A program made the translations under genes and the position numbers. This document shows positions 1-64,000 of a stretch of DNA of 64,000 bases, piece after piece. The notes beneath the pieces were generated by a model that was not told the origin of the DNA, did no database searches, and saw only the letters and a list, made by a program, of their open reading frames with translations. Position 1 is the first letter of the stretch; each line of letters begins with the position of its first letter. The DNA is from an uncultured Thermococci archaeon. Lineage in GTDB: Archaea; Methanobacteriota_B; Thermococci; Methanofastidiosales; B48-G16. Location: the NCBI GenBank assembly GCA_964595645.1, contig CAZQQT010000011.1:28400-92399 (forward strand), read 5' to 3'.

Positions 1-582
1 GTCCAAGCACCATACAAGTTTTTAGCCGCCGGTTGCGGAGATCTTGTCGCAAATTATACTGCAGTAAAAGATTGGGAACTGGCACACAGGCTAAGGAATG
101 AGTACTACAGTGAGTACGCATCCTCATTATCGCTCATGTCTGCGAAACTCATGATAGAAAATGCAGAAACAATAAAAGAAGGACTGGAAGAGAGCGTGAG
201 GAAGGTAGTGAAAGGATCCATCTCCAGTGGTGTAGCAATGAGTATTGCAGGGACTTCCCGACCCGCATCGGGTTCGGAACACCTCTTCTCCCATGCGCTG
301 GACAAAATCGCAGAAAATCCGGCACTTCACGGCGAACAGTGCGGTGTGGGGAGTATTATGATGATGTACCTCCACGGTGGTGACTGGCGGGAGATCCGGG
401 ATGCACTAAAAAAAGTAAAGGCACCAACAACCGCCGAAGAGCTCAATCTCGATTCGGAAGAAGTGATTGAAGCATTGATGATATCTCCAACCATTCGGAA
501 AAGATACACTATCTTGGGGGAGAAAAAGCTCACGAGAGATGTTGCTATCAACATAGCGCGAAAAACAGGAGTGATAGCGTGA
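1..582 (+). CDS. egsA: NAD(P)-dependent glycerol-1-phosphate dehydrogenase (5'-partial)
   Basis: Frame is open from base 1 ([23 protein letters not shown]). Contains [16 protein letters not shown] and LHGEQCG metal-binding motifs. Confidence 0.95.
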
Positions 583-974
583 TATACACGCTTATCGGGC
601 GAGAAATGGCTGAAGAAGGAGTTGAATTTATCGCGCAGGACAGTGAGGCTTGTAAAGACTGTAAACGGTATCCCACATGCGTTAAGAATCTGGAGATAGG
701 ACGGCGCTACGTCATAAAAAAAGTAAGGAACAAATCCTTTAAATGTGTAATCAGCGGGGAGGTTGTACTGGTGGAGGTGATGCCATCAGAAATTCCGTTG
801 CTCGTGGAAAAAAAGAACGCTATAGAAGGGATGAAATTCACATTCCAGCCCCTTTTGGATGGAAAGGACGAACTTGTCAATCCCTACGGTCTAAAAAAAG
901 GTGACAGAGTAGAGATAACAAAGGTGCTGGAAAATCATAACGATAAAAAAAAGGTGATGGTGAAGCTCGTATGA
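579..974 (+). CDS. UPF0179 family protein
   Basis: TLIG..A..G.EF and CxxCxxxxxC..NLE.GRRY motifs; usual position downstream of egsA. Confidence 0.85.
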
Positions 975-1855
975 AGCTCTTTGGATGTACATTTCCCACA
1001 CCTGTACTCCCTGCCTCGGGGGTATTAGGTATCTCACGGGATCTTTTTCTACGGCTCGAATCGCTGGGAGTGGGAGGAATTGTGACGAAATCTATTGGAC
1101 TCGAACCGAGAGATGGATATGAAAATCCCACCGTAGTAGAACTGGACTGCGGCGTTATCAACGCTATGGGACTCCCAAACCCGGGCGTTCATGCTTTTAT
1201 AGAGGAGATAAAAGATATCAAATTAAAAATACCTCTTATTGTTTCCATCTTCGGAAAAAACCGGGAAGAATTTGTGAAACTTGCACAAAAACTGGAGTCT
1301 CACTGTGATGCATTGGAGCTAAACCTTTCCTGTCCACACGCGAAGGAGTACGGCATGAGCATCGGGCAGGACAGCGAAGCCGTACATGCCATCACAGAAA
1401 GTGTGAAAAACGCGGTAGATATCCCAGTGATCGTAAAACTCACCCCCAATGTGGACGATATCGTTCCTATCGCCAAAGCCGCAGAAAGAGGGGGTGCCGA
1501 TGGCATCACCGCGATCAACACGGTGAAGGCGCTGGCAGTGAATGTGGAGATGAAACGTCCCATTTTGCAGAATATCTATGGTGGACTCTCAGGGAAATGC
1601 ATCAAACCTATCGCCCTCCGCTGTGTCTATGATATCTACACAAAAATCGATATTCCTGTAATTGGTGTGGGTGGAATCTCCTCCACAGAGGATGCAGTCG
1701 AGTTCTTTATGTGCGGCGCGTCACTGGTGCAGATAGGCACTGCAGCACAGGAGATCACCGTATTTTCACGTGTATCGCAAGGAATAGAGGGGTATCTAAA
1801 AACACATAGTTGCTCCCTCCCGGATATTATCGGAAGCGCGACAAAAAATATTTAA
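971..1855 (+). CDS. pyrD: Dihydroorotate dehydrogenase (family 1, catalytic subunit)
   Basis: INAMGLPNPG, ELNLSCPH, VKLTPN and GGLSG..IKP motifs. Confidence 0.95.
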   Translation: MKLFGCTFPTPVLPASGVLGISRDLFLRLESLGVGGIVTKSIGLEPRDGYENPTVVELDCGVINAMGLPNPGVHAFIEEIKDIKLKIPLIVSIFGKNREEFVKLAQKLESHCDALELNLSCPHAKEYGMSIGQDSEAVHAITESVKNAVDIPVIVKLTPNVDDIVPIAKAAERGGADGITAINTVKALAVNVEMKRPILQNIYGGLSGKCIKPIALRCVYDIYTKIDIPVIGVGGISSTEDAVEFFMCGASLVQIGTAAQEITVFSRVSQGIEGYLKTHSCSLPDIIGSATKNI

Positions 1856-1879
1856 ACATTCGATGGAGGGAAGGAATAG

Positions 1880-1954
1880 GGGCCCATGGTCTAGTTCGGT
1901 TATGACGTCGCCTTCACGAGGCGAAGTTCCCGGGTTCAAATCCCAGTGGGCCCA
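1880..1954 (+). tRNA. tRNA-Val(CAC)
   Basis: GGGCCCA/TGGGCCC acceptor stem; TCGCC-TTCACGA-GGCGA anticodon arm; GTTCAAATC T-loop. Confidence 0.95.
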
Positions 1955-2193
1955 TTGTTCTCATCTTTTTAATCATTATAGATCCTTCGAAAACTTCTAA
2001 ATCATTTCATGAAACGGCAAAAGAAAAGCGCTTTTTTATTATAAAGACGGATAGAGGAGTTCGGTCACGAATATCTAAGTAGAAAAAATAATAACGTGCA
2101 AAGGAATGGTAGAAACACCAAGACAGAGAATATCAAGAAAAAAGAACAACTACACAGGCAAGAATAATAAAATAAAAAGAAGATATTCGGACT

Positions 2194-2637
2194 TCAGTTT
2201 GTTCCTGAGACTTTCCTTTCTTGTTGGGCGTTTTCTGTGAACCTGAGGGGCATGGGGGTGGGAACATTAATTTCCCTCGCACAGTTCATTGCAACGAGGA
2301 ACGCCCGTGACATTAAATTTGCAACGATCTCTCTTTCTACACTTTGGGCAATCCTCTGCGAATCCTTCCACGTAGAAAGGATCTCCTGTCGCACTTTCTC
2401 GGGAGCATGGTAAACCACCGTCCCCTTCAGTCGTATCTCGCCCACAGAAGGATTGTAGTTTATCGTGAACTCAAAATCAAGCTCAACAACAGTTGCTTTC
2501 CCAGTGGCACTGTCCATTTTTCTCTCCTTTACGTTTGTGATTCGTTGAGAAGGAGCTATCTGGACTGACCCCTCGGGAGTCACATCTTCATTTTTTGTAG
2601 CTTCTACTCGTTTTATTCTTACACCGAGTACTGGCAT
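2194..2637 (-). CDS. Conserved archaeal hypothetical protein
   Basis: ORF begins MPVLGVRI, preceded by a GGTGAT RBS; beta-rich with a PTPMPL tail. Confidence 0.7.
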   Translation of the reverse strand: MPVLGVRIKRVEATKNEDVTPEGSVQIAPSQRITNVKERKMDSATGKATVVELDFEFTINYNPSVGEIRLKGTVVYHAPEKVRQEILSTWKDSQRIAQSVEREIVANLMSRAFLVAMNCAREINVPTPMPLRFTENAQQERKVSGTN

Positions 2638-2681
2638 TTTATCACCTTGTACAGTTAGAGAGATAGAGTTTTTAAATGTAT

Positions 2682-3242
2682 TCACGTGAGGTATCCGAGA
2701 CTGAGTACATCTGCTCGGGTCACAATACCCACAAACTCACCCCTCGATTTCACGAGAACGGCGTTATTCTCTCTCAGAAGTGGTAGTAATGCGTCCAATA
2801 CTTCATTTTTCGGTACCACAGGGAAGGGTTCTTCCATCAACATCTTTACCTTCCTTCTCGCAAATTGTTTTATTCTATCTATATCCAATCTTTTCAATAC
2901 GCTTTTTTCTGTGAGACTTCCTTCTGCGATGTTATTTCTAATGACAGGGAGTTGTGAAATATTATTTTTTTTCATGAGATCGATGGCATGTGTCAGTGTA
3001 TCTTCTGGAGCCACAGAGATAATAGGTGAATTCATCACGTCCTCCGCTTTTTTGACATCTTTTTTAAAATGATCCAACGCTCTCAAAATTTTATTAAATG
3101 TGGATATTTTGGGGTCTATTTTATTTCCTTCTATCTTCGCAATATATGCCTGAGAAACTCCTGCCTCCTCAGCTAACTCATTCTGAGTAATACCAAGTTT
3201 CTTTCGTAATGTTTTGATCTCGCTTATATCTATCATCTGCAT
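2682..3242 (-). CDS. XRE-family HTH + CBS-pair transcriptional regulator
   Basis: LRKKLGITQNELAEEAGVSQAYIAKIE HTH; ISQLPV and GIVTRADV CBS motifs. Confidence 0.9.
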   Translation of the reverse strand: MQMIDISEIKTLRKKLGITQNELAEEAGVSQAYIAKIEGNKIDPKISTFNKILRALDHFKKDVKKAEDVMNSPIISVAPEDTLTHAIDLMKKNNISQLPVIRNNIAEGSLTEKSVLKRLDIDRIKQFARRKVKMLMEEPFPVVPKNEVLDALLPLLRENNAVLVKSRGEFVGIVTRADVLSLGYLT

Positions 3243-3269
3243 CTACTCTGTACGTGGAATATATAAATA

Positions 3270-4385
3270 TTACATCTGCTCACAGGAAATTTTTCTTACT
3301 GTCTCCCCATCATAGACTGTTTCCCCTCGTAAAATAACTTTCTTTACAGCTCCTCTCACCTTCCTCTCATTGAAGGGAGAGAACTTTGATCTAGAATAAA
3401 AATCTTTTGAATCAATAGTCCATTCCTTCTCTTCGATAAAGGTGAAATCAGCGTCCTTTCCTACAGCAAATCCCTTTTTATTGCTTACTATTTTTGCTGG
3501 ATTTTCCGAAAGGACAGATACCAATGTTTCAAAGGAAATTCTTTTATTGTAGGCAGCATCGAGAAGAAGTGGTAATATTGTTTCGATGCCGGGAACGCCA
3601 TATGCGCCTTTTTTCTTTTCTTCGATGGTGTGAGGCGCGTGATCGGAAGCAACCACGTCAATTGTACTCCCAAGTTCCTTCCATAGTGCTTCTCTATCCT
3701 CTCTTTTTCCAAGTGGTGGTTTCATTACCGCGCTCCCCTCAGAAAGCAACAGATGATGGGGGGTGACCTCTACTGTAATATATTTATTTTTATGTTTTTT
3801 GAGAAATTTCAATTCCTCCTTCGTTGCTACGTGGCATACATGTAGCTTTGTTCTGTATTTCGTCGCGAACTTTACACATTTCTTTATACCATCGATACCC
3901 GCATGTATGGCAATCGGTTTCCTATATGAGAAGAGTCTGTCGAGATCACCGGTAAATAGGAGTTTCCCTGTACTCTCCGTTAAAAAGATCTTGATAAATG
4001 TATACTCGTTAAAAAAAGAAAGATCTTCCGTCACAGAGAAATTTATTCCATAGTCACAGTACGAACTCTCCTTAAAAAGTTCTTTTCTTCGTTCGAAGAG
4101 CTTTTCATTGTTTACTGGGGGGACAGTGTTCGGCATATCCACAACTCCTGTAACTCCTCCAGCTACGGCTCCCTTCGTCGCTGTCCCTACCGTTTCTTTG
4201 TATTTCTGCTCAAAATCTCTGCAGTGGACGTGCATATCAATAACGCTCGGGAGTGCCATGCTTCCCTCACAATCGATACCCTTCGCAGAGATTTTGCCAA
4301 TTTGCGCAATCTTCCCGTTTTCTATTAATATATCACAGTTTGTGATACCCGTAAATGTTACCACACTCAAATTTTTAAGGAGCAT
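3270..4385 (-). CDS. pyrC: Dihydroorotase (amidohydrolase family)
   Basis: DMHVHCRD, DMPNTVPP, EVTPHHL and ASDHAPH motifs. Start codon approximate. Confidence 0.85.
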   Translation of the reverse strand: MLLKNLSVVTFTGITNCDILIENGKIAQIGKISAKGIDCEGSMALPSVIDMHVHCRDFEQKYKETVGTATKGAVAGGVTGVVDMPNTVPPVNNEKLFERRKELFKESSYCDYGINFSVTEDLSFFNEYTFIKIFLTESTGKLLFTGDLDRLFSYRKPIAIHAGIDGIKKCVKFATKYRTKLHVCHVATKEELKFLKKHKNKYITVEVTPHHLLLSEGSAVMKPPLGKREDREALWKELGSTIDVVASDHAPHTIEEKKKGAYGVPGIETILPLLLDAAYNKRISFETLVSVLSENPAKIVSNKKGFAVGKDADFTFIEEKEWTIDSKDFYSRSKFSPFNERKVRGAVKKVILRGETVYDGETVRKISCEQM

Positions 4386-4469
4386 TGAATATAGTTGGCG
4401 CATCAACATTTTTATTCTTTCTGTCACAAAAACCGAAACTTTTATATGCTGACTTCAAATGGGCGTGTA

Positions 4470-5663
4470 ATGATCGCCACAACATGGATTGGATTCTTTA
4501 TCGCCGTGACAGTATTGATGCTCATGGCACGAGTAAGCATCTGGGCTGGTCTTTTCATGGCCGCACTCATTCTCGGCGGATTTAGTCTTAGTTCCACTCA
4601 AATCATTCAGGAAATTCTAAATACAGTAAAAGAACCCTCTATTCTTCTTTTAGCACTGGCAGTAGGTATTATTCCAATAATAGGGGGCGCAATGGAAATT
4701 TCGGGACTGATTGAGGATCTGGTAAGTAATTTACGGCTAAAGAAGAGAAATTTTGTGGCATTTTCCCCGGCACTATTCGGATCTCTGCCTATGCCAGGAG
4801 GTGCACTGCTCTCTGCACCCTTAATAGAAAAAGGTGGAAAAGGTATTTCCTCCCATAAAAAGGCAGCGGTAAATGTCTGGTTCAGACACGTACTGCTACT
4901 GGTTTACCCTCTGGGTGCACTTCTCGCCACTACAAAAATAGCCGGCGTTGATCTCTTTGTGGCGATCCTCTACCTCCTACCAGCCTTTGGGGTGGCACTG
5001 CTCCTGGGATACTTATTCCTGCTGAAGGACATCCAAGGAGACAACAGCTATGTATCTGATTTTGATGCAAAAAAGCTGGCAATTCCGCTGAGTGTCATAC
5101 TCGCAGCACCTATACTTGACCTCCTATTGATTAACATATTTGAGGATGTCATGAAAGAGCTTCCATTAGTTATTGCCGTATGTGTGAGTCTGTTCCTCGC
5201 ATTTTATTTTGGTGGGTTAGGCGTGAAAGACATTAAGACAGTAGCAAAAAAAATGGAGCCATGGAATTTCTTCTTAATTATTATCGCGATGTTTACCTTC
5301 TTAAATGTGTTCAAAGCCTCAGATGCTCCATCGCTCATTGCTGAGCTCTCGGTCTCAAAAACAGTGTTAATCGTCGTGATCGGTGCACTGCTGGGGTTTG
5401 TCACGGGCAGAGTGCAGGTTCCCGTATCGATCATTGTCCCTATTTACCTCACAAAGTATGGTGAAACCGCTATGACTCCTGTTGCTTTCGCATTTATCTA
5501 TTTCAGTATATTTATGGGATATATGGTCTCACCGGTACATCCCTGCGTCTCTGTCTCTCTTGAATACTTTGATTCGACGCTGAAAAACTTTTTTAAGACG
5601 TTGGTCCCCCCTGCAGTGGCCGGGTTGATTATCGCGTCATTGGGGGCAAGCATGCTGTTATGA
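4470..5663 (+). CDS. DUF401 family (IT-superfamily) membrane transporter
   Basis: Multi-TM; G.LPMPGGALLSAP, N.WFRH and SPVHPC motifs. Confidence 0.8.
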   Translation: MIATTWIGFFIAVTVLMLMARVSIWAGLFMAALILGGFSLSSTQIIQEILNTVKEPSILLLALAVGIIPIIGGAMEISGLIEDLVSNLRLKKRNFVAFSPALFGSLPMPGGALLSAPLIEKGGKGISSHKKAAVNVWFRHVLLLVYPLGALLATTKIAGVDLFVAILYLLPAFGVALLLGYLFLLKDIQGDNSYVSDFDAKKLAIPLSVILAAPILDLLLINIFEDVMKELPLVIAVCVSLFLAFYFGGLGVKDIKTVAKKMEPWNFFLIIIAMFTFLNVFKASDAPSLIAELSVSKTVLIVVIGALLGFVTGRVQVPVSIIVPIYLTKYGETAMTPVAFAFIYFSIFMGYMVSPVHPCVSVSLEYFDSTLKNFFKTLVPPAVAGLIIASLGASMLL

Positions 5664-5708
5664 GTATCACTTAAAAGAAGCGTGTGCATAGTAATGCAAG
5701 GTGTAATT

Positions 5709-6053
5709 ATGGAAGAAAAAGACAGGTTAGTAGTGGTATGGACAAGTGGAGATAGAGACGTGGCCCAAAAGATGGTGTTCATGTACACCCTAAACTCGAA
5801 AAAATACAAATGGTGGAAAGATGTTACTCTCGTTGTCTGGGGTCCGTCCTCAAAACTACTGAGTGAGGACAAAGAACTCCAGGAGGAAATTGCGAAGATG
5901 AAAGAGGCCGGTGTAGTGCTCGAGGCATGTAAGGCCTGTGCCGATCGGTACGGTGTATCCAAGGACCTTGAAAAGATGGGCATCGATGTGAAGTACATGG
6001 GTGAGCCGTTGACAGCCTACATGCAAAAAGGAAGACATGTACTTACAATCTAA
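5709..6053 (+). CDS. DsrE-family protein
   Basis: WW.DVTLVVWGPS and ACKACAD motifs. Confidence 0.8.
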   Translation: MEEKDRLVVVWTSGDRDVAQKMVFMYTLNSKKYKWWKDVTLVVWGPSSKLLSEDKELQEEIAKMKEAGVVLEACKACADRYGVSKDLEKMGIDVKYMGEPLTAYMQKGRHVLTI

Positions 6054-6099
6054 CATGACCAAAACATTCTTTTAAATCCTCTTTCCATTATCTATACAT

Positions 6100-7086
6100 A
6101 TGAACATTCTCATGGTAGGATTGTACCCACCCCACATTGGAGGTGTGGCAACTCATATATACCACCTCAAAAAAGAACTTGAGGAAGATCATAATATTTA
6201 CGTACTTACCTATGGAAAAGCTCAGGAGGAAGACGTATTTTCTACCTATGCGCCTGATACGTTCAGAGGTTTCTTTTTTTTGGCGAGTGGCGGCATTAAA
6301 ATATCTCACGTCTTGAAAAAGTGTGATATCGACATTATTCATGGACATTATATTCTCCCTCCCGGTCTCCTCGGCGTCTGGGGAAAGAAAATCGGTCGAA
6401 AGAAGCTCGTTGTCTCTGCTCATGGGACTGATGTGAATGTCCTAATGAAAAAACGGTATACGCGATTTTTATCTGAGTACGTTCTCAAAAAAAGCGATTA
6501 TTTGATCGCAAACAGTACTCACGTCGCCGAAACACTCTCACAGTACAATAGAACAAAAATCGTGTACAATGGAGTGGATTTAGATCGATTCTATCCCAAA
6601 AACTACGAAAGAGAAGGAGTCACGTATGTTGGTGCGTTAATCAAGGGAAAAAGTGTAGAAACTCTCTTAAAGACGTGGGATAATCCATGGATCGTGGGAG
6701 ACGGCCCCGAACGGCTGCGATTGGAACAGTACCGTGGTACATTCTTCGGGTACAGAAAGGACGTAGAGGAGATCCTCAACCGAAGCAAAGTGCTTGTGCT
6801 CCCTTCCAAGAAGGAGGGATTTGGGATGGTGTTGCTTGAGGCCATGGCGTGTGGCACCCCTGTGATCGCCCGGGATATTCCTGGCGTCAATGAGATAGTG
6901 GAAGATGGACATAATGGTCTTTTATTTAAAAAAGATGAAGAATTAACAGATTTGATAGAAAGAATCATAGAGAATAAAGATTTAAGAGATAAACTTGTAA
7001 AAAACGGACTAAAAACAGTAAAAAACTTCACCTGGACGAAAACTGCGGAAAGAGTGTTAGAAGTCTACAGAGAGATACTCGAGTAA
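6100..7086 (+). CDS. GT4 family glycosyltransferase
   Basis: YPPHIGG, HGTD, YNGVD and [17 protein letters not shown] motifs. Confidence 0.9.
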
Positions 7087-7124
7087 TTCAAAAAGAATTT
7101 AAAGCTACACATCAAGGATGTTTC

Positions 7125-8072
7125 ATGAAGATCGAAGAACCGTGGACCGAGAAGTACAGACCGACAACACTTGATGAGATACTGGGATGGGATTACATTG
7201 TCGAGAGACTCAAGTCATACGTGGAGAGTAGATCCATGCCTCACCTCCTCTTCGCCGGCCCGGCGGGTGTGGGAAAAACAACATCCGCGCTATGTCTGGC
7301 CCAAGATCTTTTCGGTGAACACTGGCGAGAGAACTTCCAGGAAACAAATGCGTCCGATGAGCGAGGAATACAGGTTGTGAGAGAGAAAATAAAGAATTTC
7401 GCCAGAACAAAATCAATGGGGGGAGATTTTAAAATAATATTCTTGGATGAAGCTGATGCACTAACACCGGATGCGCAGAATGCGTTGAGACGAACGATGG
7501 AGCTTTTTGCACGTTCATGTCGATTTATCCTCTCATGTAATTACTCTTCAAAGATAATATCACCGATACAGTCGAGATGTGCTGTATTCAGGTTCGGACC
7601 CATCAAGGATGATGCCATTCTCAAGATGATCGAGAAGATCGCAGGGGAAGAGAACCTCTCCCTCACTGAAAGCGGGAAGGAAGCCATTGTCTACGTCGCA
7701 GAAGGAGATATGCGAAAGGCAATAAATACACTGCAAGCTGCTGCATTCCTAAAGAAGGATATCGACGAAAAACTGATATACCAGGTCGCTGCCAAGGCAA
7801 AACCGGATGAGGTAAAAGAGATGCTCTCCCTGGCATTGAAGGGAAACTTCCTCAAGGCACGGGACAAACTTGATACCCTTCTTCTCACCTACGGACTCTC
7901 TGGGGAAGATGTGCTGAGACAGGTGCATAAAGAAATTTTTAACCTTGATATAGACGAAGAAAAAAAGATAAAACTCGTTGATATGACGGGTGAACATGAC
8001 TTTAGACTTGTGGAAGGAGCCAATGAGAGAATCCAAATAGAAGCACTTCTCGCAAATTTCGCCGTGGTATAA
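7125..8072 (+). CDS. rfcS: Replication factor C small subunit
   Basis: [26 protein letters not shown] and SRC motifs; no intein. Confidence 0.97.
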
Positions 8073-9221
8073 ATGCTCGTTGAAAAGTACAGACCCACAA
8101 CTTTTGAGGAAATAGGAGGACAAAGAGCGGCCATCAAAAAGGTACTTTCCTGGATAAACACGTGGGGGGAAGGAAAGAAGGCCTGTTTAGTCTATGGTGA
8201 ACCAGGTATTGGAAAAACAGTATCCATGCACGCACTCGCAAAAGAAATGAACGTTGATCTTATAGAAATGAACGCCAGTGATAAACGCAATGCTGATGCA
8301 ATCAAACGGATTGTGGGTAACGCCGCGCAAACGTATACGTTGAACGGAAAAAAGAAGATAATTCTTCTCGATGAGGCCGATAACATCTACGGTAATGCAG
8401 ATAGAGGAGGAGTACAAGCGCTCTCGAAGATCATTGATGAGACCAAAGTCCCAATTATTCTCATCGCCAACAAGTACTGGGAGGTCTCTCAAAGTATACG
8501 GAATAAATGCAAGATGATAAAGTTTCCAAAGCTTCGGTACACCAGCATCCGGAAGGTCTTGGAAAAAATTGCGAAGAAAGAGGATATCCACGTCTCGAAG
8601 GAACAGCTCACAACCCTGGCAAAAAACTCTGATGGCAACCTTCGAGCAGCCATTAACGATCTCGAGACGTACAGAGGTGACATAGACAAGATAGGAACCC
8701 TGAGAGATACTGAAAAGAGCATATTCCGTGCACTGGGGAGAGTTTTCAAGAGGCAGAGCTGCGATGTGAGGCAGGAGTTTTGGAATATTGACAAGACCCC
8801 GGATGAAGTAATTCTGTGGGTCGACGAGAATGTTCCAAAGGTCTATGGGAGAGAGGATTTGGAGAGAGCGTATCACATGATTGCTAAGGCGGATATCTAC
8901 CTTGGAAGAGCCAGAAGGAAAAATTACTACAAGCTCTGGGGATACGCCATGGACCTGATGACCTCCGGTGTTTCTGTGGCACGAAAGGGAAAGTTCCACT
9001 ACCAACAATTCTCCTCACCAACATACTTCAGAAAGCTGGGCAGAACAAAATCGACGAGAAGAAAACTTGAAGCTATTACCACAAAAATAGCGGAAAAATG
9101 CCACTGCTCAACGGGAAAAGCAAAAGAGTATCTTCTCATTGCAGAAAAACTTAGTGAGTACTTTGAACTCGATGAGAGCGAGGTAAAATTTCTGAAGTCC
9201 CGTGACGCCTACTCACTTTAA
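8073..9221 (+). CDS. rfcL: Replication factor C large subunit (short, no C-terminal tail)
   Basis: VEKYRP, GEPGIGKT, NASDKR and DLRAAIND-like motifs; abuts rfcS. Confidence 0.93.
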   Translation: MLVEKYRPTTFEEIGGQRAAIKKVLSWINTWGEGKKACLVYGEPGIGKTVSMHALAKEMNVDLIEMNASDKRNADAIKRIVGNAAQTYTLNGKKKIILLDEADNIYGNADRGGVQALSKIIDETKVPIILIANKYWEVSQSIRNKCKMIKFPKLRYTSIRKVLEKIAKKEDIHVSKEQLTTLAKNSDGNLRAAINDLETYRGDIDKIGTLRDTEKSIFRALGRVFKRQSCDVRQEFWNIDKTPDEVILWVDENVPKVYGREDLERAYHMIAKADIYLGRARRKNYYKLWGYAMDLMTSGVSVARKGKFHYQQFSSPTYFRKLGRTKSTRRKLEAITTKIAEKCHCSTGKAKEYLLIAEKLSEYFELDESEVKFLKSRDAYSL

Positions 9222-9287
9222 CATATTGCCCAATCACAGTTTGTGAGTCATGATAATACTTTTATATCTTCAATGTGAAGAACAAAC

Positions 9288-10187
9288 ATGAAAAAATCCA
9301 AGAAAATCTGGATGGACGGCACATTTGTAGACTGGGACGATGCGAAGGTCCATGTGTTGACCCACGCGTTGCACTATGGATCCAGTGTATTCGAAGGAAT
9401 CCGCTGTTACAACACAAAAGAGGGCCCTGCTATATTCAGATTGGACGATCACGTGAAACGCTTTTTTGAGTCTTGTAAAATTTACAGGATGGATCTGGAC
9501 TATGCTCAAGAAGAGATCCGAGAGGCGATTCTTGAGACAATAAAAGAGAACGAACTAAAAAGCTGCTACATACGCCCGCTCGCGTTCCGAGGATATGAAG
9601 AACTGGGAGTGAACCCTCTGAACGCTCCTATGAAGGTAATGATAGCTGTCTGGGAGTGGGGATCATATCTTGGAGAGGAGGCCTTGGAGAAGGGAATCCG
9701 GGTGATTACTTCCTCCTGGCATAGGATGGCTCCCAACACATATCCCTTCCTCGCCAAGGCAGGAGGAAACTACCTAAACTCCCAGCTTGCGAAAATGGAC
9801 GCAGTTCTCGATGGTTATGAAGAGGCGGTGATGCTGGATGTAGATGGCTACGTGGCAGAGGGAACAGGGGAGAACCTCTTTCTCGTCAGAGACGGAGAAC
9901 TCTATACCCCTCCTATACACAACACGATTCTGCGGGGCATCACTAGGGACTCTATTATCACACTTGCCAGAGAGAAGGGATACACCGTGAAGGAGGAGAG
10001 AATTCCACGGGAGATGCTCTACATCGCTGATGAACTGTTCTTTGTAGGTACTGCTGCAGAGGTCACGCCGATAAAGGAAATAGATCACTACCCAGTACCG
10101 GAGAGAACGATCACCAAGGAGATACAAGATGCCTTCTTTGATGTAATTGAGCGATGTGATCCTGCGTACATGACGCCGGTCCAGTAA
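9288..10187 (+). CDS. ilvE: Branched-chain amino acid aminotransferase
   Basis: [32 protein letters not shown] and GTAAEV motifs. Confidence 0.95.
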
Positions 10188-10225
10188 CACAAGATTTAAA
10201 TATACTGTGGAAATGGGTAACGTAA

Positions 10226-10322
10226 GCCGGGGTGGCTCAGCCTGGTGAGAGCGCTCAGCTCATAAGTCTACTCAGAGCGCTGAGAAACTGAGAGGTCGCG
10301 GGTTCAAAGCCCGCCCCCGGCA
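10226..10322 (+). tRNA. tRNA-Met(CAT), elongator, with 22-nt intron (10265-10286)
   Basis: GCCGGGG/CCCCGGC acceptor stem; CTCAG-CTCATA[intron]A-CTGAG anticodon arm; canonical 37/38 archaeal intron position. Confidence 0.9.
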
Positions 10323-10446
10323 CCTGAACAATTTGTTCTATGCAGGATCATAGTAAGTATCGCGATTTTGAGAGGTAGATACGAAGGGGGAAGAAGCGGG
10401 GAATGCGATCATCAACGCAAAAGGAGGAAAAAGTTACGAGCGGGCA

Positions 10447-10915
10447 ATGTTTAGTGTCTCCGCACTTTTCCACGATCTGATAGTCTACCAGAAAGACGAC
10501 CCAAGGTCCGATAGAGAACACGAGGAGAGCGCCGAAAGGGCTAGGGAAATCCTCGAAAGATTGGAAGGGTTCCCGAAAGAGAAGATAGACGATGTATGTA
10601 ACGCGATAGAGAACTGTTCTTTCTTGAATGATTCCATGCCCGACTGGCTTGAAGCCACGGGTGTGATATCGATCATGCGGACTTATGCTTCTGCAGGATG
10701 GGGGGGTAGAAAATTATACAATCCCGATGAGCCTATCCCGGAGAAAAGAAAACCCGAATCCGACAAGTATGGCCTTGATTTATTTTCACAAGACTTTTGA
10801 AGATCAAAGAAAGGGTGCACACCAGCACAGCAAAAAAATGGCCGAGAGAAAGACCTCTTTTATCAAAGACTTTTTGGACGAGTTTGTAAAGGAGGTTGAG
10901 GAGTACTATTCCTGA
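10447..10915 (+). pseudogene. Degenerate HD-domain phosphohydrolase
   Basis: LFHD...ESAERA and D.LEA.G...I.R motifs, with an eroded N-terminus and an apparent internal deletion. A frameshift near 10795 continues LKIKERVH...AKKMAERK..FI..FL in another frame. Confidence 0.7.
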
Positions 10916-11188
10916 AGTTCTTCAATTTATTAAATCTGAAAGCTCCGACCACCATGAGGGTCGGTATTATGATAAGCTCGACGTGAGAAATCGTCACGCC
11001 TGGCAGGTAGAGGACCTTGCTCACGGCTATGAGGGTTATACATAGAGCCATGAAAAACTTGAACCCCTTGGGCAAAGGTTCTCACCGGGAGTCCCGATAA
11101 AGATTTCTTTTGACGATTTTACAGTGGAGACAATGGAAGGTTTCGAGAAGACCGTACAATTATGAGTGAGAAGTGAAAAAATGTCCAT
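10863..11188 (-). pseudogene. Possible frameshifted fifth member of the small membrane paralogue array
   Basis: ATG at 11188 follows an AGGTGAG RBS right after the previous stop (MDIFSLL...KEIFI). The hydrophobic continuation (KFFMALCITLIAVS...IIIPTLMVVGAF) is in another frame. Confidence 0.4.
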
Positions 11189-11190
11189 GC

Positions 11191-11490
11191 TCACCTTTTT
11201 CGCAGGATCCATGCCATGATCCCCAAACTCATAAATACGAGGGCCGCCGCTGAGATCCAGAGGAGGTTGCCAATGAAATGGTAGTACTCCCAGACGATCG
11301 TCGCAACGAGGTAACACATATATCCAACAAAAAGGGTCAGCACAGCGTATTTGAATGTAGTGTACTGCAGGAAGATTCGAGAAGTTGCCAATTTCGCCTT
11401 TTCAGATGTGTGAAACTGGCGATAGATATAGTTAGCTGCCAGAAATGCGAACACGAGCAAAATAAACATTATTGTATCATACAGATCCAT
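11191..11490 (-). CDS. Small 3-TM membrane protein (paralogue 4)
   Basis: Three hydrophobic segments; LATSRIFL motif; GAGGTGA RBS. Confidence 0.75.
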   Translation of the reverse strand: MDLYDTIMFILLVFAFLAANYIYRQFHTSEKAKLATSRIFLQYTTFKYAVLTLFVGYMCYLVATIVWEYYHFIGNLLWISAAALVFMSLGIMAWILRKR

Positions 11491-11500
11491 TTTTTCACCT

Positions 11501-11818
11501 CTAAATCTCCTCTTCTATTTTTTTACTTTTAATCGTGACTGTGAGTGTGTAGAATCCGTGAATTACAAGAAGGGGTGCAATAACAAGTATAATACCTGCT
11601 AGGTGCTTGCTATGATACCAAAGGACAATACTGATCAAATACAGTAGTATCGCAGTCATGATCTCGAAAAAAGAACGTCTCACCTTCCCATGGTTTAAAA
11701 ACATCTTTGCCGTGTTTATTCGTGCTTTCTCTTCTGTGGTAAAAAGAAGAAAAAATTTAAATATCATCACAGCGCCTACTGTGCCCAAAATCACAGCCAA
11801 AGGATCATATAGATTCAT
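11501..11818 (-). CDS. Small 3-TM membrane protein (paralogue 3)
   Basis: Three hydrophobic segments; NTAKMFLN motif; ATGA overlap with the upstream gene. Confidence 0.75.
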   Translation of the reverse strand: MNLYDPLAVILGTVGAVMIFKFFLLFTTEEKARINTAKMFLNHGKVRRSFFEIMTAILLYLISIVLWYHSKHLAGIILVIAPLLVIHGFYTLTVTIKSKKIEEEI

Positions 11819-12129
11819 GAAGACACCTCCGTTTCTTGAAGCTGAACTTTTATGAGAATGATGTAAAAAAACAGGAGACAGACAGTGCCTAGGGTATGCA
11901 GTATAGCATGAATAGGTCCATAGTTGGAGAAGGTAGAGTAGAGAAAGGACACTGTATGTATAAATATTCCTATCATCAAAATTCGAACAGCGGAGATAGT
12001 TGTGTACGTGTTGAGAAATAGTTTTGCAAGGAATGTTTCTGGAGAACGTTTGAATTTTATTAGGAGAACAAAGATTGAAGTGAGATGTAAGATCGCGAAG
12101 AAAAAAGTGGGGACACTATACACATTCAT
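11815..12129 (-). CDS. Small 3-TM membrane protein (paralogue 2)
   Basis: Three hydrophobic segments; FLAKLFLN motif; ATGA overlap. Confidence 0.75.
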   Translation of the reverse strand: MNVYSVPTFFFAILHLTSIFVLLIKFKRSPETFLAKLFLNTYTTISAVRILMIGIFIHTVSFLYSTFSNYGPIHAILHTLGTVCLLFFYIILIKVQLQETEVSS

Positions 12130-12434
12130 TTTCCCAACTCCAGAACTTTATTCAGCTGATAACTGAGATAAAGGAAGGAAAGCCAGTAGATCCACATAAT
12201 CCAGCCGATCTTCGAGGGGCTCATGCCAGCAGTCCATAAAAATCCAAATGCAAAGAATACAGCTGTTCCTGCAAGAAGTGCAAGCAATCCATGATATATT
12301 CTCTCTTTTTTCAAGAATATTTTTGCTGTGGCAAGTTTTTTATTTCTCAGTTTCTGGTTTACCTGTACAGAAAAGTAGATAATTGTTATCCCTATAATAG
12401 CTGCCAGTACTGCCCTAATCTCCTCAGTCATCAC
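12126..12434 (-). CDS. Small 3-TM membrane protein (paralogue 1)
   Basis: Three hydrophobic segments; LATAKIFL motif. Confidence 0.75.
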   Translation of the reverse strand: MMTEEIRAVLAAIIGITIIYFSVQVNQKLRNKKLATAKIFLKKERIYHGLLALLAGTAVFFAFGFLWTAGMSPSKIGWIMWIYWLSFLYLSYQLNKVLELGK

Positions 12435-12436
12435 GA

Positions 12437-12796
12437 TTACCCTAGAATCTTCTCCACTTTTTCTGCAGCTTTATCCAGTCCTGCAAGAAGAGATCGTACA
12501 TCAGTTTCTGAGGTCATGCAGACGAGGAATGCCTTCTCTCCTGCTCCCTCCGTAATAATTCGATATTCTCCTGTCTCCACGATAATTCTCTCAGGTAGTT
12601 CTGCCCCTATCTCGCTGGTAGCAGTCTCAGCAGCACCGAGTATTGTAGCAGCCATGGCAGCGAAGGTTTCAGCATTGATGTCCTGTGGAATATCGGCACA
12701 GATGGGCAGTCCCGATCGTGTAACAATGGCAGAAGCTTTTATCTCGAAAGTTTCTTCCAGCTCCTCTAAAATCTCACTCAATAACTCTTTCTTCAT
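12437..12796 (-). CDS. Roadblock/LC7 (MglB-like) domain protein
   Basis: ASAIVTRSGLPI...ETFAAMAATILGAAET signature. Confidence 0.9.
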   Translation of the reverse strand: MKKELLSEILEELEETFEIKASAIVTRSGLPICADIPQDINAETFAAMAATILGAAETATSEIGAELPERIIVETGEYRIITEGAGEKAFLVCMTSETDVRSLLAGLDKAAEKVEKILG

Positions 12797-13291
12797 TTAA
12801 TCACCCAACACACCTTTCCTCACCTTAAAAACGCAGTGATCATTTCCTGTGGCAATACATTCCTTTTCTTCAACCACAATCTTCTCTCCAAATATTGACT
12901 CGATTAATCCAGAAATATACCCAGCTATAAATACACAAACCGGGAACTTCTGATCTTTTTTCACGACATCGTTCCATTTTTTCCCAATGAATGAGTCGTA
13001 TAAACGCACCTCGCCTTCAAAGGTGTCAAAATCTATATTATACTCGAATTCGCCCCATCCCCCTTTCAAATCCGTCTCCTGCGTTTTTTTTAATAATGTC
13101 ACACCTTCTGATTTCGTAAGTTTTTTTTCTTTCCTCCCGAACAATCGTCCTGTTCGAGATCCTACATTATACAAAAGAGAATGAGCCCCATTTTTCCCCA
13201 ATAAGTCGTAAATACTACCAAAAATTGTTATTATCGTTCTATGGTCAAAAGCAACAACATCTACGCCTTCTATCTCTAGGCTTTCACTCAT
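12797..13291 (-). CDS. V4R (4-vinyl reductase) ligand-binding domain protein
   Basis: GWG, PVC.F.AGY..G and E..C.A.G...C.F motifs. Confidence 0.9.
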   Translation of the reverse strand: MSESLEIEGVDVVAFDHRTIITIFGSIYDLLGKNGAHSLLYNVGSRTGRLFGRKEKKLTKSEGVTLLKKTQETDLKGGWGEFEYNIDFDTFEGEVRLYDSFIGKKWNDVVKKDQKFPVCVFIAGYISGLIESIFGEKIVVEEKECIATGNDHCVFKVRKGVLGD

Positions 13292-13341
13292 GTTATTTCA
13301 TCTCTCTATTACTATATAAAACTTATCATTGATATAGAAAT

Positions 13342-14592
13342 TCATAAAAAATCTCGTGGATCTGTGATTTCTCCTGTGATTGCTGATGCTGCCACCGTTG
13401 CTGGCGACGCCAGATACACAAAGGCTTCCTTACAACCCATACGTCCTTTAAAGTTCCTGTTTGCAGTCGAGACACACACTTCGTCTGGGGCCAAAATGCC
13501 CTCATGTGCACCAAGACAGGGACCACAGTTTGGGTTCAAGATCATCGCACCTGCCTCCACAAGATCAGCAATTACTCCTTCATTCACTGCATCCAGGTAA
13601 ACCTCTCGCGATGCGGGTAATACCAAAAGTCGTACACTGTCATGCACTGTATTTCCTTTAAGGATCTTCGCAGCTTCCTCCAAGTCCTCGAGTCGTCCAT
13701 TGGTACATGTCCCAATCAGTGCCTGATCGATCTCCACATTAACATCGGTGACATCTTTCACATTATCTACAGTGTGGGGGCATGCTACCCTCGGTGTGAT
13801 GTCTTCAGCACTGTATTCCAGTTTCTTCGTGTACGCATCATCCAGCGGCTTCACTGATGTAATTTCCTCAGAAACACGGCTTTTTAGCCACTTTTCTGTT
13901 TTTTTATCAGCTGGAACAATCCCTGTCTTGGCTCCCATCTCTGCACTCATATTTGAAAGGACCATTCTTCCTGGAATACTGAGGTGATCTATTGTCTCAC
14001 CGTGGAACTCCACGGACATGTAGTTTGCTCCATCGGCCCGTACATCTCCAATGATATGGAGAATAAGATCCTTTGCATAGACACCCTCCTCCAGCTCGCC
14101 ATCCACAATAATTTTCATCGACTCGGGGACCTTCAGCCACAACTTGCCAGCAGCCATTATTGATGCTGCTTCACTTCGTCCAATACCGGCAGAGAAGGCA
14201 CCAAAGGCACCATAAGTAGTAGTATGAGAATCAGAACCGAGAATAAGCCTACCTGGCAGTACATGACCCTTCTCAGGGACTACCTGATGACATATTCCTT
14301 CTTTTATATCGTAAAAATGTGTGATACGCTGTTCTTCAACAAACTCACGTATTGCCTTGTGATTCTTTGCGTAACTTTCATCAGCCGCTGGTACACAGTG
14401 ATCGATTGGAATTACTATTTTTTTAGGGTTCCAGACTTTTTCTACACCAATAGAGTAGAATTTTTTAGATATTGCAGCAGTATTTTCATGTGTCAGTAAA
14501 ATATCGGGTTCAGCCTCAATAATCTCATTTTCTTTCACTTTTTTTCCCGTTTTCTCTCCTAAAATAGCCTTCGCTATTGTCATTTTTGACAC
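13342..14592 (-). CDS. 3-isopropylmalate dehydratase/homoaconitase family large subunit (LeuC/HacA)
   Basis: DHCVP, GICHQ, DSHTTTYGA, IGTCTNGR, CGPCLG and TANRNF.GR motifs. Confidence 0.9.
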   Translation of the reverse strand: MSKMTIAKAILGEKTGKKVKENEIIEAEPDILLTHENTAAISKKFYSIGVEKVWNPKKIVIPIDHCVPAADESYAKNHKAIREFVEEQRITHFYDIKEGICHQVVPEKGHVLPGRLILGSDSHTTTYGAFGAFSAGIGRSEAASIMAAGKLWLKVPESMKIIVDGELEEGVYAKDLILHIIGDVRADGANYMSVEFHGETIDHLSIPGRMVLSNMSAEMGAKTGIVPADKKTEKWLKSRVSEEITSVKPLDDAYTKKLEYSAEDITPRVACPHTVDNVKDVTDVNVEIDQALIGTCTNGRLEDLEEAAKILKGNTVHDSVRLLVLPASREVYLDAVNEGVIADLVEAGAMILNPNCGPCLGAHEGILAPDEVCVSTANRNFKGRMGCKEAFVYLASPATVAASAITGEITDPRDFL

Positions 14593-14697
14593 CTCATTAT
14601 GCGTATAGTAATTTTTTTTGTAAGATATCTATTTAAAAGTTCCGCGGAGAAGAATAGATTTAAATATTTAGGGAAACTATAGGGGTTAGGTGATTGA

Positions 14698-16302
14698 ATG
14701 GCAACGGTGGATAAAACGCTGGGAGATATTCTAGACGAAACTGCTGAAAAATTTCCGAACAGAGAAGTCATCATTTTTGAAGACAGAAGAATCACGTACA
14801 AGGAATTAAACGAAAAGGTAGACCAATTTGCCTCTGGGCTTGTAAAACTGGGAATTGAAAAGGGAGATAGAATAGGCCTGTGGATGTCCAATTACCCTGA
14901 ATGGGTCATTGCGTACTTTGGGATTGCAAAGGCAGGAGGAATTGTCGTCCCAATGAACACCCGATACAAAACCCACGAAGTGAAGTATATACTCAACAAC
15001 TCACAAGCGAAAGGTATCATCATGTGCGATACTTTCGTGGGGATAGACTTCCTCGAAATGATAAACAAAGTAAAGGGTGATCTTCCCAGTTTGGAACATA
15101 TTATCGTCTTTGGAGAGCCTGAGGAAGACATGCGTGGATTTTATGAGATATGTGAGATGGGAAAAGACTGGGAAAATGACACTACACTGCAGAAGAGAAG
15201 AAAAAGTCTCGATCCGGACGAGTGCGTCTTTATTCTCTATACCTCCGGTACTACCGGGGCCCCAAAGGGCGCCATGTTATCTCACAATAATATTGGTACC
15301 AACGCCCGGGACGTTACCGGCGTATTAAAAACAACAGAAGAGGATAAATTCCTGCTTGCTGTACCCTTCTTCCACTGTTTTGGCTGTGTCATGGGAATTC
15401 TCGGAAGCATAGTGTATGGGGCTTCAATGGTACCGATGGTCGTTTTTAAAGCGGAGAAAGCCATGGAACTCGTTGAACAAGAGGATATCTCAATACTCTA
15501 CGGTGTCCCTACAATGTTTGTCCTGGAGCTGGAAGCCTACAGAAAGTACAAGTACGATGTTGACTCCCTGAGAACGGGAATTATGGCGGGAGCACCGTGT
15601 CCCGAAGAGGTAATGGAAGGTGTCATGAACGAGATGGGCTGTAATGTATCCATTGCCTACGGACTGACAGAAGCATCCCCCGTAATCACCATGACGAGGT
15701 TCGACGACAGTCTAGAGAAACGAGTGAAAACTGTTGGGAAGCCGCTTCCCGATATCGAGGTAAAAATAGCCGATGATCGACACAATGAAGTGCCAGTAGG
15801 CACCAGAGGGGAACTTGCCTGCAGAGGGTACAATGTGATGCTGGGCTACTACAAGATGCCTGATAAGACAGAACAGGCCATCGATGATGAAGGATGGCTG
15901 TACTCCGGTGATCTCGCAATGGAAGACGAGGACGGATACTATATTATTACCGGCAGGAAAAAAGACATGATACTTGTCGGTGGATTCAACGTCTACCCCC
16001 GTGAGATAGAAGAGTTCCTCTTCACCCACCCGAAGATCCAGAATGTTTCTGTAATCGGTGTGCCCGACGATGTCTTTGGCGAAGTTGTGATGGTGTACGC
16101 AATACCAAAAGATGGCGTGGACTTGAAACCAGAAGAGATAGTTAGGTTTTGCGAGGACGAAATAGCGAACTTTAAGGTGCCGAGATACGTGAAGATCGTA
16201 GATGAGATGCCCATGACAGCATCCGGGAAGATTCAAAAGTTCAAGCTTCGGGAGGAAGCAGAGAAACTGGTGAAAGAAGGGGCATTAGCAAAACTAAAGT
16301 AA
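14698..16302 (+). CDS. AMP-dependent acyl-CoA synthetase
   Basis: YTSGTTGAPKG, YGLTE, SGD, GRKKD and SGKIQK motifs. Confidence 0.92.
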   Translation: MATVDKTLGDILDETAEKFPNREVIIFEDRRITYKELNEKVDQFASGLVKLGIEKGDRIGLWMSNYPEWVIAYFGIAKAGGIVVPMNTRYKTHEVKYILNNSQAKGIIMCDTFVGIDFLEMINKVKGDLPSLEHIIVFGEPEEDMRGFYEICEMGKDWENDTTLQKRRKSLDPDECVFILYTSGTTGAPKGAMLSHNNIGTNARDVTGVLKTTEEDKFLLAVPFFHCFGCVMGILGSIVYGASMVPMVVFKAEKAMELVEQEDISILYGVPTMFVLELEAYRKYKYDVDSLRTGIMAGAPCPEEVMEGVMNEMGCNVSIAYGLTEASPVITMTRFDDSLEKRVKTVGKPLPDIEVKIADDRHNEVPVGTRGELACRGYNVMLGYYKMPDKTEQAIDDEGWLYSGDLAMEDEDGYYIITGRKKDMILVGGFNVYPREIEEFLFTHPKIQNVSVIGVPDDVFGEVVMVYAIPKDGVDLKPEEIVRFCEDEIANFKVPRYVKIVDEMPMTASGKIQKFKLREEAEKLVKEGALAKLK

Positions 16303-16860
16303 TTTCTCTAATTTTTTATTTAATCTTTTCAACTTTTTTCTACTTCTTTTTAGAGCATTATTAGCATATTTAACAAGAATTTTCAGGTGCTTTTCATCTG
16401 CAAGGAGCTCTTTTTCACCAAGTGGTACATCTATTCTTTCTGTTGAGAGTATCTCCACAATAGTCCTTTCATTAATTGATTTTATCCCACTATTCTTAAA
16501 TCCGGAGGAAAAAGAAAGGTTTAGTAGCCTCCTAGCACTTGTGATATCCCGCGAGGCGATGTGCAGTATCGGAGACTGGGAAATAAGAAAGGTTACACCA
16601 GAGTCTCGAAACTCCAACGCGTCCAGCAGTTCCTCATACTCCACGGGGTTGTGCCACTTCCTGAGAAATGTCGCATTCTTTTTTCCTCCCAACGCAGGCA
16701 GCCAGATCAGCACAATTCTTCCTGCACAGCTTGAAGTAGTGTAATATGCCTCATGGGCATTGATGAGTTCTAGTGTTTCTCGTATCGCTGGATCCACCTT
16801 TCCTTCAGCAACAGCATTCTCGAGATTCTGCATGGTCTCTTCTTTTTCCCTCTCAAACAT
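16294..16860 (-). CDS. taw3: tRNA(Phe) wyosine methyltransferase Taw3/TYW3
   Basis: YYTTSSCAGRI, KWH, PILHI and GFKNSG motifs. Confidence 0.9.
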   Translation of the reverse strand: MFEREKEETMQNLENAVAEGKVDPAIRETLELINAHEAYYTTSSCAGRIVLIWLPALGGKKNATFLRKWHNPVEYEELLDALEFRDSGVTFLISQSPILHIASRDITSARRLLNLSFSSGFKNSGIKSINERTIVEILSTERIDVPLGEKELLADEKHLKILVKYANNALKRSRKKLKRLNKKLEKLL

Positions 16861-17598
16861 TCATATCTCCATAGGTGCAAGGTAGAATCGAAGCGAGAGT
16901 CCCCCATTTACACTTTCCATTCGTAATGGTGTGTCTTTTTTTCCAAAGAATAGATCGATATACTCAACAGACTTAGAAGTTTTTAAAAAGCTTTCAATAT
17001 AATTCAGATTAAACTTACTCCTGCATGCCGTCTTCACGGTAAACTTATCCAACGCACTATTATCCTTGGACACCGTGACAGAACTCTTCACTCCATCTTC
17101 TTCAGAATAGAATGTTACCTCCTCAGGTTCTGCCTCAATAATAAAAGAGCTTCCTACGACTGCAATATCTTTCATAAGACTACTGAATACATCCCCGCGT
17201 ATTCGTAGGGAAACAAGAGGATCGACACTTATCTGTGGCAGTGATTCTGCAAAATCCAACAGGGGGATTCGAAAGTATCGCTCTACAAAATTGCGAATCA
17301 TGAACTCAAGATACTTGTCCTCGAGGGTGATGGAAATTTCATCATCAGTCTGCATTCTTCTCGCTATTTTTTTCATTAAATTCATATCAAGATGAAATTC
17401 AGAATTTGAATCTGTTTTATAATGAGAAAAGACATTTTTTTTCGCTTTAACTTCTATTTTACAGATGACGGATGGATCGGATGCCTCCATCCTAAAATGA
17501 TCACTTGTCACATAAAAAGAAGCGGTGTCTACGAGATCAGAAACTCCATCAATTAGATCTCTCAATGTCACCGAATCAGACCACGCACACCTAAACAT
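16861..17598 (-). CDS. pcn: PCNA sliding clamp homologue (divergent)
   Basis: 245 aa; SDPS motif, R.F.IPLLD linker, PLR and FYLAP C-terminus. Confidence 0.8.
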   Translation of the reverse strand: MFRCAWSDSVTLRDLIDGVSDLVDTASFYVTSDHFRMEASDPSVICKIEVKAKKNVFSHYKTDSNSEFHLDMNLMKKIARRMQTDDEISITLEDKYLEFMIRNFVERYFRIPLLDFAESLPQISVDPLVSLRIRGDVFSSLMKDIAVVGSSFIIEAEPEEVTFYSEEDGVKSSVTVSKDNSALDKFTVKTACRSKFNLNYIESFLKTSKSVEYIDLFFGKKDTPLRMESVNGGLSLRFYLAPMEI

Positions 17599-17688
17599 GC
17601 TATCACTTCAAATAAATCTTACGCATTAAACACTGTACGATGTACGGAGCCTGCATATTAAAAACTTTCTGATCACAAAAGGACAGAT

Positions 17689-17709
17689 TGCATATATGAA
17701 ATATATGCA
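17689..17709. promoter_or_regulatory. 9-bp inverted repeat upstream of pcn (candidate operator)
   Basis: TGCATATAT-GAA-ATATATGCA. Confidence 0.35.
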
Positions 17710-17740
17710 CTAATAAAATTGAAATAAAAAAAAGAGATAA

Positions 17741-17917
17741 TTACTCTATTTTGGCTATGAAGAAGCAAAATGCACCTACGGCTATCAAAATAACCCCTAT
17801 CATTCCTTTAAATACTACTTTTAGCTCCTCCCACCATCCTAATCCTTGAGGGATTATAGTATAAAGTCCCACAATCACCAGCACAATTCCTATTAGTATC
17901 CACAGTATTTTATTCAT
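17741..17917 (-). CDS. Small 2-TM membrane protein (58 aa; absent from the ORF track)
   Basis: MNKILWILIGIVLVIVGLYTIIPQGLGWWEELKVVFKGMIGVILIAVGAFCFFIAKIE; AGGTGAT RBS. Confidence 0.7.
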   Translation of the reverse strand: MNKILWILIGIVLVIVGLYTIIPQGLGWWEELKVVFKGMIGVILIAVGAFCFFIAKIE

Positions 17918-18079
17918 GGTATCACCTTTTTTTCTTTCTTTGTCTTTTTATATTTATATTTTTTGGTTTCCTTTTTCTTCTTCGTATTTCACAGATGACA
18001 AATCATGGGGTTTCTTCCTACCAAAAGGTTTAAATTTGCAGGGGTACTATGTTCTTTTCGTTGTAAAATAACGGTGACC

Positions 18080-18481
18080 ATGATGAAGGAGTATAATATA
18101 GTGAGATTGAAAGGAAACAAGATGAAGATACCTGAAGGAGTTTTTGAAGCATTAAACCTAGATAAATATGAATATGTCCTCATAGAAACAGATTTAGACG
18201 AAAAAGAGTCGATAATATCTCCTTTGGCGGCAAAAGGCAGCAATTTAGTGGAGATGAATCTGGTGTTAAAAAACATTCCAGGAGCCATTGCGAAAGTCGA
18301 TCTTTTCCTTGGAGAAAATGTTATTAACATCCTGTATGAAGAAGCTGAAATGATAAATGACGATACGGCTGCTGCCGTGAGACTCGTAGACATGTCAAAG
18401 AGCAAATCAAGTATAGAGGAGATTAAAAAGCATCTTCAAAATTTAGATGTTGTAAAGGATTTTGAAGTAATAGAAGTCTAA
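18080..18481 (+). CDS. AbrB-like/ACT-domain regulatory protein
   Basis: N-terminal MKIPE..LNL; ACT-like NIPGAIAKV...ENVINI; GGTGA RBS. Confidence 0.6.
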   Translation: MMKEYNIVRLKGNKMKIPEGVFEALNLDKYEYVLIETDLDEKESIISPLAAKGSNLVEMNLVLKNIPGAIAKVDLFLGENVINILYEEAEMINDDTAAAVRLVDMSKSKSSIEEIKKHLQNLDVVKDFEVIEV

Positions 18482-18798
18482 GATTCAAAAAGTATCTTTA
18501 TCCTATCTCTAAGGAATTTTTCTCCTTCTGCTAGGAGTTTTTCTCCTTCTTCTGTTATATAATAATACTTTCTCCTCGGATTTGTATCCTCATCACCCCA
18601 CTTTGTAGTGACATATCCTCCCCGTTTGAGTCTGTACAGCACAACGTATGACGTAATAGTGGCTGGTTCCCAATCAAATCGATCCATAATCTCCTTTTTA
18701 AGCTGATATGCGTACATTGGTTTTTCTTTGAGGATGGTCAGGACATACAGCCACATGACCTCCTTTGTCATTTTTCTCTTCAACCTGTCAAGGGGCAT
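18478..18798 (-). CDS. PadR family transcriptional regulator
   Basis: PMYAYQL, Y.VLYRL...GYV and RKYY.ITEEG motifs. Confidence 0.9.
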   Translation of the reverse strand: MPLDRLKRKMTKEVMWLYVLTILKEKPMYAYQLKKEIMDRFDWEPATITSYVVLYRLKRGGYVTTKWGDEDTNPRRKYYYITEEGEKLLAEGEKFLRDRIKILFES

Positions 18799-18906
18799 TG
18801 TACCACCATAGTACCATAAATTTATAGAGTTTAAATGTTTTATGGGCATAAAATATTTAAAGTCTATGGTAAGATAGTCATACCAGAACATCAAAAGGTG
18901 ATTCTT

Positions 18907-19983
18907 ATGGGTGAGATACGACTTGCAATAGCAGGAATAGGAAACTGTGCGTCCTCTCTAATACAGGGACTCCAGTATTATAAAGGTATCAACGAGAACG
19001 ATGAAATTGTTCCTGGGTTGATGCATAATATCTTTGGAGATTATAAAATAAAAGATATCATCCCTGTAGCAGCATTTGATGTGGATGCACGAAAGGTAAA
19101 CAGGCCTCTGGAAGAAGCGATATTCACAGGTGAGAACTGTACACTCACCTTCTCAGAGCCGCCGGAAACGGATGTTGTTGTTCAAAAGGGGGAAGTATTG
19201 GATGGTATTGGGAAATACCTCAGTAAAAAAATACCTGTGGATAAAAATCAAGAGCCTGTGAATGTGGCAGCAGTGCTGGAAGAGACCAATGCAGATATGC
19301 TTATAAATTACATGCCTGTAGGGAGTGAAAAGGCTTCCAGATACTATGCTGAACAGTGTATAAAATCGGGGACTGCCTTTGTGAACGCAATGCCTGCATT
19401 CATTGTTTCGGGAGATACATGGCCCGAAAAGTTCGAAGATGCTGGATTGCCCTGTGCAGGAGACGATATAAAGAGTCAGGTAGGCGCCACCATTCTTCAC
19501 AGAGTACTCGCCCAGCTACTACTGGACAGAGGAGTAAAAATTGATGAAAGCTACCAACTTAATATTGGAGGAAACACCGATTTCTACAACATGCTGGAAG
19601 AGGAAAGGCTTAAATCAAAAAGAATTAGTAAAACGAATGCAGTACAAAGTCTTATCCCCTACAAAATCCCATTACGGATAGGACCTTCCGACTACGTAGA
19701 GTTTCTCGGTGATAACAAGGTCTGCCATATATACATGAGGGGGAAGAAGTTTGGGGATGTCCCACTCACTATCGATCTGAAACTTAGTGTGGAAGACTCG
19801 CCCAACTCAGCTGGTGTGATGATAGACGCCATCAGAGCAACAAAGATCGCGCTGGATAGAGGCGTGAGCGGCCAACTCACCTCAATTTCTGCATATAGCT
19901 TCAAGCATCCGCCAGAACAGTACCCGGACTCGATAGCAAAGGAAATGGTCGAGGAGTTCATCCACGGAGAACGGGAGAGATAG
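18907..19983 (+). CDS. ino1: myo-inositol-1-phosphate synthase
   Basis: GIGNCASSL, GDDIKSQVGAT, QLNIGGNTDF and DSPNSAG motifs. Confidence 0.95.
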   Translation: MGEIRLAIAGIGNCASSLIQGLQYYKGINENDEIVPGLMHNIFGDYKIKDIIPVAAFDVDARKVNRPLEEAIFTGENCTLTFSEPPETDVVVQKGEVLDGIGKYLSKKIPVDKNQEPVNVAAVLEETNADMLINYMPVGSEKASRYYAEQCIKSGTAFVNAMPAFIVSGDTWPEKFEDAGLPCAGDDIKSQVGATILHRVLAQLLLDRGVKIDESYQLNIGGNTDFYNMLEEERLKSKRISKTNAVQSLIPYKIPLRIGPSDYVEFLGDNKVCHIYMRGKKFGDVPLTIDLKLSVEDSPNSAGVMIDAIRATKIALDRGVSGQLTSISAYSFKHPPEQYPDSIAKEMVEEFIHGERER

Positions 19984-20021
19984 TAGAAATTTTCTTATAT
20001 AATCTAACTGAGGAGAATGTC

Positions 20022-20468
20022 ATGTCAGATAAAATAAAAATGGGGATTATTATCTGTGATCGTTGGAATACATGCGCCGGCGGTAAGTGTCTGCGGTCTC
20101 TTCACAATAGAGAGGGAGCGTTCAGTATCTACAAAGAGAAAGAAGTAGAACTGGTGGGATACACCACGTGTGGTGGATGTCCCGGCGGGAATGTCGAGTA
20201 TGCACCTAAAGAAATGAAAAAGAACGGTGCAGAGGTAGTACACTTAGCCACGGGACTTGTAGTGGGATATCCTCCCTGTCCATACATCGACCACTTCTGT
20301 AAATTTATCCAGGAAAAATATGGAATGGACGTCGTGATCGGTACCCACCCGATTCCGCAAAATTACTACCTCACCCACACAAACCTGGGTACATGGGATT
20401 CGCCCGTGTGGAAAAAAAGGATTGCCCCCGCACTCACAGATAAAGAAACTCGAGTGAAGTATGACTAA
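20022..20468 (+). CDS. CGGC domain protein
   Basis: C..GKC, TCGGCPG, HLATG, CP and GTH motifs. Confidence 0.85.
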   Translation: MSDKIKMGIIICDRWNTCAGGKCLRSLHNREGAFSIYKEKEVELVGYTTCGGCPGGNVEYAPKEMKKNGAEVVHLATGLVVGYPPCPYIDHFCKFIQEKYGMDVVIGTHPIPQNYYLTHTNLGTWDSPVWKKRIAPALTDKETRVKYD

Positions 20469-20508
20469 GGAGAAAAAGCTATATATGAACTAAGTTTTTA
20501 TTTTCATT

Positions 20509-21534
20509 ATGAATCTCGAAGAGATACCAAGAGTAAAGATAGGAAGAATACCTACACCGCTGGAAAAACTGCCAAACCTATCAAAAGAGCTTGATCTTCC
20601 CAGATTGTATATCAAACGAGATGATATGACGGGTATTGGGTACGGTGGTAATAAAATAAGAAAACTGGAATTTCTTCTCGCAGATGCCATAGAAAGAGGT
20701 GCAGACACAATTATCACCACAGGAGGGGTGCAGTCCAATTTCACACGGGAAACCGCAGCCTGTACAGCGAAGCTCGGGTTGCATACAGTGCTTGTACTTA
20801 TCGGCGAGGAACCAGAGGAGTACCGAGGGAACCTTCTCCTTGAAAAACTTATGGGAGCTGAGATACATTTTGTTTGTGCAGAAGGTCTCGATGAGGGTGC
20901 AAAAAAAGCGGAAGAACGCATGGCTGCATTAAAAGAGAAATACGAGGCAGAAGATCGCAGATGCTACATTATGCCCATGGGTGGTGCGACGCCCATCGGT
21001 TGTCTTGGATTCACCAACGCATTCGTAGAAATGGAGGAACAGGTGAAAAATCGCGACATTGATGCAGACTACATCATTCACGCCACAGGCTCAGGTGGAA
21101 CACAAGCAGGACTTCTCGCTGGAAAGGCAATGACAAACTCATCTATAGAAATCATAGGCATCAGAGTAGGAGGAATGTTTGAGCCCTTTGAAAGAATGGT
21201 AGCGGAGATGGCACAGGAGACAGCCGATCTTCTAGATGTTGAGCGTCCCATCGCTGAAGATGACGTGATTGCATATAAAGAGTTCATGGGAGAGGGATAC
21301 GATATCCCCACAGAAGAAGCAAACGCTGCAATAAAACTAATGGCACAGAAAGAAGCAATCTTCCTCGACCCTGTCTATACGGGGAAGGCGATGGCCGGAC
21401 TACTGGAGTTGGTGGAACGCGGTGAGATTAACCGGGACGATACCATCATTTTCTGGCATACCGGAGGAGATCCCGCACTTTTCGTGGGCGAGGAACTGCT
21501 TGGGAAAACATTCATGAAGGAGCTGAAAACATGA
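20509..21534 (+). CDS. D-cysteine desulfhydrase/ACC deaminase family PLP enzyme
   Basis: KRDD, GGNKIRKLE, QSN, GSGGT and LDPVYTGK motifs. Confidence 0.9.
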   Translation: MNLEEIPRVKIGRIPTPLEKLPNLSKELDLPRLYIKRDDMTGIGYGGNKIRKLEFLLADAIERGADTIITTGGVQSNFTRETAACTAKLGLHTVLVLIGEEPEEYRGNLLLEKLMGAEIHFVCAEGLDEGAKKAEERMAALKEKYEAEDRRCYIMPMGGATPIGCLGFTNAFVEMEEQVKNRDIDADYIIHATGSGGTQAGLLAGKAMTNSSIEIIGIRVGGMFEPFERMVAEMAQETADLLDVERPIAEDDVIAYKEFMGEGYDIPTEEANAAIKLMAQKEAIFLDPVYTGKAMAGLLELVERGEINRDDTIIFWHTGGDPALFVGEELLGKTFMKELKT

Positions 21535-21574
21535 GATCGAAAAGTTTAAACATTGCTATGTCTCATATAATACT

Positions 21575-21859
21575 ATGGAAAGTTCTGAAGAATTGAAGGA
21601 GAAGATACGGCCGATCCTCAAAAAATGGGGGGTTGAAAAAGCAGCTATATTTGGCTCTTATGTGAGAGGAAAGGCGCAAAAGGGTAGTGATGTAGATATT
21701 TTAGTAGAAATTGATGAAGAATTAAGTTTAATAGACCTCATAGAGCTTAAAATTCAAATTGAAGATAGTATTGGAAAGAAGGTAGATCTCGTAGAATACT
21801 CTACCATAAAACCCGCACTAAAAGAAAGAATACTAGAGGAACAGGAAACAATAATATGA
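21575..21859 (+). CDS. MNT minimal nucleotidyltransferase (MntA-type antitoxin)
   Basis: FGSYVRG...SDVDILV and KVDLV motifs. Confidence 0.9.
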
Positions 21860-22209
21860 AAAAAAATTGCAGGGTCTATTTAGAAGATATTTTAGAATCT
21901 ACTGAAAGGATAGAAGAGTATATTGATAAGATAGATGAATCTGAATTTTATAGGAATCATCAGGCACAAGATGCTGTTGCACGACGACGGGAAATAATTG
22001 GAGAAGCGGTAAAGAGGATGCCCAACGAAGTAAGAAATGAGTATTCTACTGTCCCATGGCGAAAGATAGCAGGATTACGAGATGTACTGATTCACGGATG
22101 CTCTACTGTAAACTTTAAAAGAGTGTGGAAGGTACTTGTGACAGACATGCCTGAATTAAAAACGCAGATTGCAAAAATCATTGAAGACCTGGAGGCATCG
22201 AAAACATGA
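21856..22209 (+). CDS. HEPN/DUF86 RNase toxin (HepT-type), atypical
   Basis: EIIGEA, PW..I.G.RDVLIH (RX4H); ATGA overlap with the MNT gene. Confidence 0.85.
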
Positions 22210-22808
22210 GCCTATCAATGCGACCGGATGCCATTCTCTTCGATATGGATGGCGTACTAATTGACTCCTTTGAATCATGGCGACACGCGCTCAACGCAGC
22301 ATTACAAGCTTTTGATCAAGAAGAAATCAGCGAAGGCAAGTTTAAAAGCACATATTGGGGTCACGATCTACGCACAGTCCTCGAAAATATGGGACTTGAT
22401 GTGAGAATCGCCACATTCTGTAATACTATCTATACCGAGCATGTAGATGAAATTCACCTATTCTCCAAGACGAAAGATACGCTACGCAGACTGGACTCGT
22501 ACAAAAAAGCGATTATCACCAATACACCGAAGCATTGTACGCGGCATATACTGAAAAAGTTTGGAATTGGAAAATATTTTGACACGATTGTCACGAGCGC
22601 TGAAGTAGAACAGGGGAAACCCCATCCCGATATGATCTTTAGAGCATGTGAGTTATTGCACGTCGATCCTTCCGACACAGTGTTAGTAGGAGATACGGAA
22701 AGCGACGTGAAGGCGGGGAGAGCTGCAGGATGTATGGTAGTAGGAATTAATACCGAGGCTGACTATACAATCTCTTCTATAGTAGGAATACTGGAACTGG
22801 TGGAGTGA
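22206..22808 (+). CDS. HAD-IA family hydrolase
   Basis: FDMDGVL, KPHP and GD...D..AG motifs. Confidence 0.9.
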
Positions 22809-22982
22809 TTCATCTAAATTGTAATATTTGTACTCTCTTTTTAAATTTTATAAATTATTTTCAGTTCTTGCATCGGAGTTTTTATATGAATATATAAAAT
22901 TTTTAGCCTACCGAAAAGCTTTTAAATACTAACATATTACAACATAAACAGGATATTTGTCTGAAAAAGGGGGTGAAAAAAC

Positions 22983-23447
22983 ATGGATAGAAAGAAAAAA
23001 GTGGTAGGGATTGCGGTGGTACTGTTGATGGCAGTGAGTTCTATGGTGTATGCGGGAAACAAAGAGGAAAAGGGATGTCCATGCGTGAAAGAAGTGAACA
23101 ATGGGTGTATTCCAGCTGAGCCTCAGATGAGTAGAGAACCAATCGAGCCTAGGGACTGTGGAACTCGGACATATTATGAATACAGGGATTGTAAATGGAG
23201 ACACGAGCCTTATGACACATGGGTGTGGCAACTATGTAGCACCCCACTTCCGCCAGCGATGCATTGCCATTTTCTCATTGACGGAGACCGTCTATATTGT
23301 AAGAAGTACAAGGTTTGGTATGACTCGTGCTTTGGAGAAGTTATAAGGGAAGAATACAAAGGGGAAGTTATAAAAGATTCGCGCAATGTACATGTGGTAA
23401 AGAGCTATACAGACCACCCATGTTGTAAAAAAGCAGTAGAAGGCTAA
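22983..23447 (+). CDS. Secreted cysteine-rich protein (signal peptide; 11 Cys)
   Basis: MDRKKK + hydrophobic core + VYA cleavage site; GGGGGTGA RBS. Confidence 0.7.
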   Translation: MDRKKKVVGIAVVLLMAVSSMVYAGNKEEKGCPCVKEVNNGCIPAEPQMSREPIEPRDCGTRTYYEYRDCKWRHEPYDTWVWQLCSTPLPPAMHCHFLIDGDRLYCKKYKVWYDSCFGEVIREEYKGEVIKDSRNVHVVKSYTDHPCCKKAVEG

Positions 23448-23459
23448 TGGATGCCGCTA

Positions 23460-23478
23460 CTTTTTCCTTTTTTATTTC
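23460..23478 (+). terminator. Oligo-T tract (possible archaeal terminator) between the secreted-protein gene and the ABC genes
   Basis: TTTTTCCTTTTTTATTT immediately after the stop codon. Confidence 0.35.
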
Positions 23479-23488
23479 CTGTGGTACT

Positions 23489-24145
23489 ATGATACACCTC
23501 GAGAACGTAACAAAAATATACAATCAAGGAAAAGAAAGTGAAGTAAAAGCATTATCCGAGATCACCTTGGAGATAGAAGAAGGACTGTTCCTCGCGGTAT
23601 CGGGTCCCTCCGGCTCGGGCAAAACAACGCTCTTAAATATTATAGGGTCGTTGGACAGACCCACGGAAGGAAAGGTGACCGTAGACGGGACGGATCTCTC
23701 CTCCCTCCAGGACAGAGCACTCTCCGAGTTCAGGAGGCATACCGTGGGGTTCATCTTCCAGCTGTACAACCTCATTCCCTCACTCACAGCCCTGGAGAAC
23801 GTGACGCTCCCATTAAAACCGTATACAGAGAACGTCGAGGGAAGGGCGAGGATGGTACTGGAGGAATTGGGACTCGAAGGACGATCTAACCATCTTCCCG
23901 CCGAGCTCTCCGGAGGGGAGAGACAGCGGGTGGCCATCGCGAGAGCATTGATCACCAAGCCGAAGATACTCCTCGCAGACGAACCCACGGGGAACATCGA
24001 CACGGAGACGGGGAACAAAATAGTGGATCTCCTGAAGAACTTGAACGAGGAGAGAGGAATGACCGTGGTACTCGCCTCCCACGATAGGAGAGTCGTACAA
24101 AAAGCAGAAAGAATCGTAGAGCTGAGAGATGGTGCGATCCGATGA
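23489..24145 (+). CDS. ABC transporter ATP-binding protein (LolD/MacB type)
   Basis: GPSGSGKT, LSGGERQRVAIARAL and DEPTGN motifs. Confidence 0.95.
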   Translation: MIHLENVTKIYNQGKESEVKALSEITLEIEEGLFLAVSGPSGSGKTTLLNIIGSLDRPTEGKVTVDGTDLSSLQDRALSEFRRHTVGFIFQLYNLIPSLTALENVTLPLKPYTENVEGRARMVLEELGLEGRSNHLPAELSGGERQRVAIARALITKPKILLADEPTGNIDTETGNKIVDLLKNLNEERGMTVVLASHDRRVVQKAERIVELRDGAIR

Positions 24146-26643
24146 TCCTGCGCTCTTTACTCAGAAGAAAAAAGAGAGCTGCCCTCACGCTCATCGGCGT
24201 GGTACTTGCCTCTTCAGCCTTCTCCATCTTCGTGACCCTGTCGGAGAACATCTCCCTCCAGACCCAGGGGGAACTGGAGAGGAACTGGCGGTACTCCTAC
24301 GATATTCTCGTGAGGCCGAAGAACTCGCTCACTCCCACAGAGAAGGAGCACGGCCTTGTTCGGCCCAACTTCCTAAGCAGTATCTACGGCGGGATCACGG
24401 TGGACCAGTGGAGAACGGTACGGGAGATCGACGGTGTGGAGGTGGCTGCTCCCATTGCAGTGATGGGATACACCGATATTACAGTGCCTATAGGAATAGA
24501 GCTTCGGGAAGGACTATATAAAATAGAAAGATCTTGTGCCATAACAGATGGATATAAAAGGTACGATTATCCAGAGGGACTTCTTAGACGGACAAACGAA
24601 CAAGAAATTGATGGAAAAGTAGTAGGATGGGTGTATATAGCCGATGATAAGTTCATTAAAAAGTTTAAGGATCGTGAAGGAAGACACCCCGACAAAAAGT
24701 TCTATACCGTTTATAGAAAAGGCCCCCATGTAACGGGGGAGCTTTTTTCCGGATACGCAGTAGAATATGTTATAGATTTTCTATCAGCGGCAATTGATCC
24801 AGAGGAGGAAAGTAAACTTCACAGCATCGAGGAGTCAATCGTAAAAGGGAATTTTCTAGAGAGGGCTAAGAGAGAAAAAAGGATGGGTACCAGTGGCATC
24901 CCCTTTATTGTCAATATAACTCCCTACACCGACCAAAATCTTGCTTGGAAGGCTTACAGAGTTGATCTCCCCTCAGATGCGAGTGCACTAGCTCTAACGA
25001 AAGAAAAAGCTGAGTCCTTGCCCAGAAAATTTTTTATGAAGAAAACACTGACGAAGAAAGATGTGGCTACACGGTTTATTAATAAGCCCCTGAGAGAGAT
25101 TTTCTACGTTCCGAATTGTTTTACCCATCTTCAACCTGTTGAGTATGAGTATCTATCCGATCCTACCTTTTCCCAGAAATACGATATTCTACTGAGGGCC
25201 TTACCCCTTATATCTCTGGAAGAGAACGAAATTACCAATAGCGAACTTGGCCATGATAGACCCTTACCATTTAAACCCTTATTTGAGGGGGACTGGTTGG
25301 TGCCTACAAATACTTACCTTCCAAAGAATGTAGGCCTATTCGATATAACGAAGATCCCCGCACCAAAGGTAAAAGGAATCCCCACCCCTCTCTACACTCC
25401 CCCCACGGTGACACTGAAGTACGACGAAAACAAGAACCCCATCGATCCCGTGAAGCTTAACCCCACCGATCCGCAGGGCTACATCACCGAGCCCCCCTTC
25501 ATGCTCACCACCATCGAAGGGGCGAGAAAGATCGTGGGCGACGACTGTATCAGTGCCATTCGAGTGAGGGTCTCGGGTATCGAGGAGATCAACGAGGAAT
25601 CATTTAAGAAAATTAAAAAGATCGCCAGAGAGATCGCACAAAGCACGGATCTCCACGTGGACATCATGGTGGGATCCTCGCCGAAAGAAGTGCTGGTCCA
25701 CCTGCCAGGTCTCGGCTACGCCGAGGAGCAGTGGGTGGAGAAGGGGGTCACCGTGGAGATCTTCAAGTACACAAAAACATCCACCCTCCTCATCTTCTCC
25801 GTCTGCCTCGTGGTATCGTCGCTCTTCATTCTTAGTACAATGCTGATCTCGACGCAGTACAGGAGGAAGGAGATAGGTCTCCTGAAAAGTATCGGCTGGT
25901 ACAACGCGACCGTCTTCAGCACGATACTCGGAGAGTCCCTCCTTCTCGGGGTGGTGGGCGGGGGCATCGGCATCGGTCTCACCGTCGTGTTACGCGTGCT
26001 CGATCTCCTCATCCCACTATCGAGGGTACTCCTCATCCTCCCCATCGCCGTGCTGCTCTCGGTACTGGGAGGGCTGTACCCCGCGTACAACGCGGCACGG
26101 ATGGATTCGGTAAAAACGCTGCGAGAAAAGGACGATACAAAAAAGAGGAAAGTCCCGGTGCTCATCTGCATCGCGGTGTCCACCGCCCTCCTCTCCGTGC
26201 TACTCTTAACGACCATGAACCTCGAGAACGTCCTGGAAGGGACGATCCTCGGAGAGAGGATCTCGGTGACCGTAGGGAAATACCACTACCTCTCCGTGGG
26301 TGTCTGTCTCGTGCTCTCCTCGCTTGCGGTAGGAGATGTGATCTCGAGAACCGTGTATGAACGAAAAAGGGAGATAGGTCTCCTGAAGAGCATCGGCTGG
26401 TACACCGGGGACATCGCAACACAGTTTCTCGCCGAGGCAGTGGTACTCGGTGGTGCCGGAGGTGTGATAGGTGTCCTCGCCGGCTGTACCGTGTACAGCG
26501 TGGTGTCTCAAGCATCCCTCCGAAGTCTCCTCATCACCGTTGCCATCGGTATCTCTGTCTCGCTCGTGGTCAGTGTTCTCTCCTCCCTCTACCCTGTGAG
26601 GAGGATCGCTGGAATACTACCCGCTGAGGCAATGAGGAGGTGA
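24142..26643 (+). CDS. FtsX/MacB-type ABC permease with large extracellular domain
   Basis: N-terminal TM, large soluble loop, two R..EIGLLKSIGW FtsX repeats and YP...A motifs. Confidence 0.9.
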   Translation: MILRSLLRRKKRAALTLIGVVLASSAFSIFVTLSENISLQTQGELERNWRYSYDILVRPKNSLTPTEKEHGLVRPNFLSSIYGGITVDQWRTVREIDGVEVAAPIAVMGYTDITVPIGIELREGLYKIERSCAITDGYKRYDYPEGLLRRTNEQEIDGKVVGWVYIADDKFIKKFKDREGRHPDKKFYTVYRKGPHVTGELFSGYAVEYVIDFLSAAIDPEEESKLHSIEESIVKGNFLERAKREKRMGTSGIPFIVNITPYTDQNLAWKAYRVDLPSDASALALTKEKAESLPRKFFMKKTLTKKDVATRFINKPLREIFYVPNCFTHLQPVEYEYLSDPTFSQKYDILLRALPLISLEENEITNSELGHDRPLPFKPLFEGDWLVPTNTYLPKNVGLFDITKIPAPKVKGIPTPLYTPPTVTLKYDENKNPIDPVKLNPTDPQGYITEPPFMLTTIEGARKIVGDDCISAIRVRVSGIEEINEESFKKIKKIAREIAQSTDLHVDIMVGSSPKEVLVHLPGLGYAEEQWVEKGVTVEIFKYTKTSTLLIFSVCLVVSSLFILSTMLISTQYRRKEIGLLKSIGWYNATVFSTILGESLLLGVVGGGIGIGLTVVLRVLDLLIPLSRVLLILPIAVLLSVLGGLYPAYNAARMDSVKTLREKDDTKKRKVPVLICIAVSTALLSVLLLTTMNLENVLEGTILGERISVTVGKYHYLSVGVCLVLSSLAVGDVISRTVYERKREIGLLKSIGWYTGDIATQFLAEAVVLGGAGGVIGVLAGCTVYSVVSQASLRSLLITVAIGISVSLVVSVLSSLYPVRRIAGILPAEAMRR

Positions 26644-26665
26644 AAAGTTGGGGGATTGAAGGAAT

Positions 26666-27607
26666 TCACTCTTCTATCTCCACAATCTTCTTTATCAACG
26701 CCGGATCGTCAGGAAGCAATCCTGTTTTGGGCAATCGCCCCACAAAGTTACGCCATCTCGGCTCTTTTTTGAATACATCGGCAAAGATTGGCTTTGCCTC
26801 GTCAAATTTTCCTGCAGATACAAGAGAAACTGCCTGCCAGAAGGGAAGCTCCACAATTTCAGGCGCCAGTGAAGCAGCTGTTCCGTACTCCTCATTCGCC
26901 TCTGCAATGTTTCCTTCAGCAGCAAGATCGTCTCCTCGACTTGCATGTTCGTATGCTCGATTCAGTTGAAGCAGCCGCCGAAGCTCAGTAAGCGGCTCTT
27001 TGTGATCTTCCACACGGAGATCGAATCGCCGATCTGCCCACGATTTTCCTGTAGCGTCTCCACGAACGACAAGAAGTGCTGCAGACTGTTTTCCACGGGC
27101 ATCTCCTCCTTCTCCCTGTGCGGCCTCAAGTGCGGTCATGATACGTTCGGCAAGATCGCCGTCACAAGTTTCAAATACCGCCTTCATCGCAGGCCAGACG
27201 GTATCCTTCGCCATCATGTTCGCCTGGACGGAGAAGTTCTCTCCCTCTGCATGACCTGCTTCAGCAACACATCGGGATCCCGTGTGTACTGCTGTACTTC
27301 CCTCTGCATCTATCATTGCTACCTGTCGGGTTTCTTTTTGGGAATCAGCTGCCAAAAGTGCATCCAACGTTTCCTGTGCAGATTTTCCAGTACGCATAAG
27401 TGTGAGCCCCAACGGACCGTAGGAAGGCTCTACGAAGGACTGTGTAGCCACCGCACCAATTTCTACCTCTGCCCACGGTACCGCAGACCCCACTGAAAAC
27501 CAGTGCGACTGCACGCCTACACCGTACTCTCCTGTCTTCGGATCGTACGCCACAATAGAGTACGTGGCAACTGGACGATGGAACCTATTCTTTCCATTCT
27601 CTCTCAT
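26666..27607 (-). CDS. DUF1028 (Ntn-hydrolase-like) protein with TPR-like C-terminus
   Basis: TYSIVA, GAVATQS, GGD.RGKQSAAL and DLRVEDH motifs. Confidence 0.85.
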   Translation of the reverse strand: MRENGKNRFHRPVATYSIVAYDPKTGEYGVGVQSHWFSVGSAVPWAEVEIGAVATQSFVEPSYGPLGLTLMRTGKSAQETLDALLAADSQKETRQVAMIDAEGSTAVHTGSRCVAEAGHAEGENFSVQANMMAKDTVWPAMKAVFETCDGDLAERIMTALEAAQGEGGDARGKQSAALLVVRGDATGKSWADRRFDLRVEDHKEPLTELRRLLQLNRAYEHASRGDDLAAEGNIAEANEEYGTAASLAPEIVELPFWQAVSLVSAGKFDEAKPIFADVFKKEPRWRNFVGRLPKTGLLPDDPALIKKIVEIEE

Positions 27608-27658
27608 ATATACACCCTCACTTCTTTTTATGGTCTTTGTACATAAATGTTTCTGTCG

Positions 27659-28339
27659 TTACCGTACTTCCGTGTCTACATACGGCTGTAGAATCTCCGC
27701 AAACTGCTGCAATACGTGAGGTGGATATGGAGCTATTTCCTCAAATTTTGGGTCCAGTGTGTTTTTCGGCACAAACTGCTGTAAATAGTACTTTCTTGCA
27801 TTGTTGATGAGCTTCCCAATATTCTCAGCGATTGTTGCGTTGTAAAACGGAGGAACAACAGTTGTTCTAAACTCATATGCGATATCGGAACTCTTCAAAA
27901 TGTCTATCGATTCTTCTATTACTGCAGTGTCCACCTCTACTCCTGCAGCTTCAGAGTATGCCTCCAGATCCGATTTTATATCCATGGAGACATAGTCCAA
28001 GAGTTCCTGGTCCAGCAGATTCCGAAGCATTGAGGGATTGCTCCCATTGGTGTCCAGCTTCACTAACAGCGAGATCTCCCTTATTCTCGTAATGAGATCG
28101 GGGAGATCGTTGTAGATAGTGGGCTCACCTCCTGTAATCACCACCCCGTCGATATACTTTTTTCTCGCCGCAAGTTGGTGAAGTATTTCTTCTTCATCCA
28201 GCGGAGGAAGCGTGTCCAGTACAAGATCTCTGTTATGGCAGTACGGACAGCGGAAATTACATCTAGATAAAAAAAGAACAGAAGAGATATTTTTTGGATA
28301 GTCTATTAGTGACGTTTTCTGAAAACCAGCGATCTTCAT
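27659..28339 (-). CDS. nrdG: Anaerobic ribonucleotide reductase activating enzyme (radical SAM)
   Basis: CNFRCPYCHN, TGGEP and DTNG motifs; overlaps nrdD. Confidence 0.92.
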   Translation of the reverse strand: MKIAGFQKTSLIDYPKNISSVLFLSRCNFRCPYCHNRDLVLDTLPPLDEEEILHQLAARKKYIDGVVITGGEPTIYNDLPDLITRIREISLLVKLDTNGSNPSMLRNLLDQELLDYVSMDIKSDLEAYSEAAGVEVDTAVIEESIDILKSSDIAYEFRTTVVPPFYNATIAENIGKLINNARKYYLQQFVPKNTLDPKFEEIAPYPPHVLQQFAEILQPYVDTEVR

Positions 28340-30447
28340 ATACGAGCCTTCACCTTATAACGAGCATTTTCTTTGCCGAGAGCCTTCCGCTCATGGAACT
28401 CCTGCCGTTCTCTGAACTCCTCCTTCTTCCCCTTGTTCCAGTTCTTCACAGGTCTGAGGTAACCAACTACGCGCGAATATACCTCTGTTTCGCTATTACA
28501 TTCGGGACATATAGGTGTTTCACCTGAAAGATACCCATGATCCTGGCATACACTGAATGTAGGCGAGATCGTGAAGTATGGGATTCCAAAGTTGTACGCA
28601 ATTCTCTGTACAAGTTTTTTGCAGCTCTCTTTCGACGATACGCGCTCACCTAAGAATCCATGGAATACAGTACCGCCGGTGTACTTTCTCTGGAGGTCCT
28701 CCTGCAGCTCCAGCGCTTCAAATATGTCATTGGTGTGCTCCACAGGAAGCTGTGTGGAGTTTGTATAGTAGGGCTCTCTTTTGCCAGCTGTGATAATATC
28801 AGGGAACATCTCTTTGTCTATTTTTGCGAGTCGGTAGCAGGTCCCTTCGGCGGGAGTGGCCTCTAAGTTGTAGAGGTTTCCTGTTTCCTCCTGGTACTCC
28901 TTCAGTTTTTCTCGCATGAAATCGAGGACGTTCAATGCGAACGCTCTGCCTTCTTCTGACACAATATCGACACCTAAAAAGTTCAGCAGTGCCTCATTCA
29001 TCCCGACCAAGCCGATTGTAGAGAAATGGTGATCGAGATCTCCTAGATAGCGTTTGGTATAAGGCAGTAATCTCTGGTTAATGTTTGCGGTCACCGCTTC
29101 TCTTTTTATCTCCAGGGACTTCTTGGCCAGATCCATCAGGCTGCCCAGTTTCCTGAAGAACTCATCTTCATCCTCTGCAAGATATCCAATTCTTGGTAAA
29201 TTGAGCGTGACGACACCCACACTGCCAGTGGACTCACCGGCACCGAACAATCCTCCTGTTTTATTTTTCAGGTCACGCAAATCCATCTGGAGTCTGCAGC
29301 ACATCGATCGTACATCTCCCGGTTTGAGATCACTATTAAGAAAGTTCTGGAAGTAGGGAAGTCCGTACTTTGCAGTCATCTCAAAGAGATGATCAGCATT
29401 TTCAGAGTCCCAATCGAAATCATGAGAAATATTATAGGTGGGAATGGGGAAGGTGAACACCCTATCTTTATAATCCCCCTCGTACATGACCTCCATAAAT
29501 GCCTTATTGATAAGATCCATCTCTTCCTGGAAATCATCGTAGGGTTCTTCCAGGAACGTATTGCCATGGATGGCTTGCTCACCCTTGAGATCCTCAGGGA
29601 CTGTCCAATCAAGGGTGAGGTTGGTAAACGGTGTCTGGCCGCCCCATCGGGACGCCACATTGAGACTGAATATGAACTGCTGAATCCGCTGTTTCACCTT
29701 TCTGTAGGTGAGATCGTCCTTTCTCACATAGGGAGCGAGATACGTATCGAATGAAGAGAATGCCATTGCTCCTGCCCATTCGTTCTGTAGTGTTCCTAGG
29801 AAGTTTATCATCTGTCCTAGTGCAGTGTCCATATGTTTCGCCGGTGCACTCTCTATTTTCCCTGGAACGCCGTTGAAACCTTCCATCAGCAGTTGCCGGA
29901 TGCTCCAACCGGCACAGTACCCTGTGATGCCCATAGAGAGATCGTGAATATGAAACGCGCCATCCTTGTGCGCCATGGCAATCTCGGGAGGATAGACATT
30001 GTGAAGTGTGTAGTTCGCTATCACGCTGCCTCCCACATGCATCAGCAGCCCCGAAAAGGAGTAGGCGATATTACTGTTCTCATTCACGCGCCAGTCGGAC
30101 TGCTTCAAATACCCTCCCATAGTCTCCTCGATATCCATTAGGAGTTTTTTTGTTTCTCTAATTTTCTTATGTTGTTCTCTATACAGAATATACGCTTTTG
30201 CTGTTCTGTAATGACCATTTTCTGTTAATACTTTTTCTACCGCATCCTGTACTTCCTCTACATGCGGTATTTTATCAGGAAATTTCTCCTCTAGAAGACG
30301 AACTACCTTTCCTGACAGTTTTTTGGAGAGTTCTCTATCATCTCCTCCAACTGCCTGTGCCGCACTAAAAATAGCATCGGTAATCCTCTCCCGATCAAAA
30401 TCCACTATTCGTCCATCTCGTTTTTCAACTTTTTCTATTTTTGACAT
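28336..30447 (-). CDS. nrdD: Class III anaerobic ribonucleoside-triphosphate reductase with ATP cone
   Basis: KRDG ATP cone; SMCCRL; EATPAE; C..HG...CP.C; YSRVVGY glycyl-radical loop. Confidence 0.96.
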   Translation of the reverse strand: MSKIEKVEKRDGRIVDFDRERITDAIFSAAQAVGGDDRELSKKLSGKVVRLLEEKFPDKIPHVEEVQDAVEKVLTENGHYRTAKAYILYREQHKKIRETKKLLMDIEETMGGYLKQSDWRVNENSNIAYSFSGLLMHVGGSVIANYTLHNVYPPEIAMAHKDGAFHIHDLSMGITGYCAGWSIRQLLMEGFNGVPGKIESAPAKHMDTALGQMINFLGTLQNEWAGAMAFSSFDTYLAPYVRKDDLTYRKVKQRIQQFIFSLNVASRWGGQTPFTNLTLDWTVPEDLKGEQAIHGNTFLEEPYDDFQEEMDLINKAFMEVMYEGDYKDRVFTFPIPTYNISHDFDWDSENADHLFEMTAKYGLPYFQNFLNSDLKPGDVRSMCCRLQMDLRDLKNKTGGLFGAGESTGSVGVVTLNLPRIGYLAEDEDEFFRKLGSLMDLAKKSLEIKREAVTANINQRLLPYTKRYLGDLDHHFSTIGLVGMNEALLNFLGVDIVSEEGRAFALNVLDFMREKLKEYQEETGNLYNLEATPAEGTCYRLAKIDKEMFPDIITAGKREPYYTNSTQLPVEHTNDIFEALELQEDLQRKYTGGTVFHGFLGERVSSKESCKKLVQRIAYNFGIPYFTISPTFSVCQDHGYLSGETPICPECNSETEVYSRVVGYLRPVKNWNKGKKEEFRERQEFHERKALGKENARYKVKARI

Positions 30448-30448
30448 A

Positions 30449-30898
30449 TTACTCCACCTTTAATTTCTTTAATTCTTCCTCAAATGAGCGTAAATCCTGA
30501 AATTCCTTACACACAGACGCAAACCGTACATAGGCCACATCATCCAATTCTTTTAATTTCTTCATTACGATATTCCCAATGGTCTTACTTTCTATTTTGC
30601 TTTTTCCAAGCTCTTGAAGCTCGTTCTCTACCTCATCAACAAACTTTTCGATCTCTTCCTCTGAGACCGGACGTTTCTCGCATGCCTTCTTGATGCCGAG
30701 CGCAAGTTTGTCCCGGTGATACTGTTCCTCTCGCCCATCCTTTTTCACTACAGCAAATCTCCTTTCTATTCTCTCATACGTGGTAAATCGTTTACTACAT
30801 TTTATGCATTCTCTCCTTCTTCTTACAAAGCTACCATTTTCGCTTTCTCTGGTATCTACCACTTTTGTTTCGCCGTAGGAGCAGTAAGGACACTTCAT
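30449..30898 (-). CDS. nrdR: Transcriptional repressor NrdR
   Basis: MKCPYC, RRRRECIKC..RFTTYE, ATP cone and AYVRFASV motifs. Confidence 0.96.
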   Translation of the reverse strand: MKCPYCSYGETKVVDTRESENGSFVRRRRECIKCSKRFTTYERIERRFAVVKKDGREEQYHRDKLALGIKKACEKRPVSEEEIEKFVDEVENELQELGKSKIESKTIGNIVMKKLKELDDVAYVRFASVCKEFQDLRSFEEELKKLKVE

Positions 30899-30902
30899 TC
30901 CA

Positions 30903-30950
30903 CCACAACATATAGTATTGCAATACAATTTAATACACTATATATAGTTT
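30903..30950. promoter_or_regulatory. Tandem NrdR boxes
   Basis: ccaCaAcATATaGtat (30903-30918) and acaCtAtATATaGttt (30935-30950), 32 bp apart; both match the acaCwAtATaTwGtg consensus. Confidence 0.85.
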
Positions 30951-31027
30951 TTTACTCCTTTAAAAACTTTTCTATATACCTTAAAAACGTACGAATCGAA
31001 TGCTTCAAAAGAAACATATAATGAGAT

Positions 31028-33475
31028 CTAGATGAGAGTGAGAAGGTACTCTATCAGCGCAATTGTAAACTCTAAATTATCTCCATATTTTATTCCTGTG
31101 GTAAACATCTGGGACGATCCCGAACACACAAGATACCCGTCCCCTACCTCCCTCAACGTAATGATCGCAAAATCCTCTATCCTCCCATCAGATGTTGCTG
31201 CATAACTACTCTCATTCCCCCGTAAAAGTACAGTAGTCTCTCTATAGTTCAGTACACCACCAGAAATATTTAACTCAGAGACATCTTCATAAAATGGGAA
31301 ACTCGGAAACTCTTTTACCCGCACATAGTATGATCTCCCACTGTTGCTTTTATCATCGCGAAAACTGGATTTGATGAATGTTGTGCCGTACTTCTTGGAG
31401 ATTCTATTGAGATCTATGTTTAGATACGTATGGTAGGTACCGCAGAGTATCAGCACGCCACCGTCCCTCATATACTCTTCAAGTTTCATGACTTCCTTTT
31501 CATTGAAATCTTCCCCGGGGTTTGTAACGATCACAATGTCGTACTCATCTAATGCTGGAAACTCATTGGTGGTATACGTCCCAATGTTATTCTCCTTCAA
31601 ACGGTCTTTTAACACTTCATTTAGAGTATAGTATTGATCTTTGTTCTGCAGAAAAAGAACTTTAGCTTTATATTTTTCTACATCCTCTTTATACGGTTTT
31701 AAAGCGTTTAATCTCTCTTTTATTTTTTTCAATTTTCTATTTTTTACTATAAACACGGAATTAATATTTTCAAATGTCTTTTTTATAGAGAGGAACTCCT
31801 CTGAGTCACAGAGTACTGTGTTTTCTAGTTCTTCAATTTTCTTGGCGATTTCTTCCTCCAATTTTTTATTGGTGCTAAATATAGAAGAAACGTATACCCT
31901 CTTTTGTAACTCCTGCGGATCCTCTGGTTCTTCTGGCTCCGGTATATAGCCTGGAGTGCCCCCTAAGGGACCGTATCTCCACACTCCATTGATTTTTTCC
32001 AGTGAGTGTCCTTCTTTTGCATTTCCACTATACTTTACCTCATCCAATATCACCTCTCCTTGCATAATCACGACGTGGTCGCCGGAGTTGGATAGAGAGA
32101 GATTCCCGTTGACCCTCAGTTCATTCTCTACCTCCACCTCATCGAAGACATGTGTATACTCATCCGTGATCACTGCACATTCTCCTGGAGGGATTGGATC
32201 TCCTAGTATCTCATCACCTCCACACTGCAGATTTGTGGGATCGTACAGGGTATCACTGGAATTGTATACTTCCACCCACTCGTAATAATAGTCAGATTTT
32301 CGAGGATTGTACATCACTTCTGTGAGAATTATTGGAGGATCGAGCGAGTACAACCTGTTGTACTCTCCGGGCGTGGGCTTTGTCTCTGCAAAGGACGTAT
32401 TTGAGAGTATTGGAAACCGTGCTAGTGTCCCGTGATTCCACACTGCGTGGTCCATCATTCCGTTATACTCAAGCAAGACTTCACTGAATCTCTCATTGAT
32501 CACAATATCTGGGTGAAATCCAAACTTGCTGAAAAACGAGGATTCATCGTTGGATATCACTAAAAATTGATCCACATAAGTAGTAAATGTTCTTATCGTT
32601 TCCAGTGAAAGAGAAAAAGATACCTCTCGCGGTATTGGCGTGTACAGCTCTATAAAATTCTCTGAAATCTCACTAATCACAAAAAAATCGTTGATAGTGC
32701 CCAAAGACTCATACGTATCGTGGAGATCGGAAGTATCCCATGAATACCCATAGACAACATTGCCATCGGGAATCCGCTGAATGCTCTCCTGGAGATCATG
32801 GCCGTAGTACCCTACCATATCAATGAGCTCTCCTGACGCATTGAAGAGATAGAGAACGTCCTCTTCTTGGAGGGTTATTGTCGACTCAAAAACGCGGACG
32901 TTTCGGGAATCTATCGTCCCTGTCAGATAAAATATCCCATCGCCATCAGAGAGAAAGAAATCGTCAAGATCTATCGACACTGTACGAGGATTGTACACCT
33001 CTATCGATTTTTCGTAGTACTCGTTAATCCGTATGGAATTTCCTAGATTCACTGGAGGAGCATCGTTTTCCATTCCTTTTGTAGGTGTGAGATCAAGATT
33101 CCACTCTCCATTTACAAAGACACAGGACTCGTAACTCGGTGGAGCAGGAGCGTACCCTCTGTAACCGTAGGAGACACTATCAATGACACTATCATTATCC
33201 TTCAGTACAATGGTATCGCCGTTATTGTCAAGAAATCCAGATGGTTCGAGGATATGGTATCCATACGCGGGTATTTCCTCAGTCGTGAACTCAATTATTC
33301 CTTCTGATGTTTCTATCGAGTATCCATCCAACTCAACAGATGCAGAAGAAGGATTATATAATTCAATCCATTCACCTCCCTTTATACAGAACTCATTGAT
33401 TCGTATCTCCTCTTGCGATGCTCCAATATCTATTAAAGAGCATACAATGAGGATTATTACTATATACCTCCTCAT
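31028..33475 (-). CDS. Secreted multi-lamin-tail-domain protein with C-terminal GATase-like/DUF4350-like domain
   Basis: Signal peptide; repeated INE...EWIELYN, L.N.GD and TPG/TKG..N LTD motifs; C-terminal Y...GG.L domain. Confidence 0.7.
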   Translation of the reverse strand: MRRYIVIILIVCSLIDIGASQEEIRINEFCIKGGEWIELYNPSSASVELDGYSIETSEGIIEFTTEEIPAYGYHILEPSGFLDNNGDTIVLKDNDSVIDSVSYGYRGYAPAPPSYESCVFVNGEWNLDLTPTKGMENDAPPVNLGNSIRINEYYEKSIEVYNPRTVSIDLDDFFLSDGDGIFYLTGTIDSRNVRVFESTITLQEEDVLYLFNASGELIDMVGYYGHDLQESIQRIPDGNVVYGYSWDTSDLHDTYESLGTINDFFVISEISENFIELYTPIPREVSFSLSLETIRTFTTYVDQFLVISNDESSFFSKFGFHPDIVINERFSEVLLEYNGMMDHAVWNHGTLARFPILSNTSFAETKPTPGEYNRLYSLDPPIILTEVMYNPRKSDYYYEWVEVYNSSDTLYDPTNLQCGGDEILGDPIPPGECAVITDEYTHVFDEVEVENELRVNGNLSLSNSGDHVVIMQGEVILDEVKYSGNAKEGHSLEKINGVWRYGPLGGTPGYIPEPEEPEDPQELQKRVYVSSIFSTNKKLEEEIAKKIEELENTVLCDSEEFLSIKKTFENINSVFIVKNRKLKKIKERLNALKPYKEDVEKYKAKVLFLQNKDQYYTLNEVLKDRLKENNIGTYTTNEFPALDEYDIVIVTNPGEDFNEKEVMKLEEYMRDGGVLILCGTYHTYLNIDLNRISKKYGTTFIKSSFRDDKSNSGRSYYVRVKEFPSFPFYEDVSELNISGGVLNYRETTVLLRGNESSYAATSDGRIEDFAIITLREVGDGYLVCSGSSQMFTTGIKYGDNLEFTIALIEYLLTLI

Positions 33476-33503
33476 TTTCCCCCTCGTCCATGTTGTTATC
33501 TTT

Positions 33504-33914
33504 CTACACTGACGCTTTCTCCAAGCTCACGGTGACTAACGCCACAGAGATCTTTAACTCTTCAGCTATCTGCTCCGGTGTGTACCCTCTACCGTGCAGC
33601 CGGATAACATCACTGAGATCGGGAAGTTCGTTATTGCTCTTCAGTCCAAGACTGGTTCGTCGGTAGTGGATGGCTGGTGGTGTGAGACCCATCTCACGCG
33701 CTATCTCCTTATCGGTGTACCCTTGATGATACAGCTCCAAAAATGTCTCTCTGTCGAATTTCTTTTCTTTTTTATGATAGTTATTTTCGAGTCCAAGCCG
33801 TTTTCTTCGATAATTCACAGAACTCTGAGAAACCTCCAATTCCTCAGCAATCTCCCGATCGGTCAACCCCCGTGAGTGGAGCTCAATGATCTCCTCATCC
33901 GTGATCTTGGGCAT
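33504..33914 (-). CDS. Protein of three tandem HTH repeats
   Basis: GLTDREIAEEL / GYTDKEIAREM / GYTPEQIAEEL. Confidence 0.8.
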   Translation of the reverse strand: MPKITDEEIIELHSRGLTDREIAEELEVSQSSVNYRRKRLGLENNYHKKEKKFDRETFLELYHQGYTDKEIAREMGLTPPAIHYRRTSLGLKSNNELPDLSDVIRLHGRGYTPEQIAEELKISVALVTVSLEKASV

Positions 33915-34041
33915 ATCTTCCTTATGAAGAGGGTAATAAAAACTTTACTATTGGGTTGCTATGTTACCGTGGTCATCATCGCAATTTTGAAATACTTTCA
34001 CTTCTTTCTTCTCCAATCGCTGATCGACTACATTACCAAGA

Positions 34042-34377
34042 TCAGAAGCAAGTCTTTTCTATACCTAATAAACTATTAAATTGTTCCATTCTACGTGGCC
34101 ATGCAGATAATAATATGGCACAATAAAAATTATATAGAACAAGAAGACTAAATACTGGAAAAATATAGAGAATATCTCCTTCTTCTCTTTTATATTTATA
34201 TATTATTTGCTTTAAACCTAGCAACAAAACTATCCCCACAAGATAATTCCGTAAAGATTCTAGAGAAAGCCAGCTATAAAATACATAAATATACAATCCG
34301 AAAACTACAATTGCTATCATAGTATACGAAAGATATACTGTTTTCTTATTCCGTTCCCATAGTCTTACAAAGTTCAT
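34042..34377 (-). CDS. AT-rich small membrane protein (putative immunity, cassette 4)
   Basis: Three hydrophobic segments; begins about 30 nt after the orphan C-terminal cassette. Confidence 0.55.
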   Translation of the reverse strand: MNFVRLWERNKKTVYLSYTMIAIVVFGLYIYVFYSWLSLESLRNYLVGIVLLLGLKQIIYKYKREEGDILYIFPVFSLLVLYNFYCAILLSAWPRRMEQFNSLLGIEKTCF

Positions 34378-34405
34378 AATATTTTTCCTATATTTTCCTT
34401 TTTTT

Positions 34406-34930
34406 CTATACTACGCAAGGACATATGTCCTTTATGTGGTCAGTGACATCGTTTATTTGTCTTTTTAAGTCCCTGTTTTCAGTTTTGTACCATTCTATTG
34501 CTGGTGGGATATTTTCAATAGATTTTCTCTGTCCGTAGAGATGCATTTCGTTCCCTACAGCATATGTGACTATGCCCACAACAACAATATCTACTTTTAT
34601 TACTGCTTTTACCCCCTCTTTGATTGCTGTCCAAACAGTCCGCAGTGTCCATAGAGATTTAACATCTGTTCTATACCAATCTCTATTATCAAGAGTATCT
34701 TTCATATCCTTCCTCAGTGATCGAAGTTCATCCTTCCAGTGCTCTATTAACTCGTTATTTTCATTGATTTTATTCTTTCCAGCTTTTAAGGATCTCAGCA
34801 ATTCCCGTACCTCAGGATCATCAGGTGCTGGTGTCTCTGTTGGCGTCGGCGTCTCCGGTGGACACTCTCCATAGTCTTCAGAACGCGAGTCATCTGTTTT
34901 ATTGTATCCTTTTTCACCACGCAGGAGAGA
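34406..34930 (-). pseudogene. Orphan C-terminal cassette (no ATG before the linker)
   Basis: The frame opens after a TGA at 34931-33: EDYGECPPETPTPTETPAPDDPEVR, then coiled coil, hydrophobic hairpin and a terminal CPC. Confidence 0.65.
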
Positions 34931-35084
34931 TCACATAGAGGAGCAGAGCCATGATAGAGTTGACAAAGTTATTTCATAATTTATGACTTTATTGATTGAA
35001 AGAGTATTTTATTTCCTTCTAAAGGTTGAAGCCGTTTTGTAAAGATCGAGTCTCCCATTTCTTGCAAAATAACTAAAGATAACA

Positions 35085-35504
35085 TTAGCACCCACTATTG
35101 TTGCGATCCTCTTTGTATACATTGAGTCTACCCCCACTGTAGAAAAGAAAGGGAAGAAAGAAAGCACCACCATAACATCCAAACAAAAACATTGACCCGC
35201 CCCAATCTATTAATACCAGCCCTAAAAATAAAGGCATCGCAGATGCGAGAATATATCCTCTGAGATCTTTGCTGACCTCTTTCCACTCTACATGATATTT
35301 TTCCTTTTTGTAGATACCAATTCTTCCTGTGCTATAAAGATATAAAAACGCCAGCAGTGCGCCCGAAAATCCACCTAATAAGAGATAACCAAAGAAGTAC
35401 ATAGACATCCATGTGAATATAATACCAAAAGATAATAAAAAAAATAAAATAAGGAAAAAGGTCTTTGTGTCGATATTTAGGGTTGATATATTTTTGGTTG
35501 TCAT
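35085..35504 (-). CDS. Membrane protein with internal duplication (putative immunity, cassette 3)
   Basis: ATG directly after the upstream fragment's stop; two similar halves ending YSTGRIGIYK / YSGGRLNVYK. Confidence 0.6.
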   Translation of the reverse strand: MTTKNISTLNIDTKTFFLILFFLLSFGIIFTWMSMYFFGYLLLGGFSGALLAFLYLYSTGRIGIYKKEKYHVEWKEVSKDLRGYILASAMPLFLGLVLIDWGGSMFLFGCYGGAFFLPFLFYSGGRLNVYKEDRNNSGC

Positions 35505-35505
35505 G

Positions 35506-35748
35506 TTATCCACCACAGTACTTGCTACAATCTTGTGTCTGATCATCTTCACAATCTTCAACTGCATCTTTCCACTCTCCAATTTTTTCTCCCAATTCTT
35601 GAACCTCTTCCCAGTACTCATTCGCTTTTTCTCTAAGTTGCTTTGCTACCAGCGGATTGCATCCTTCACTGTACTCACACTCACCGGCCACACCGTAGTA
35701 CTCTCTGTACATTTGGTAGACATTGCCATACTGTGTCTTAGTGCTCAT
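35506..35748 (-). pseudogene. Orphan C-terminal fragment with VYQ.YR...GECEY module
   Basis: Homologous in DNA and protein to the 36159-36356 fragment; ends DCSKYCGG. Confidence 0.55.
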
Positions 35749-36148
35749 TGTCGCGATCCTCGTTATATTTCCTATTCTTAATCCACATTAGAACTGGTGT
35801 CCCTATAAAAGCCATTAGCAGTACGAGACATACGAGTATTACTCCGATCAATTTGATATATCTTACGTAAACTTCACTGAGGTATCCCATCTTTGCACAG
35901 ACTTCGCCTAAGCTGTAAAATAAGAGTCCACATCCTAAAAGGGTATGTTCATAAAACTCCATATTGGATATTTCATCCTGTCCCAGAATAACTGCCAGAA
36001 ACCATCCTCCCGAAAGAATAGGAAAAAGCATCTCTTCTGTGCTCCAATCAACATCGCCGATTTTCCAACTCCAGAATATGGCAAAACTCATTAAAAATAT
36101 AGAAAAAAAGAATAAAAAAATTCTTCTTCGTGTTCTTTTAAATCTCAT
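35738..36148 (-). CDS. 4-TM membrane protein (putative immunity, cassette 2)
   Basis: GGTGATT RBS overlaps the upstream stop; four hydrophobic segments. Confidence 0.65.
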   Translation of the reverse strand: MRFKRTRRRIFLFFFSIFLMSFAIFWSWKIGDVDWSTEEMLFPILSGGWFLAVILGQDEISNMEFYEHTLLGCGLLFYSLGEVCAKMGYLSEVYVRYIKLIGVILVCLVLLMAFIGTPVLMWIKNRKYNEDRDNEH

Positions 36149-36158
36149 CGTTAATCAC

Positions 36159-36356
36159 CTAGTTTAGTATACAGCTGCAATGCTCTTCTATCCACACTTG
36201 TAACTTATCGATCTCAAAGTTCAATCGAATAATCTGCTCCTCCGTCACCCTCTCTTCCCCGGTGTACTCGCACTCGCCGTCCTCGCAGTACCAGTCTCTG
36301 TAGGTCTGGTAGACCTTGCTGTTCTTATCAATCATTTGCTGCACCCTCGTTCCCAT
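36159..36356 (-). pseudogene. Orphan C-terminal fragment (YCEDGECEY module + helix + CSC end)
   Basis: VYQTYRDWYCEDGECEY resembles CYCGDGECDGY in the carrier; ends HCSCILN. Confidence 0.55.
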
Positions 36357-36922
36357 ACACTTGCCAGGCCTTGCAGGCGTTCTACATTATTCTCGAGGGC
36401 CTCTGCTCGTTCAATGCATTCATCCTCTGACTCACCTTGTTCATATGTTATATATCCAATTAATGAAGTAAGACCTAATGCTCCTGCCGCAGTACCAGGA
36501 CCAGGACAAATGCAAGTTCCTATGAATCCACCAACACCTGCACCTAATGCTATTAACTGACTTCTAGTCTCTGCAGTATCATACGTGTCAGCTAAACTCC
36601 TCAATCTCTTTGCCTCATCTCTCATAGCTGTAGCTCTTTTCCTGCATTCTTCTAACCTTTCACGATCACACGGACATCCGTTGCCTATCTCTCCAGTGCT
36701 TCCGTTCAGATGTGGGCAGGTATCGCATTTATTTCCGACTCCATCGTTATCTTTGTCCCACTGATTCGCGTTGGGGTTGTTGGGACAGTTGTCCTTGTGA
36801 TCTGGCACACCATCACCATCTGAATCCTGTTCCGGCTCCGGACTCGGTGTCGTTGTTGGTGTCGGCGTCTGGGAGGGTGTCGAGTCGTCACTTTCTTCGT
36901 AGTCCTCGGGACAGGTCAGAAG
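36332..36922 (-). pseudogene. Orphan C-terminal cassette: Pro/Thr linker + thrombospondin type-3-like Ca-binding repeats + Gly-rich hydrophobic hairpin
   Basis: The frame opens after a TGA at 36923-25: TCPEDY...TPTPTTTPSP, DSDGDGVPD..DNCP..N..Q.D.D.DGVG..CD, GCPC and LGAGVGGFIG...GTAAGALG. Confidence 0.65.
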
Positions 36923-37039
36923 TCATCGTTGCCTTCGGATTCCATGGAGTTATACATAGAGGCTGTTGATTATCTCATCTCTCTTCTATTTCTTTTTTAT
37001 GATCGTTTTTTCTATAAGTCTTTTGTTTTTTAATCTGCG

Positions 37040-37345
37040 TTAAATATATTTTTTATATGAAATTAAAATGATGAATATCGCCAACAAACTCAACATGAAG
37101 ACTAAAACATAAATAATATCAATGTTCAAAATTTCTAGGATTAGAAAACTTATTGGGAGGAAAAGAACTAAAAAAAAAGATCTTTTTGGTGTTTTGATAC
37201 GTTTGTATTTAACTGTCAGCACAAAATATAATTCCGCTATAGAAATTGGAACTGCAATTCCTTTCTGAAACAAAAGTGAATATAAAAAGATAAATATAAG
37301 GATTCCACTCAAAATTGTTATATGAATCCTCTTTTTGGATTCCAT
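37040..37345 (-). CDS. 4-TM AT-rich membrane protein (putative immunity, cassette 1)
   Basis: TAATG overlap with the carrier's stop; AGGAGG RBS. Confidence 0.65.
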   Translation of the reverse strand: MESKKRIHITILSGILIFIFLYSLLFQKGIAVPISIAELYFVLTVKYKRIKTPKRSFFLVLFLPISFLILEILNIDIIYVLVFMLSLLAIFIILISYKKYI

Positions 37346-40155
37346 TATGACCCTCCTACTTTCAAGGCACATGAACACGTTTCTAGTAGTTCTTTTGTGT
37401 ATTTTTCAGCAAGATCGCCATGATAATGAAGAAGCTTTATATGTTTATTTATTTGTATTTCTATACCGTTCGCTTTTATTTTGTTATATGCATATAATGT
37501 TGCATAAGCATCCAAAGTAAGAAATTTTGTCAATAAAGTGTCCTGTAGAATCTCTTTTGGATCCACTTCTGCACCACCAAGTTTCTTTATTGCGGATAGT
37601 ACAGGTCCAGCTAGTGTCGAGATCCACCACTCAACGTTATCGGGCGAAAAATTCTTATTAAAATTTCCTGCCCATTTCTTAGCGTCTTTTTCGTATTTCT
37701 TTTTTTTATTCTCGTATTCTTCCATATGTTTACTAATGAACTCTTCTTCTGCATCGATAAGGTACTTTTGTGTATCTATATCCTCCATCAATTTTCTCAC
37801 CTCAGGGTCATTCTTACATCCACATTCATCCGGCGGTATCGTGGTCGGACTTGGGGTACTCGTTGGTGCTGGTGTTGTAGTAGGCGTCGGGGGACACTCC
37901 CCACAGTCCTCGTTCCCGTTACATGACCCATCACCGCAGTAGGGATCTGGATCATCGCAGTCCCCACAGTCTTCGGGGCAGTCGTGACACCCCTCGCCTC
38001 TATAACCATCGCACTCTCCATCGCCGCAGTAGCAGGTGTCGGCGCCAAGAGCGAGTTCTTTGCCTTCGGGAGGCGGTGCCACATGAGGCAGGGGGAGTCT
38101 CTAAATCCTGCGGATTTCAATGGGAGGTAGGGGACCGGTCCTATAATCAGGTCCTTGTCCGGATCCTCCGGTTCTATCACAATTTCCGGTTGGATGTCGT
38201 TGAGCGTCTGGTACCTGACGGTCCACGCGTAGTTAAATGTGTCCTGCCAGGTGGGATCCTCTTCCGTAGCTTGGGATGCGGTCCACTTCATACTGTTGTT
38301 GTACAGCTTCTGCGTGAATGCGTCATCTCCTGCGATGGAGAGGTAGAGGTAGACCAAGGCAGCGTAGAAATCGTCCTTGTACTCGATGTGCCCATGCTCT
38401 ACCAGGTAACTTGCGTTGTTGAGGATATTCTCTATCTCTGTACGACTGGGGTTCTGGATATCGATGTTCTGCCATGAGCTCTTGAGGTTCTCCTGGACCG
38501 TGGTAATCTCTGTGCCCGTCGTCCTGCCAAACTCGCTTTCCCGCGTGTAGATGCCGAAGGTAAACATCACAGAGTCGATCTGGAGGAGGCCTAGATCGCT
38601 GTAGACATTTTTGAGGTCTACGAAGTTTTGGAGGATACGTTTCTCCTTTATTATTGATTTATTGTTCAAAATATCGGTCCTGAGCTGTTCTATCTCGCTA
38701 TCAGCAAGGCCGTAGTCGCTGAGGAGTATCTTCACCTCCTCTGGGAACTCGTTCTCTATCGTGGTAAAGGCTTCGTCTAGTTCTGTGTTGCTAAGATGCT
38801 CGAACTGCTGTACTGCCTCTCGCTGCGAGGCGAACCCACGAATCTCATTCATGTACCGGTGGTTCCACGCCGATTTCTTCACGAGATCTATCTTCGTGTC
38901 CAGAAGGTCGGCGAGAATCGCTGGATCTTTCTTGTCTTGGAAGGTAGTACTGATCGATTCTTTCTAACTCCTCATCGATGAGCTGTGACTCCTCCGTCAC
39001 GTTTGCCTGCCACTCACTCATCTTTTTTTCCAAGGCGCCTACGGTAAGAGATCCTTCCTCCGGCATGCGGATGGGCTCCTTGCCGTTCTTGAACAGGAAG
39101 TAGTACTCGCATTCCTCGTAGGGAAGTGTGATGCTGTACAGCGCGCCGTTCCACTGGTACTCATCGTCATCCTCACAAACAAGATCGTAGGCTACATTGT
39201 TGAGATAGACCTTTGCACTGGATGGTGGATCGTTGTTGCGATCGGTGTATCGAACTTGGAATGTTGTGGTTTCATCTTCTACACGTACAACCGGTAGTGA
39301 TAGTCGCGCCGGCGTCTCGGGGACCGTGTGGAACGACTGTAAACTCCATGAGATTTTTGTTCCTTCCACGGTGCTCAACGTGAGCTCCGTGGCACCGTTT
39401 ATTTTTTCTTTTGGGATTTTTATGGTTGCCTTGCCGTTCTGGAGGTTTGCTGCAACGGTTTCGGAGGAGTTCGTTCGATCCGTACTGTATCGTACCTCCG
39501 TCGGGTACAGTGTTGTCTTTTTCCTGTAGTAGATCCTGAAACAGAAATCTTTGTCGGGATCGAAACCGGCACGGCCATTGGCATAGCCTGAGCCGTAGTA
39601 CCACTGCACTCCCCGGAGTTCCAGGGTGTAGGTTCCGTTCAGTTTGAGGTTTGGGACTGCGAAAGAAAGCCATTTCGTCGTTCCCGCGGGAACTGTTACC
39701 TGATCGTGGTAGAGTGTGGTGTCGCTTTTTATTGAGAGGGATACTGTAGAGTCAGAAGGTGGCTTGGGAATCGGTGTGATGGGAACAGGTATTGGATCTC
39801 CGCTGAGGGACGAGGATAGTCGTAATGGTCTTGGTACCCGTACGTACACTTCTATCTTTGTTACCTCTCCCTTGCAGGTAAATGTTTGAGTGGGTGTTCC
39901 CCCTCTACAGCTCTCCACAGTTTCCTGTGTAAGGATGCGTTCTTCGTACCTCTCTGTAGCTTCACCTTTCACCGTGAGAACAGCATGATCCATATCATTC
40001 GCAGTGATGGTGAATGTCTCAGTGCCAATACATTCGCCACTCATTTCATCAATATACTTTGCTGGTCTATCAAAGGAATAGACCGGTAGAACAGCAACTA
40101 AAAGTATCACTACAACAAGCAACGCTGTAATCTGTATCCTCCCACTTCCCTTCAT
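37345..40155 (-). pseudogene. Large secreted carrier protein (signal peptide, beta-rich domains, CGDG Cys repeats, Pro/Thr linker, variable C-terminal domain), split by frameshifts
   Basis: Three overlapping ORFs (38845-40155, 37797-38882, 37345-38082) read as one protein, with frame changes near 38945 and 38090-38130. Confidence 0.65.
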
Positions 40156-40293
40156 ACTTACAACTCCTTAGTTAATAGGGATAGAGGGATTTAAAAGTTT
40201 TTCTATTTATCATGACAAATATTTCCAAATACTTGAAATGGAAGGTTTTTTTATCCCTGCCAATCTTTTGTAAGAAATCGAAAAGAAGAAGAG

Positions 40294-40368
40294 TGGGCCC
40301 GTCGAGATTTGAACTCGAGGCCTCCTGGTTATCAGCCAGGCGCTCTGACCAATCTAAGCTACGAGCCC
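40294..40368 (-). tRNA. tRNA-Ile(GAT)
   Basis: GGGCTCG/CGGGCCC acceptor stem; CCTGG-CTGATAA-CCAGG anticodon arm. Confidence 0.95.
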
Positions 40369-40413
40369 ATCTAAAGTATGTAAAAATAAGAAAATTTAAA
40401 AAGGTTGCGCTTG

Positions 40414-41763
40414 TTAAAGATCGTGTTCTTCGATAAATTTATCGAGTATCGTATCAAAACTCGGTCCTTTCTCTTTAATTTCCTCGATCCGGTATCGTGC
40501 CCGCTCCGCCGCCTTATTCATAGTAATGAGATTCTTCATATCCATAGGGGTACCGTAAAGTATGGCATCGCACTTGACACTGTTGACCGTATCCTCAAGA
40601 TCCCTGAGCTGCTGCTCATTGTATCCCATTGCCGGAAGCACGTTTCCTATATGCGGGAACTCCTCAAAGACGCCTTTCATTGTCCCTTTCAAGAAGGGTC
40701 GTGGATCGACCGGTTCGGCGCCATACTTCTCGGCAGCAACGTAGCCCGCACCGAAGGGCATCTCACCGTGAGTGATTGTCGGTCCATCGTCAACGACGAG
40801 CACTTTTTTTCCTTCGATTATCTCTGGATTATCCACTTCCACCACGGAATTTGAGTAGACAATCTCAGCGCTTGGGTTCATCTCTTGTACAGTCTTCTCC
40901 AATGTTTCAACGTCCTTCTTTTTTGCCGAGTTCATCTTGTTCATGACGACAATGTCCGCCCGCCGCAGGTTTATCTGGCCTGGATAGTACCGTGTTTCAT
41001 GCCCTACTCGTAGAGGATCGACGAGAGTAATGTAGAGATCAGGAATGTAGAACGGGATCTCATTGTTTCCGCCGTCAAAATGGATGACATCTGGATTCTC
41101 CTTCTTCGCATCTTCCAAAATTTTTTCGTAGTCAACACCGGAGTATATCACGTGTCCTTTCTCTATATACTGTTCATACTCTTCTCTTTCTTCTACGGTA
41201 CAGTTATGTCTAACAAGATCTTCTTTCTCGGCAAATCTCATGGAGATCTGTTTACTGAGATCACCGTATGGCATGGGCTCTCTGATCGAGATAACATCCA
41301 ATCCTCTCTCTTTCAATATATCAACGATTTTTGTAGAAACTTGGCTCTTCCCGCAGCCTGTTCTTACAGCCGTGACAGAGGTGATGGGAACATCGGTCTC
41401 TATCATTGTATCATCGGGATCCGGAAGCACGTACTCTGCCCCTGCTGACTGTGCCCTCTGACCTACGTACACCACATGTTGTGCAGAAAGATCAGAATAT
41501 GCAATATATACGAGATCCACGTTGTGCTTCTTGATTAGCTCTTCAAGCATCGGCTCTGGATACATGGGGATGCCTTTGGGATACATATCTCCAGCGAGAA
41601 CTGGCGGATACCGCCGTGCTTCATCCGAGGTTGTACCCACATTCTGTTCCACAGCGTAGGTAAAGGCTACCACTTCGTAGTCTTCATTGTCTCGAAATTT
41701 TCGATTGAAAAGGTGGAAGTCCATTCCCAGTGCTCCAACTATTATAATCTTCTTTTTCTCCAT
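40414..41763 (-). CDS. Cyclic 2,3-diphosphoglycerate synthase-like P-loop NTPase (COG2403 type)
   Basis: RTGCGKS, PMPYG, EEREEYE, DGGNN, DGPT.THG and PAMGY motifs. Confidence 0.8.
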   Translation of the reverse strand: MEKKKIIIVGALGMDFHLFNRKFRDNEDYEVVAFTYAVEQNVGTTSDEARRYPPVLAGDMYPKGIPMYPEPMLEELIKKHNVDLVYIAYSDLSAQHVVYVGQRAQSAGAEYVLPDPDDTMIETDVPITSVTAVRTGCGKSQVSTKIVDILKERGLDVISIREPMPYGDLSKQISMRFAEKEDLVRHNCTVEEREEYEQYIEKGHVIYSGVDYEKILEDAKKENPDVIHFDGGNNEIPFYIPDLYITLVDPLRVGHETRYYPGQINLRRADIVVMNKMNSAKKKDVETLEKTVQEMNPSAEIVYSNSVVEVDNPEIIEGKKVLVVDDGPTITHGEMPFGAGYVAAEKYGAEPVDPRPFLKGTMKGVFEEFPHIGNVLPAMGYNEQQLRDLEDTVNSVKCDAILYGTPMDMKNLITMNKAAERARYRIEEIKEKGPSFDTILDKFIEEHDL

Positions 41764-41906
41764 CAGATCACCTTACCAGATATACCGGATGATACTTAAA
41801 AAGGTTTGCAACTTCCGAAACAACGCTTTCTACGTTCGCTACATGGTGTAATTTTGCAGTGGAAAAGTTTTTAAGCAACGAGGGAAAACTAAGGATAGGT
41901 GAAAAG

Positions 41907-43484
41907 ATGAAAAAGATAACTATTGTACTTATATGCTTTCTTATTCTTTCTGTAGGAAGTATAGAAAAAAAAGAGCTTTATACGACCAATGGGAAACAGA
42001 TCGTGGAAATCACGATGGATAAACAGCACGATCTCACGTTTGTTCTCGACGTCGAAACTGGAAAGGGGTATATTGATGGAGCCTACGATCTGGGGATAGA
42101 TATCACAAAATACAATCAGCGGGGTGTGTTCTACATCTGTAGCGATGACTCGTACGTGTATGTTGTCTCCAATGTTGATTTAAAAAATGTGATAGGAGGA
42201 ACAATGCCCACAACCATGATCGATGCAGAGTTCCTCACAACGGAGAAAAAAAACTTTTTAAACGCAAACGTTACAGTATCCAAAGAAATAAAGGAATTAA
42301 AAGAACTGAGTATTGAATCAAATATTTCAAAACAGATTAATATTAAGGTAGATGCGACTTTTTTGTATGAAGATAGTGTAGACATAAAAAACCTAACAGC
42401 AACAATAAAAAAAGAAAATAATACTCTTATCATCGATACAACGGGGACGGTAGCAGCGAAAGTTCCTGGGTTAGAATTAATGACAGTCTCGATGCTTGAA
42501 ACAGTACTTAAATCCCAGTACAATCTCGATGTGACCATCCACGAGTTTGCATACACAAATAATGGAATATCATTTGATGCATCGGTAACGATGAAAAAAG
42601 AGGATCTCGAAGGATATGGAGATCTTCTTGCAATACTGCACGATGGATTGATTGAAATGGGGAAAGAAGGGAAGTATTATACTCTGACAACGGATCTCAC
42701 ACTGGAATCCGAGGCCCCAAAGAAGATTGCCACATACATCGAGCAGTACACGGAGGGAGAAACGTCGTATGAAGAATATATTACTCGTCTCGAAGCGATA
42801 AAAGAGAGTGGGGCTGTATGGAGTTCAAAAGTGAAAGTAGACTGTAAAGACACTATCCAAGGAGATGTGGAGATGGAATTCCAAGACTTCGACAGCTACT
42901 ACAGAAAAGCAAGAGAGATGGGTGTGAATGTACGGCTGAACAAAGGGAAAATCGATGCAGAAATCAATAATAATGTAAAATCAGACATTGCCGTAAAATA
43001 TGAATCCCAATCCACCATAGAAGTTGCTGGGGAAGTAAAAGAAAAACTTTATATAAAGGGAAATCTTGATCTTGCTACAAAAGATATAAAGTCCCTAAAA
43101 GACGCAGGAATCACGTATGTTGCGTTTGACGGGAGAAAACTCTATATAGAGTTTGAAGATATAGAGAAAATAAAAAAAATACCCTTCATCGACCTACCGT
43201 TTCTGCAAGAACCGACAAAGATCGATCATTTCGAGCATATGGAGATAAAACAGGTGAGGGTAGAAAAACCAAGCGGTATAGATGATGAACTGGAGTACCT
43301 TGGGTTTGGGAAAGACAGAACACTGCTTATTGTAGGGGCGTTGATCGTATTGATTGTCGTAGGGAGTATTGCAGCGCTGTATCTACTTAAAAGGAAAGGA
43401 AAAGAAGAGAAATACTGTGAGTACTGTGGATTTAAACTAAAGGAAGGAGCTGAAGAGTGCCCCAACTGTGGAAAAAAAGTTTAA
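41907..43484 (+). CDS. Exported protein with C-terminal TM anchor and cytoplasmic zinc ribbon
   Basis: Signal peptide MKKITIVLIC; TM segment; C..CG........CP.CG. Confidence 0.7.
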   Translation: MKKITIVLICFLILSVGSIEKKELYTTNGKQIVEITMDKQHDLTFVLDVETGKGYIDGAYDLGIDITKYNQRGVFYICSDDSYVYVVSNVDLKNVIGGTMPTTMIDAEFLTTEKKNFLNANVTVSKEIKELKELSIESNISKQINIKVDATFLYEDSVDIKNLTATIKKENNTLIIDTTGTVAAKVPGLELMTVSMLETVLKSQYNLDVTIHEFAYTNNGISFDASVTMKKEDLEGYGDLLAILHDGLIEMGKEGKYYTLTTDLTLESEAPKKIATYIEQYTEGETSYEEYITRLEAIKESGAVWSSKVKVDCKDTIQGDVEMEFQDFDSYYRKAREMGVNVRLNKGKIDAEINNNVKSDIAVKYESQSTIEVAGEVKEKLYIKGNLDLATKDIKSLKDAGITYVAFDGRKLYIEFEDIEKIKKIPFIDLPFLQEPTKIDHFEHMEIKQVRVEKPSGIDDELEYLGFGKDRTLLIVGALIVLIVVGSIAALYLLKRKGKEEKYCEYCGFKLKEGAEECPNCGKKV

Positions 43485-44641
43485 TTATCTATTTCTTTCA
43501 TTTTTTCCTTTATAAATCTGAAAGCTTTATCAATGCCATCTGGGTTTGTTCCGCCAGCTTTCCCCATATGTTCACTTCCTCCGCCCCCACCTTCTAAAAA
43601 GCCTCCAATTTTTTTCATGACCTCCCCAATATCAATGGTTTCTACTTTTGAAAATCCAGCCACCATATTTGTCTTCCTATCGGCAAGGAACACAATAAGA
43701 TTCTCTCGATCGAACTTTTTTATAAGATTTTCTATATCCCTATCTTCGTATATTTCCATTATTAGTTTATAATCTCCTACTTTCTCTGCATTTTGTATGA
43801 TTTCTGGAATTTCGTACGTTGTCAGCTTTTCTTCTTTCTCCCGCAGTTCTTTCTTCAGTGATTCCCTCTCCTCCAGTATTTTTTTAATTTCCTCTGCGAT
43901 TGCTGTGGAGTTAAGGAGGTTCACGGCTTCTTTGAATGTGTGGAGTCTATTGCTGTAATCCCTCAGTGCTCTCCATCCGCAGACAAATTCTACCCGTGTA
44001 AACTCACCCTTTTTTCTGAAATTGGTGATCTTTATGATGCCTGTTTCACCGGTTGTGTGGAGATGCGTACCACCACAAGCGGTGAGATCGAAGTTGTCTA
44101 TCTCCACGACTCTCAGCTGCGCTATGCCTTCCGGTACCTTTCTCAGTCTTTCTGCAATGTCATCTCGAGGAGCAGTATATGTGTGTACCTTTCTATTTTC
44201 GAAGACTACCGTGTTTGAGAGATTTTCTACTCGTTCTATATCTTCTGCTGTATACTCGCCGACAACATCTATTGTATTGTGAGATTCACCAATGTGGAGA
44301 GATGTAGAACGTGCGTTTTCGCCAAATAACTCTATGAAACTCCGGGAGAGTATATGTTGGCCAGTATGCTGCTGCATGTGTTCGAATCGCCGCTGCCAGT
44401 CTATTGTCCCTTTCACCTTCGTTTCCTCGATGTTGCCTTCCACCACATGGACAATGTCCTCACCATCTTTGTACGCATCGAGGACTTTTTTTCCGTTGAG
44501 GTACCCACGATCCGCTGGTTGCCCTCCAGATAGAGGATAAAAACAGGTTTGATCAAGAATAACTTCATCTTCATTAGAGGAAATAACTTTCGCTTCAAAT
44601 TCTTTTCTGTATGGATCCGTCATATACAACTTTTTTGTCAT
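43481..44641 (-). CDS. AlaX-type alanyl-tRNA editing protein with DHHA1 domain
   Basis: FYP.SGGQP.D, QHTGQH, CGGTH and GGGGS motifs. Confidence 0.88.
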   Translation of the reverse strand: MTKKLYMTDPYRKEFEAKVISSNEDEVILDQTCFYPLSGGQPADRGYLNGKKVLDAYKDGEDIVHVVEGNIEETKVKGTIDWQRRFEHMQQHTGQHILSRSFIELFGENARSTSLHIGESHNTIDVVGEYTAEDIERVENLSNTVVFENRKVHTYTAPRDDIAERLRKVPEGIAQLRVVEIDNFDLTACGGTHLHTTGETGIIKITNFRKKGEFTRVEFVCGWRALRDYSNRLHTFKEAVNLLNSTAIAEEIKKILEERESLKKELREKEEKLTTYEIPEIIQNAEKVGDYKLIMEIYEDRDIENLIKKFDRENLIVFLADRKTNMVAGFSKVETIDIGEVMKKIGGFLEGGGGGSEHMGKAGGTNPDGIDKAFRFIKEKMKEIDN

Positions 44642-44754
44642 GTTGACAGTATCTCAGGGAAATTTAAAAACTTAATTTAAGCTACCTCTCCGATGAAAAA
44701 TATAGAAAAGAGGTATCTGCGGAATTATATGGTTAAAGTAACATTTTTAAAGAA

Positions 44755-46209
44755 ATGAAAACAACAGAATACATGCCTAAAGAAAAACTACCGCTTGATC
44801 CCTTCTGGAAGCTTCTCGCACGAAAACTCAGTGAAACATGTGAAAAATGTGGAAATTCTCGGTTGTACTCGGTATTTGACGCGTACATCTCTGAAAAAAG
44901 GCCGAACTGTATGGGCTGTTCGGCATTATATACACTTTCTCTCCCATTTATCAAGTACCTTTTCAATAAAACTAATATTGAAAAATCCCGTGTGAAGGCA
45001 CTACTGAGCGACACACTTGTGAGAAAAAGCATGCTCAACGTAGTGAGAGGTATCCACCACTTTGGAATACGAATACCACAACCCACCGCTGTTCCGACGG
45101 TAATCGTGTGGAACTACACTAACCACTGCAATCTCAACTGTCTCCACTGTCATCAAGACGCGGGGGAAGATGGGGAGGAAGAGCTCACCACAGGACAGCG
45201 ATTTGAGATTGTCGATAAAATATCTGATGCAGGAGTCTCCATTCTCACATTCTCGGGTGGTGAGCCGCTCGTTCAACCTGATATTTTCGATATCATCGCA
45301 TACGCGAATGAGAAGGGCCTTCTCTGTACAATCGCCTCCAACGGAACGTTAATGACAAAGGGTGTCGTTCAACAACTGAAGGAGTCTGGAATCACACGTG
45401 TTGAAATTGGACTTGACGGATGTAATGCAGAAACCCACGAATTCCTCAAAAACAGTCCCAACTGTTTTGATGCGACGATTCAAGGCATTAAAAACTGTGT
45501 GGAAGAAGAATTCGATGAGATATGTGCTACAATGACACTTCATTCCCAAAATGCAAACGGACTCTCCGAGACGATTACTCTAGCAGAGGAACTCGGGGTG
45601 GAAAGGTTCTACCTAAACAGACTCATTCCCGCAGGAAGAGGAAAGGATATTCCTGAGCTTGATGTCACAACAGAACAGAAAATTAAAGCATTGGAGTGTA
45701 TTTACGAAAAATTTTATCAGAGTGCGATCAATGGAGAGGGAATCCAGTGCTACGCACGGGGTATGACGTACTACGGAAGAATGGGCTATGAAAGATCGAA
45801 TGGCAGAGTCTTCACTGTCAGCGAAGCGCTGTCGGGGTACAGCAAAATGTGGACGGAAAAATTCGGTGACAGTATCTCCAAGCTCGTAAAGAAGTACGCC
45901 CCTTGGTTTGGAGGATGTTCTGCTGGGATCACCTACGCTGGCCTCACAGCGAGTGGTGATTTACTTCCCTGTGTACCTGCACCTATCCCTCTGGGAAATC
46001 TACTCCAAGAAGATCTGGAGGATCTCTGGGTCCACAACAAACTCCTCAACTATATACGCCAAAGAGATGAACTAAAAGGGGCGTGCGGAAGATGTTCCTA
46101 CAACTCACTGTGCGGCGGCTGTCGATATACTGCCTACGTCCTGAACGGAGACTGGTTAGAGGCCGATCCCAGCTGTCCCTTTGGACCGAGTGATAAGAAC
46201 TTCTCTTAA
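44755..46209 (+). CDS. Radical SAM/SPASM-domain protein
   Basis: CNLNCLHC, SGGEP, C.AG...PC and C..C.....CGGCR....DP.C motifs. Confidence 0.92.
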   Translation: MKTTEYMPKEKLPLDPFWKLLARKLSETCEKCGNSRLYSVFDAYISEKRPNCMGCSALYTLSLPFIKYLFNKTNIEKSRVKALLSDTLVRKSMLNVVRGIHHFGIRIPQPTAVPTVIVWNYTNHCNLNCLHCHQDAGEDGEEELTTGQRFEIVDKISDAGVSILTFSGGEPLVQPDIFDIIAYANEKGLLCTIASNGTLMTKGVVQQLKESGITRVEIGLDGCNAETHEFLKNSPNCFDATIQGIKNCVEEEFDEICATMTLHSQNANGLSETITLAEELGVERFYLNRLIPAGRGKDIPELDVTTEQKIKALECIYEKFYQSAINGEGIQCYARGMTYYGRMGYERSNGRVFTVSEALSGYSKMWTEKFGDSISKLVKKYAPWFGGCSAGITYAGLTASGDLLPCVPAPIPLGNLLQEDLEDLWVHNKLLNYIRQRDELKGACGRCSYNSLCGGCRYTAYVLNGDWLEADPSCPFGPSDKNFS

Positions 46210-46287
46210 TTTTACTTTTTTTCTCCCATAGATCATCTATATAAAGATTCTTTGTCTAATAAAGATATAGGAAGGAGAAACGATACC

Positions 46288-46956
46288 ATGACTACTGGTA
46301 TAAAAAAATCTATCTATTATTTTGATTTCTGTGGAGAAGAGAATACGAAGAAAGTACTGGAACTCTCAAAAACACGTGCGTCGGAAATGGGTATTAAAAA
46401 AGTAGTGGTGGCATCCGAAACGGGACTCAGTGGCTTAAAAGCAATTGAAGTACTCAAAGAGTTTGATATTATCGTTGTCACTTCTGCATTGGGGAATCGA
46501 GTAGAAAACACAGGGAGAGGAGATCTCACTGTCGGTATCACCGATGAAGCGATCTTTGATCGACTGAACACGCACTGTACCCTTGTGAGGGGCACGGATC
46601 CATTCCACAATATTAACGCCCCTTTCCGTGATATGACCACTGAAAAAATCATCAGGGCGATTCTGTCCTGTATTGCGTCAGGTATCGGTGTGTGCATACT
46701 CAGCGTATTAATGGCAACAGATCAGGGAGTATTAACGAAAGGTGAACGGGTGATTGCATGTGCTGGCTCCTTTGTGGGACTCGACACTGCGTGTGTCATT
46801 CGCGCATCGAACTCTGTGGATCTTTTCAAAGAAGACGGACTGGTAGTGGAGGAAATTATATGCAAGCCGCGGAATCCGAAACACGAATGGCCCATTGAAC
46901 AGAAAAGGTGGAAAGGCAATCTGGAGAAGTACAAGAAATTTATAGGGGGCGATTGA
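46288..46956 (+). CDS. Pyruvate-kinase C-terminal-like alpha/beta domain protein (COG1751 type)
   Basis: YF...G.ENT, VVAS.TG, MA.D.G, G.DTA and EIICKPR motifs. Confidence 0.8.
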   Translation: MTTGIKKSIYYFDFCGEENTKKVLELSKTRASEMGIKKVVVASETGLSGLKAIEVLKEFDIIVVTSALGNRVENTGRGDLTVGITDEAIFDRLNTHCTLVRGTDPFHNINAPFRDMTTEKIIRAILSCIASGIGVCILSVLMATDQGVLTKGERVIACAGSFVGLDTACVIRASNSVDLFKEDGLVVEEIICKPRNPKHEWPIEQKRWKGNLEKYKKFIGGD

Positions 46957-46958
46957 AT

Positions 46959-47750
46959 ATGGATCTAGAAAAGATATTGAATCATATCAAAAATAATGGA
47001 ATGACATTGGATGTATATAGGGTGGTTTATCTTTTTTATGGAAAAAGGAACGATGATATTCCTCTCCAAATGCTGTCAGAGAAACAAAACAAGGACGGTG
47101 GGTTTCCCTATACTTTCGAGAAGGGAAATGTGTCTGGGTTAAGTGAAACATCCGTTCAGTTCACTAGGTTGGACGAACTGGATCTGTTGAATTCCAAATC
47201 GGGAAAAGAATGGTAAAATATTTTATAAACAATCAGAAAAATAATGGACGATGGGGTGAGGGCCCAGAAATTTTGCAGTATGCTCCTCCACCATGGGATA
47301 CCCCCCGATCTAAAATCTGATATGTGACTGACTGCCCAGATTGCACTCGACGTGCTGGAGATGAGACATCAAAAAGAAGCTAGAAGGGCAGCTCAATTCC
47401 TTGCACAAAACAGAAAAAACGACGAACTGTTTGGCTACGAACTCACCACTGTCCTTGGTGCCTCACTCTTCTCACGTCTTGGAGAGAACACTCAGATAAA
47501 AAATATAGAGAAAAAAGCTCAAAAAATTATAGAAAAAGAGAAAGAACCAGCGTTTCTCAACTGGTACATTGAAACACTGGAAAGCTCTACACTTTCTTAC
47601 AAAGAAGCTCTCATAGAAAAATCTCTCGAGAAGCTGCAAAGGAAGTTAGAGGAGATAACATTCTCCGAAAGCGTCAATGGAGAACGATAGAACATTCCCA
47701 ACACCATCAGCTCGTTGAAACTACTAAGAAAGTATGATAAACTTGATTGA
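46959..47750 (+). pseudogene. Degenerate prenyltransferase/squalene-oxidase-repeat protein
   Basis: QNKDGGF and Q..NGRW motifs in different frames; frameshifts near 47210 and 47305; in-frame stops near 47325 and 47690. Confidence 0.65.
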
Positions 47751-47785
47751 GAAAAAAATAAAAAGATCTCACAAGAAATAAGTTC

Positions 47786-48556
47786 ATGATCGAACAGATT
47801 GACGATATCACAAAAATAACACTCCCATATTTCATGCTCCCAACAAACGTGTATCTCGTTGATGATCTTCTCATAGATACTGGATTTCCCCGAGGAGCAA
47901 AGAAAGCACTCAACCAGGTGCAAAAAAGAAAGATAACTAGCATTGTAAACACACATGGCCATATTGATCACATAGGCGGTAACGGCCTTCTACAAGAATA
48001 TTTCCACTGTAACATCTTTCTCCCTGCGAGAGAGCAAGAGTTCACAACACTCGAGAAAATCCTCTTTGGAAGACCGAAAAAGTTTTCATCAAGAAATCCT
48101 CCTAATACGATAGAAACAGAAAACCACACCTTCCATGTGATCGATACGCCGGGACATGCCAGCGATCACATCACGCTTTTCGAATCTCATAAAAAACTGG
48201 CATTCTCAGGGGATCTCGTACTCCACGGCGAGGCTCGCGAGGTATCACGAGAAGTTGAGATCTATAAAGCAATTGAATCACTGAAAAGGTTAAGAGCACT
48301 AAATCCGAAGATGATATTCCCGGGCCATGGAGCGGTTTTCCACGACCCTGCCATCCTAAATAAGAAGATCACATACTTAGAGGAACTCGGCGATCGGATC
48401 ATAGCACTCTATAATGAAGGAAAATCTCCACAAGAAATCGTGCAGATCGTGTTCGATGGGGAACAATTTCCGTATATGTTTATAAAGGATTATTTTTCTG
48501 CTGAAAATTTAGTAAGAGCATATATAAACAAGTCCCCAACAGTAAAAGAAAAATAA
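47786..48556 (+). CDS. Metallo-beta-lactamase-fold hydrolase
   Basis: THGHIDHIGG, TPGH, SGD and PGHG motifs. Confidence 0.9.
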   Translation: MIEQIDDITKITLPYFMLPTNVYLVDDLLIDTGFPRGAKKALNQVQKRKITSIVNTHGHIDHIGGNGLLQEYFHCNIFLPAREQEFTTLEKILFGRPKKFSSRNPPNTIETENHTFHVIDTPGHASDHITLFESHKKLAFSGDLVLHGEAREVSREVEIYKAIESLKRLRALNPKMIFPGHGAVFHDPAILNKKITYLEELGDRIIALYNEGKSPQEIVQIVFDGEQFPYMFIKDYFSAENLVRAYINKSPTVKEK

Positions 48557-48717
48557 ACAACTTGTCTGTTTTAGGTAACCGCTTATATGATAATTTGCTA
48601 TTATAATAGGGGCATACTATATAAATAATGGTTCAGAGTATTTTTACGTTAGGTTCAGTGACCAAAAGGAGGATCTAACGGATAAAAACTTCTAAAAAGA
48701 GAAAAGGAGGTTAAAAA

Positions 48718-48855
48718 ATGGCAAGTTTAACTTTAGTAGAGAACCTAGCTCTTTGGGGACCACCTATTCTTACAATTGTTGTAACTGTGTGGTACTTTTA
48801 CTATACAGGGAAAAAACAAACATTGCACGTGATGGGAGAAGGAGGTGAGAAATAA
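48718..48855 (+). CDS. 45-aa single-TM peptide, likely symporter accessory subunit (absent from the ORF track)
   Basis: MASLTLVENLALWGPPILTIVVTVWYFYYTGKKQTLHVMGEGGEK; AGGAGG RBS; TAATG overlap with putP. Confidence 0.65.
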   Translation: MASLTLVENLALWGPPILTIVVTVWYFYYTGKKQTLHVMGEGGEK

Positions 48856-50330
48856 TGGCATCAACAAGCGCAATTATTACTTTTGTTATCTACCTGATCG
48901 CTGTCTTTGGCATTGGAATATTTGGCTACTTTCTCACCAAAACCTTCGAAGACTTTGCCCTCGGCGGACGAAAAATGAAGGACTGGATCGTCGGTCTCAG
49001 TGCACAGGCATCTGACATGAGTATGTGGCTATTGGTAGGATTGCCCGCAACTGCGTATCTTATGGGACTCTCAGCCTTGTGGATCGGTGTTGGTATTATT
49101 GTTGGAACAGGATTCAACTGGTTCGTTCTTTCCAAAAGACTGCGCCGTTACAGTGGGATGCTGGAAAGTATGACTGTCTTAGACTTTTTAGAACAGCGAG
49201 TCAGAGATAACCTCGGTATAATAAAAATTATCGGTTCGATAAGCATGGTGATATTCTTTGCAATTGCTACTTCTGGTGAGTTTATTGGCTCCGGCAAAGT
49301 ACTAGATGCTACATTCGACATTCCTTTCACCACAGGAGTAATTATCGGTGGAATTGTTGTCCTTATGTACACCGTGTTAGGAGGTTTCATTGCAGTTTCT
49401 TTCACAGACGCATTGCAGGCGATGGTCATGGGGCTCACTGTGGTACTGCTCCCAATTGTAGGATTCCTTGGAATAAGCAGTCTGGGCACCGCATTTACAG
49501 ATCTTCACGCCGCCTCCGGTGCACCGTTAGGTGTATTCGGAGACTCTGTTGGCGCGAAAGCGTTGTTGGCCCTTATGGGTGGAACAGTCGGTATCGGTCT
49601 TGGATATCCGGGACAACCGCATATTAACGTACGATACATGAGCATTGACAAGCCGGAAAACCTTCGCAGATCCACACTCATCGGGATGATATGGGTAACG
49701 CTCGCCACTTATGGAGCAATATTCCTCGGATGGGCAGCCGGCTCGCATCTTGGTGCAATTGAAGTAACAGATCAGGTAATGCCGTTGCTCGCTGAAGAAC
49801 TCCTTCCTTCATGGGTAGTCGGAATCATGGTGGCCGGCGCCATGGCAGGAATGATGAGTACCAGCGACTCGAAGTTCCTCGTTGCAACGAACTGTATCTC
49901 GTACAATATCTACAAACGGTTCATCCACCCCGATGCGAGTGATAGAGAGATTCTTTGGATCTCCAGAGGATTAGTTGTCTTTATGGTAGCTATTGCAATG
50001 GCAATGGCACAACCAGAAGGTGTCGTCTTCAGTGTGATCCTCGGTGGGTGGGCAGGAATCGGTTCGTCCTTTGGACCGCTCATGATCGCTGCACTCTACT
50101 GGAAGCGACTGACAAAATGGGGAGCCTACGCCGGTGTGATCACTGGAATGGCCACTGTTGGACTATGGATCTTCTATGATATCGGATATATCTACGAACT
50201 GGTGCCCGGCTTTGTGTTCGCTGGACTCGCAATCATCATTGTAAGTTTGCTGACAAAGGCTCCAGGGAAAGAAGTGATAGAAGAATTCGAAACAGCGACA
50301 AAGGCACGAGGATTGAAAGTCAAAGAGTAA
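48855..50330 (+). CDS. putP: Sodium/proline symporter (SSS family)
   Basis: LSAQASDMS.WLL.GLP, GGF.AVS.TD, GYPGQPHI and MSTSDS motifs. Confidence 0.85.
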   Translation: MASTSAIITFVIYLIAVFGIGIFGYFLTKTFEDFALGGRKMKDWIVGLSAQASDMSMWLLVGLPATAYLMGLSALWIGVGIIVGTGFNWFVLSKRLRRYSGMLESMTVLDFLEQRVRDNLGIIKIIGSISMVIFFAIATSGEFIGSGKVLDATFDIPFTTGVIIGGIVVLMYTVLGGFIAVSFTDALQAMVMGLTVVLLPIVGFLGISSLGTAFTDLHAASGAPLGVFGDSVGAKALLALMGGTVGIGLGYPGQPHINVRYMSIDKPENLRRSTLIGMIWVTLATYGAIFLGWAAGSHLGAIEVTDQVMPLLAEELLPSWVVGIMVAGAMAGMMSTSDSKFLVATNCISYNIYKRFIHPDASDREILWISRGLVVFMVAIAMAMAQPEGVVFSVILGGWAGIGSSFGPLMIAALYWKRLTKWGAYAGVITGMATVGLWIFYDIGYIYELVPGFVFAGLAIIIVSLLTKAPGKEVIEEFETATKARGLKVKE

Positions 50331-50340
50331 AATAGATTTC

Positions 50341-50380
50341 AGGAGGGCTTTTTTGCCCCTTCTACCTTTTTTTATTTTTG
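50341..50380 (+). terminator. Hairpin + T-tract between convergent putP and pip
   Basis: AGGAGGGC-TTTTTT-GCCCCTTCT followed by TTTTTTTATTTTT. Confidence 0.5.
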
Positions 50381-50390
50381 GATTGTTCAG

Positions 50391-51296
50391 TTAGTCTATA
50401 TAGTTCCTTAAGAATCTATCAACAACACGATAATGTTCTTTTGGTTCGTCCCAGAGTGACATATGACTACTGTTGGTGAACTCATACAACTTGGCATTGG
50501 GGATCCTCTCTGCAATATCCTTCGCAATCTCAGGTGCTATTTCATCGTACCTCCCAGTTAGTACAAGCGTGGGAACTGTTATTTCATGTAATCGATCGCG
50601 CACATCCCATCCGCGAAGTCTCGCAGTATCCATTAATACATACTCATTTGGGCCCCACATTAGCCCATAGACATCTAAATTTGTGTTCTCAAGTGTATAA
50701 CTCACTTCCCGAGGAAAGGGGTCCGCACGACAGACATGTTTTTTATAAATCTTCATCAACACATTTTCGTATTCTGGGGAATCGAATGCTCTTCTAGCCT
50801 CGTAATGTTCTATTTTTTTACGATCCTCCGCTGACAACTCGTTTATCATATTTCGCATAGATTCATAAGCAGTTTTTGTATCAGCAAGAGTATTGGCGAG
50901 TATTAAACTTTTTACATGTTCCTGATAGGCGAGAACATACTCGAGTGCCAGCATGCCTCCCCACGATTGACCGTAAATGTGAATCTTACTTTTCCCAATT
51001 GCCTTCCTTACCTTCTCAACTTCCTCCCGATAGTGATCGACAGTGTATCTATCAAAATCTCCAGGGCTAGGACGATCTGATCTCCCTACTCCAAACTGAT
51101 CGTACAGGTACACAGTGAGATCATCTGATGCGTGGTCTGCCAAAGGCAGGAGGTAATCATGGGGCATTCCAGGACCGCCATGAAGTCCCAGTAACACTTC
51201 GTCTCCGTAACCAAATCGACGATAGAAGAGACTGTAATTATCTATCTCGAAAAATCCCTCACCGTGATCTTTTTCTAAATACTGATTTTTCGACAT
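50391..51296 (-). CDS. pip: Proline iminopeptidase (alpha/beta hydrolase)
   Basis: HGGPG, YDQ.G.G.S, GQSWGG, M.GP.E and SSH motifs. Confidence 0.9.
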   Translation of the reverse strand: MSKNQYLEKDHGEGFFEIDNYSLFYRRFGYGDEVLLGLHGGPGMPHDYLLPLADHASDDLTVYLYDQFGVGRSDRPSPGDFDRYTVDHYREEVEKVRKAIGKSKIHIYGQSWGGMLALEYVLAYQEHVKSLILANTLADTKTAYESMRNMINELSAEDRKKIEHYEARRAFDSPEYENVLMKIYKKHVCRADPFPREVSYTLENTNLDVYGLMWGPNEYVLMDTARLRGWDVRDRLHEITVPTLVLTGRYDEIAPEIAKDIAERIPNAKLYEFTNSSHMSLWDEPKEHYRVVDRFLRNYID

Positions 51297-51387
51297 AAAA
51301 TGCGTATTAAACACGATTATATAAAATTTTCGTTTTGATCGAAGATAAATTTTTAAATCAACAGAACCAGTATGTACTGGTGTAGCA

Positions 51388-52815
51388 ATGAGATTCACGA
51401 AGCATCCCATACTGAATTTCACCGAGAAGAGAAAGAAAGAAATAGAGTTCATATACGACAGCAAGAAGATACGAGCGTACGACAATGAGACGATCGCTGC
51501 AGGACTTCATGCCTCAGAGGAAAAGGTACTATCGAAGAGCAGTAACCGTCTGAGACCTCGGGGATTTTACTGCGCCATTGGAAAGTGTGCCTCCTGCCTA
51601 ATGACGGTGAACGGCATCCCCAACATCAAAACGTGTATGACCCGCGTGGAAGAGGGAATGACCGTTGAGATGCAAGAAGGACTTGGATCGTTGAAAACCC
51701 CGAGGAAGACAAAGGGAACAACGAGAGAGATGGAGACAGAAGTAGCAGTTATTGGAGGAGGACCTGCAGGACTCTCAGCTGCGCTGGAAGCTGCTAAATA
51801 TAATAAAGTCGTCCTGATGGACGAAAACTACACGTTGGGAGGACAGCTGGTAAAACAGACACATAAATTTTTCGGATCCGGGGAGGAGAAAGCGAGTACG
51901 AGAGGAATTACCATTGCGGAGGAACTCGCTCAACAGGTATCAGAGAACGAGAACATTACATCACTCCTCACCACGAGTGTGATAGGCCACTACGATAACC
52001 ATGGGCATACGCTCGCTGCAGTAAAAGACAACGAAGCATTAGTAAAACTCCGCACGGATACGTTCATTGTGTCTACAGGAGCTACTGAGAACACGCTGGT
52101 ATTTGAGAACAACGATCTACCGGGGATCTACGGTGCGGGTGCTGTTCAGACACTGATGAACGTCTATGGGGTAAAACCGGGAGACAGGGTGCTCATGGTA
52201 GGAGCGGGAAATGTAGGACTGATCGTGAGCTACCAGCTTCTCCAGGCAGGCGTTGATGTGGTTGCTGTGGTGGAGGCGCTCCCAGAAATAGGAGGATACA
52301 ACGTCCACGCAGCGAAGCTCAGACGATGCGGTGTCCCCATACTCACAAGACATTCGATACTCAAAGCGGAAGGAGAAGAGACACTTGAAAAAGCCACTAT
52401 TGTAGAACTAGACGAGGAATGGAACCCAGTAGAAGGAACGGAGAAAGAAATTAATGTAGACGTGATCTGTCTTGCAGTGGGACTGTCCCCTTCTATCGAA
52501 TTGTTGAGACAGGCGGGGTGCTCCACACGGTATATTCCTGAGCTCGGAGGAAATGTCGTTCCGCACAACGAATACTTGGAGACAGAAGTAGAAGGTGCGT
52601 ACATAGCCGGAGACTGTTCCGGTATCGGTGAGGCATCCACCGCCATGATCGAAGGAAGAATTGCAGGATTATCTGCTGTGCTGTACCTCCAAGAAAATAA
52701 AAGGGCTAGGAAGCGGAGAGAGCAACTGATTGAAGAGTTAAATCAACTGCGACAGGGGCCATTTGGAGAAATGCCGCGAAAAGGAAAGAAAAAACTTTTC
52801 GAGGTGTGTGAATGA
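51388..52815 (+). CDS. Dye-linked L-proline dehydrogenase/sarcosine oxidase-type alpha subunit (2Fe-2S + FAD/NAD oxidoreductase)
   Basis: RPRGFYCAIGKCASC, GGGPAG, GAGNVG and AGD motifs. Confidence 0.85.
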   Translation: MRFTKHPILNFTEKRKKEIEFIYDSKKIRAYDNETIAAGLHASEEKVLSKSSNRLRPRGFYCAIGKCASCLMTVNGIPNIKTCMTRVEEGMTVEMQEGLGSLKTPRKTKGTTREMETEVAVIGGGPAGLSAALEAAKYNKVVLMDENYTLGGQLVKQTHKFFGSGEEKASTRGITIAEELAQQVSENENITSLLTTSVIGHYDNHGHTLAAVKDNEALVKLRTDTFIVSTGATENTLVFENNDLPGIYGAGAVQTLMNVYGVKPGDRVLMVGAGNVGLIVSYQLLQAGVDVVAVVEALPEIGGYNVHAAKLRRCGVPILTRHSILKAEGEETLEKATIVELDEEWNPVEGTEKEINVDVICLAVGLSPSIELLRQAGCSTRYIPELGGNVVPHNEYLETEVEGAYIAGDCSGIGEASTAMIEGRIAGLSAVLYLQENKRARKRREQLIEELNQLRQGPFGEMPRKGKKKLFEVCE

Positions 52816-53282
52816 GCTATAAAGAAGATGGTGTACTCACACAGGAAGATCTGGATCTACCGCCCAAGAAAAGACTGGAGAAAGGTCCTATCGTGATAAT
52901 CGAGTGTGTTGAACATATCCCCTGTAATCCCTGTGTTGATGCCTGTCCCTTTGATGCCATATCTATGAGAACAATCACGGATCTTCCTGAAGTAGAGTAT
53001 GAAGTATGTACGGGATGCGGCACGTGCATCACCATCTGTCCCGGGCTTGCCATCTTCGTCGTGGATCTGTCTGGAGATACGGCACGAGTAACGCTTCCCT
53101 ACGAGTTTTTACCGGTACCGGAGGAAGGCGACACGGTAAAGGCACTGAACAGAAGAGGGGAGGCTGTCGGTGATGCTACAGTAGTGAACGTGAGGGAAGG
53201 AGAAAACAAAACGTACGCAGTTACAATAGAGGTAGAAAAAGACCTCGGAATGATCGTGAGAAACATCGAGGTGGTAGAATGA
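52812..53282 (+). CDS. 4Fe-4S ferredoxin subunit of proline dehydrogenase complex
   Basis: C...IPCNPC...CP and CTGCG.C...CP motifs. Confidence 0.85.
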   Translation: MSYKEDGVLTQEDLDLPPKKRLEKGPIVIIECVEHIPCNPCVDACPFDAISMRTITDLPEVEYEVCTGCGTCITICPGLAIFVVDLSGDTARVTLPYEFLPVPEEGDTVKALNRRGEAVGDATVVNVREGENKTYAVTIEVEKDLGMIVRNIEVVE

Positions 53283-53542
53283 AGATTGTCTGCAGATGCG
53301 AGGATGTGACGGAGGAGGAGATTCTCGACGCCATTGATGAGGGGTACACAAACATGGAAGAGTTAAAGAGACATCTACGAATCGGTACAGGTCCCTGCCA
53401 GGGGAGAACCTGTCTAAAAATTGTTGAGAAAATGCTCGCGAGGAAACTGGACAAAGAAACGGATGAGATAGAAAGACCGACATCCAGGCCCCCATTAAAA
53501 CCTGTGCCCGCGTATGTGTACGGTGATACCGATGAAGAGTGA
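53279..53542 (+). CDS. BFD-like 2Fe-2S subunit
   Basis: CRCEDV, G.CQGRTC and RPP..PV motifs. Confidence 0.85.
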   Translation: MKIVCRCEDVTEEEILDAIDEGYTNMEELKRHLRIGTGPCQGRTCLKIVEKMLARKLDKETDEIERPTSRPPLKPVPAYVYGDTDEE

Positions 53543-54674
53543 CGCAGAGGTAGTTATCATAGGAGGGGGAGTAACAGGATGCGGCACCGCGTACAACCTA
53601 GCGAAAAAAGGACTCACCGATGTGGTACTGGTGGAGAAGAGCTACGTAGGTTCCGGTGCTTCCGGAAGATGCGGCGGCGGCATACGGCAACAGTTTACCT
53701 CAAAATGGAATATCACTCTCGCCATGGAGTCAGTGAAACGATTTGAAAAAATGAATGACGAGCTCGGTGTTGACATCCAGTACGACCAAGGAGGCTACTT
53801 AATCATCTCCAACGATGAGGAAGAACTCAAGGAGCTTAAGAAAAACGTGAAGCTCCAGAACAAACTGGGGCTAGACAGCAGGGTCCTCACCCCTGCAGAG
53901 GCGAAGGAGATCGTCCCTAACCTCAACGAAGAAAATATTATCGGTGCTACCTTCTGTCAGAGTGATGGAAACGCGTACCCGTATAGTGTAGTAAATGGCT
54001 ATGCACGAAACGCAGAAGAAATGGGTGTAGAAATACAAAGGTTCACCGAGGTACAAGATATCATCACAGAAGACAATGAAATACAGTCGGTGGTCACAAA
54101 CAGAGGAAAAATAAAGACAAATATTGTTGTCAATGCTGCAGGAGCGTACTCTCGAGAGATCGCGAAGATGGTGAATGTTGAGACGCCCAATAAACCGTAC
54201 AGACACGAAATTATGGCAACTGAGCGGTACAAGCATATATTGGACCCAATGATTATCTCATTTAAAGAAGGGATATACTTCAGTCAGCAGCGTCATGGCG
54301 AGATCGTCGGCGGAATCAGTGATCCCGATGAACCGTCCTCGTACAACATGAAGAGCAGTCTACGATTTATGGAGCGATTTACTCGCGTAATGGGAAGGAT
54401 AGTGCCAGTATTTACAAATTTGAATGTGATACGACAGTGGGCCGGTCTCTACGACGTGACACCGGACGCACAACCCATCCTCGGCCACACAGAAGGGATA
54501 GACACGCTGATACAGGCGAATGGATACTCCGGTCACGGGTTCATGATCGCGCCCATGGTCACAGAGCTGATAGCCGAGCTCATTGTAGATGGAGAAACAT
54601 CGATGCCCATCGACGAGCTGAATTTGAAGCGATTCGAAGGAGAGACCGTTGGAGAGGCATATGTCGTCGGATAG
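53532..54674 (+). CDS. FAD-dependent proline dehydrogenase/sarcosine oxidase-type beta subunit
   Basis: IIGGG..G, GASGR.GGG.R.Q, W.G.YD.TPD and G.SGHGF motifs. Confidence 0.88.
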   Translation: MKSDAEVVIIGGGVTGCGTAYNLAKKGLTDVVLVEKSYVGSGASGRCGGGIRQQFTSKWNITLAMESVKRFEKMNDELGVDIQYDQGGYLIISNDEEELKELKKNVKLQNKLGLDSRVLTPAEAKEIVPNLNEENIIGATFCQSDGNAYPYSVVNGYARNAEEMGVEIQRFTEVQDIITEDNEIQSVVTNRGKIKTNIVVNAAGAYSREIAKMVNVETPNKPYRHEIMATERYKHILDPMIISFKEGIYFSQQRHGEIVGGISDPDEPSSYNMKSSLRFMERFTRVMGRIVPVFTNLNVIRQWAGLYDVTPDAQPILGHTEGIDTLIQANGYSGHGFMIAPMVTELIAELIVDGETSMPIDELNLKRFEGETVGEAYVVG

Positions 54675-55293
54675 GTTTGTAGTTTTTGATCTTGATGGCA
54701 CGCTCATCAAAGAAAACTCGGCGTGGGAGATACTCCACCGACACTTTCGCGTGGATAAATCTCTGGTAGAAAGAAACAAAACACTCTACGATAAGGGAAA
54801 AATCGATCTTGATAAATGGATAGCAATGGATGTAGAATTATGGGAAAACCCACACAAAACAACAATTGAGGAAGTTCTAAGAGACTACACACTCATAGAC
54901 GGAATAAAAGAGTTTATTGCGTATTTGAGGAAGAGAGGAGTTTACATTGGCATTGTCTCCTCTGGGATCGATATCCTCGCCGAATGTGTAGCAAATGAGC
55001 TTGGGATATCAGAATGTCACTCAAACACCCTCTCCTTTGATGAGAAGGGACTTCTTGTTGGAGGAAAAGGACATGTCGATCTGCACAGAAAAAAAGATAC
55101 CGTGCAACAGCTCGCTACGAAGTACAAGATCCCGCTCAAAAATTTCATTGTTGTAGGGGATACAAGCTACGACATGATCGATGGTGTAGGAACAACGATT
55201 GCCCTTAATCCAAAGGGAGAACTACAGGCTGATTATACGGTGGATTCTGTACGTGAGTTGAAAGAGATCTTCGAAAAAGAGATAGATCTATAA
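54661..55293 (+). CDS. HAD-IB phosphoserine-phosphatase-like hydrolase
   Basis: FDLDGTL, SSG and GD...D motifs. Confidence 0.85.
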   Translation: MSSDRFVVFDLDGTLIKENSAWEILHRHFRVDKSLVERNKTLYDKGKIDLDKWIAMDVELWENPHKTTIEEVLRDYTLIDGIKEFIAYLRKRGVYIGIVSSGIDILAECVANELGISECHSNTLSFDEKGLLVGGKGHVDLHRKKDTVQQLATKYKIPLKNFIVVGDTSYDMIDGVGTTIALNPKGELQADYTVDSVRELKEIFEKEIDL

Positions 55294-55380
55294 TACAGGA
55301 GAAAATTCAAAAAAATAGGAACCGAAACATTTATAATTTCTATAAACAACACTGTAGAGTCGTGAGTGCGACGTGATGCG

Positions 55381-58008
55381 ATGAATGCCATTATCTCTCT
55401 TTCTGATATCGACAACCCCGATACAACTATCCTGGGCGGAAAAGCCGCCAACCTCGCATCGCTTGCCTCCGCAGGGTTCTCTGTGCCGCAGGCATTTATT
55501 GTTCCTGTAGACATCTACAAACAATTTCTTACATCTAACGGACTAAACGAGGAAATCGCTCAAATCCTGAAAAAAACAGAATTCGATGATAAGAAAAGTG
55601 TAGCGTTATGTTCTAAAAATATCAAAGAAATTATACTCGCAGGTAAAATGGAAAAAGAAACGAAAGAACGTATTCTGAGAATGTTGGCGGAAGAAAGCGG
55701 CCGATGGGCAGTCCGTTCCTCCGCCACAGCGGAGGATCTTCCGGACGCATCTTTCGCAGGTCAACAGGATACATTTCTCGGTATCAAATCGGAGGACGTC
55801 CCTAGATATATTAGAAAATGCTGGGCGTCGTACTGGAATACACGAGCGCTGGTATACCGACACAATGCCAGAGTGTCCCATCTTGAAGGAGGTATCGCCG
55901 TGGTAGTACAGAAAATGGTGGATGCCCGATCCTCTGGAATTATGTTCACCACAGATCCGACAAGAGGAGATACTACAATCGTGATCGAGTCGAGCTGGGG
56001 GTTGGGTGAATCGATTGTGTCGGGTGTGGTGAGTCCGGATCGATTCGTGTGTGAGCGATCCTCTGTGAAAATTGCAGAGAAAGAGATAAGCAACAAGAAA
56101 AAGGGTGTATTTCTCTCTGAAGGGAAGAAATGCATCAGAGAGATAAACCACGGAAAGCAACGGAAACCCTCTCTCACGGAGGAAGAAATCCGTCAACTCG
56201 CAGAGCTCGGCAAGACAATAGAATCACATTTCGGTACGCCGCAGGATATCGAGTGGTCCATTGAGAATGGTAACATATACGTCCTGCAGTCCCGTCCCGT
56301 GACAACGCTGGAAAAGGACGATGAGATTCTATGGACAAGAGGGTATGGCGATGAGTACTGGGCAGATGTCACCTCCCCACTCTTCTTCTCCCTGCTCGGT
56401 GAGTACCTTACGGAGTACGTCAATCATGAAGGGGCGGAGATTATGGGATATAAGGAACTCGTTGACACAGAGCTTCTACGGCTCCATAAGGGACATATCT
56501 ATTTTAACACCGAGGTACTGGAACAGATATTCACCTTCAATCCACGGTTCTCCAGGACAAAGGAGCTCCTCGATTACTTCCCAAAGAAAGATCGGGAACG
56601 CATTGCCAACGCGAAGACAGAGACGTTGAGAAGGATATGGGCAGAGATGAGGATAATGCTCCTCGATCCCGACGGCATGATCTCTCGGACGGATAAAGCA
56701 TACAAAAAATGGACGGAACGCTTCCTCTCGAAAATAGAAACATTTAATTCCCTCGATCTTACCACCTTCAGCAGCAAAGAACTCCACGAGACGTTCCTAG
56801 AGATGGAAAAGGCATATATAAAACACTTTCAGCTCATACGGTACGGAATAGTCACACACAGCATCGGGATGAACCTTATTCTCAAACGATGGCTCCACGA
56901 CTGGCTGGACGATGAATCAGGCGCGCTCTACGCAAAACTTATTTCGGGGCTCTCCAGCAACAAGACAGTGCAAACAAACATGGCGATTGCAGCACTTGCA
57001 CAATCCGCTCGAACGGATAAAACCGTGAAAAAATTACTAGATTCTCTCCCCTCTCACGAATTTCTCAATGAACTCAGTTCTAATCTCTCTCTCGCAGGGT
57101 TCAACGAAAAGTTTACCAAATTTTTAGAGGCGTATGGTCATCGATCCCACACAAGAGAGATGTACTTTCCACGGTGGAAAGACGATCCGACGCTTGTCAT
57201 TGAAATTCTCAAACAGCTAGTACACACGTCGGACAGATTCAAGGAGATCGAGAAGCGAAAGGTGAAAGAACGTATCGAAACTGAGAAAAAAGTCCTTGAA
57301 GAAATTTCAAAGCTCAAGTATGGATTTATCAAGAAAATAATATTTAAAATTGTGCTGAAATACGCACAGAAATACCTTATGTTCCGAGAAAATCAGCGGT
57401 TCTATCTCGATCATATTATCTATCAATGGCGACGGTTGTTTACCGAGTACGGACGGAGATTCGTTGAGAAGGGGCTTATATCCAACGAAGACGATATTTT
57501 CTTCCTCTCAAAAGAGGAAATATTTGATATCGCGAGAGGAGATTCGCTGGACTCGCTCAAGAAAATTTCGCAGAGAAAGAAAGAGTTTGAAAAATATCGA
57601 AGTGCACTTCCACCAAAGTTCTTGAAAGGGGAAAGAGAGTTTGACGACATCATCATTGAAGAAGACGTGAGAATCGTCACCGGCACGCCGGCGAGCCCTG
57701 GGACTGCAGTAGGGAGGGTACGAGTTGTTGATTCGATTACCAATCTCTCTTCGGTAGAAGAGTCCGAAATCCTGGTCACATCAAATACTGATCCGGGATG
57801 GACCTGCGTGTTTTCCCAGCTTAATGGACTTATCACCGAGACGGGTGGTATCCTCTCTCATGGTGCGGTCGTCTCGAGAGAGTATGGTATTCCTGCGGTG
57901 ACCGCCGTGAAAAATGCTACAAAAATATTTAAGACTGGACAAAAAATTGCTATTGATGGAAATAAAGGAGTGGTACACGTGATGGAGGAATCACATGCAC
58001 ACAGATAG
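55381..58008 (+). CDS. PEP-synthase-like small-molecule phosphotransferase (RPH/PigC domain order)
   Basis: N-terminal ATP-grasp (GGKA, VRSSA..ED....SFAGQ, DIEW, LQSRP) and C-terminal His-swivel (TDPGW, GG.LSHGAVVSREYGIPAV); no PEP-binding barrel. Confidence 0.85.
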   Translation: MNAIISLSDIDNPDTTILGGKAANLASLASAGFSVPQAFIVPVDIYKQFLTSNGLNEEIAQILKKTEFDDKKSVALCSKNIKEIILAGKMEKETKERILRMLAEESGRWAVRSSATAEDLPDASFAGQQDTFLGIKSEDVPRYIRKCWASYWNTRALVYRHNARVSHLEGGIAVVVQKMVDARSSGIMFTTDPTRGDTTIVIESSWGLGESIVSGVVSPDRFVCERSSVKIAEKEISNKKKGVFLSEGKKCIREINHGKQRKPSLTEEEIRQLAELGKTIESHFGTPQDIEWSIENGNIYVLQSRPVTTLEKDDEILWTRGYGDEYWADVTSPLFFSLLGEYLTEYVNHEGAEIMGYKELVDTELLRLHKGHIYFNTEVLEQIFTFNPRFSRTKELLDYFPKKDRERIANAKTETLRRIWAEMRIMLLDPDGMISRTDKAYKKWTERFLSKIETFNSLDLTTFSSKELHETFLEMEKAYIKHFQLIRYGIVTHSIGMNLILKRWLHDWLDDESGALYAKLISGLSSNKTVQTNMAIAALAQSARTDKTVKKLLDSLPSHEFLNELSSNLSLAGFNEKFTKFLEAYGHRSHTREMYFPRWKDDPTLVIEILKQLVHTSDRFKEIEKRKVKERIETEKKVLEEISKLKYGFIKKIIFKIVLKYAQKYLMFRENQRFYLDHIIYQWRRLFTEYGRRFVEKGLISNEDDIFFLSKEEIFDIARGDSLDSLKKISQRKKEFEKYRSALPPKFLKGEREFDDIIIEEDVRIVTGTPASPGTAVGRVRVVDSITNLSSVEESEILVTSNTDPGWTCVFSQLNGLITETGGILSHGAVVSREYGIPAVTAVKNATKIFKTGQKIAIDGNKGVVHVMEESHAHR

Positions 58009-58891
58009 AATTCACACACCGGGTAAGGAGAGGGAGTGGAATGAGAGCTTCTACTTCAACTGCGACGATAAGAAGAATGATATCTGCACATTTATGCGGA
58101 TCGGATTTAAACCAAACAAAGATGAAAAGAGTATGTTCTGCTTTTTTATCATGCCGGATAACTCTGTAATTGGAATAAAAGGTGAAGAACCGTACGAAAA
58201 CGACGAATTGGCGGTAAAAAATCTCCAATACGAATGTATCGAACCGGAGAAAGTATGGCACCTCACCTTCTCTGGAATGATGGGATCATTGGAGAAAGAT
58301 ACTCTGCGTAACGTCTCGTTTTCCTTCGATTACAAGTCGTTAAACAAAATATTTGACTATAAAAATTGCGTAACTGGGAAGAAAGAGAAAATATCGCAGC
58401 GTATAGCCTCAGAACACTTTGAGCAGTTTGGCCGCATGACAGGTACCCTCACCGTTGATGGAAAAAAGTATCAGATTAATGGCCTCGGAGAGCGGGATCA
58501 CTCATGGGGTGTGAGGGAGTGGACTGCTCCCAAAATGTGGATATGGCTTACCTGCCAGTTCTCAGAGACTGCAGCCCTCAATGTCACCAAACTCGTGGTA
58601 GAGGAAGGAGAGGTAGATGCGGGCTTCATTCATCGAGGAAAGAATATTCCTCTCGTCTCCACAGACATTGATACCGTGTTCGATGATGATGGAAGCCCCC
58701 GGTCGCTCGCCACGACCCTCGAGGATATAGAGGGAAAATCCCATAAGGTCGAAGCTCGAGTACTCAAGAAAGCGTGCCTTCCTTTCGAAGGAGAGGGAGG
58801 AAAACTCTCGCTGCTGCACGAGACGCTGGCTGAGTATACATACAACGGAAGAACGGGCTACGGTATTGCGGAGTATCTTATACGGCAATAG
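57995..58891 (+). CDS. AttH/tocopherol-cyclase-like beta-barrel protein
   Basis: WNESFYF, HFEQ.G...G and RDHSWG.R.W motifs. Confidence 0.65.
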   Translation: MHTDRIHTPGKEREWNESFYFNCDDKKNDICTFMRIGFKPNKDEKSMFCFFIMPDNSVIGIKGEEPYENDELAVKNLQYECIEPEKVWHLTFSGMMGSLEKDTLRNVSFSFDYKSLNKIFDYKNCVTGKKEKISQRIASEHFEQFGRMTGTLTVDGKKYQINGLGERDHSWGVREWTAPKMWIWLTCQFSETAALNVTKLVVEEGEVDAGFIHRGKNIPLVSTDIDTVFDDDGSPRSLATTLEDIEGKSHKVEARVLKKACLPFEGEGGKLSLLHETLAEYTYNGRTGYGIAEYLIRQ

Positions 58892-58902
58892 AGAGTGATA
58901 GT

Positions 58903-59844
58903 ATGACAAGAATAAAATCAGAGTATAAAATAAAGGGAATGAAACTGAAGAACAGGATTGTGATGCCACCCATGGCCACGGAAAAAGCCACCAAGACAGG
59001 CGAGGTTACACCGGCCCTCATTGAGCACTACCGGGAAAGACAGGGTGTGGGGATGATGATCGTAGAACACAGTTATGTGCACGAACAGGGGAAAAACTCG
59101 CCGCGTCAGCTCGGTGTGTACGATGATCATTTAGTCTCAGGATTATCGGATCTCGCTCACGCACTCCATACTCCTGTCGGTGTCCAGATCAACTATTCTG
59201 GAGGAAAGGCGATGCATCTTGAGAATGAATCACTCGCCGAGTTTGCACAGGTTGTCCACGGCCTCAGTAAAGAAGAGATTCAAGAAATTGTCGATGCTTT
59301 CGCAGAGGCTGCAATACGTGTAAAGAGAGCAGGATTTGACTTCGTTGAGGTGCATGGCGCCCATGGTTTTCTCCTCACCCAGTTCTACTCTCCGCTTACC
59401 AACAAGAGAGAGGATGAGTACGGTGGATCTTGCGAAAAACGTCTCCGACTTCCGCTGGAAATAGTAAATGCTGTACGTGAGGCTGTAGGAAAGACGTATC
59501 CTGTCGCATACCGCCTCGGTGTAATCGATGGTATTGAGGGAGGTCTCACCGTTGAAGATGGAATCTACGCGGCAACAAAGCTTGTAGAGGAGGGAGTAGA
59601 CTTCCTCGATATCTCCGGGGGTCATAGAGGATACCATATTCCGGGAAGAAATGAGAACTACTTCGTTGCTGAGGCAGCAGAAATCAAAAAGGCCGTCGAC
59701 GTACCGATCATGGTAACAGGCGGTATTCGCGATCCTCGAGAAGCCAACTCATTCATTGAGAAGGGAAAAACAGATCTCATCGGTGTGGGTCGTCCCCTTT
59801 TAAAGGATCCGAACTGGTCGGAAAAAGCATTGAAAAAACTGTAA
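58903..59844 (+). CDS. NADH:flavin oxidoreductase (Old Yellow Enzyme family)
   Basis: NRIVMPPM, AGFD.VE.HGAHG, N.R.DEYGG and GR..L.DP motifs. Confidence 0.9.
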   Translation: MTRIKSEYKIKGMKLKNRIVMPPMATEKATKTGEVTPALIEHYRERQGVGMMIVEHSYVHEQGKNSPRQLGVYDDHLVSGLSDLAHALHTPVGVQINYSGGKAMHLENESLAEFAQVVHGLSKEEIQEIVDAFAEAAIRVKRAGFDFVEVHGAHGFLLTQFYSPLTNKREDEYGGSCEKRLRLPLEIVNAVREAVGKTYPVAYRLGVIDGIEGGLTVEDGIYAATKLVEEGVDFLDISGGHRGYHIPGRNENYFVAEAAEIKKAVDVPIMVTGGIRDPREANSFIEKGKTDLIGVGRPLLKDPNWSEKALKKL

Positions 59845-59845
59845 A

Positions 59846-59918
59846 TAGCCGGGCGCGGATTCGAACCGCAGTCGCTGGCTCCAAAGGCCCGCAGGATTGT
59901 CCTCTACCCTACCCGGCT
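59846..59918 (-). tRNA. tRNA-Gln(TTG)
   Basis: AGCCGGG/CCCGGCT acceptor stem (archaeal A1-U72); CTTTGGA anticodon loop; GTTCGAATC T-loop. Confidence 0.92.
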
Positions 59919-59987
59919 CTGTGATAGCATTTTTCATTGAGGTATATAAATGTTTACTTCCTTAATTTGGGAATAAATCCCATACAC

Positions 59988-60524
59988 TCACTCCACACTA
60001 TACCTTAAAGTACCTTTCTCCGTTCTCAGCACGATCAGTACCAGTCTCTCTCGTTCTCCGTTTATCGTTATTATCGACTCATCTTTTTTTGGAAAATACT
60101 TTACTTTTATGTTGCCTTTAGCAACTTTTAAATGTTGTACTAAATTCTTAAGCTTTCCTTTTTTGTAGACGGAGACAATGTGGAAGTTGTTCTTTTGGGG
60201 TGTTGTTGTCTCGCTGTTATATGTCAGTTCCAGTATCTCTATATCCAACGTATTGGGTCGCTTTTTGTATTTCTTTGTTATTTCGAGTGTATTCCCAGTG
60301 TCATCTCTCAACTCGTAAACTCTATATGATTTCCCCTTCTCGTTGTACTCTTCATAGCTTACGTCCACATTATCGTCGATATTGTCTACGCCGATGACTT
60401 CAATGCCTTGTGTTTCAGTGTTGAAGGTTATCCTCGCCTCCGGCGGTGTTCTATCGATACTGAACTGGTTGAAGATCGTGTTGTTGTACTCCACACTTTC
60501 GCTTATTGTATTCTCGGGATCGAT
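59988..60524 (-). pseudogene. Orphan duplicate of the C-terminal domain of the 61005-64000 protein
   Basis: IDPENTISES.EYNNT...IDRTPPEA...VIGVDNIDDNVDVSYEEY...TEKGTL; homology starts mid-domain. Confidence 0.75.
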
Positions 60525-60565
60525 GATAATGCATGCTATAGTGGTAGAAACAAATATTTTTAATA

Positions 60566-61000
60566 TTATGTGCTGTTTTTCAAAAATAGATTTATTTTTG
60601 CTCCTGCAATCCCTCCTATTATATAAAAAACACTAAATAGTAAAACTAAAAATGTGCCTTTGGGATCCGTTGTTCCGAGGAGAAGTCCTCCCCACAAGTT
60701 GATTATAATGAAAAAAAATAAAAAAAAAACAGAGGCTCCTCTTACAAAGACAGTACTAACTTGGTCAACTTTTAAGTTCGTTAAGAACCCCAATAAAGTT
60801 CCTAAGAAAAAATATGAACTTGAAAATGCAAAAAAATAGAGTGAAAGATAATAACTTTCGTGTGTTGACGAATAATAAGTAATAATAGCAGGTTTATAAA
60901 TTGCCAATAAGAAATGCAGGAAATAATATAGGACTACACCCAATACAGTGACTCTATAAAACCACTTCCGTTCTTCCTTGTCCTCGGGAATAAAGCCCAT
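60566..61000 (-). CDS. AT-rich 4-TM membrane protein
   Basis: Four hydrophobic segments; starts 4 nt after the upstream stop. Confidence 0.7.
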   Translation of the reverse strand: MGFIPEDKEERKWFYRVTVLGVVLYYFLHFLLAIYKPAIITYYSSTHESYYLSLYFFAFSSSYFFLGTLLGFLTNLKVDQVSTVFVRGASVFFLFFFIIINLWGGLLLGTTDPKGTFLVLLFSVFYIIGGIAGAKINLFLKNST

Positions 61001-61004
61001 ACAC

Positions 61005-64000
61005 TCACTCCAGTATATAACTTAAAGTACCTTTCTCCGTTCCAAGAATAATAAGCACCAAACCTTCCCGTTTCTCCATACCATCTCTTGTCACAATGAT
61101 CGATCTATCCTGTCTCGCGTTGTAGGTGACGTTCACCATCTCTTGCTGTATTCTTAGGTGTTGTACAAGATTTTTAAGTTCACCGCGTCGGTAGACGGAA
61201 ACGATGCCGAAGGCATTTCGCTGTGGCGTTGTGTGTTCTCCATTGTATGTTAGTTCTACTATCTTTGTGTAGAGCACGTTTCGTAACTTTAGATAGAGCA
61301 TTTTCATTTCTAACGTGTTGCCGGTGTCATCTTTGAGCGTATAAAGACGATAGGTTTTGTACCGCATCCGTTTTATTTTGTTGAACGGTACACCGAAATC
61401 CTCTATCTCGCCTTCTTTATCCCTTTTGTTCTTTCCGTGGTGACCGGTGAATGTTTCTCTGTACTCTTCATAGCTTACGTCGACATTATCGTCGATATTG
61501 TCTACACCGATAACTTCAATGTTCTGTGTTTCTGTGTTGAACTTTATATTAGCCTCCGGCGGTGTCCTGTCGATGGTGAATTCTTTAAAGACTGTGTTGT
61601 TGTACTCTGCGCTTTCGCTTATTGTATTCTCGGGATCGATCACTGCGTAGATGGTGTAGATGCCATCTTCTGTAGTCCATGGTATAGCAACGTGTTTACT
61701 CTCTTCTGAGGCTAAAGTTATTACTTTCTCATCGATAACATTAGCGTTCTCCGGCTTTCCGTTGTAGAACTGCACGTTGACATTGTTGGCAGCTAATAGT
61801 CCACGGTTTGACGCATCACAGGAGAGAAGAACTTCGTTTTCGTTGTATTCAATGGATAGATTTGAGAGGGATAGCTCCGGTTGTGCCGAGGCTAGGAGAG
61901 TGAGGAAGGTGTTCAGTCCGTTCTCAGAGGATGCGGTAACTCTCATTTCATAGTCCTTGATTTCTACGTCCGGGACGTTCACCGAAAGCGTGAGTGTCGT
62001 AGTCTCTTTCGGTCCTACCGTGATCGTATCCTGCGAGAGCGATCCCGTCCATTCGTTTGGTAGTTCATGGTCTACCATGAAGGTCTCCTCCTGATCGCCT
62101 TCATTCGTGATATCTATCTCATACTGTAGCGTGGTATTCAATCTTAGTGGCTGAACTGCGTTGGAACTCGAGAGCGAGAGGCCTAGTTTCGGTGTTACCG
62201 TCTCATCGATGACAGAGTCGCCATCATGATCGATCTCTAGTATGTACTCTGTCATCGTTGGACTCATTTCCGTGTATGCTACTGTATCTGGCGTCACTGG
62301 GATATCGGTGTAGCCCCACACTCTTCCCTCATTCCATGAGCTGTACTCCGGAATGAAGTTGAATGTACCGTCACCTGTTCCATGGATCTCTACCGTGTAA
62401 ATGTCGTTTGCTGGTACTAAGTACCTCTCTTCTTCGCCGAGAGAGTTCACATAAGAGTCCGGGATTTTGTGAATGAACTCGCCGTTTTTTGTTCCTGTGA
62501 TCTGTCCCTCCGAGTTTGTGAGGTAGAGATCGGCGGGGCAGTGGAGAGAAAAGTCAAAAAATGGGAAGTCTATCTTTTTTCCATACCATTCTACTGTGAG
62601 TCCCCAATCCGCAGGCTCATGCCACTTCCCTCCTTGATATTTCGGACCCTTTGGCGCACCAGGTACATATCCCCAGTTGCCTCCAAACTCGAGCCAGGGT
62701 TGATCTACAATAAGTGTATCTTTTGATATCTTTAACCTGGTACCTCTATTAGTCTTATCAAAATAGGGAGGTTGTCTCCCAAACAGACCTTCATCAAAGT
62801 ACGCTGCATGAGATCCTTTGGCAACATAGACAACTGGATGGGTCTCCTCCCCAATTTCATCATCGGGTTCAGTTTCTATGTCATTCCACTCTCTGTACTC
62901 TCCTCCTAGATGTCGTGAATATGCAGCACCTTCTGGGATTGTTTCTATTCCGTTCTGTTGGAACTTATTGTAATCTATCAAAACTTCGATCATTTCCCAC
63001 TCGCCTTCGTGATTGTTTACATAATCATTGTACAGATAGTGGAACCAGTACTGTACCACTACGTATTTCTCGCCTTCGTATTCATCTATGATAATCCGCG
63101 CATAGACTCTGTTTGGATCGGTTTGCTTTTCTTCCATTTCATCCTTATAGTCTGCACTTTCATCGTTCAATAAGTCTAGATAGTAGTAATCGATAGGCGC
63201 ATTCTCGTATCCCTGGATATCCTCCGCTGATAGTGGAGGATCTTTTAGGTTCATTCGTTCTGGAGGACTCTGTGGGTAGTCTATGCATCGCCAGAACCCA
63301 GAATTATCTAACATATCCTCTACTTTCGTAGGTCTGAACTTCTCCGCATTCGTTCCTTGCTGATAGTAGTACATATATGGCTTGTACGCCTCTGCAATCG
63401 CGGAAGCACTTATAACGTCAAACTCTGTGGACGCTTCTCCATCTTTATATCCTTCCCTGGAGACGATGACACCTATGCTGTACGTGCCCGACTGTGTCAA
63501 CTCCAGATCCGAGGTGTACGTGCCGTCGCCATTGTCAGTCCACGTCACATCAATCGTCGAGGAATCGGGTGCGGTAATTGTCTCATCGATGGTGCAGCCT
63601 GTGAGTGGATCACCATTCTGTTTCTGGACGGTGACCGTTAACATCGCTTCGTCTCCTGGAAGGTAGCACTCCTTATCGGGCTCGATGGAGACCGTCATTT
63701 CGTTTTCGGGTGGATGGATATCGATGAGATCGAGCCACGTCACGTTCGACGTGTTCCAGACAGGGAAGCGGATGTAGTCCGTACTGGTGTACGACGCTGA
63801 GGTGGGAAGCGTGATCTCCTCCACTTCGTTCACGTACAATGTGAGGGATCCGTCGTAGATAAGGTGGAGATGGTAGGTTCCTGTGGAGATGGGAGAGCTG
63901 GAGGCCTGGGTGCCATCGACGTAGTTGGTAAGAAGGAATCTGTTCCCATCGATTTTTATCGAGTGGAGGGGATCCCCGTACTTCTCCACGCGGTGTTCGA
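61005..64000 (-). CDS. Large extracellular multidomain protein (Ig-like, Vps62/NPP1-like, CARDB-like domains; 5'-partial)
   Basis: QYWFHY.YN....HEGEWE, HPVVYVAKGSHA and W..FGG.WG...P.GP motifs; CARDB-like IDPENTISE...NN; frame is open at the window edge. Confidence 0.75.
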   Translation of the reverse strand, partial: EHRVEKYGDPLHSIKIDGNRFLLTNYVDGTQASSSPISTGTYHLHLIYDGSLTLYVNEVEEITLPTSASYTSTDYIRFPVWNTSNVTWLDLIDIHPPENEMTVSIEPDKECYLPGDEAMLTVTVQKQNGDPLTGCTIDETITAPDSSTIDVTWTDNGDGTYTSDLELTQSGTYSIGVIVSREGYKDGEASTEFDVISASAIAEAYKPYMYYYQQGTNAEKFRPTKVEDMLDNSGFWRCIDYPQSPPERMNLKDPPLSAEDIQGYENAPIDYYYLDLLNDESADYKDEMEEKQTDPNRVYARIIIDEYEGEKYVVVQYWFHYLYNDYVNNHEGEWEMIEVLIDYNKFQQNGIETIPEGAAYSRHLGGEYREWNDIETEPDDEIGEETHPVVYVAKGSHAAYFDEGLFGRQPPYFDKTNRGTRLKISKDTLIVDQPWLEFGGNWGYVPGAPKGPKYQGGKWHEPADWGLTVEWYGKKIDFPFFDFSLHCPADLYLTNSEGQITGTKNGEFIHKIPDSYVNSLGEEERYLVPANDIYTVEIHGTGDGTFNFIPEYSSWNEGRVWGYTDIPVTPDTVAYTEMSPTMTEYILEIDHDGDSVIDETVTPKLGLSLSSSNAVQPLRLNTTLQYEIDITNEGDQEETFMVDHELPNEWTGSLSQDTITVGPKETTTLTLSVNVPDVEIKDYEMRVTASSENGLNTFLTLLASAQPELSLSNLSIEYNENEVLLSCDASNRGLLAANNVNVQFYNGKPENANVIDEKVITLASEESKHVAIPWTTEDGIYTIYAVIDPENTISESAEYNNTVFKEFTIDRTPPEANIKFNTETQNIEVIGVDNIDDNVDVSYEEYRETFTGHHGKNKRDKEGEIEDFGVPFNKIKRMRYKTYRLYTLKDDTGNTLEMKMLYLKLRNVLYTKIVELTYNGEHTTPQRNAFGIVSVYRRGELKNLVQHLRIQQEMVNVTYNARQDRSIIVTRDGMEKREGLVLIILGTEKGTLSYILE

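Follow-up and report, generated by a model that had tools for sequence, protein, structure and literature searches.

A variable island of 6.3 kb (33950..40290) in the genome of an uncultured archaeon contains an entire locus whose gene layout, judged by comparison of sequences, is that of bacterial toxin/antidote loci and whose parts are undescribed. The island was analyzed as part of a 64,000-nt stretch of DNA (the window), and the locus is probably one of at least three loci of a lineage-specific polymorphic system of the effector/immunity type. Its best reading, with a probability of roughly 0.55, is that of a polymorphic membrane-attack effector specific to the lineage and paired with in-membrane immunity. 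The copy in the window is a decaying member, with two frameshifts in the carrier gene and two chimeric remnant cassettes. The carrier, the cassettes, and the membrane genes described below all lie on the minus strand.

Intact homologues of the carrier (∼950 aa) are very rare, 10 in 5.8 billion proteins, and all belong to one archaeal family. They have in common a conserved 700-aa N-terminus made up of four beta-sandwich domains and a helical domain, past which come a variable stalk with Cys-rich, TSP3, and Thr-Pro elements and a hypervariable tail of ∼150 aa. The beta-sandwich domains and the helices (residues 389-664) are based on the AF2 model of the paralogue on C4 (pLDDT 80), not of the window copy. 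An alignment of nine full-length homologues gave 43-48% identity over ∼700 aa, beyond which the proteins were unalignable except for the terminal Cys motifs (the C-termini of all tails end in C.C or GC); the metagenome loci likewise agreed in the head and differed in the tail. The preliminary description had noted the absence of Rhs/YD, CdiA, and LXG motifs and had proposed a possibly undescribed archaeal family. Pfam and NCBIfam searches confirmed the former, and the family is indeed undescribed, with no Rhs, CdiA, LXG, or MafB element: the only Pfam match among the window ORFs was TSP_3, the precomputed Pfam assignments of homologues P0001 to P0010 were either none or PF02412, and NCBIfam matched P0001 only in TSP3 repeats. 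The same two databases yielded no HINT, FHA/VENN, or MafB-N domain, nor any of the other domains listed for trafficking or processing. Neither a processing protease nor a means of release is apparent, which counts against the membrane-attack reading. The Thr-Pro linker is reminiscent of proteins with a PGF-CTERM/archaeosortase anchor, but there is neither a PGF motif nor a terminal transmembrane helix.

The window carrier, initially described as one long minus-strand gene, is instead split into three stop-to-stop frames (38845-40167, 37797-38963, and 37345-38100). The first and last of its segments share a common frame, the 850-nt segment between them, which encodes the helical domain, is shifted, and the first frame meets a stop at 38845. 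The domain order originally given (signal peptide, beta-rich part, Cys repeats, linker, and tail) holds, except that it omitted the helical domain of ∼275 aa in front of the Cys repeats. Segment A (38940..40155), recognized from ORF 38845-40155 and its hydropathy, encodes a Sec-type signal peptide (residues 1-32) and the four beta-sandwich domains; it shares 53-60% identity with its paralogues on C4 and C6 and with the carrier of the sister species G001. The first frameshift (38934..38949), seen on reading all three frames and in a tblastn comparison with the intact 960-aa protein of G001, is a gain of one base in TACTAC-CTTC-CAAGAC, where homologues read YYIQDKK. Segment B (38100..38933) carries the helical domain in the shifted frame and matches the G001 carrier at residues 437-717 with 70% identity. 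The second frameshift (38087..38099), a loss of one base in a C5 run, restores the frame of segment A and is followed by the variable stalk (37810..38086), a region that differs among the homologues and consists here of three CGDGxC...CPxDC repeats (37894-38034) and the Thr-Pro linker (37840-37893).

Because one of these frameshifts falls in a C5 run, and the two other carrier copies of the genome are each cut off at a contig end, where the 55-nt overlaps are identical, one could suspect an assembly or sequencing artefact, with a carrier that is really intact and a cassette array created by a repeat mis-join. Such an artefact is highly improbable: independent Logan contigs from two runs (35x and 66x) cover positions 35953-40400 with zero mismatches and zero gaps, so that the frameshifts are no assembler slip, the first frameshift sits outside any homopolymer, and the same array order and junctions are seen again at other loci and in other species. 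Since contigs from two read sets show the same frameshifted sequence, the window carrier is a pseudogene, and the locus is therefore unable to deliver anything at present, which weighs against the membrane-attack reading. The sequencing runs found were all of DNA.

The island lies between a gene for an HTH protein (33504-33914) and a tRNA-Ile (GAT) gene on the minus strand (40293..40368; ARAGORN and Rfam), whose 3′ end abuts it. Within the island, no att-like repeat of the tRNA was detected. In the sister species G001, the site has the same flanks (genes for NrdD, NrdR, an LTD protein, and the HTH protein on one side, tRNA-Ile and a gene for a 449-aa protein on the other) with no carrier between them; at this empty site, only ∼370 nt separate the flanking genes. 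A contig from an unrelated run of another study (X3) likewise skips the island, joining position 33949 to 40290.

The main tail (37348..37809), which belongs to class 2, starts with the DPEVR junction (37789-37809), continues into a long helical hairpin, and ends in CSC. Its AF2 model (pLDDT 72) has helices at residues 11-62 and 110-153 and an uncertain tip, modelled at a pLDDT below 50. By eye, its sequence is ∼60% identical to a tail in P0015, and it has a clear relative in P0010. The general design of the tails is an antiparallel helical hairpin with a Cys pair at each end (GC.C at the start, C.C or GC at the terminus) and a Gly/Ala-rich, hydrophobic tip. Rather than diverging completely after the linker, as had been claimed, the tails form two architectural classes, and members of the same class share 20-60% identity. 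Structure prediction, which the preliminary description had called for, returned a helical hairpin for the main tail and no known toxin fold or family: searches of Pfam, NCBIfam, and PDB gave no family match for either the tails or the membrane proteins. The fold matches obtained with VIA-align were generic coiled-coil hairpins with a best Z of 9.4, where long helices reach ∼13 by chance; XaxA (Z 8.5) and colicin Ia (Z 8.3) are within this chance range. Neither class was found on other carrier kinds, in an exhaustive profile search for class 2 and in one word-indexed search with a single query for class 1.

Downstream of the main pair, an array of start-less orphan cassettes had been reported. 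Two of the four orphans, O1 and O4, are indeed tails, and O1 has no start codon near its 5′ end; the other two are short chimeric remnants that possess start codons. O1 (36332..36922) consists of the linker, TSP3 repeats (Pfam TSP_3), a GCPC junction, and a class-1 tail with a Gly-rich hydrophobic hairpin and a WERGC end. O2 (36159..36356, ATG at 36356) joins the first 14 codons of a TM3-type gene to a stalk module, VYQ.YR.WYCEDGECEY, and then to the last ∼30 residues of a class-2 tail with the CSC end. O3 (35506..35748) is a short ORF whose own ATG (35748) overlaps the stop of the TM2 gene; it combines a stalk module (GECEY) with a short Cys-ended helix, and its junction recurs on C13 before a full orphan tail. 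O4 (34406..34930) comprises an ECPP/Thr-Pro linker, the DPEVR junction, and a class-2 tail with a hydrophobic tip and a CPC end. The motifs quoted in the preliminary description were all found on the minus strand where it had placed them: EDYGECPPETPTPTETPAPDDPEVR at 34805-34879, TCPEDY...TPTPTTTPSP at 36839-36916, YCEDGECEY at 36264-36290, and GECEY at 35662-35685. The tail of O4 is 77% identical at the amino acid level (E 4e-82) and 85% identical in DNA to the main tail at the start of C8, the similarity starting only at the DPEV codons, behind a different stalk; O1 is 60% identical to its copy on C2. By the dN/dS value of 0.26 obtained in both comparisons, the orphan tails are still constrained. 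Kyte-Doolittle hydropathy peaks at 1.68 in the tip of O1 and 1.95 in that of O4. The tip of the main tail is not hydrophobic, with no 19-residue window above 1.0, which counts against the membrane-attack reading.

Every partner gene encodes a membrane protein, 100-200 aa in size. TM1 (37040..37345) is a small AT-rich gene, as first described, lying in a trough of 27% GC, and its TAATG coupling to the main tail is also borne out, the tail stop and the membrane-gene ATG overlapping at 37343-37347. TM2 (35738..36148) has paralogues on C13 (77%) and C8 (62%); its dN/dS relative to the C13 copy is about 1, another point against membrane attack. TM3 (35085..35504) has duplicated GR(L/I)x(I/V)YK halves. 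TM4 (34042..34377), which follows O4, encodes 111 aa, compared to 117-170 aa in its three C8 relatives, with which its C-terminal part fails to align. Each cassette group was said to be followed by its own unrelated membrane gene; each does have its own type, but the TM1 and TM4 types are distantly related. Across the family, the partner start often overlaps the tail stop, and spare cassettes of a tail with its membrane gene, as well as lone membrane genes, accumulate downstream, the latter remaining open where their tails decay.

The comparison of homologues that the preliminary description had proposed gave the predicted outcome: they keep the N-terminal 700 aa and differ in their C-termini, each of which is then followed by a different small membrane gene. 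The polymorphic gene logic suggested there (a full-length pair, followed by orphan pairs that share a junction) is upheld by recurring pairs and sharp junctions across loci. Three independent combinations of a tail type with a membrane-gene type are each found at more than one locus or in more than one species: class-1 WERGC tails with TM3-type genes (five copies in G001, one on C2, and the 14-codon remnant after O1 in the window), O4-type tails with TM4-type genes (in the window and on C8), and YRKGCTE tails with MKLSEK-type genes (the main pair in L024 and an orphan pair in L026). An orphan pair in one locus can thus be the main pair in another, as seen with L026 and L024 and with O1, of a type that serves as main tail on the intact G001 carrier. 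The main tails of C8 and C13 share 98% identity across the 64 nt encoding GCWEGCCDPCPCSHDPEV and no DNA similarity beyond, so that DNA identity ends abruptly at the GC.C/DPEV junction. These alignments demonstrate installation of new tails via recombination at that junction. They also demonstrate that the tip within the hairpin is swappable, because the main and orphan tails of C13 match in both flanking helices (13-14 of 15 residues identical in each) and differ in the core (2-4 of 15).

Under the membrane-attack reading, the carrier would be exported by its Sec signal peptide, and its variable stalk (Cys-rich, with Ca-binding TSP3 repeats and Thr-Pro) would bear the exchangeable ∼150-aa module. 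The displayed or released hairpin would insert its tip into the membranes of neighbours lacking the matching membrane protein and permeabilize them; in the producer, that protein would bind the tip inside the membrane and provide protection. A more elaborate version, put forward tentatively and at somewhat less than even odds, is an independently evolved archaeal contact weapon, in which a disulfide- or metal-clamped coiled-coil hairpin punctures neighbours with an exchangeable tip that is disarmed in the membrane, with specificity on two levels, the whole tail and the tip, and with the junction's Asp-Pro bond as a possible site of release. Pore-forming colicins (A, E1, and Ia, with Cai, Cei, and Iia) and the CdiA-CT of E. 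coli EC93 (with CdiI) are helical effectors with a hydrophobic hairpin that are neutralized by an adjacent small multi-pass integral-membrane immunity protein, and colicin Ia includes a long coiled-coil hairpin. The locus resembles them in its helical hairpin with a hydrophobic tip and its adjacent small multi-pass membrane gene with a putative protective role. It has paired Cys clamps, which are not known as a feature of these toxins, and shows no sequence match to them, their structural resemblance being generic only; the ten-helix pore domain of colicins is absent here.

The tails vary within only two related designs and not, as in classical polymorphic toxins, among unrelated enzymatic folds, a pattern that a recognition module would explain just as well. 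Non-lethal recognition of self/non-self or kin, with the tip docking to the matching membrane protein on a sister or the same cell and the match or mismatch setting adhesion, aggregation, or exchange, is accordingly the main rival, albeit an unlikely one. The two conserved tail scaffolds with variation concentrated in the tip, the membrane-protein partners that co-vary with the tail, and the lack of a detectable toxin domain all agree with it, as do the TSP3 repeats found also in myxobacterial cell-cohesion and outer-membrane-exchange proteins (weak NCBIfam matches to MtsC and TraB). However, a one-to-one identity tag does not predict lone membrane genes, such as the five TM3-type paralogues in G001 or TM2 and TM3 in the window; arrays of lone membrane genes kept after tail loss are expected for protection against the weapons of others. 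Spare orphan tails, moreover, are a hallmark of toxin switching. A recognition system would resemble Proteus IdsD/IdsE or the hypotheses advanced for VARTIG in Thermococcales, self/non-self discrimination being among those offered by the VARTIG authors for a similarly organized archaeal module (PMC8416519).

Still less probable is that the C-terminal hairpin is a mere membrane anchor, with the small membrane proteins as assembly or stabilizing partners and the variation reflecting escape from viruses or predators for which the complex is the receptor. With helices on either side, a hydrophobic, Gly-rich stretch of ∼38 residues in a protein with a Sec signal peptide would make a re-entrant anchor, and the organism has other large secreted proteins nearby; but several tails, including the main tail in the window, lack a segment hydrophobic enough to span the membrane, receptor escape would be expected in exposed distal domains and yet the 700-aa N-terminal part is conserved, and it is hard to see a use for spare anchors that have private partners of their own.

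Bacterial polymorphic toxin systems with orphan cassettes (CdiA-CT/CdiI, Rhs-CT/RhsI, and MafB), including a Sec/T2SS-type trafficking class, were defined by Zhang et al. (2012; PMC3482391), who found the classical systems and their immunity families to be nearly absent from archaea. The island shares with them a variable-island site and a co-directional array headed by a long secreted protein, with a conserved N-terminus and, after a short conserved junction, an exchangeable C-terminal module, a private downstream gene that co-varies with the module, downstream orphans that share the junction, and lone downstream “immunity” genes. It differs in that the tails match no known toxin domain, representing only two related helical-hairpin designs, and in that the partners are all membrane proteins from no described immunity family. 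Like the VARTIG module of Thermococcales (Makarova et al. 2021; PMC8416519), the locus is archaeal and starts with a large secreted protein (with Ig-like domains in VARTIG) whose C-terminal part recombination has made hypervariable; the small proteins encoded next, most of them membrane proteins, are of a type that tracks the variant, and there is no recognizable toxin domain. The variable part of VARTIG, however, is an Ig domain (arCOG07710 type) and not a Cys-clamped helical hairpin on a Cys-rich/TSP3 stalk, and clear orphan tail cassettes with a common junction are a feature of the present system. Homology to VARTIG is not detectable, as a search of 97 genomes from the large sister family (probably Thermococcaceae) with the carrier profile gave zero matches.

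Archaeal cell-cell conflict systems are almost unexplored; as of 2021, the predicted archaeal polymorphic toxin systems, whose usual toxin moieties are DNases and RNases, were without experimental characterization (PMC8416519). The present system is compact and consists only of undescribed parts (a carrier of ∼950 aa, tails of ∼150 aa, and partners of 100-200 aa), and the natural “swap” experiments recorded in the genomes make the comparison of cognate and non-cognate pairs straightforward. If membrane-active, the hairpins would constitute a new family of small modular Cys-stabilized pore formers with in-membrane inhibitors; if not, a new archaeal recognition code. Either outcome would show how uncultured microbial-mat archaea distinguish their neighbours.

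The sister loci in the same genome (C8, C13, and C2) share with the window locus the tail classes, the junction, the membrane-gene families, and the grammar of the array. Compared to them, the window locus is the only one with the carrier and cassettes on one contig, its carrier is the only one visibly broken, and its island is absent from the sister species. In the window, O1, O4, and the membrane genes have kept open reading frames.

The locus spans 40155 down to 34042 on the minus strand. It begins with the gene for the carrier, a large secreted surface protein with a conserved N-terminus, a variable stalk, and an exchangeable tail of ~150 aa, which is followed in order by TM1, O1, O2, TM2, O3, TM3, O4, and TM4, all on the minus strand. 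TM1 to TM4 are small membrane-protein genes, O1 and O4 are orphan tails, O2 is a short chimeric ORF, and O3 is a short ORF; O2 and O3 each start with an ATG. The peptides quoted in the preliminary description were all found by direct look-up where it had placed them, as was the TAATG in which the stop codon of the main-tail ORF overlaps the TM1 start codon; TM1 coincides with a 27% GC trough. The tails, which follow the stalk, form two classes: class 1 tails come after ...NGC(P/T)C, contain a Gly-rich hydrophobic stretch of ~38 residues, and end in ...GC, and class 2 tails come after C.C..DPEV and end in C(P/S/A)C.

The design is modular: its parts recombine, and the membrane genes co-vary with the tails. 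The preliminary description had proposed a polymorphic toxin locus, in which homologues would bear different tails, each with a different small membrane gene next to it, and such pairs are indeed what the related loci contain. An O4-type tail has a TM4-type gene after it at two loci, in the window and on another contig of the same genome, C8. On contig C2 of this genome, a TM3-type gene comes after an O1-like copy; behind O1 of the window lie the initial 14 codons of a TM3-type gene, fused to O2. The intact carrier of the sister-species genome G001 has a class 1 tail, the same type as O1, and is followed on contig C49 (L016:4328-6941) by five tandem TM3-type genes (35-46% mutual identity), each preceded by a scrap of a class 1 tail end (...VW.RGC...). 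This series resembles a fossil record in which one tail after another was replaced. In a single metagenome, the main pair of carrier locus L024 (a tail ending in YRKGCTE and a gene product starting with MKLSEK) is the orphan pair of locus L026, whose own main pair is different.

The exchange points can be located at the DNA level. The main tails on C8 and on contig C13 of the window's genome are 98% identical across a 64-nt junction and unalignable thereafter, and O4 is 85% identical to its C8 counterpart beginning only at the DPEV codons, the upstream stalk being different. Between the main and orphan tails on C13, 13-14 of 15 positions are kept in both flanking helices and 2-4 of 15 in the hairpin core. 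With a dN/dS of 0.26, the orphan tails are still under constraint. TM2 and its copy on C13 are 87% identical over 470 nt overall; Logan unitig depth is doubled at 35757-35982, and at 35781-35908 the unitigs form a two-allele bubble with 8 differences and half of the depth on each allele. This pattern fits a near-identical segment common to TM2 and the C13 copy, possibly a gene-conversion tract.

The carrier family is small. With the intact G001 protein as the query, only ten matches (914-971 aa) were retrieved among 5.8 billion proteins, none of them named and all from uncultured euryarchaeal MAGs; a metagenome scan added seven carrier loci. A search of the class (133 genomes) placed the N-terminal part in the window's own family alone, and the remaining matches spanned TSP3 repeats only. 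The "Methanomicrobia" label of the relatives does not make this organism a methanogen, because mcrA was not found in the window's 99.96%-complete genome. The same genome encodes two more carrier paralogues, one opening contig C4 and the other contig C6, both truncated at the identical residue. C4 and C6 share identical initial 55 nt, and so do C8 at its start and C13 at its end; the assembly graph therefore branches at the common stalk, and C8 and C13 hold the tails and arrays missing from C4 and C6. Just downstream of the C13 cassette array (L020:1470-2447, minus strand) is a gene whose 326-aa product combines a signal peptide with thioredoxin-fold domains (Pfam Thioredoxin_3, E 2e-11; CSHC motif) and has a transmembrane helix at its C-terminus; it is a candidate disulfide oxidoreductase of the extracytoplasmic space that may act on the Cys-rich carriers.

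In the C4 paralogue, modelled with AF2 from a 16-row alignment (pLDDT 80), residues 35-387 fold into four beta-sandwich domains and residues 389-664 into a helical one. Homologues diverge beyond about residue 700, and the variable stalk is built of CGDGxC...CPxDC repeats, the VYQ.YR.YYC.(N/D)GEC.Y module, TSP3 repeats (Pfam), and Thr-Pro linkers. A profile search of PDB matched the TSP3 repeats alone, the ESM Atlas gave no usable match for the carrier, and fold searches with the N-terminal model returned generic Ig-like matches only. Class II viral fusion glycoproteins were among the top Foldseek rows (TM-scores 0.07-0.16), but the idea of a fusogen was dropped when VIA-align matched only single Ig-like or beta-sandwich domains (Z 8-12).

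The window copy of the carrier had been described as one long gene; it is actually spread over three stop-to-stop frames (38845-40167, 37797-38963, and 37345-38100). Comparison with the intact 960-aa G001 protein from contig C49 places one extra base at 38934-38949 and one absent base at the C5 run at 38087-38099. The first and last segments share a frame, and the intervening 850-nt segment encoding the helical domain is out of it, so that translation from the carrier start codon stops at 38845. Mis-assembly or mis-sequencing of an intact carrier is very improbable: positions 35953-40400 are covered, with zero differences, by independent Logan contigs from two runs (35x and 66x) of one microbial-mat study, and for this reason the window copy is read as a real, recent pseudogene.

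Neither the tails nor the partner genes matched any Pfam, NCBIfam, or PDB family, and in a word-based search TM3 matched only itself. When 1.84 billion representatives were searched exhaustively with a profile, only seven class 2 tails were recovered, all from the carrier family or its orphans; the class 1 tail region matched only P0001 and P0003, two of the full-length homologues, and had no usable match in the ESM Atlas. In the model of the window main tail (six-row alignment, pLDDT 72), helices 11-62 and 110-153 run antiparallel as a long hairpin whose tip is uncertain; Cys pairs lie at both ends of the hairpin sequence. Foldseek found nothing at E <= 0.001 and a wide VIA-align search nothing beyond generic helical hairpins.

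Immunity proteins of known pore-forming toxins are located in the membrane. Most tails have a hydrophobic tip, the partners are membrane proteins without exception, and lone partner genes persist after tail decay; for these reasons we favor, with a probability of roughly 0.55, a membrane-attacking effector with in-membrane immunity, a function inferred for the pairs. Recognition without killing, one of the hypotheses of the VARTIG authors for their analogous module (PMC8416519), is possible but unlikely; it agrees with the limited structural variety of the tails, the centering of variation on the tip, and the lack of any detected toxin domain. That the tails are plain membrane anchors seems improbable, and both this and the sequence artefact are less likely than membrane attack or recognition. 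The locus follows the logic of the Sec-dependent class of polymorphic toxin systems described by Zhang et al. (2012, PMC3482391); of the carrier, processing, toxin, and immunity families that define those systems, none occurs here. VARTIG is the nearest archaeal analogue; its variable domain differs from that of this system and homology is not detectable.

In the sister species the genes on either side of the locus are the same but lie only ~370 nt and a tRNA-Ile gene apart, and a contig from another study links 33949 directly to 40290. The 6.3-kb locus is therefore a strain- or species-specific island, which adjoins tRNA-Ile at the 3' end of that gene. There is no integrase at the island, and the tRNA-Ile 3' end has no direct repeat (att repeat) within it, so that a classical integrative element is unsupported. 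At the empty site on G001 contig C57 (L043:9200-9580), the HTH gene and tRNA-Ile flank a tandem array of at least three identical ~68-nt units, interrupted by an N run, each unit opening with the ~13 nt GGGCCCGTCGAGA that are also the 3' end of tRNA-Ile; these could be integration scars or a repeat derived from the tRNA end.

Beyond the carrier, a gene at 41859-43484 (plus strand) encodes a 541-aa protein with a signal/anchor at the N-terminus, a transmembrane helix at the C-terminus, and a zinc ribbon on the cytoplasmic side, the ribbon being its only family match. On the other side, the final conserved gene before the island (33504-33914, minus strand) encodes a 136-aa protein with three tandem helix-turn-helix units (HTH_23, Sigma70_r4_2, and HTH_7). 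It is followed by the gene for an 815-aa secreted protein (31028-33475, minus strand) that carries three lamin-tail (LTD) domains (E 2e-27), resembles DUF4350/ABC_transp_aux at its C-terminus, and is kept beside the island site in the sister species at 61% identity. An NrdD-like anaerobic ribonucleotide reductase gene and then an NrdR-like repressor gene, named from reading their translations, occupy 28336-30928 (minus strand) of this archaeal genome, and synteny of the two genes extends to the sister species.

Follow-up and report, generated by a model that had tools for sequence, protein, structure and literature searches.

A polymorphic-toxin-like locus with predicted cysteine-clamped helical-hairpin tips and membrane partners in an uncultured Thermococci archaeon

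Introduction

In bacterial polymorphic toxins such as CdiA-CT/CdiI, Rhs, and MafB, the secreted carrier is conserved and the tip at its C-terminus varies. Archaea rarely possess such systems or the immunity families that go with them (Zhang et al., 2012; PMC3482391). The few archaeal polymorphic toxins that have been predicted reportedly have, for the most part, nuclease domains also present in bacteria (PMC3482391; PMC8416519, citing Makarova et al., 2019). Knowledge of how archaea fight or recognise one another is scant.

Several described groups of membrane-active proteins are relevant to the locus analysed here. The pore domains of colicins are ten-helix bundles of about 200 amino acids (aa). 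Saposin-like NK-lysin and amoebapore and the plant alpha-hairpinins (CX3C...CX3C) are disulfide-stapled helical membrane-active peptides. The immunity proteins of some glycine-zipper effectors are membrane-located. TelE (PMC10434224), the EsxX C-terminus (PMC12744356), and CdzC/CdzD (PMC5380434) are membrane-acting toxins with dedicated immunity proteins.

In this work we analysed a window of 64,000 nucleotides (the whole stretch of DNA examined) from an uncultured Thermococci archaeon (GenBank assembly GCA_964595645.1, contig CAZQQT010000011.1, positions 28,400 to 92,399). Its minus strand carries a polymorphic-toxin-like locus at window positions 34042-40155. Like CdiA-CT/CdiI, Rhs, and MafB, the locus joins a conserved secreted carrier to a varying C-terminal tip and shows a conserved junction motif ahead of the tip (here CxC-x-DPEV or GNGCxC), a cognate small gene immediately downstream, orphan tips, tandem partner genes, and a GC drop at the tip. 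Unlike in the bacterial systems, the carrier, tips, and partners lie outside described families, export is apparently by plain Sec, and the host belongs to an uncultured archaeal family. We put the probability at roughly one half that the locus encodes a polymorphic toxin system specific to this archaeal lineage, whose exchangeable C-terminal tips act on membranes. None of its parts belongs to a described family, neither the carrier nor the two or more tip scaffolds nor the several families of membrane partners.

Results

Carrier and First Tip Cassette

The locus contains a Sec-type carrier joined to tip CT1 with its partner gene; downstream lie the orphan tips CT2 and CT3, two short recombination remnants, and further small multi-TM partner genes, which number four in the whole locus. 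The carrier and the first cassette comprise the following features.

38845..40155, minus strand: N-terminal part of the carrier, an ORF in a 436-aa frame with a Sec-type signal peptide
38096..38940, minus strand: middle part of the carrier in the +1 frame, 66% identical to P0002 residues 435-720
37831..38100, minus strand: pre-toxin region with CGDGxC Cys-rich repeats and a Pro/Thr linker, GC 61.5%
37348..37830, minus strand: CT1, class A tip, read as ECGC-x-DPEV, long helix, short apolar helix, long helix, TCSC
37040..37345, minus strand: CT1 partner, a predicted small membrane protein with 2 strong hydrophobic segments, GC 25%

The N-terminal part of the carrier matched no Pfam family. Its identity to the N-termini of single-ORF proteins from related MAGs (P0002-P0009; 914-971 aa) is 51-56%, and paralogs lie on contigs C4 and C6. 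Intact carriers are Sec-type proteins of ~950 aa in which a Cys-rich/Pro-Thr/Ca-repeat spacer leads into a terminal tip of 95-175 aa, and the CGDGxC/Pro-Thr module is also found ahead of the tips in P0002, P0014, and P0015. Parts of T5, T6, T7, or PVC systems were absent near the locus, and the carrier appears from its sequence to be exported by plain Sec. The GC content is 49-61% in the carrier, drops to 35% in the CT1 tip, and drops further to 25% in the CT1 partner, and the CT1 stop codon overlaps the ATG of the partner gene (TAATG).

The carrier in the window is interrupted by two mutually compensating frameshifts, at about 38940 and about 38095-38060, with the +1 frame between them. The C4 and C6 paralogs read from the N-terminal part into the middle region without a change of frame. 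Because its carrier is frameshifted, the window locus may by now be chiefly a reserve of cassettes and immunity genes.

Orphan Tips and Remnants

Downstream of the CT1 partner gene the minus strand carries eight further features.

36686..36922, minus strand: CT2 pre-toxin remnant, a Pro/Thr linker and thrombospondin type 3 (DxDxDG) repeats (Pfam TSP_3, E 1.9e-5)
36335..36685, minus strand: CT2, class B orphan tip, read as GCPC, charged helix, Gly-rich apolar hairpin, charged helix, ...GCSK
36159..36356, minus strand: remnant ORF of 65 aa, made of the partner-gene start MIDKNSK, the VYQTYRDWYCEDGECEY pre-toxin module, and a class A last helix ending in HCSCILN
35738..36148, minus strand: predicted membrane partner gene, 136 aa, 77% identical to the C13 gene and 62% to the C8 gene
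35506..35748, minus strand: remnant ORF of 80 aa that likewise carries the pre-toxin module; its acidic tail ends in CSKYCGG
35085..35504, minus strand: predicted CT2-type membrane partner of the imm178 family, with homologs directly after CT2-type tips on C2 and in L014
34409..34930, minus strand: CT3, class A orphan tip with a GECPP-PT-linker remnant, 5'-truncated, ending in ICPCVV (tip proper 34409-34828)
34042..34377, minus strand: CT3 partner, a predicted small membrane protein of the MNxVxLWERNKK family with hydrophobic segments, 47% identical to the C8 partners, GC 29%

CT2 and CT3 are orphan cassettes that keep the Pro/Thr linker and the junction and have no carrier, signal peptide, or conserved start. 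The CT2 pre-toxin remnant, itself without a signal peptide, has its equivalent in full-length P0002, P0007, and P0008. CT2 is 58% identical to its C2 paralog, and CT3 is 76% identical to its paralog on contig C8, which starts with CDPCPC. Further orphan tips occur in L018 and L020.

Both short ORFs carry VYQxYR(D/E)(W/Y)Y...GECEY, a pre-toxin module that is internal in the carriers P0007, L016, L018, and L021, and the 65-aa tail resembles the P0003 end NCSCILG. The sequence comparison identifies them as recombination remnants or chimeras, separate from the long tips. These inserted remnants split the imm178-family partner from CT2. The 136-aa partner has hydrophobic segments and is homologous to the C-terminal half of a 254-aa partner type found beside CT4-type tips.

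The two frameshifts in the carrier, the missing signal peptides and conserved starts of CT2 and CT3, and the two chimeric ORFs would all fit a decayed, non-expressed pseudogene array without present function, an explanation that concerns the window locus only and that we consider very improbable. One frameshift cancels the other, and over its 860 nt the middle frame is free of stops and retains its identity (66%) to P0002; the damage to the carrier is therefore either recent or an assembly error. Moreover, all four partner genes in the window are intact (4/4), as are the paralogous carriers on C4 and C6.

Tip Classes, Cysteines, and Hydropathy

We compared 26 tips from this genome, related MAGs, and metagenomes and found cysteines conserved at either end. 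A reading of the window from sequence alone (the sequence-only reading) had seen no obvious identity among the three long C-terminal domains. This had to be revised, as CT1 and CT3 align as one divergent family (class A) with the common pattern CxC-x-(D/N)(P/D)EV ... CPC(A/V)(L/V), and CT2 belongs to a second one (class B). CT1 is 57% identical to the C-terminus of P0014. The class A alignment (13 rows) has an invariant C-terminal CxC, and conservation of its N-terminal CxC reaches 90% or more; the class B alignment (11 rows) has an invariant G-C-x-C, with 90% or more conservation of the C-terminal Cys. The Cys pairs that had been proposed to bracket the tips were found at the start of CT1 (ECGC) and CT2 (GCPC) and at the end of CT1 (TCSC) and CT3 (ICPC), but HCSC and CSKYC end the 65-aa and 80-aa remnants rather than long tips. 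CT2-type tips end with a single Cys (...GC, as in WERGCSK and WERGCRND), which even is missing from the C2 paralog, and CT3 lacks the N-terminal CxC because it is 5'-truncated.

The proposed order of charged, apolar, and charged parts in the three long tips was confirmed. The apolar segment is WWISTLAGPVLSAI in CT1, a Gly-rich pair on either side of a PGPG turn in CT2, and VIKVDIVVVGIVTYAVG in CT3, and charged residues make up 53/21/24%, 46/3/36%, and 46/26/31% of the N-terminal, middle, and C-terminal thirds of CT1, CT2, and CT3, respectively. The most hydrophobic 19-residue window is central (relative position 0.38-0.63) in 26/26 tips. A hydrophobic tip, as first suggested for all three, was found in CT2 (maximum KD19 of 1.68 vs. 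shuffles, p = 0.016) and CT3 (1.95, p = 0.008) but not in CT1, whose maximum of 0.85 is not above shuffles (p = 0.49) and whose tip is not membrane-like by hydropathy. The central third of class B tips has 0-8% charged residues, and their maximum KD19 of 1.5-2.2 exceeds shuffles in most members; the predicted class B apolar turn region has the length that a transmembrane helical hairpin needs. In several class A tips, namely CT1 with its relatives and the CT4 type, no segment exceeds the shuffles of the same tip in hydrophobicity.

If its two ends both lie outside, the hairpin could just as well be an anchor in the producer's own membrane. C-terminal membrane anchors are frequent in archaeal surface proteins, and the topology, an N-terminal signal peptide followed by such a hairpin, suits this role: after Sec export the apolar hairpin would tether the ectodomain to the producer, the partners would be assembly or stabilising subunits, and the variability would reflect pressure by viruses or predators for which the protein is a receptor. 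We regard this explanation as quite unlikely overall, since it leaves the orphan tips, the tandem partner arrays, and the sharp GC drop at the tip boundary without a reason, several class A tips are insufficiently hydrophobic to anchor, and the variable part is the anchor itself rather than the exposed ectodomain.

Hairpin Models and Fold Searches

The alpha-hairpin suggested by the sequence-only reading was reproduced by AlphaFold2. CT2 was modelled as a plain two-helix hairpin (helices 8-59 and 63-116, the turn being PGPG; mean pLDDT 65.7, stems about 80, tip 45-57), and CT1 as two long helices with a short middle one (helices 9-60, 66-84, and 91-151; mean pLDDT 79.7). The alignments behind the models were shallow (11-13 rows) and the apolar tip is of low confidence. 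Model helices and alignment columns together give two antiparallel helices with conserved Cys on both strands (in class B, CxC and a single Cys), and the helix register would place the N-terminal CxC next to the C-terminal Cys in both models. The tips are thus predicted to be long antiparallel two-helix hairpins with charged stems, an apolar turn, and conserved Cys at both ends. The source organism is anaerobic (NrdD/NrdG genes) and class B has three conserved Cys, so that a metal site is at least as likely as disulfides for the Cys clamp.

An enzyme or adhesin fold, the result named beforehand as contradicting a pore-forming role, was not found for CT1 or CT2; Foldseek and VIA-align returned generic antiparallel coiled-coil hairpins. 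No known toxin family matched the tips in family and profile searches, and homology to described families was undetectable for carrier, tips, and partners alike. The best PDB matches of the class B profile were the head hairpins of MakE, NheB, and MakA, sub-threshold at E 0.18-3.6, with LAPFT-GG-SL-ILA aligned; the top Foldseek match of the CT2 model was the membrane form of MakA (7p3r; E 0.23, sub-threshold); and one orphan tip matched Pfam ApoL at E 5e-4, which we counted as sub-threshold. The similarity to known pore-formers is below significance throughout and could stem from composition alone. The sub-threshold matches all lead to the apolar hairpins of alpha-pore-formers.

Partner Genes

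Every partner gene had been read as an integral membrane protein, and the predictions agree: in this locus and seven other loci each has two to seven hydrophobic segments. A small gene stands right after each tip, and gene order and family comparison show that the partner families track tip type, each tip type having its own family of small multi-TM proteins; the CT1 partner had no relative among the other partner genes compared. L014 contains five tandem imm178-family genes with a CT2 3' remnant ahead of each. P0006, P0007, and P0008 have near-identical N-termini and different tips, their middle domains being different too; a secreted conserved N-terminal carrier is thus joined to a C-terminal domain that varies between close relatives, as in polymorphic toxins.

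The co-variation of tips with membrane-partner families would also be expected if the locus served self/non-self recognition, not killing. A variable surface hairpin would then contact its cognate multi-TM partner, located in the membrane of the neighbour or of the cell itself, and a match would give a kinship signal or allow adhesion or fusion. Proteus IdsD/IdsE is an example of such recognition. Both interacting parts would be membrane-located, neither a recognisable toxic activity nor an enzyme fold was found in the tips, and class A tips are weakly apolar, all of which is consistent with this explanation. We nevertheless consider it unlikely: five partner paralogs in tandem beside one tip, together with the stores of orphan tips and partners, are the signature of an immunity collection, and class B tips resemble the membrane-spanning hairpins of pore-formers.

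Discussion

Pore formation by the tips of the proposed toxin system is plausible because the partners track tip type, partner genes form tandem arrays, and the tips show sub-threshold similarity to the ClyA family and ApoL. The Cys clamp, as disulfides or a metal site, would keep the stem closed, and the apolar tip would enter the neighbour's cytoplasmic membrane, which would be exposed in an archaeon with only an S-layer. Oligomerising hairpins would then depolarise or permeabilise the target cell. In the producer's own membrane the cognate partner would bind the inserted hairpin and block it, a role modelled on the immunity proteins of pore-forming colicins and glycine-zipper effectors. We tentatively propose, with the odds somewhat against it, that the tips are the first archaeal pore-forming polymorphic toxins, each a minimal Cys-clamped alpha-hairpin neutralised inside the membrane by its cognate multi-TM partner. 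If active, they would show how little structure is required to form pores and to confer immunity within the membrane, and the conflict repertoire of archaea would gain a class that targets membranes. As a compact module of about 100-160 aa with a matched partner, the hairpin is directly testable for membrane activity on archaeal lipids.

With the pore-forming colicins (A, E1, Ia) the tips share an apolar helical hairpin with amphipathic flanking helices as the proposed inserting element and a small multi-TM protecting partner, here putative. Compared with colicin pore domains, they are modelled with two or three helices over 117-161 aa, and they have Cys at both ends whereas colicins have no Cys clamp. 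Membership in Pfam Colicin was rejected (no match at E up to 1; two or three helices in AlphaFold2). Among the ClyA-family alpha-pore-forming toxins (Hbl/Nhe, MakA/MakE, AhlB), the MakE/NheB head hairpin aligns, sub-threshold, with the class B apolar hairpin and its flanking helices, but the tail bundle of about 350 aa is absent here and the hairpin region alone aligns; the resemblance may be convergent composition. NK-lysin/amoebapore and the alpha-hairpinins are alike in having the first and last helices linked by Cys near both termini; the present tips differ in their CxC spacing and far longer helices (about 50 residues), and no homology to these peptides was detected.

As in the glycine-zipper depolarising effectors TelE, EsxX, and CdzC/CdzD, a polymorphic carrier bears a short apolar, Gly-rich region at its C-terminus; the tips show no sequence homology to these effectors, and the zipper motif is not enriched in most tips. 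The motif (G/A/S)xxxGxxxG occurs once in CT2, five times in the C2 paralog, four times in P0007, and in neither CT1 nor CT3. It was above shuffles in 2/20 tips tested and inconsistent across tips, and the strict form GxxxGxxxG was present in some class B tips only.

Layout of the array and its carrier gene

Positions 40155 to 34042 of the window, on the minus strand, form a single co-directional array in which a carrier (a large Sec-exported protein bearing an exchangeable C-terminal tip) is followed by orphan tips without a carrier and by small membrane-protein genes, here called partners. The features are as follows.

38845-40155, minus strand: carrier N-terminal ORF, 436 aa, with a Sec-type signal peptide
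about 38940-38096, minus strand: carrier middle part, in the +1 frame
38100-37345, minus strand: carrier end, original frame regained, with CGDGxC Cys-rich repeats, a Pro/Thr linker, ECGC-K-N-DPEV and then the tip CT1
Within the preceding frame, minus strand: CT1, a 161-aa helical tip ending in TCSC
37040-37345, minus strand: small membrane-protein gene overlapping the CT1 stop codon
36335-36922, minus strand: CT2, orphan tip with a Pro/Thr linker and TSP3 repeats (Pfam TSP_3)
3' of CT2, in order: 65-aa ORF, 136-aa membrane protein, 80-aa ORF, 139-aa membrane protein
34409-34930, minus strand: CT3, orphan tip, followed at the array end by a 111-aa membrane protein

In its layout the array conforms to what structurally defines polymorphic toxin systems (PMC3482391). 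GC content is 49-61% across the carrier and linker and drops to 35% in CT1 and to 25% in the CT1 partner. Pfam searches with all locus proteins detected TSP_3 in the CT2 pre-toxin region and only noise elsewhere.

We compared the carrier with its relatives. In the related MAG proteins P0002-P0009 (914-971 aa; labeled Euryarchaeota, Methanobacteriota or Methanomicrobia archaeon) all three carrier pieces lie in one ORF, and contigs C4 and C6 of the same genome carry paralogs that are likewise in a single frame. We therefore concluded that the window carrier has two compensating frameshifts, the first at 38935-38945 with an extra C at about 38940, and the second at 38060-38100 near a C-run at 38095-38091. 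The N- and C-terminal parts share a frame, and the 860-nt middle part in the +1 frame is without stops. The gene either became a pseudogene very recently or was misassembled. One rival explanation is that this locus has simply decayed.

The 65-aa and 80-aa ORFs are recombination chimeras. Both begin with the module VYQxYR(D/E)(W/Y)Y...GECEY, which is an internal pre-toxin element of related carriers (P0007 and those of loci L016, L018 and L021) and the N-terminus of spare tips on contigs C8 and C13. The 65-aa ORF has a partner-gene start (MIDKNSK) at its beginning and, at its end, the final helix of a tip of class A (the family of CT1 and CT3).

Four contig ends of this genome (C4:1-2000, C6:1-2000, C8:1-460 and C13:49115-49630) break within carrier/tip paralogs, in each case at the Cys-rich junction repeat GCWEGCCDPCPC. 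It follows that the genome holds three carriers, and that assembly gaps mask the assignment of tips to carriers.

Tip families and cysteine motifs

The three apolar segments and all the Cys motifs quoted in the sequence-only reading were found in the locus, but two of the motifs had been misplaced: HCSC and CSKYC, taken as ends of long tips, end the 65-aa and 80-aa ORFs, respectively. The long tips had also been described as having no obvious sequence identity, but CT1 and CT3 are related. These two form one alignable family, class A, together with the C13 tips of CT4 type and those of P0003, P0005, P0006, P0009, P0014, P0015 and P0016; CT2 belongs to a second class, B. The family alignment gave the class A pattern CxC-x-(D/N)(P/D)EV ... 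CPC(A/V)(L/V), with an invariant CxC at the C-terminus and one at the N-terminus that is conserved to at least 90%. Truncation alone explains why CT3 is devoid of the N-terminal CxC; a copy on C8, 76% identical to CT3, starts with CDPCPCSHDPEV. The class B pattern is GNGC(P/T)C ... apolar hairpin turning at GGP or PGPG ... (R/K)GC, and in the alignment, which took in the L017 and L021 tips (NGCRC ... CxC), G-C-x-C is invariant and the terminal Cys at least 90% conserved. The claim that Cys pairs bracket the apolar segments needs amendment: only one Cys stands at the end of CT2-type tips (WERGCSK or WERGCRND in the window, P0002 and P0007; similar WTSGCKR in P0008). L016 and L019 have further tip types, also with Cys at both ends. 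Comparison of the two classes by hhalign aligned only the last 32 columns, with 74% probability, so common ancestry is not demonstrated and homology not established.

A read-through of CT2 and the HCSC ORF as one tip was considered and rejected, because the CT2-type tips of C2, P0002, P0007 and P0008 stop at the same ...W(E/T)RG(C/G). The ends of class A tips have the form C-x-C-aliphatic-aliphatic-X (CPCALE, CSCILG, CACALN; window 37345-37375 and 34406-34420, L009, L010), which formally resembles CaaX or Rab CXC prenylation/lipidation signals. Against prenylation, the motif is not terminal in every case, and Sec exports the protein. The spare CT4-type tip at L010 2451-3290 (C13 47450-48289) has lost the stop codon of its sister copy and runs about 55 residues beyond the CPCALE end.

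Hydropathy and predicted fold

Hydropathy was examined in 26 tips, using the most hydrophobic 19-residue window (KD19) and 500 shuffles for significance. This 19-residue stretch was central in all 26 (relative position 0.38-0.63). In class B the middle third is 0-8% charged in all members but one, and in most members the maximum KD19 of 1.5-2.2 exceeds that of the 500 shuffles (CT2, p = 0.016). Class A tips vary: CT3 has a strongly apolar segment (maximum KD19 1.95, p = 0.008), and CT1 reached only 0.85 (p = 0.49 vs. shuffles), with the CT1 relatives and CT4 behaving alike. The hydrophobic tip proposed for the long C-terminal domains is thus borne out in CT2 and CT3 and weakly in CT1. Such a segment may also be read as a cis membrane anchor, a rival to the action of the tip on another cell.

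Fold models were built by AlphaFold2 with family alignments. CT2 was modeled as the plain hairpin that had been proposed (helices 8-59 and 63-116; pLDDT about 80 in the stems and 45-57 in the apolar tip). CT1 was predicted to form three helices (9-60, 66-84 and 91-151), of which the two long ones together contain 63 residues with pLDDT > 90. By helix register, the models would place the N-terminal CxC adjacent to the C-terminal Cys in both tips. The conserved end Cys may form disulfides or bind a metal; the host is anaerobic, and three Cys are conserved in class B.

The CT1 and CT2 models were searched against PDB with Foldseek, and CT1 also with VIA-align wide. Matches were generic antiparallel coiled coils (colicin E receptor hairpins, IpaB, Vipp1, chemoreceptors and Smc arms), all below significance, with Z of at most 11, under the noise level that the tool gives for helical folds. 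The enzyme and adhesin folds that the sequence-only reading had named as evidence against itself were absent from these matches. A search of the ESM Atlas with CT2 was uninformative (best score 0.76).

Membrane partners and distribution

The statement that every partner gene encodes a membrane protein was upheld by a Kyte-Doolittle scan of the window, C8, L014, L016, L017, L018, L020 and L021, which found two to seven hydrophobic segments in each partner; those of C2 and C13, left out of the scan, cluster with multi-TM families. No CPBP/Abi motifs were seen by eye in the partner proteins, nor was there a Pfam match. Partner families follow tip type: the imm178 family accompanies CT2-type tips in three genomes, GCTC-type tips have a partner family of their own, distinct from imm178, and class A tips have a third superfamily. 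A recognition pair like IdsD/IdsE is a rival explanation of tip and partner. In L014 (3506-6122), five tandem imm178-family paralogs each follow the last codons of a CT2-type tip, an arrangement that is a putative immunity-gene array beside a single full-length candidate toxin gene. In the window, inserted remnants lie between CT2 and its imm178-type partner.

Among genomes, the carrier was detected only in the window's own family (three of five other genomes, vs. 0/28 in the rest of the order); a few metagenome contigs from sediments and vents also matched. When the intact 202-aa protein of C8 was used as query in a word-indexed protein search, the query itself was the only match. Against 1.84 billion representatives, the class A profile had nine matches, eight from this genome or carrier-type relatives and the ninth a different long protein (1648 aa, probably coiled-coil, E 1.7e-5). 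The class B profile ('longer' mode) had four, two being carrier relatives already seen or their like. In these searches, apart from the 1648-aa match, neither tip class was found on a different identifiable carrier.

Putative mode of action

The most likely function of the tips is action on membranes, which we regard as putative. The clamped hairpin would insert, apolar tip first, into the membrane of a neighbouring cell, the inserted hairpins would oligomerise, and the cognate membrane partner would block the hairpin in the producer. The best PDB matches of the class B profile were the head hairpins of MakE, NheB and MakA, with apolar hairpins aligned (E 0.18-3.6, sub-threshold); membrane-form MakA was the top Foldseek match for the CT2 model (E 0.23, sub-threshold), and one orphan tip matched Pfam ApoL at E 5e-4, short of the curated threshold. 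Each of these leads is sub-threshold, and each points towards the apolar hairpin type of alpha-pore-formers; composition alone could yield them all. The glycine zippers of TelE, EsxX and CdzC/D have a counterpart in some tips only, the motif count being inconsistent over the tips. Overall, the original observation was confirmed in part and its interpretation is partly supported, a toxin function of the system being putative.

Neighbouring genes

A tRNA-Ile(GAT) gene (window 40293-40368) lies directly upstream of the carrier gene. In the related loci L014 and L016 the locus adjoins a radical-SAM gene, an Lrp regulator and gyrA instead; we therefore concluded that the locus moved, or inserted at the tRNA gene, in this genome. 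Directly 3' of the last partner and on the same strand, 33504-33914 encodes a 136-aa protein with three helix-turn-helix repeats that may regulate the array. Positions 31028-33475 encode an 815-aa secreted protein that combines three lamin-tail domains with a DUF4350-like domain at its C-terminus. The genome encodes an anaerobic ribonucleotide reductase, and a search of it for McrA domains found none. An nrdR - nrdD - radical-SAM activase operon occupies 27659-30928, and NrdR, a mainly bacterial regulator, is here present in an archaeal genome.
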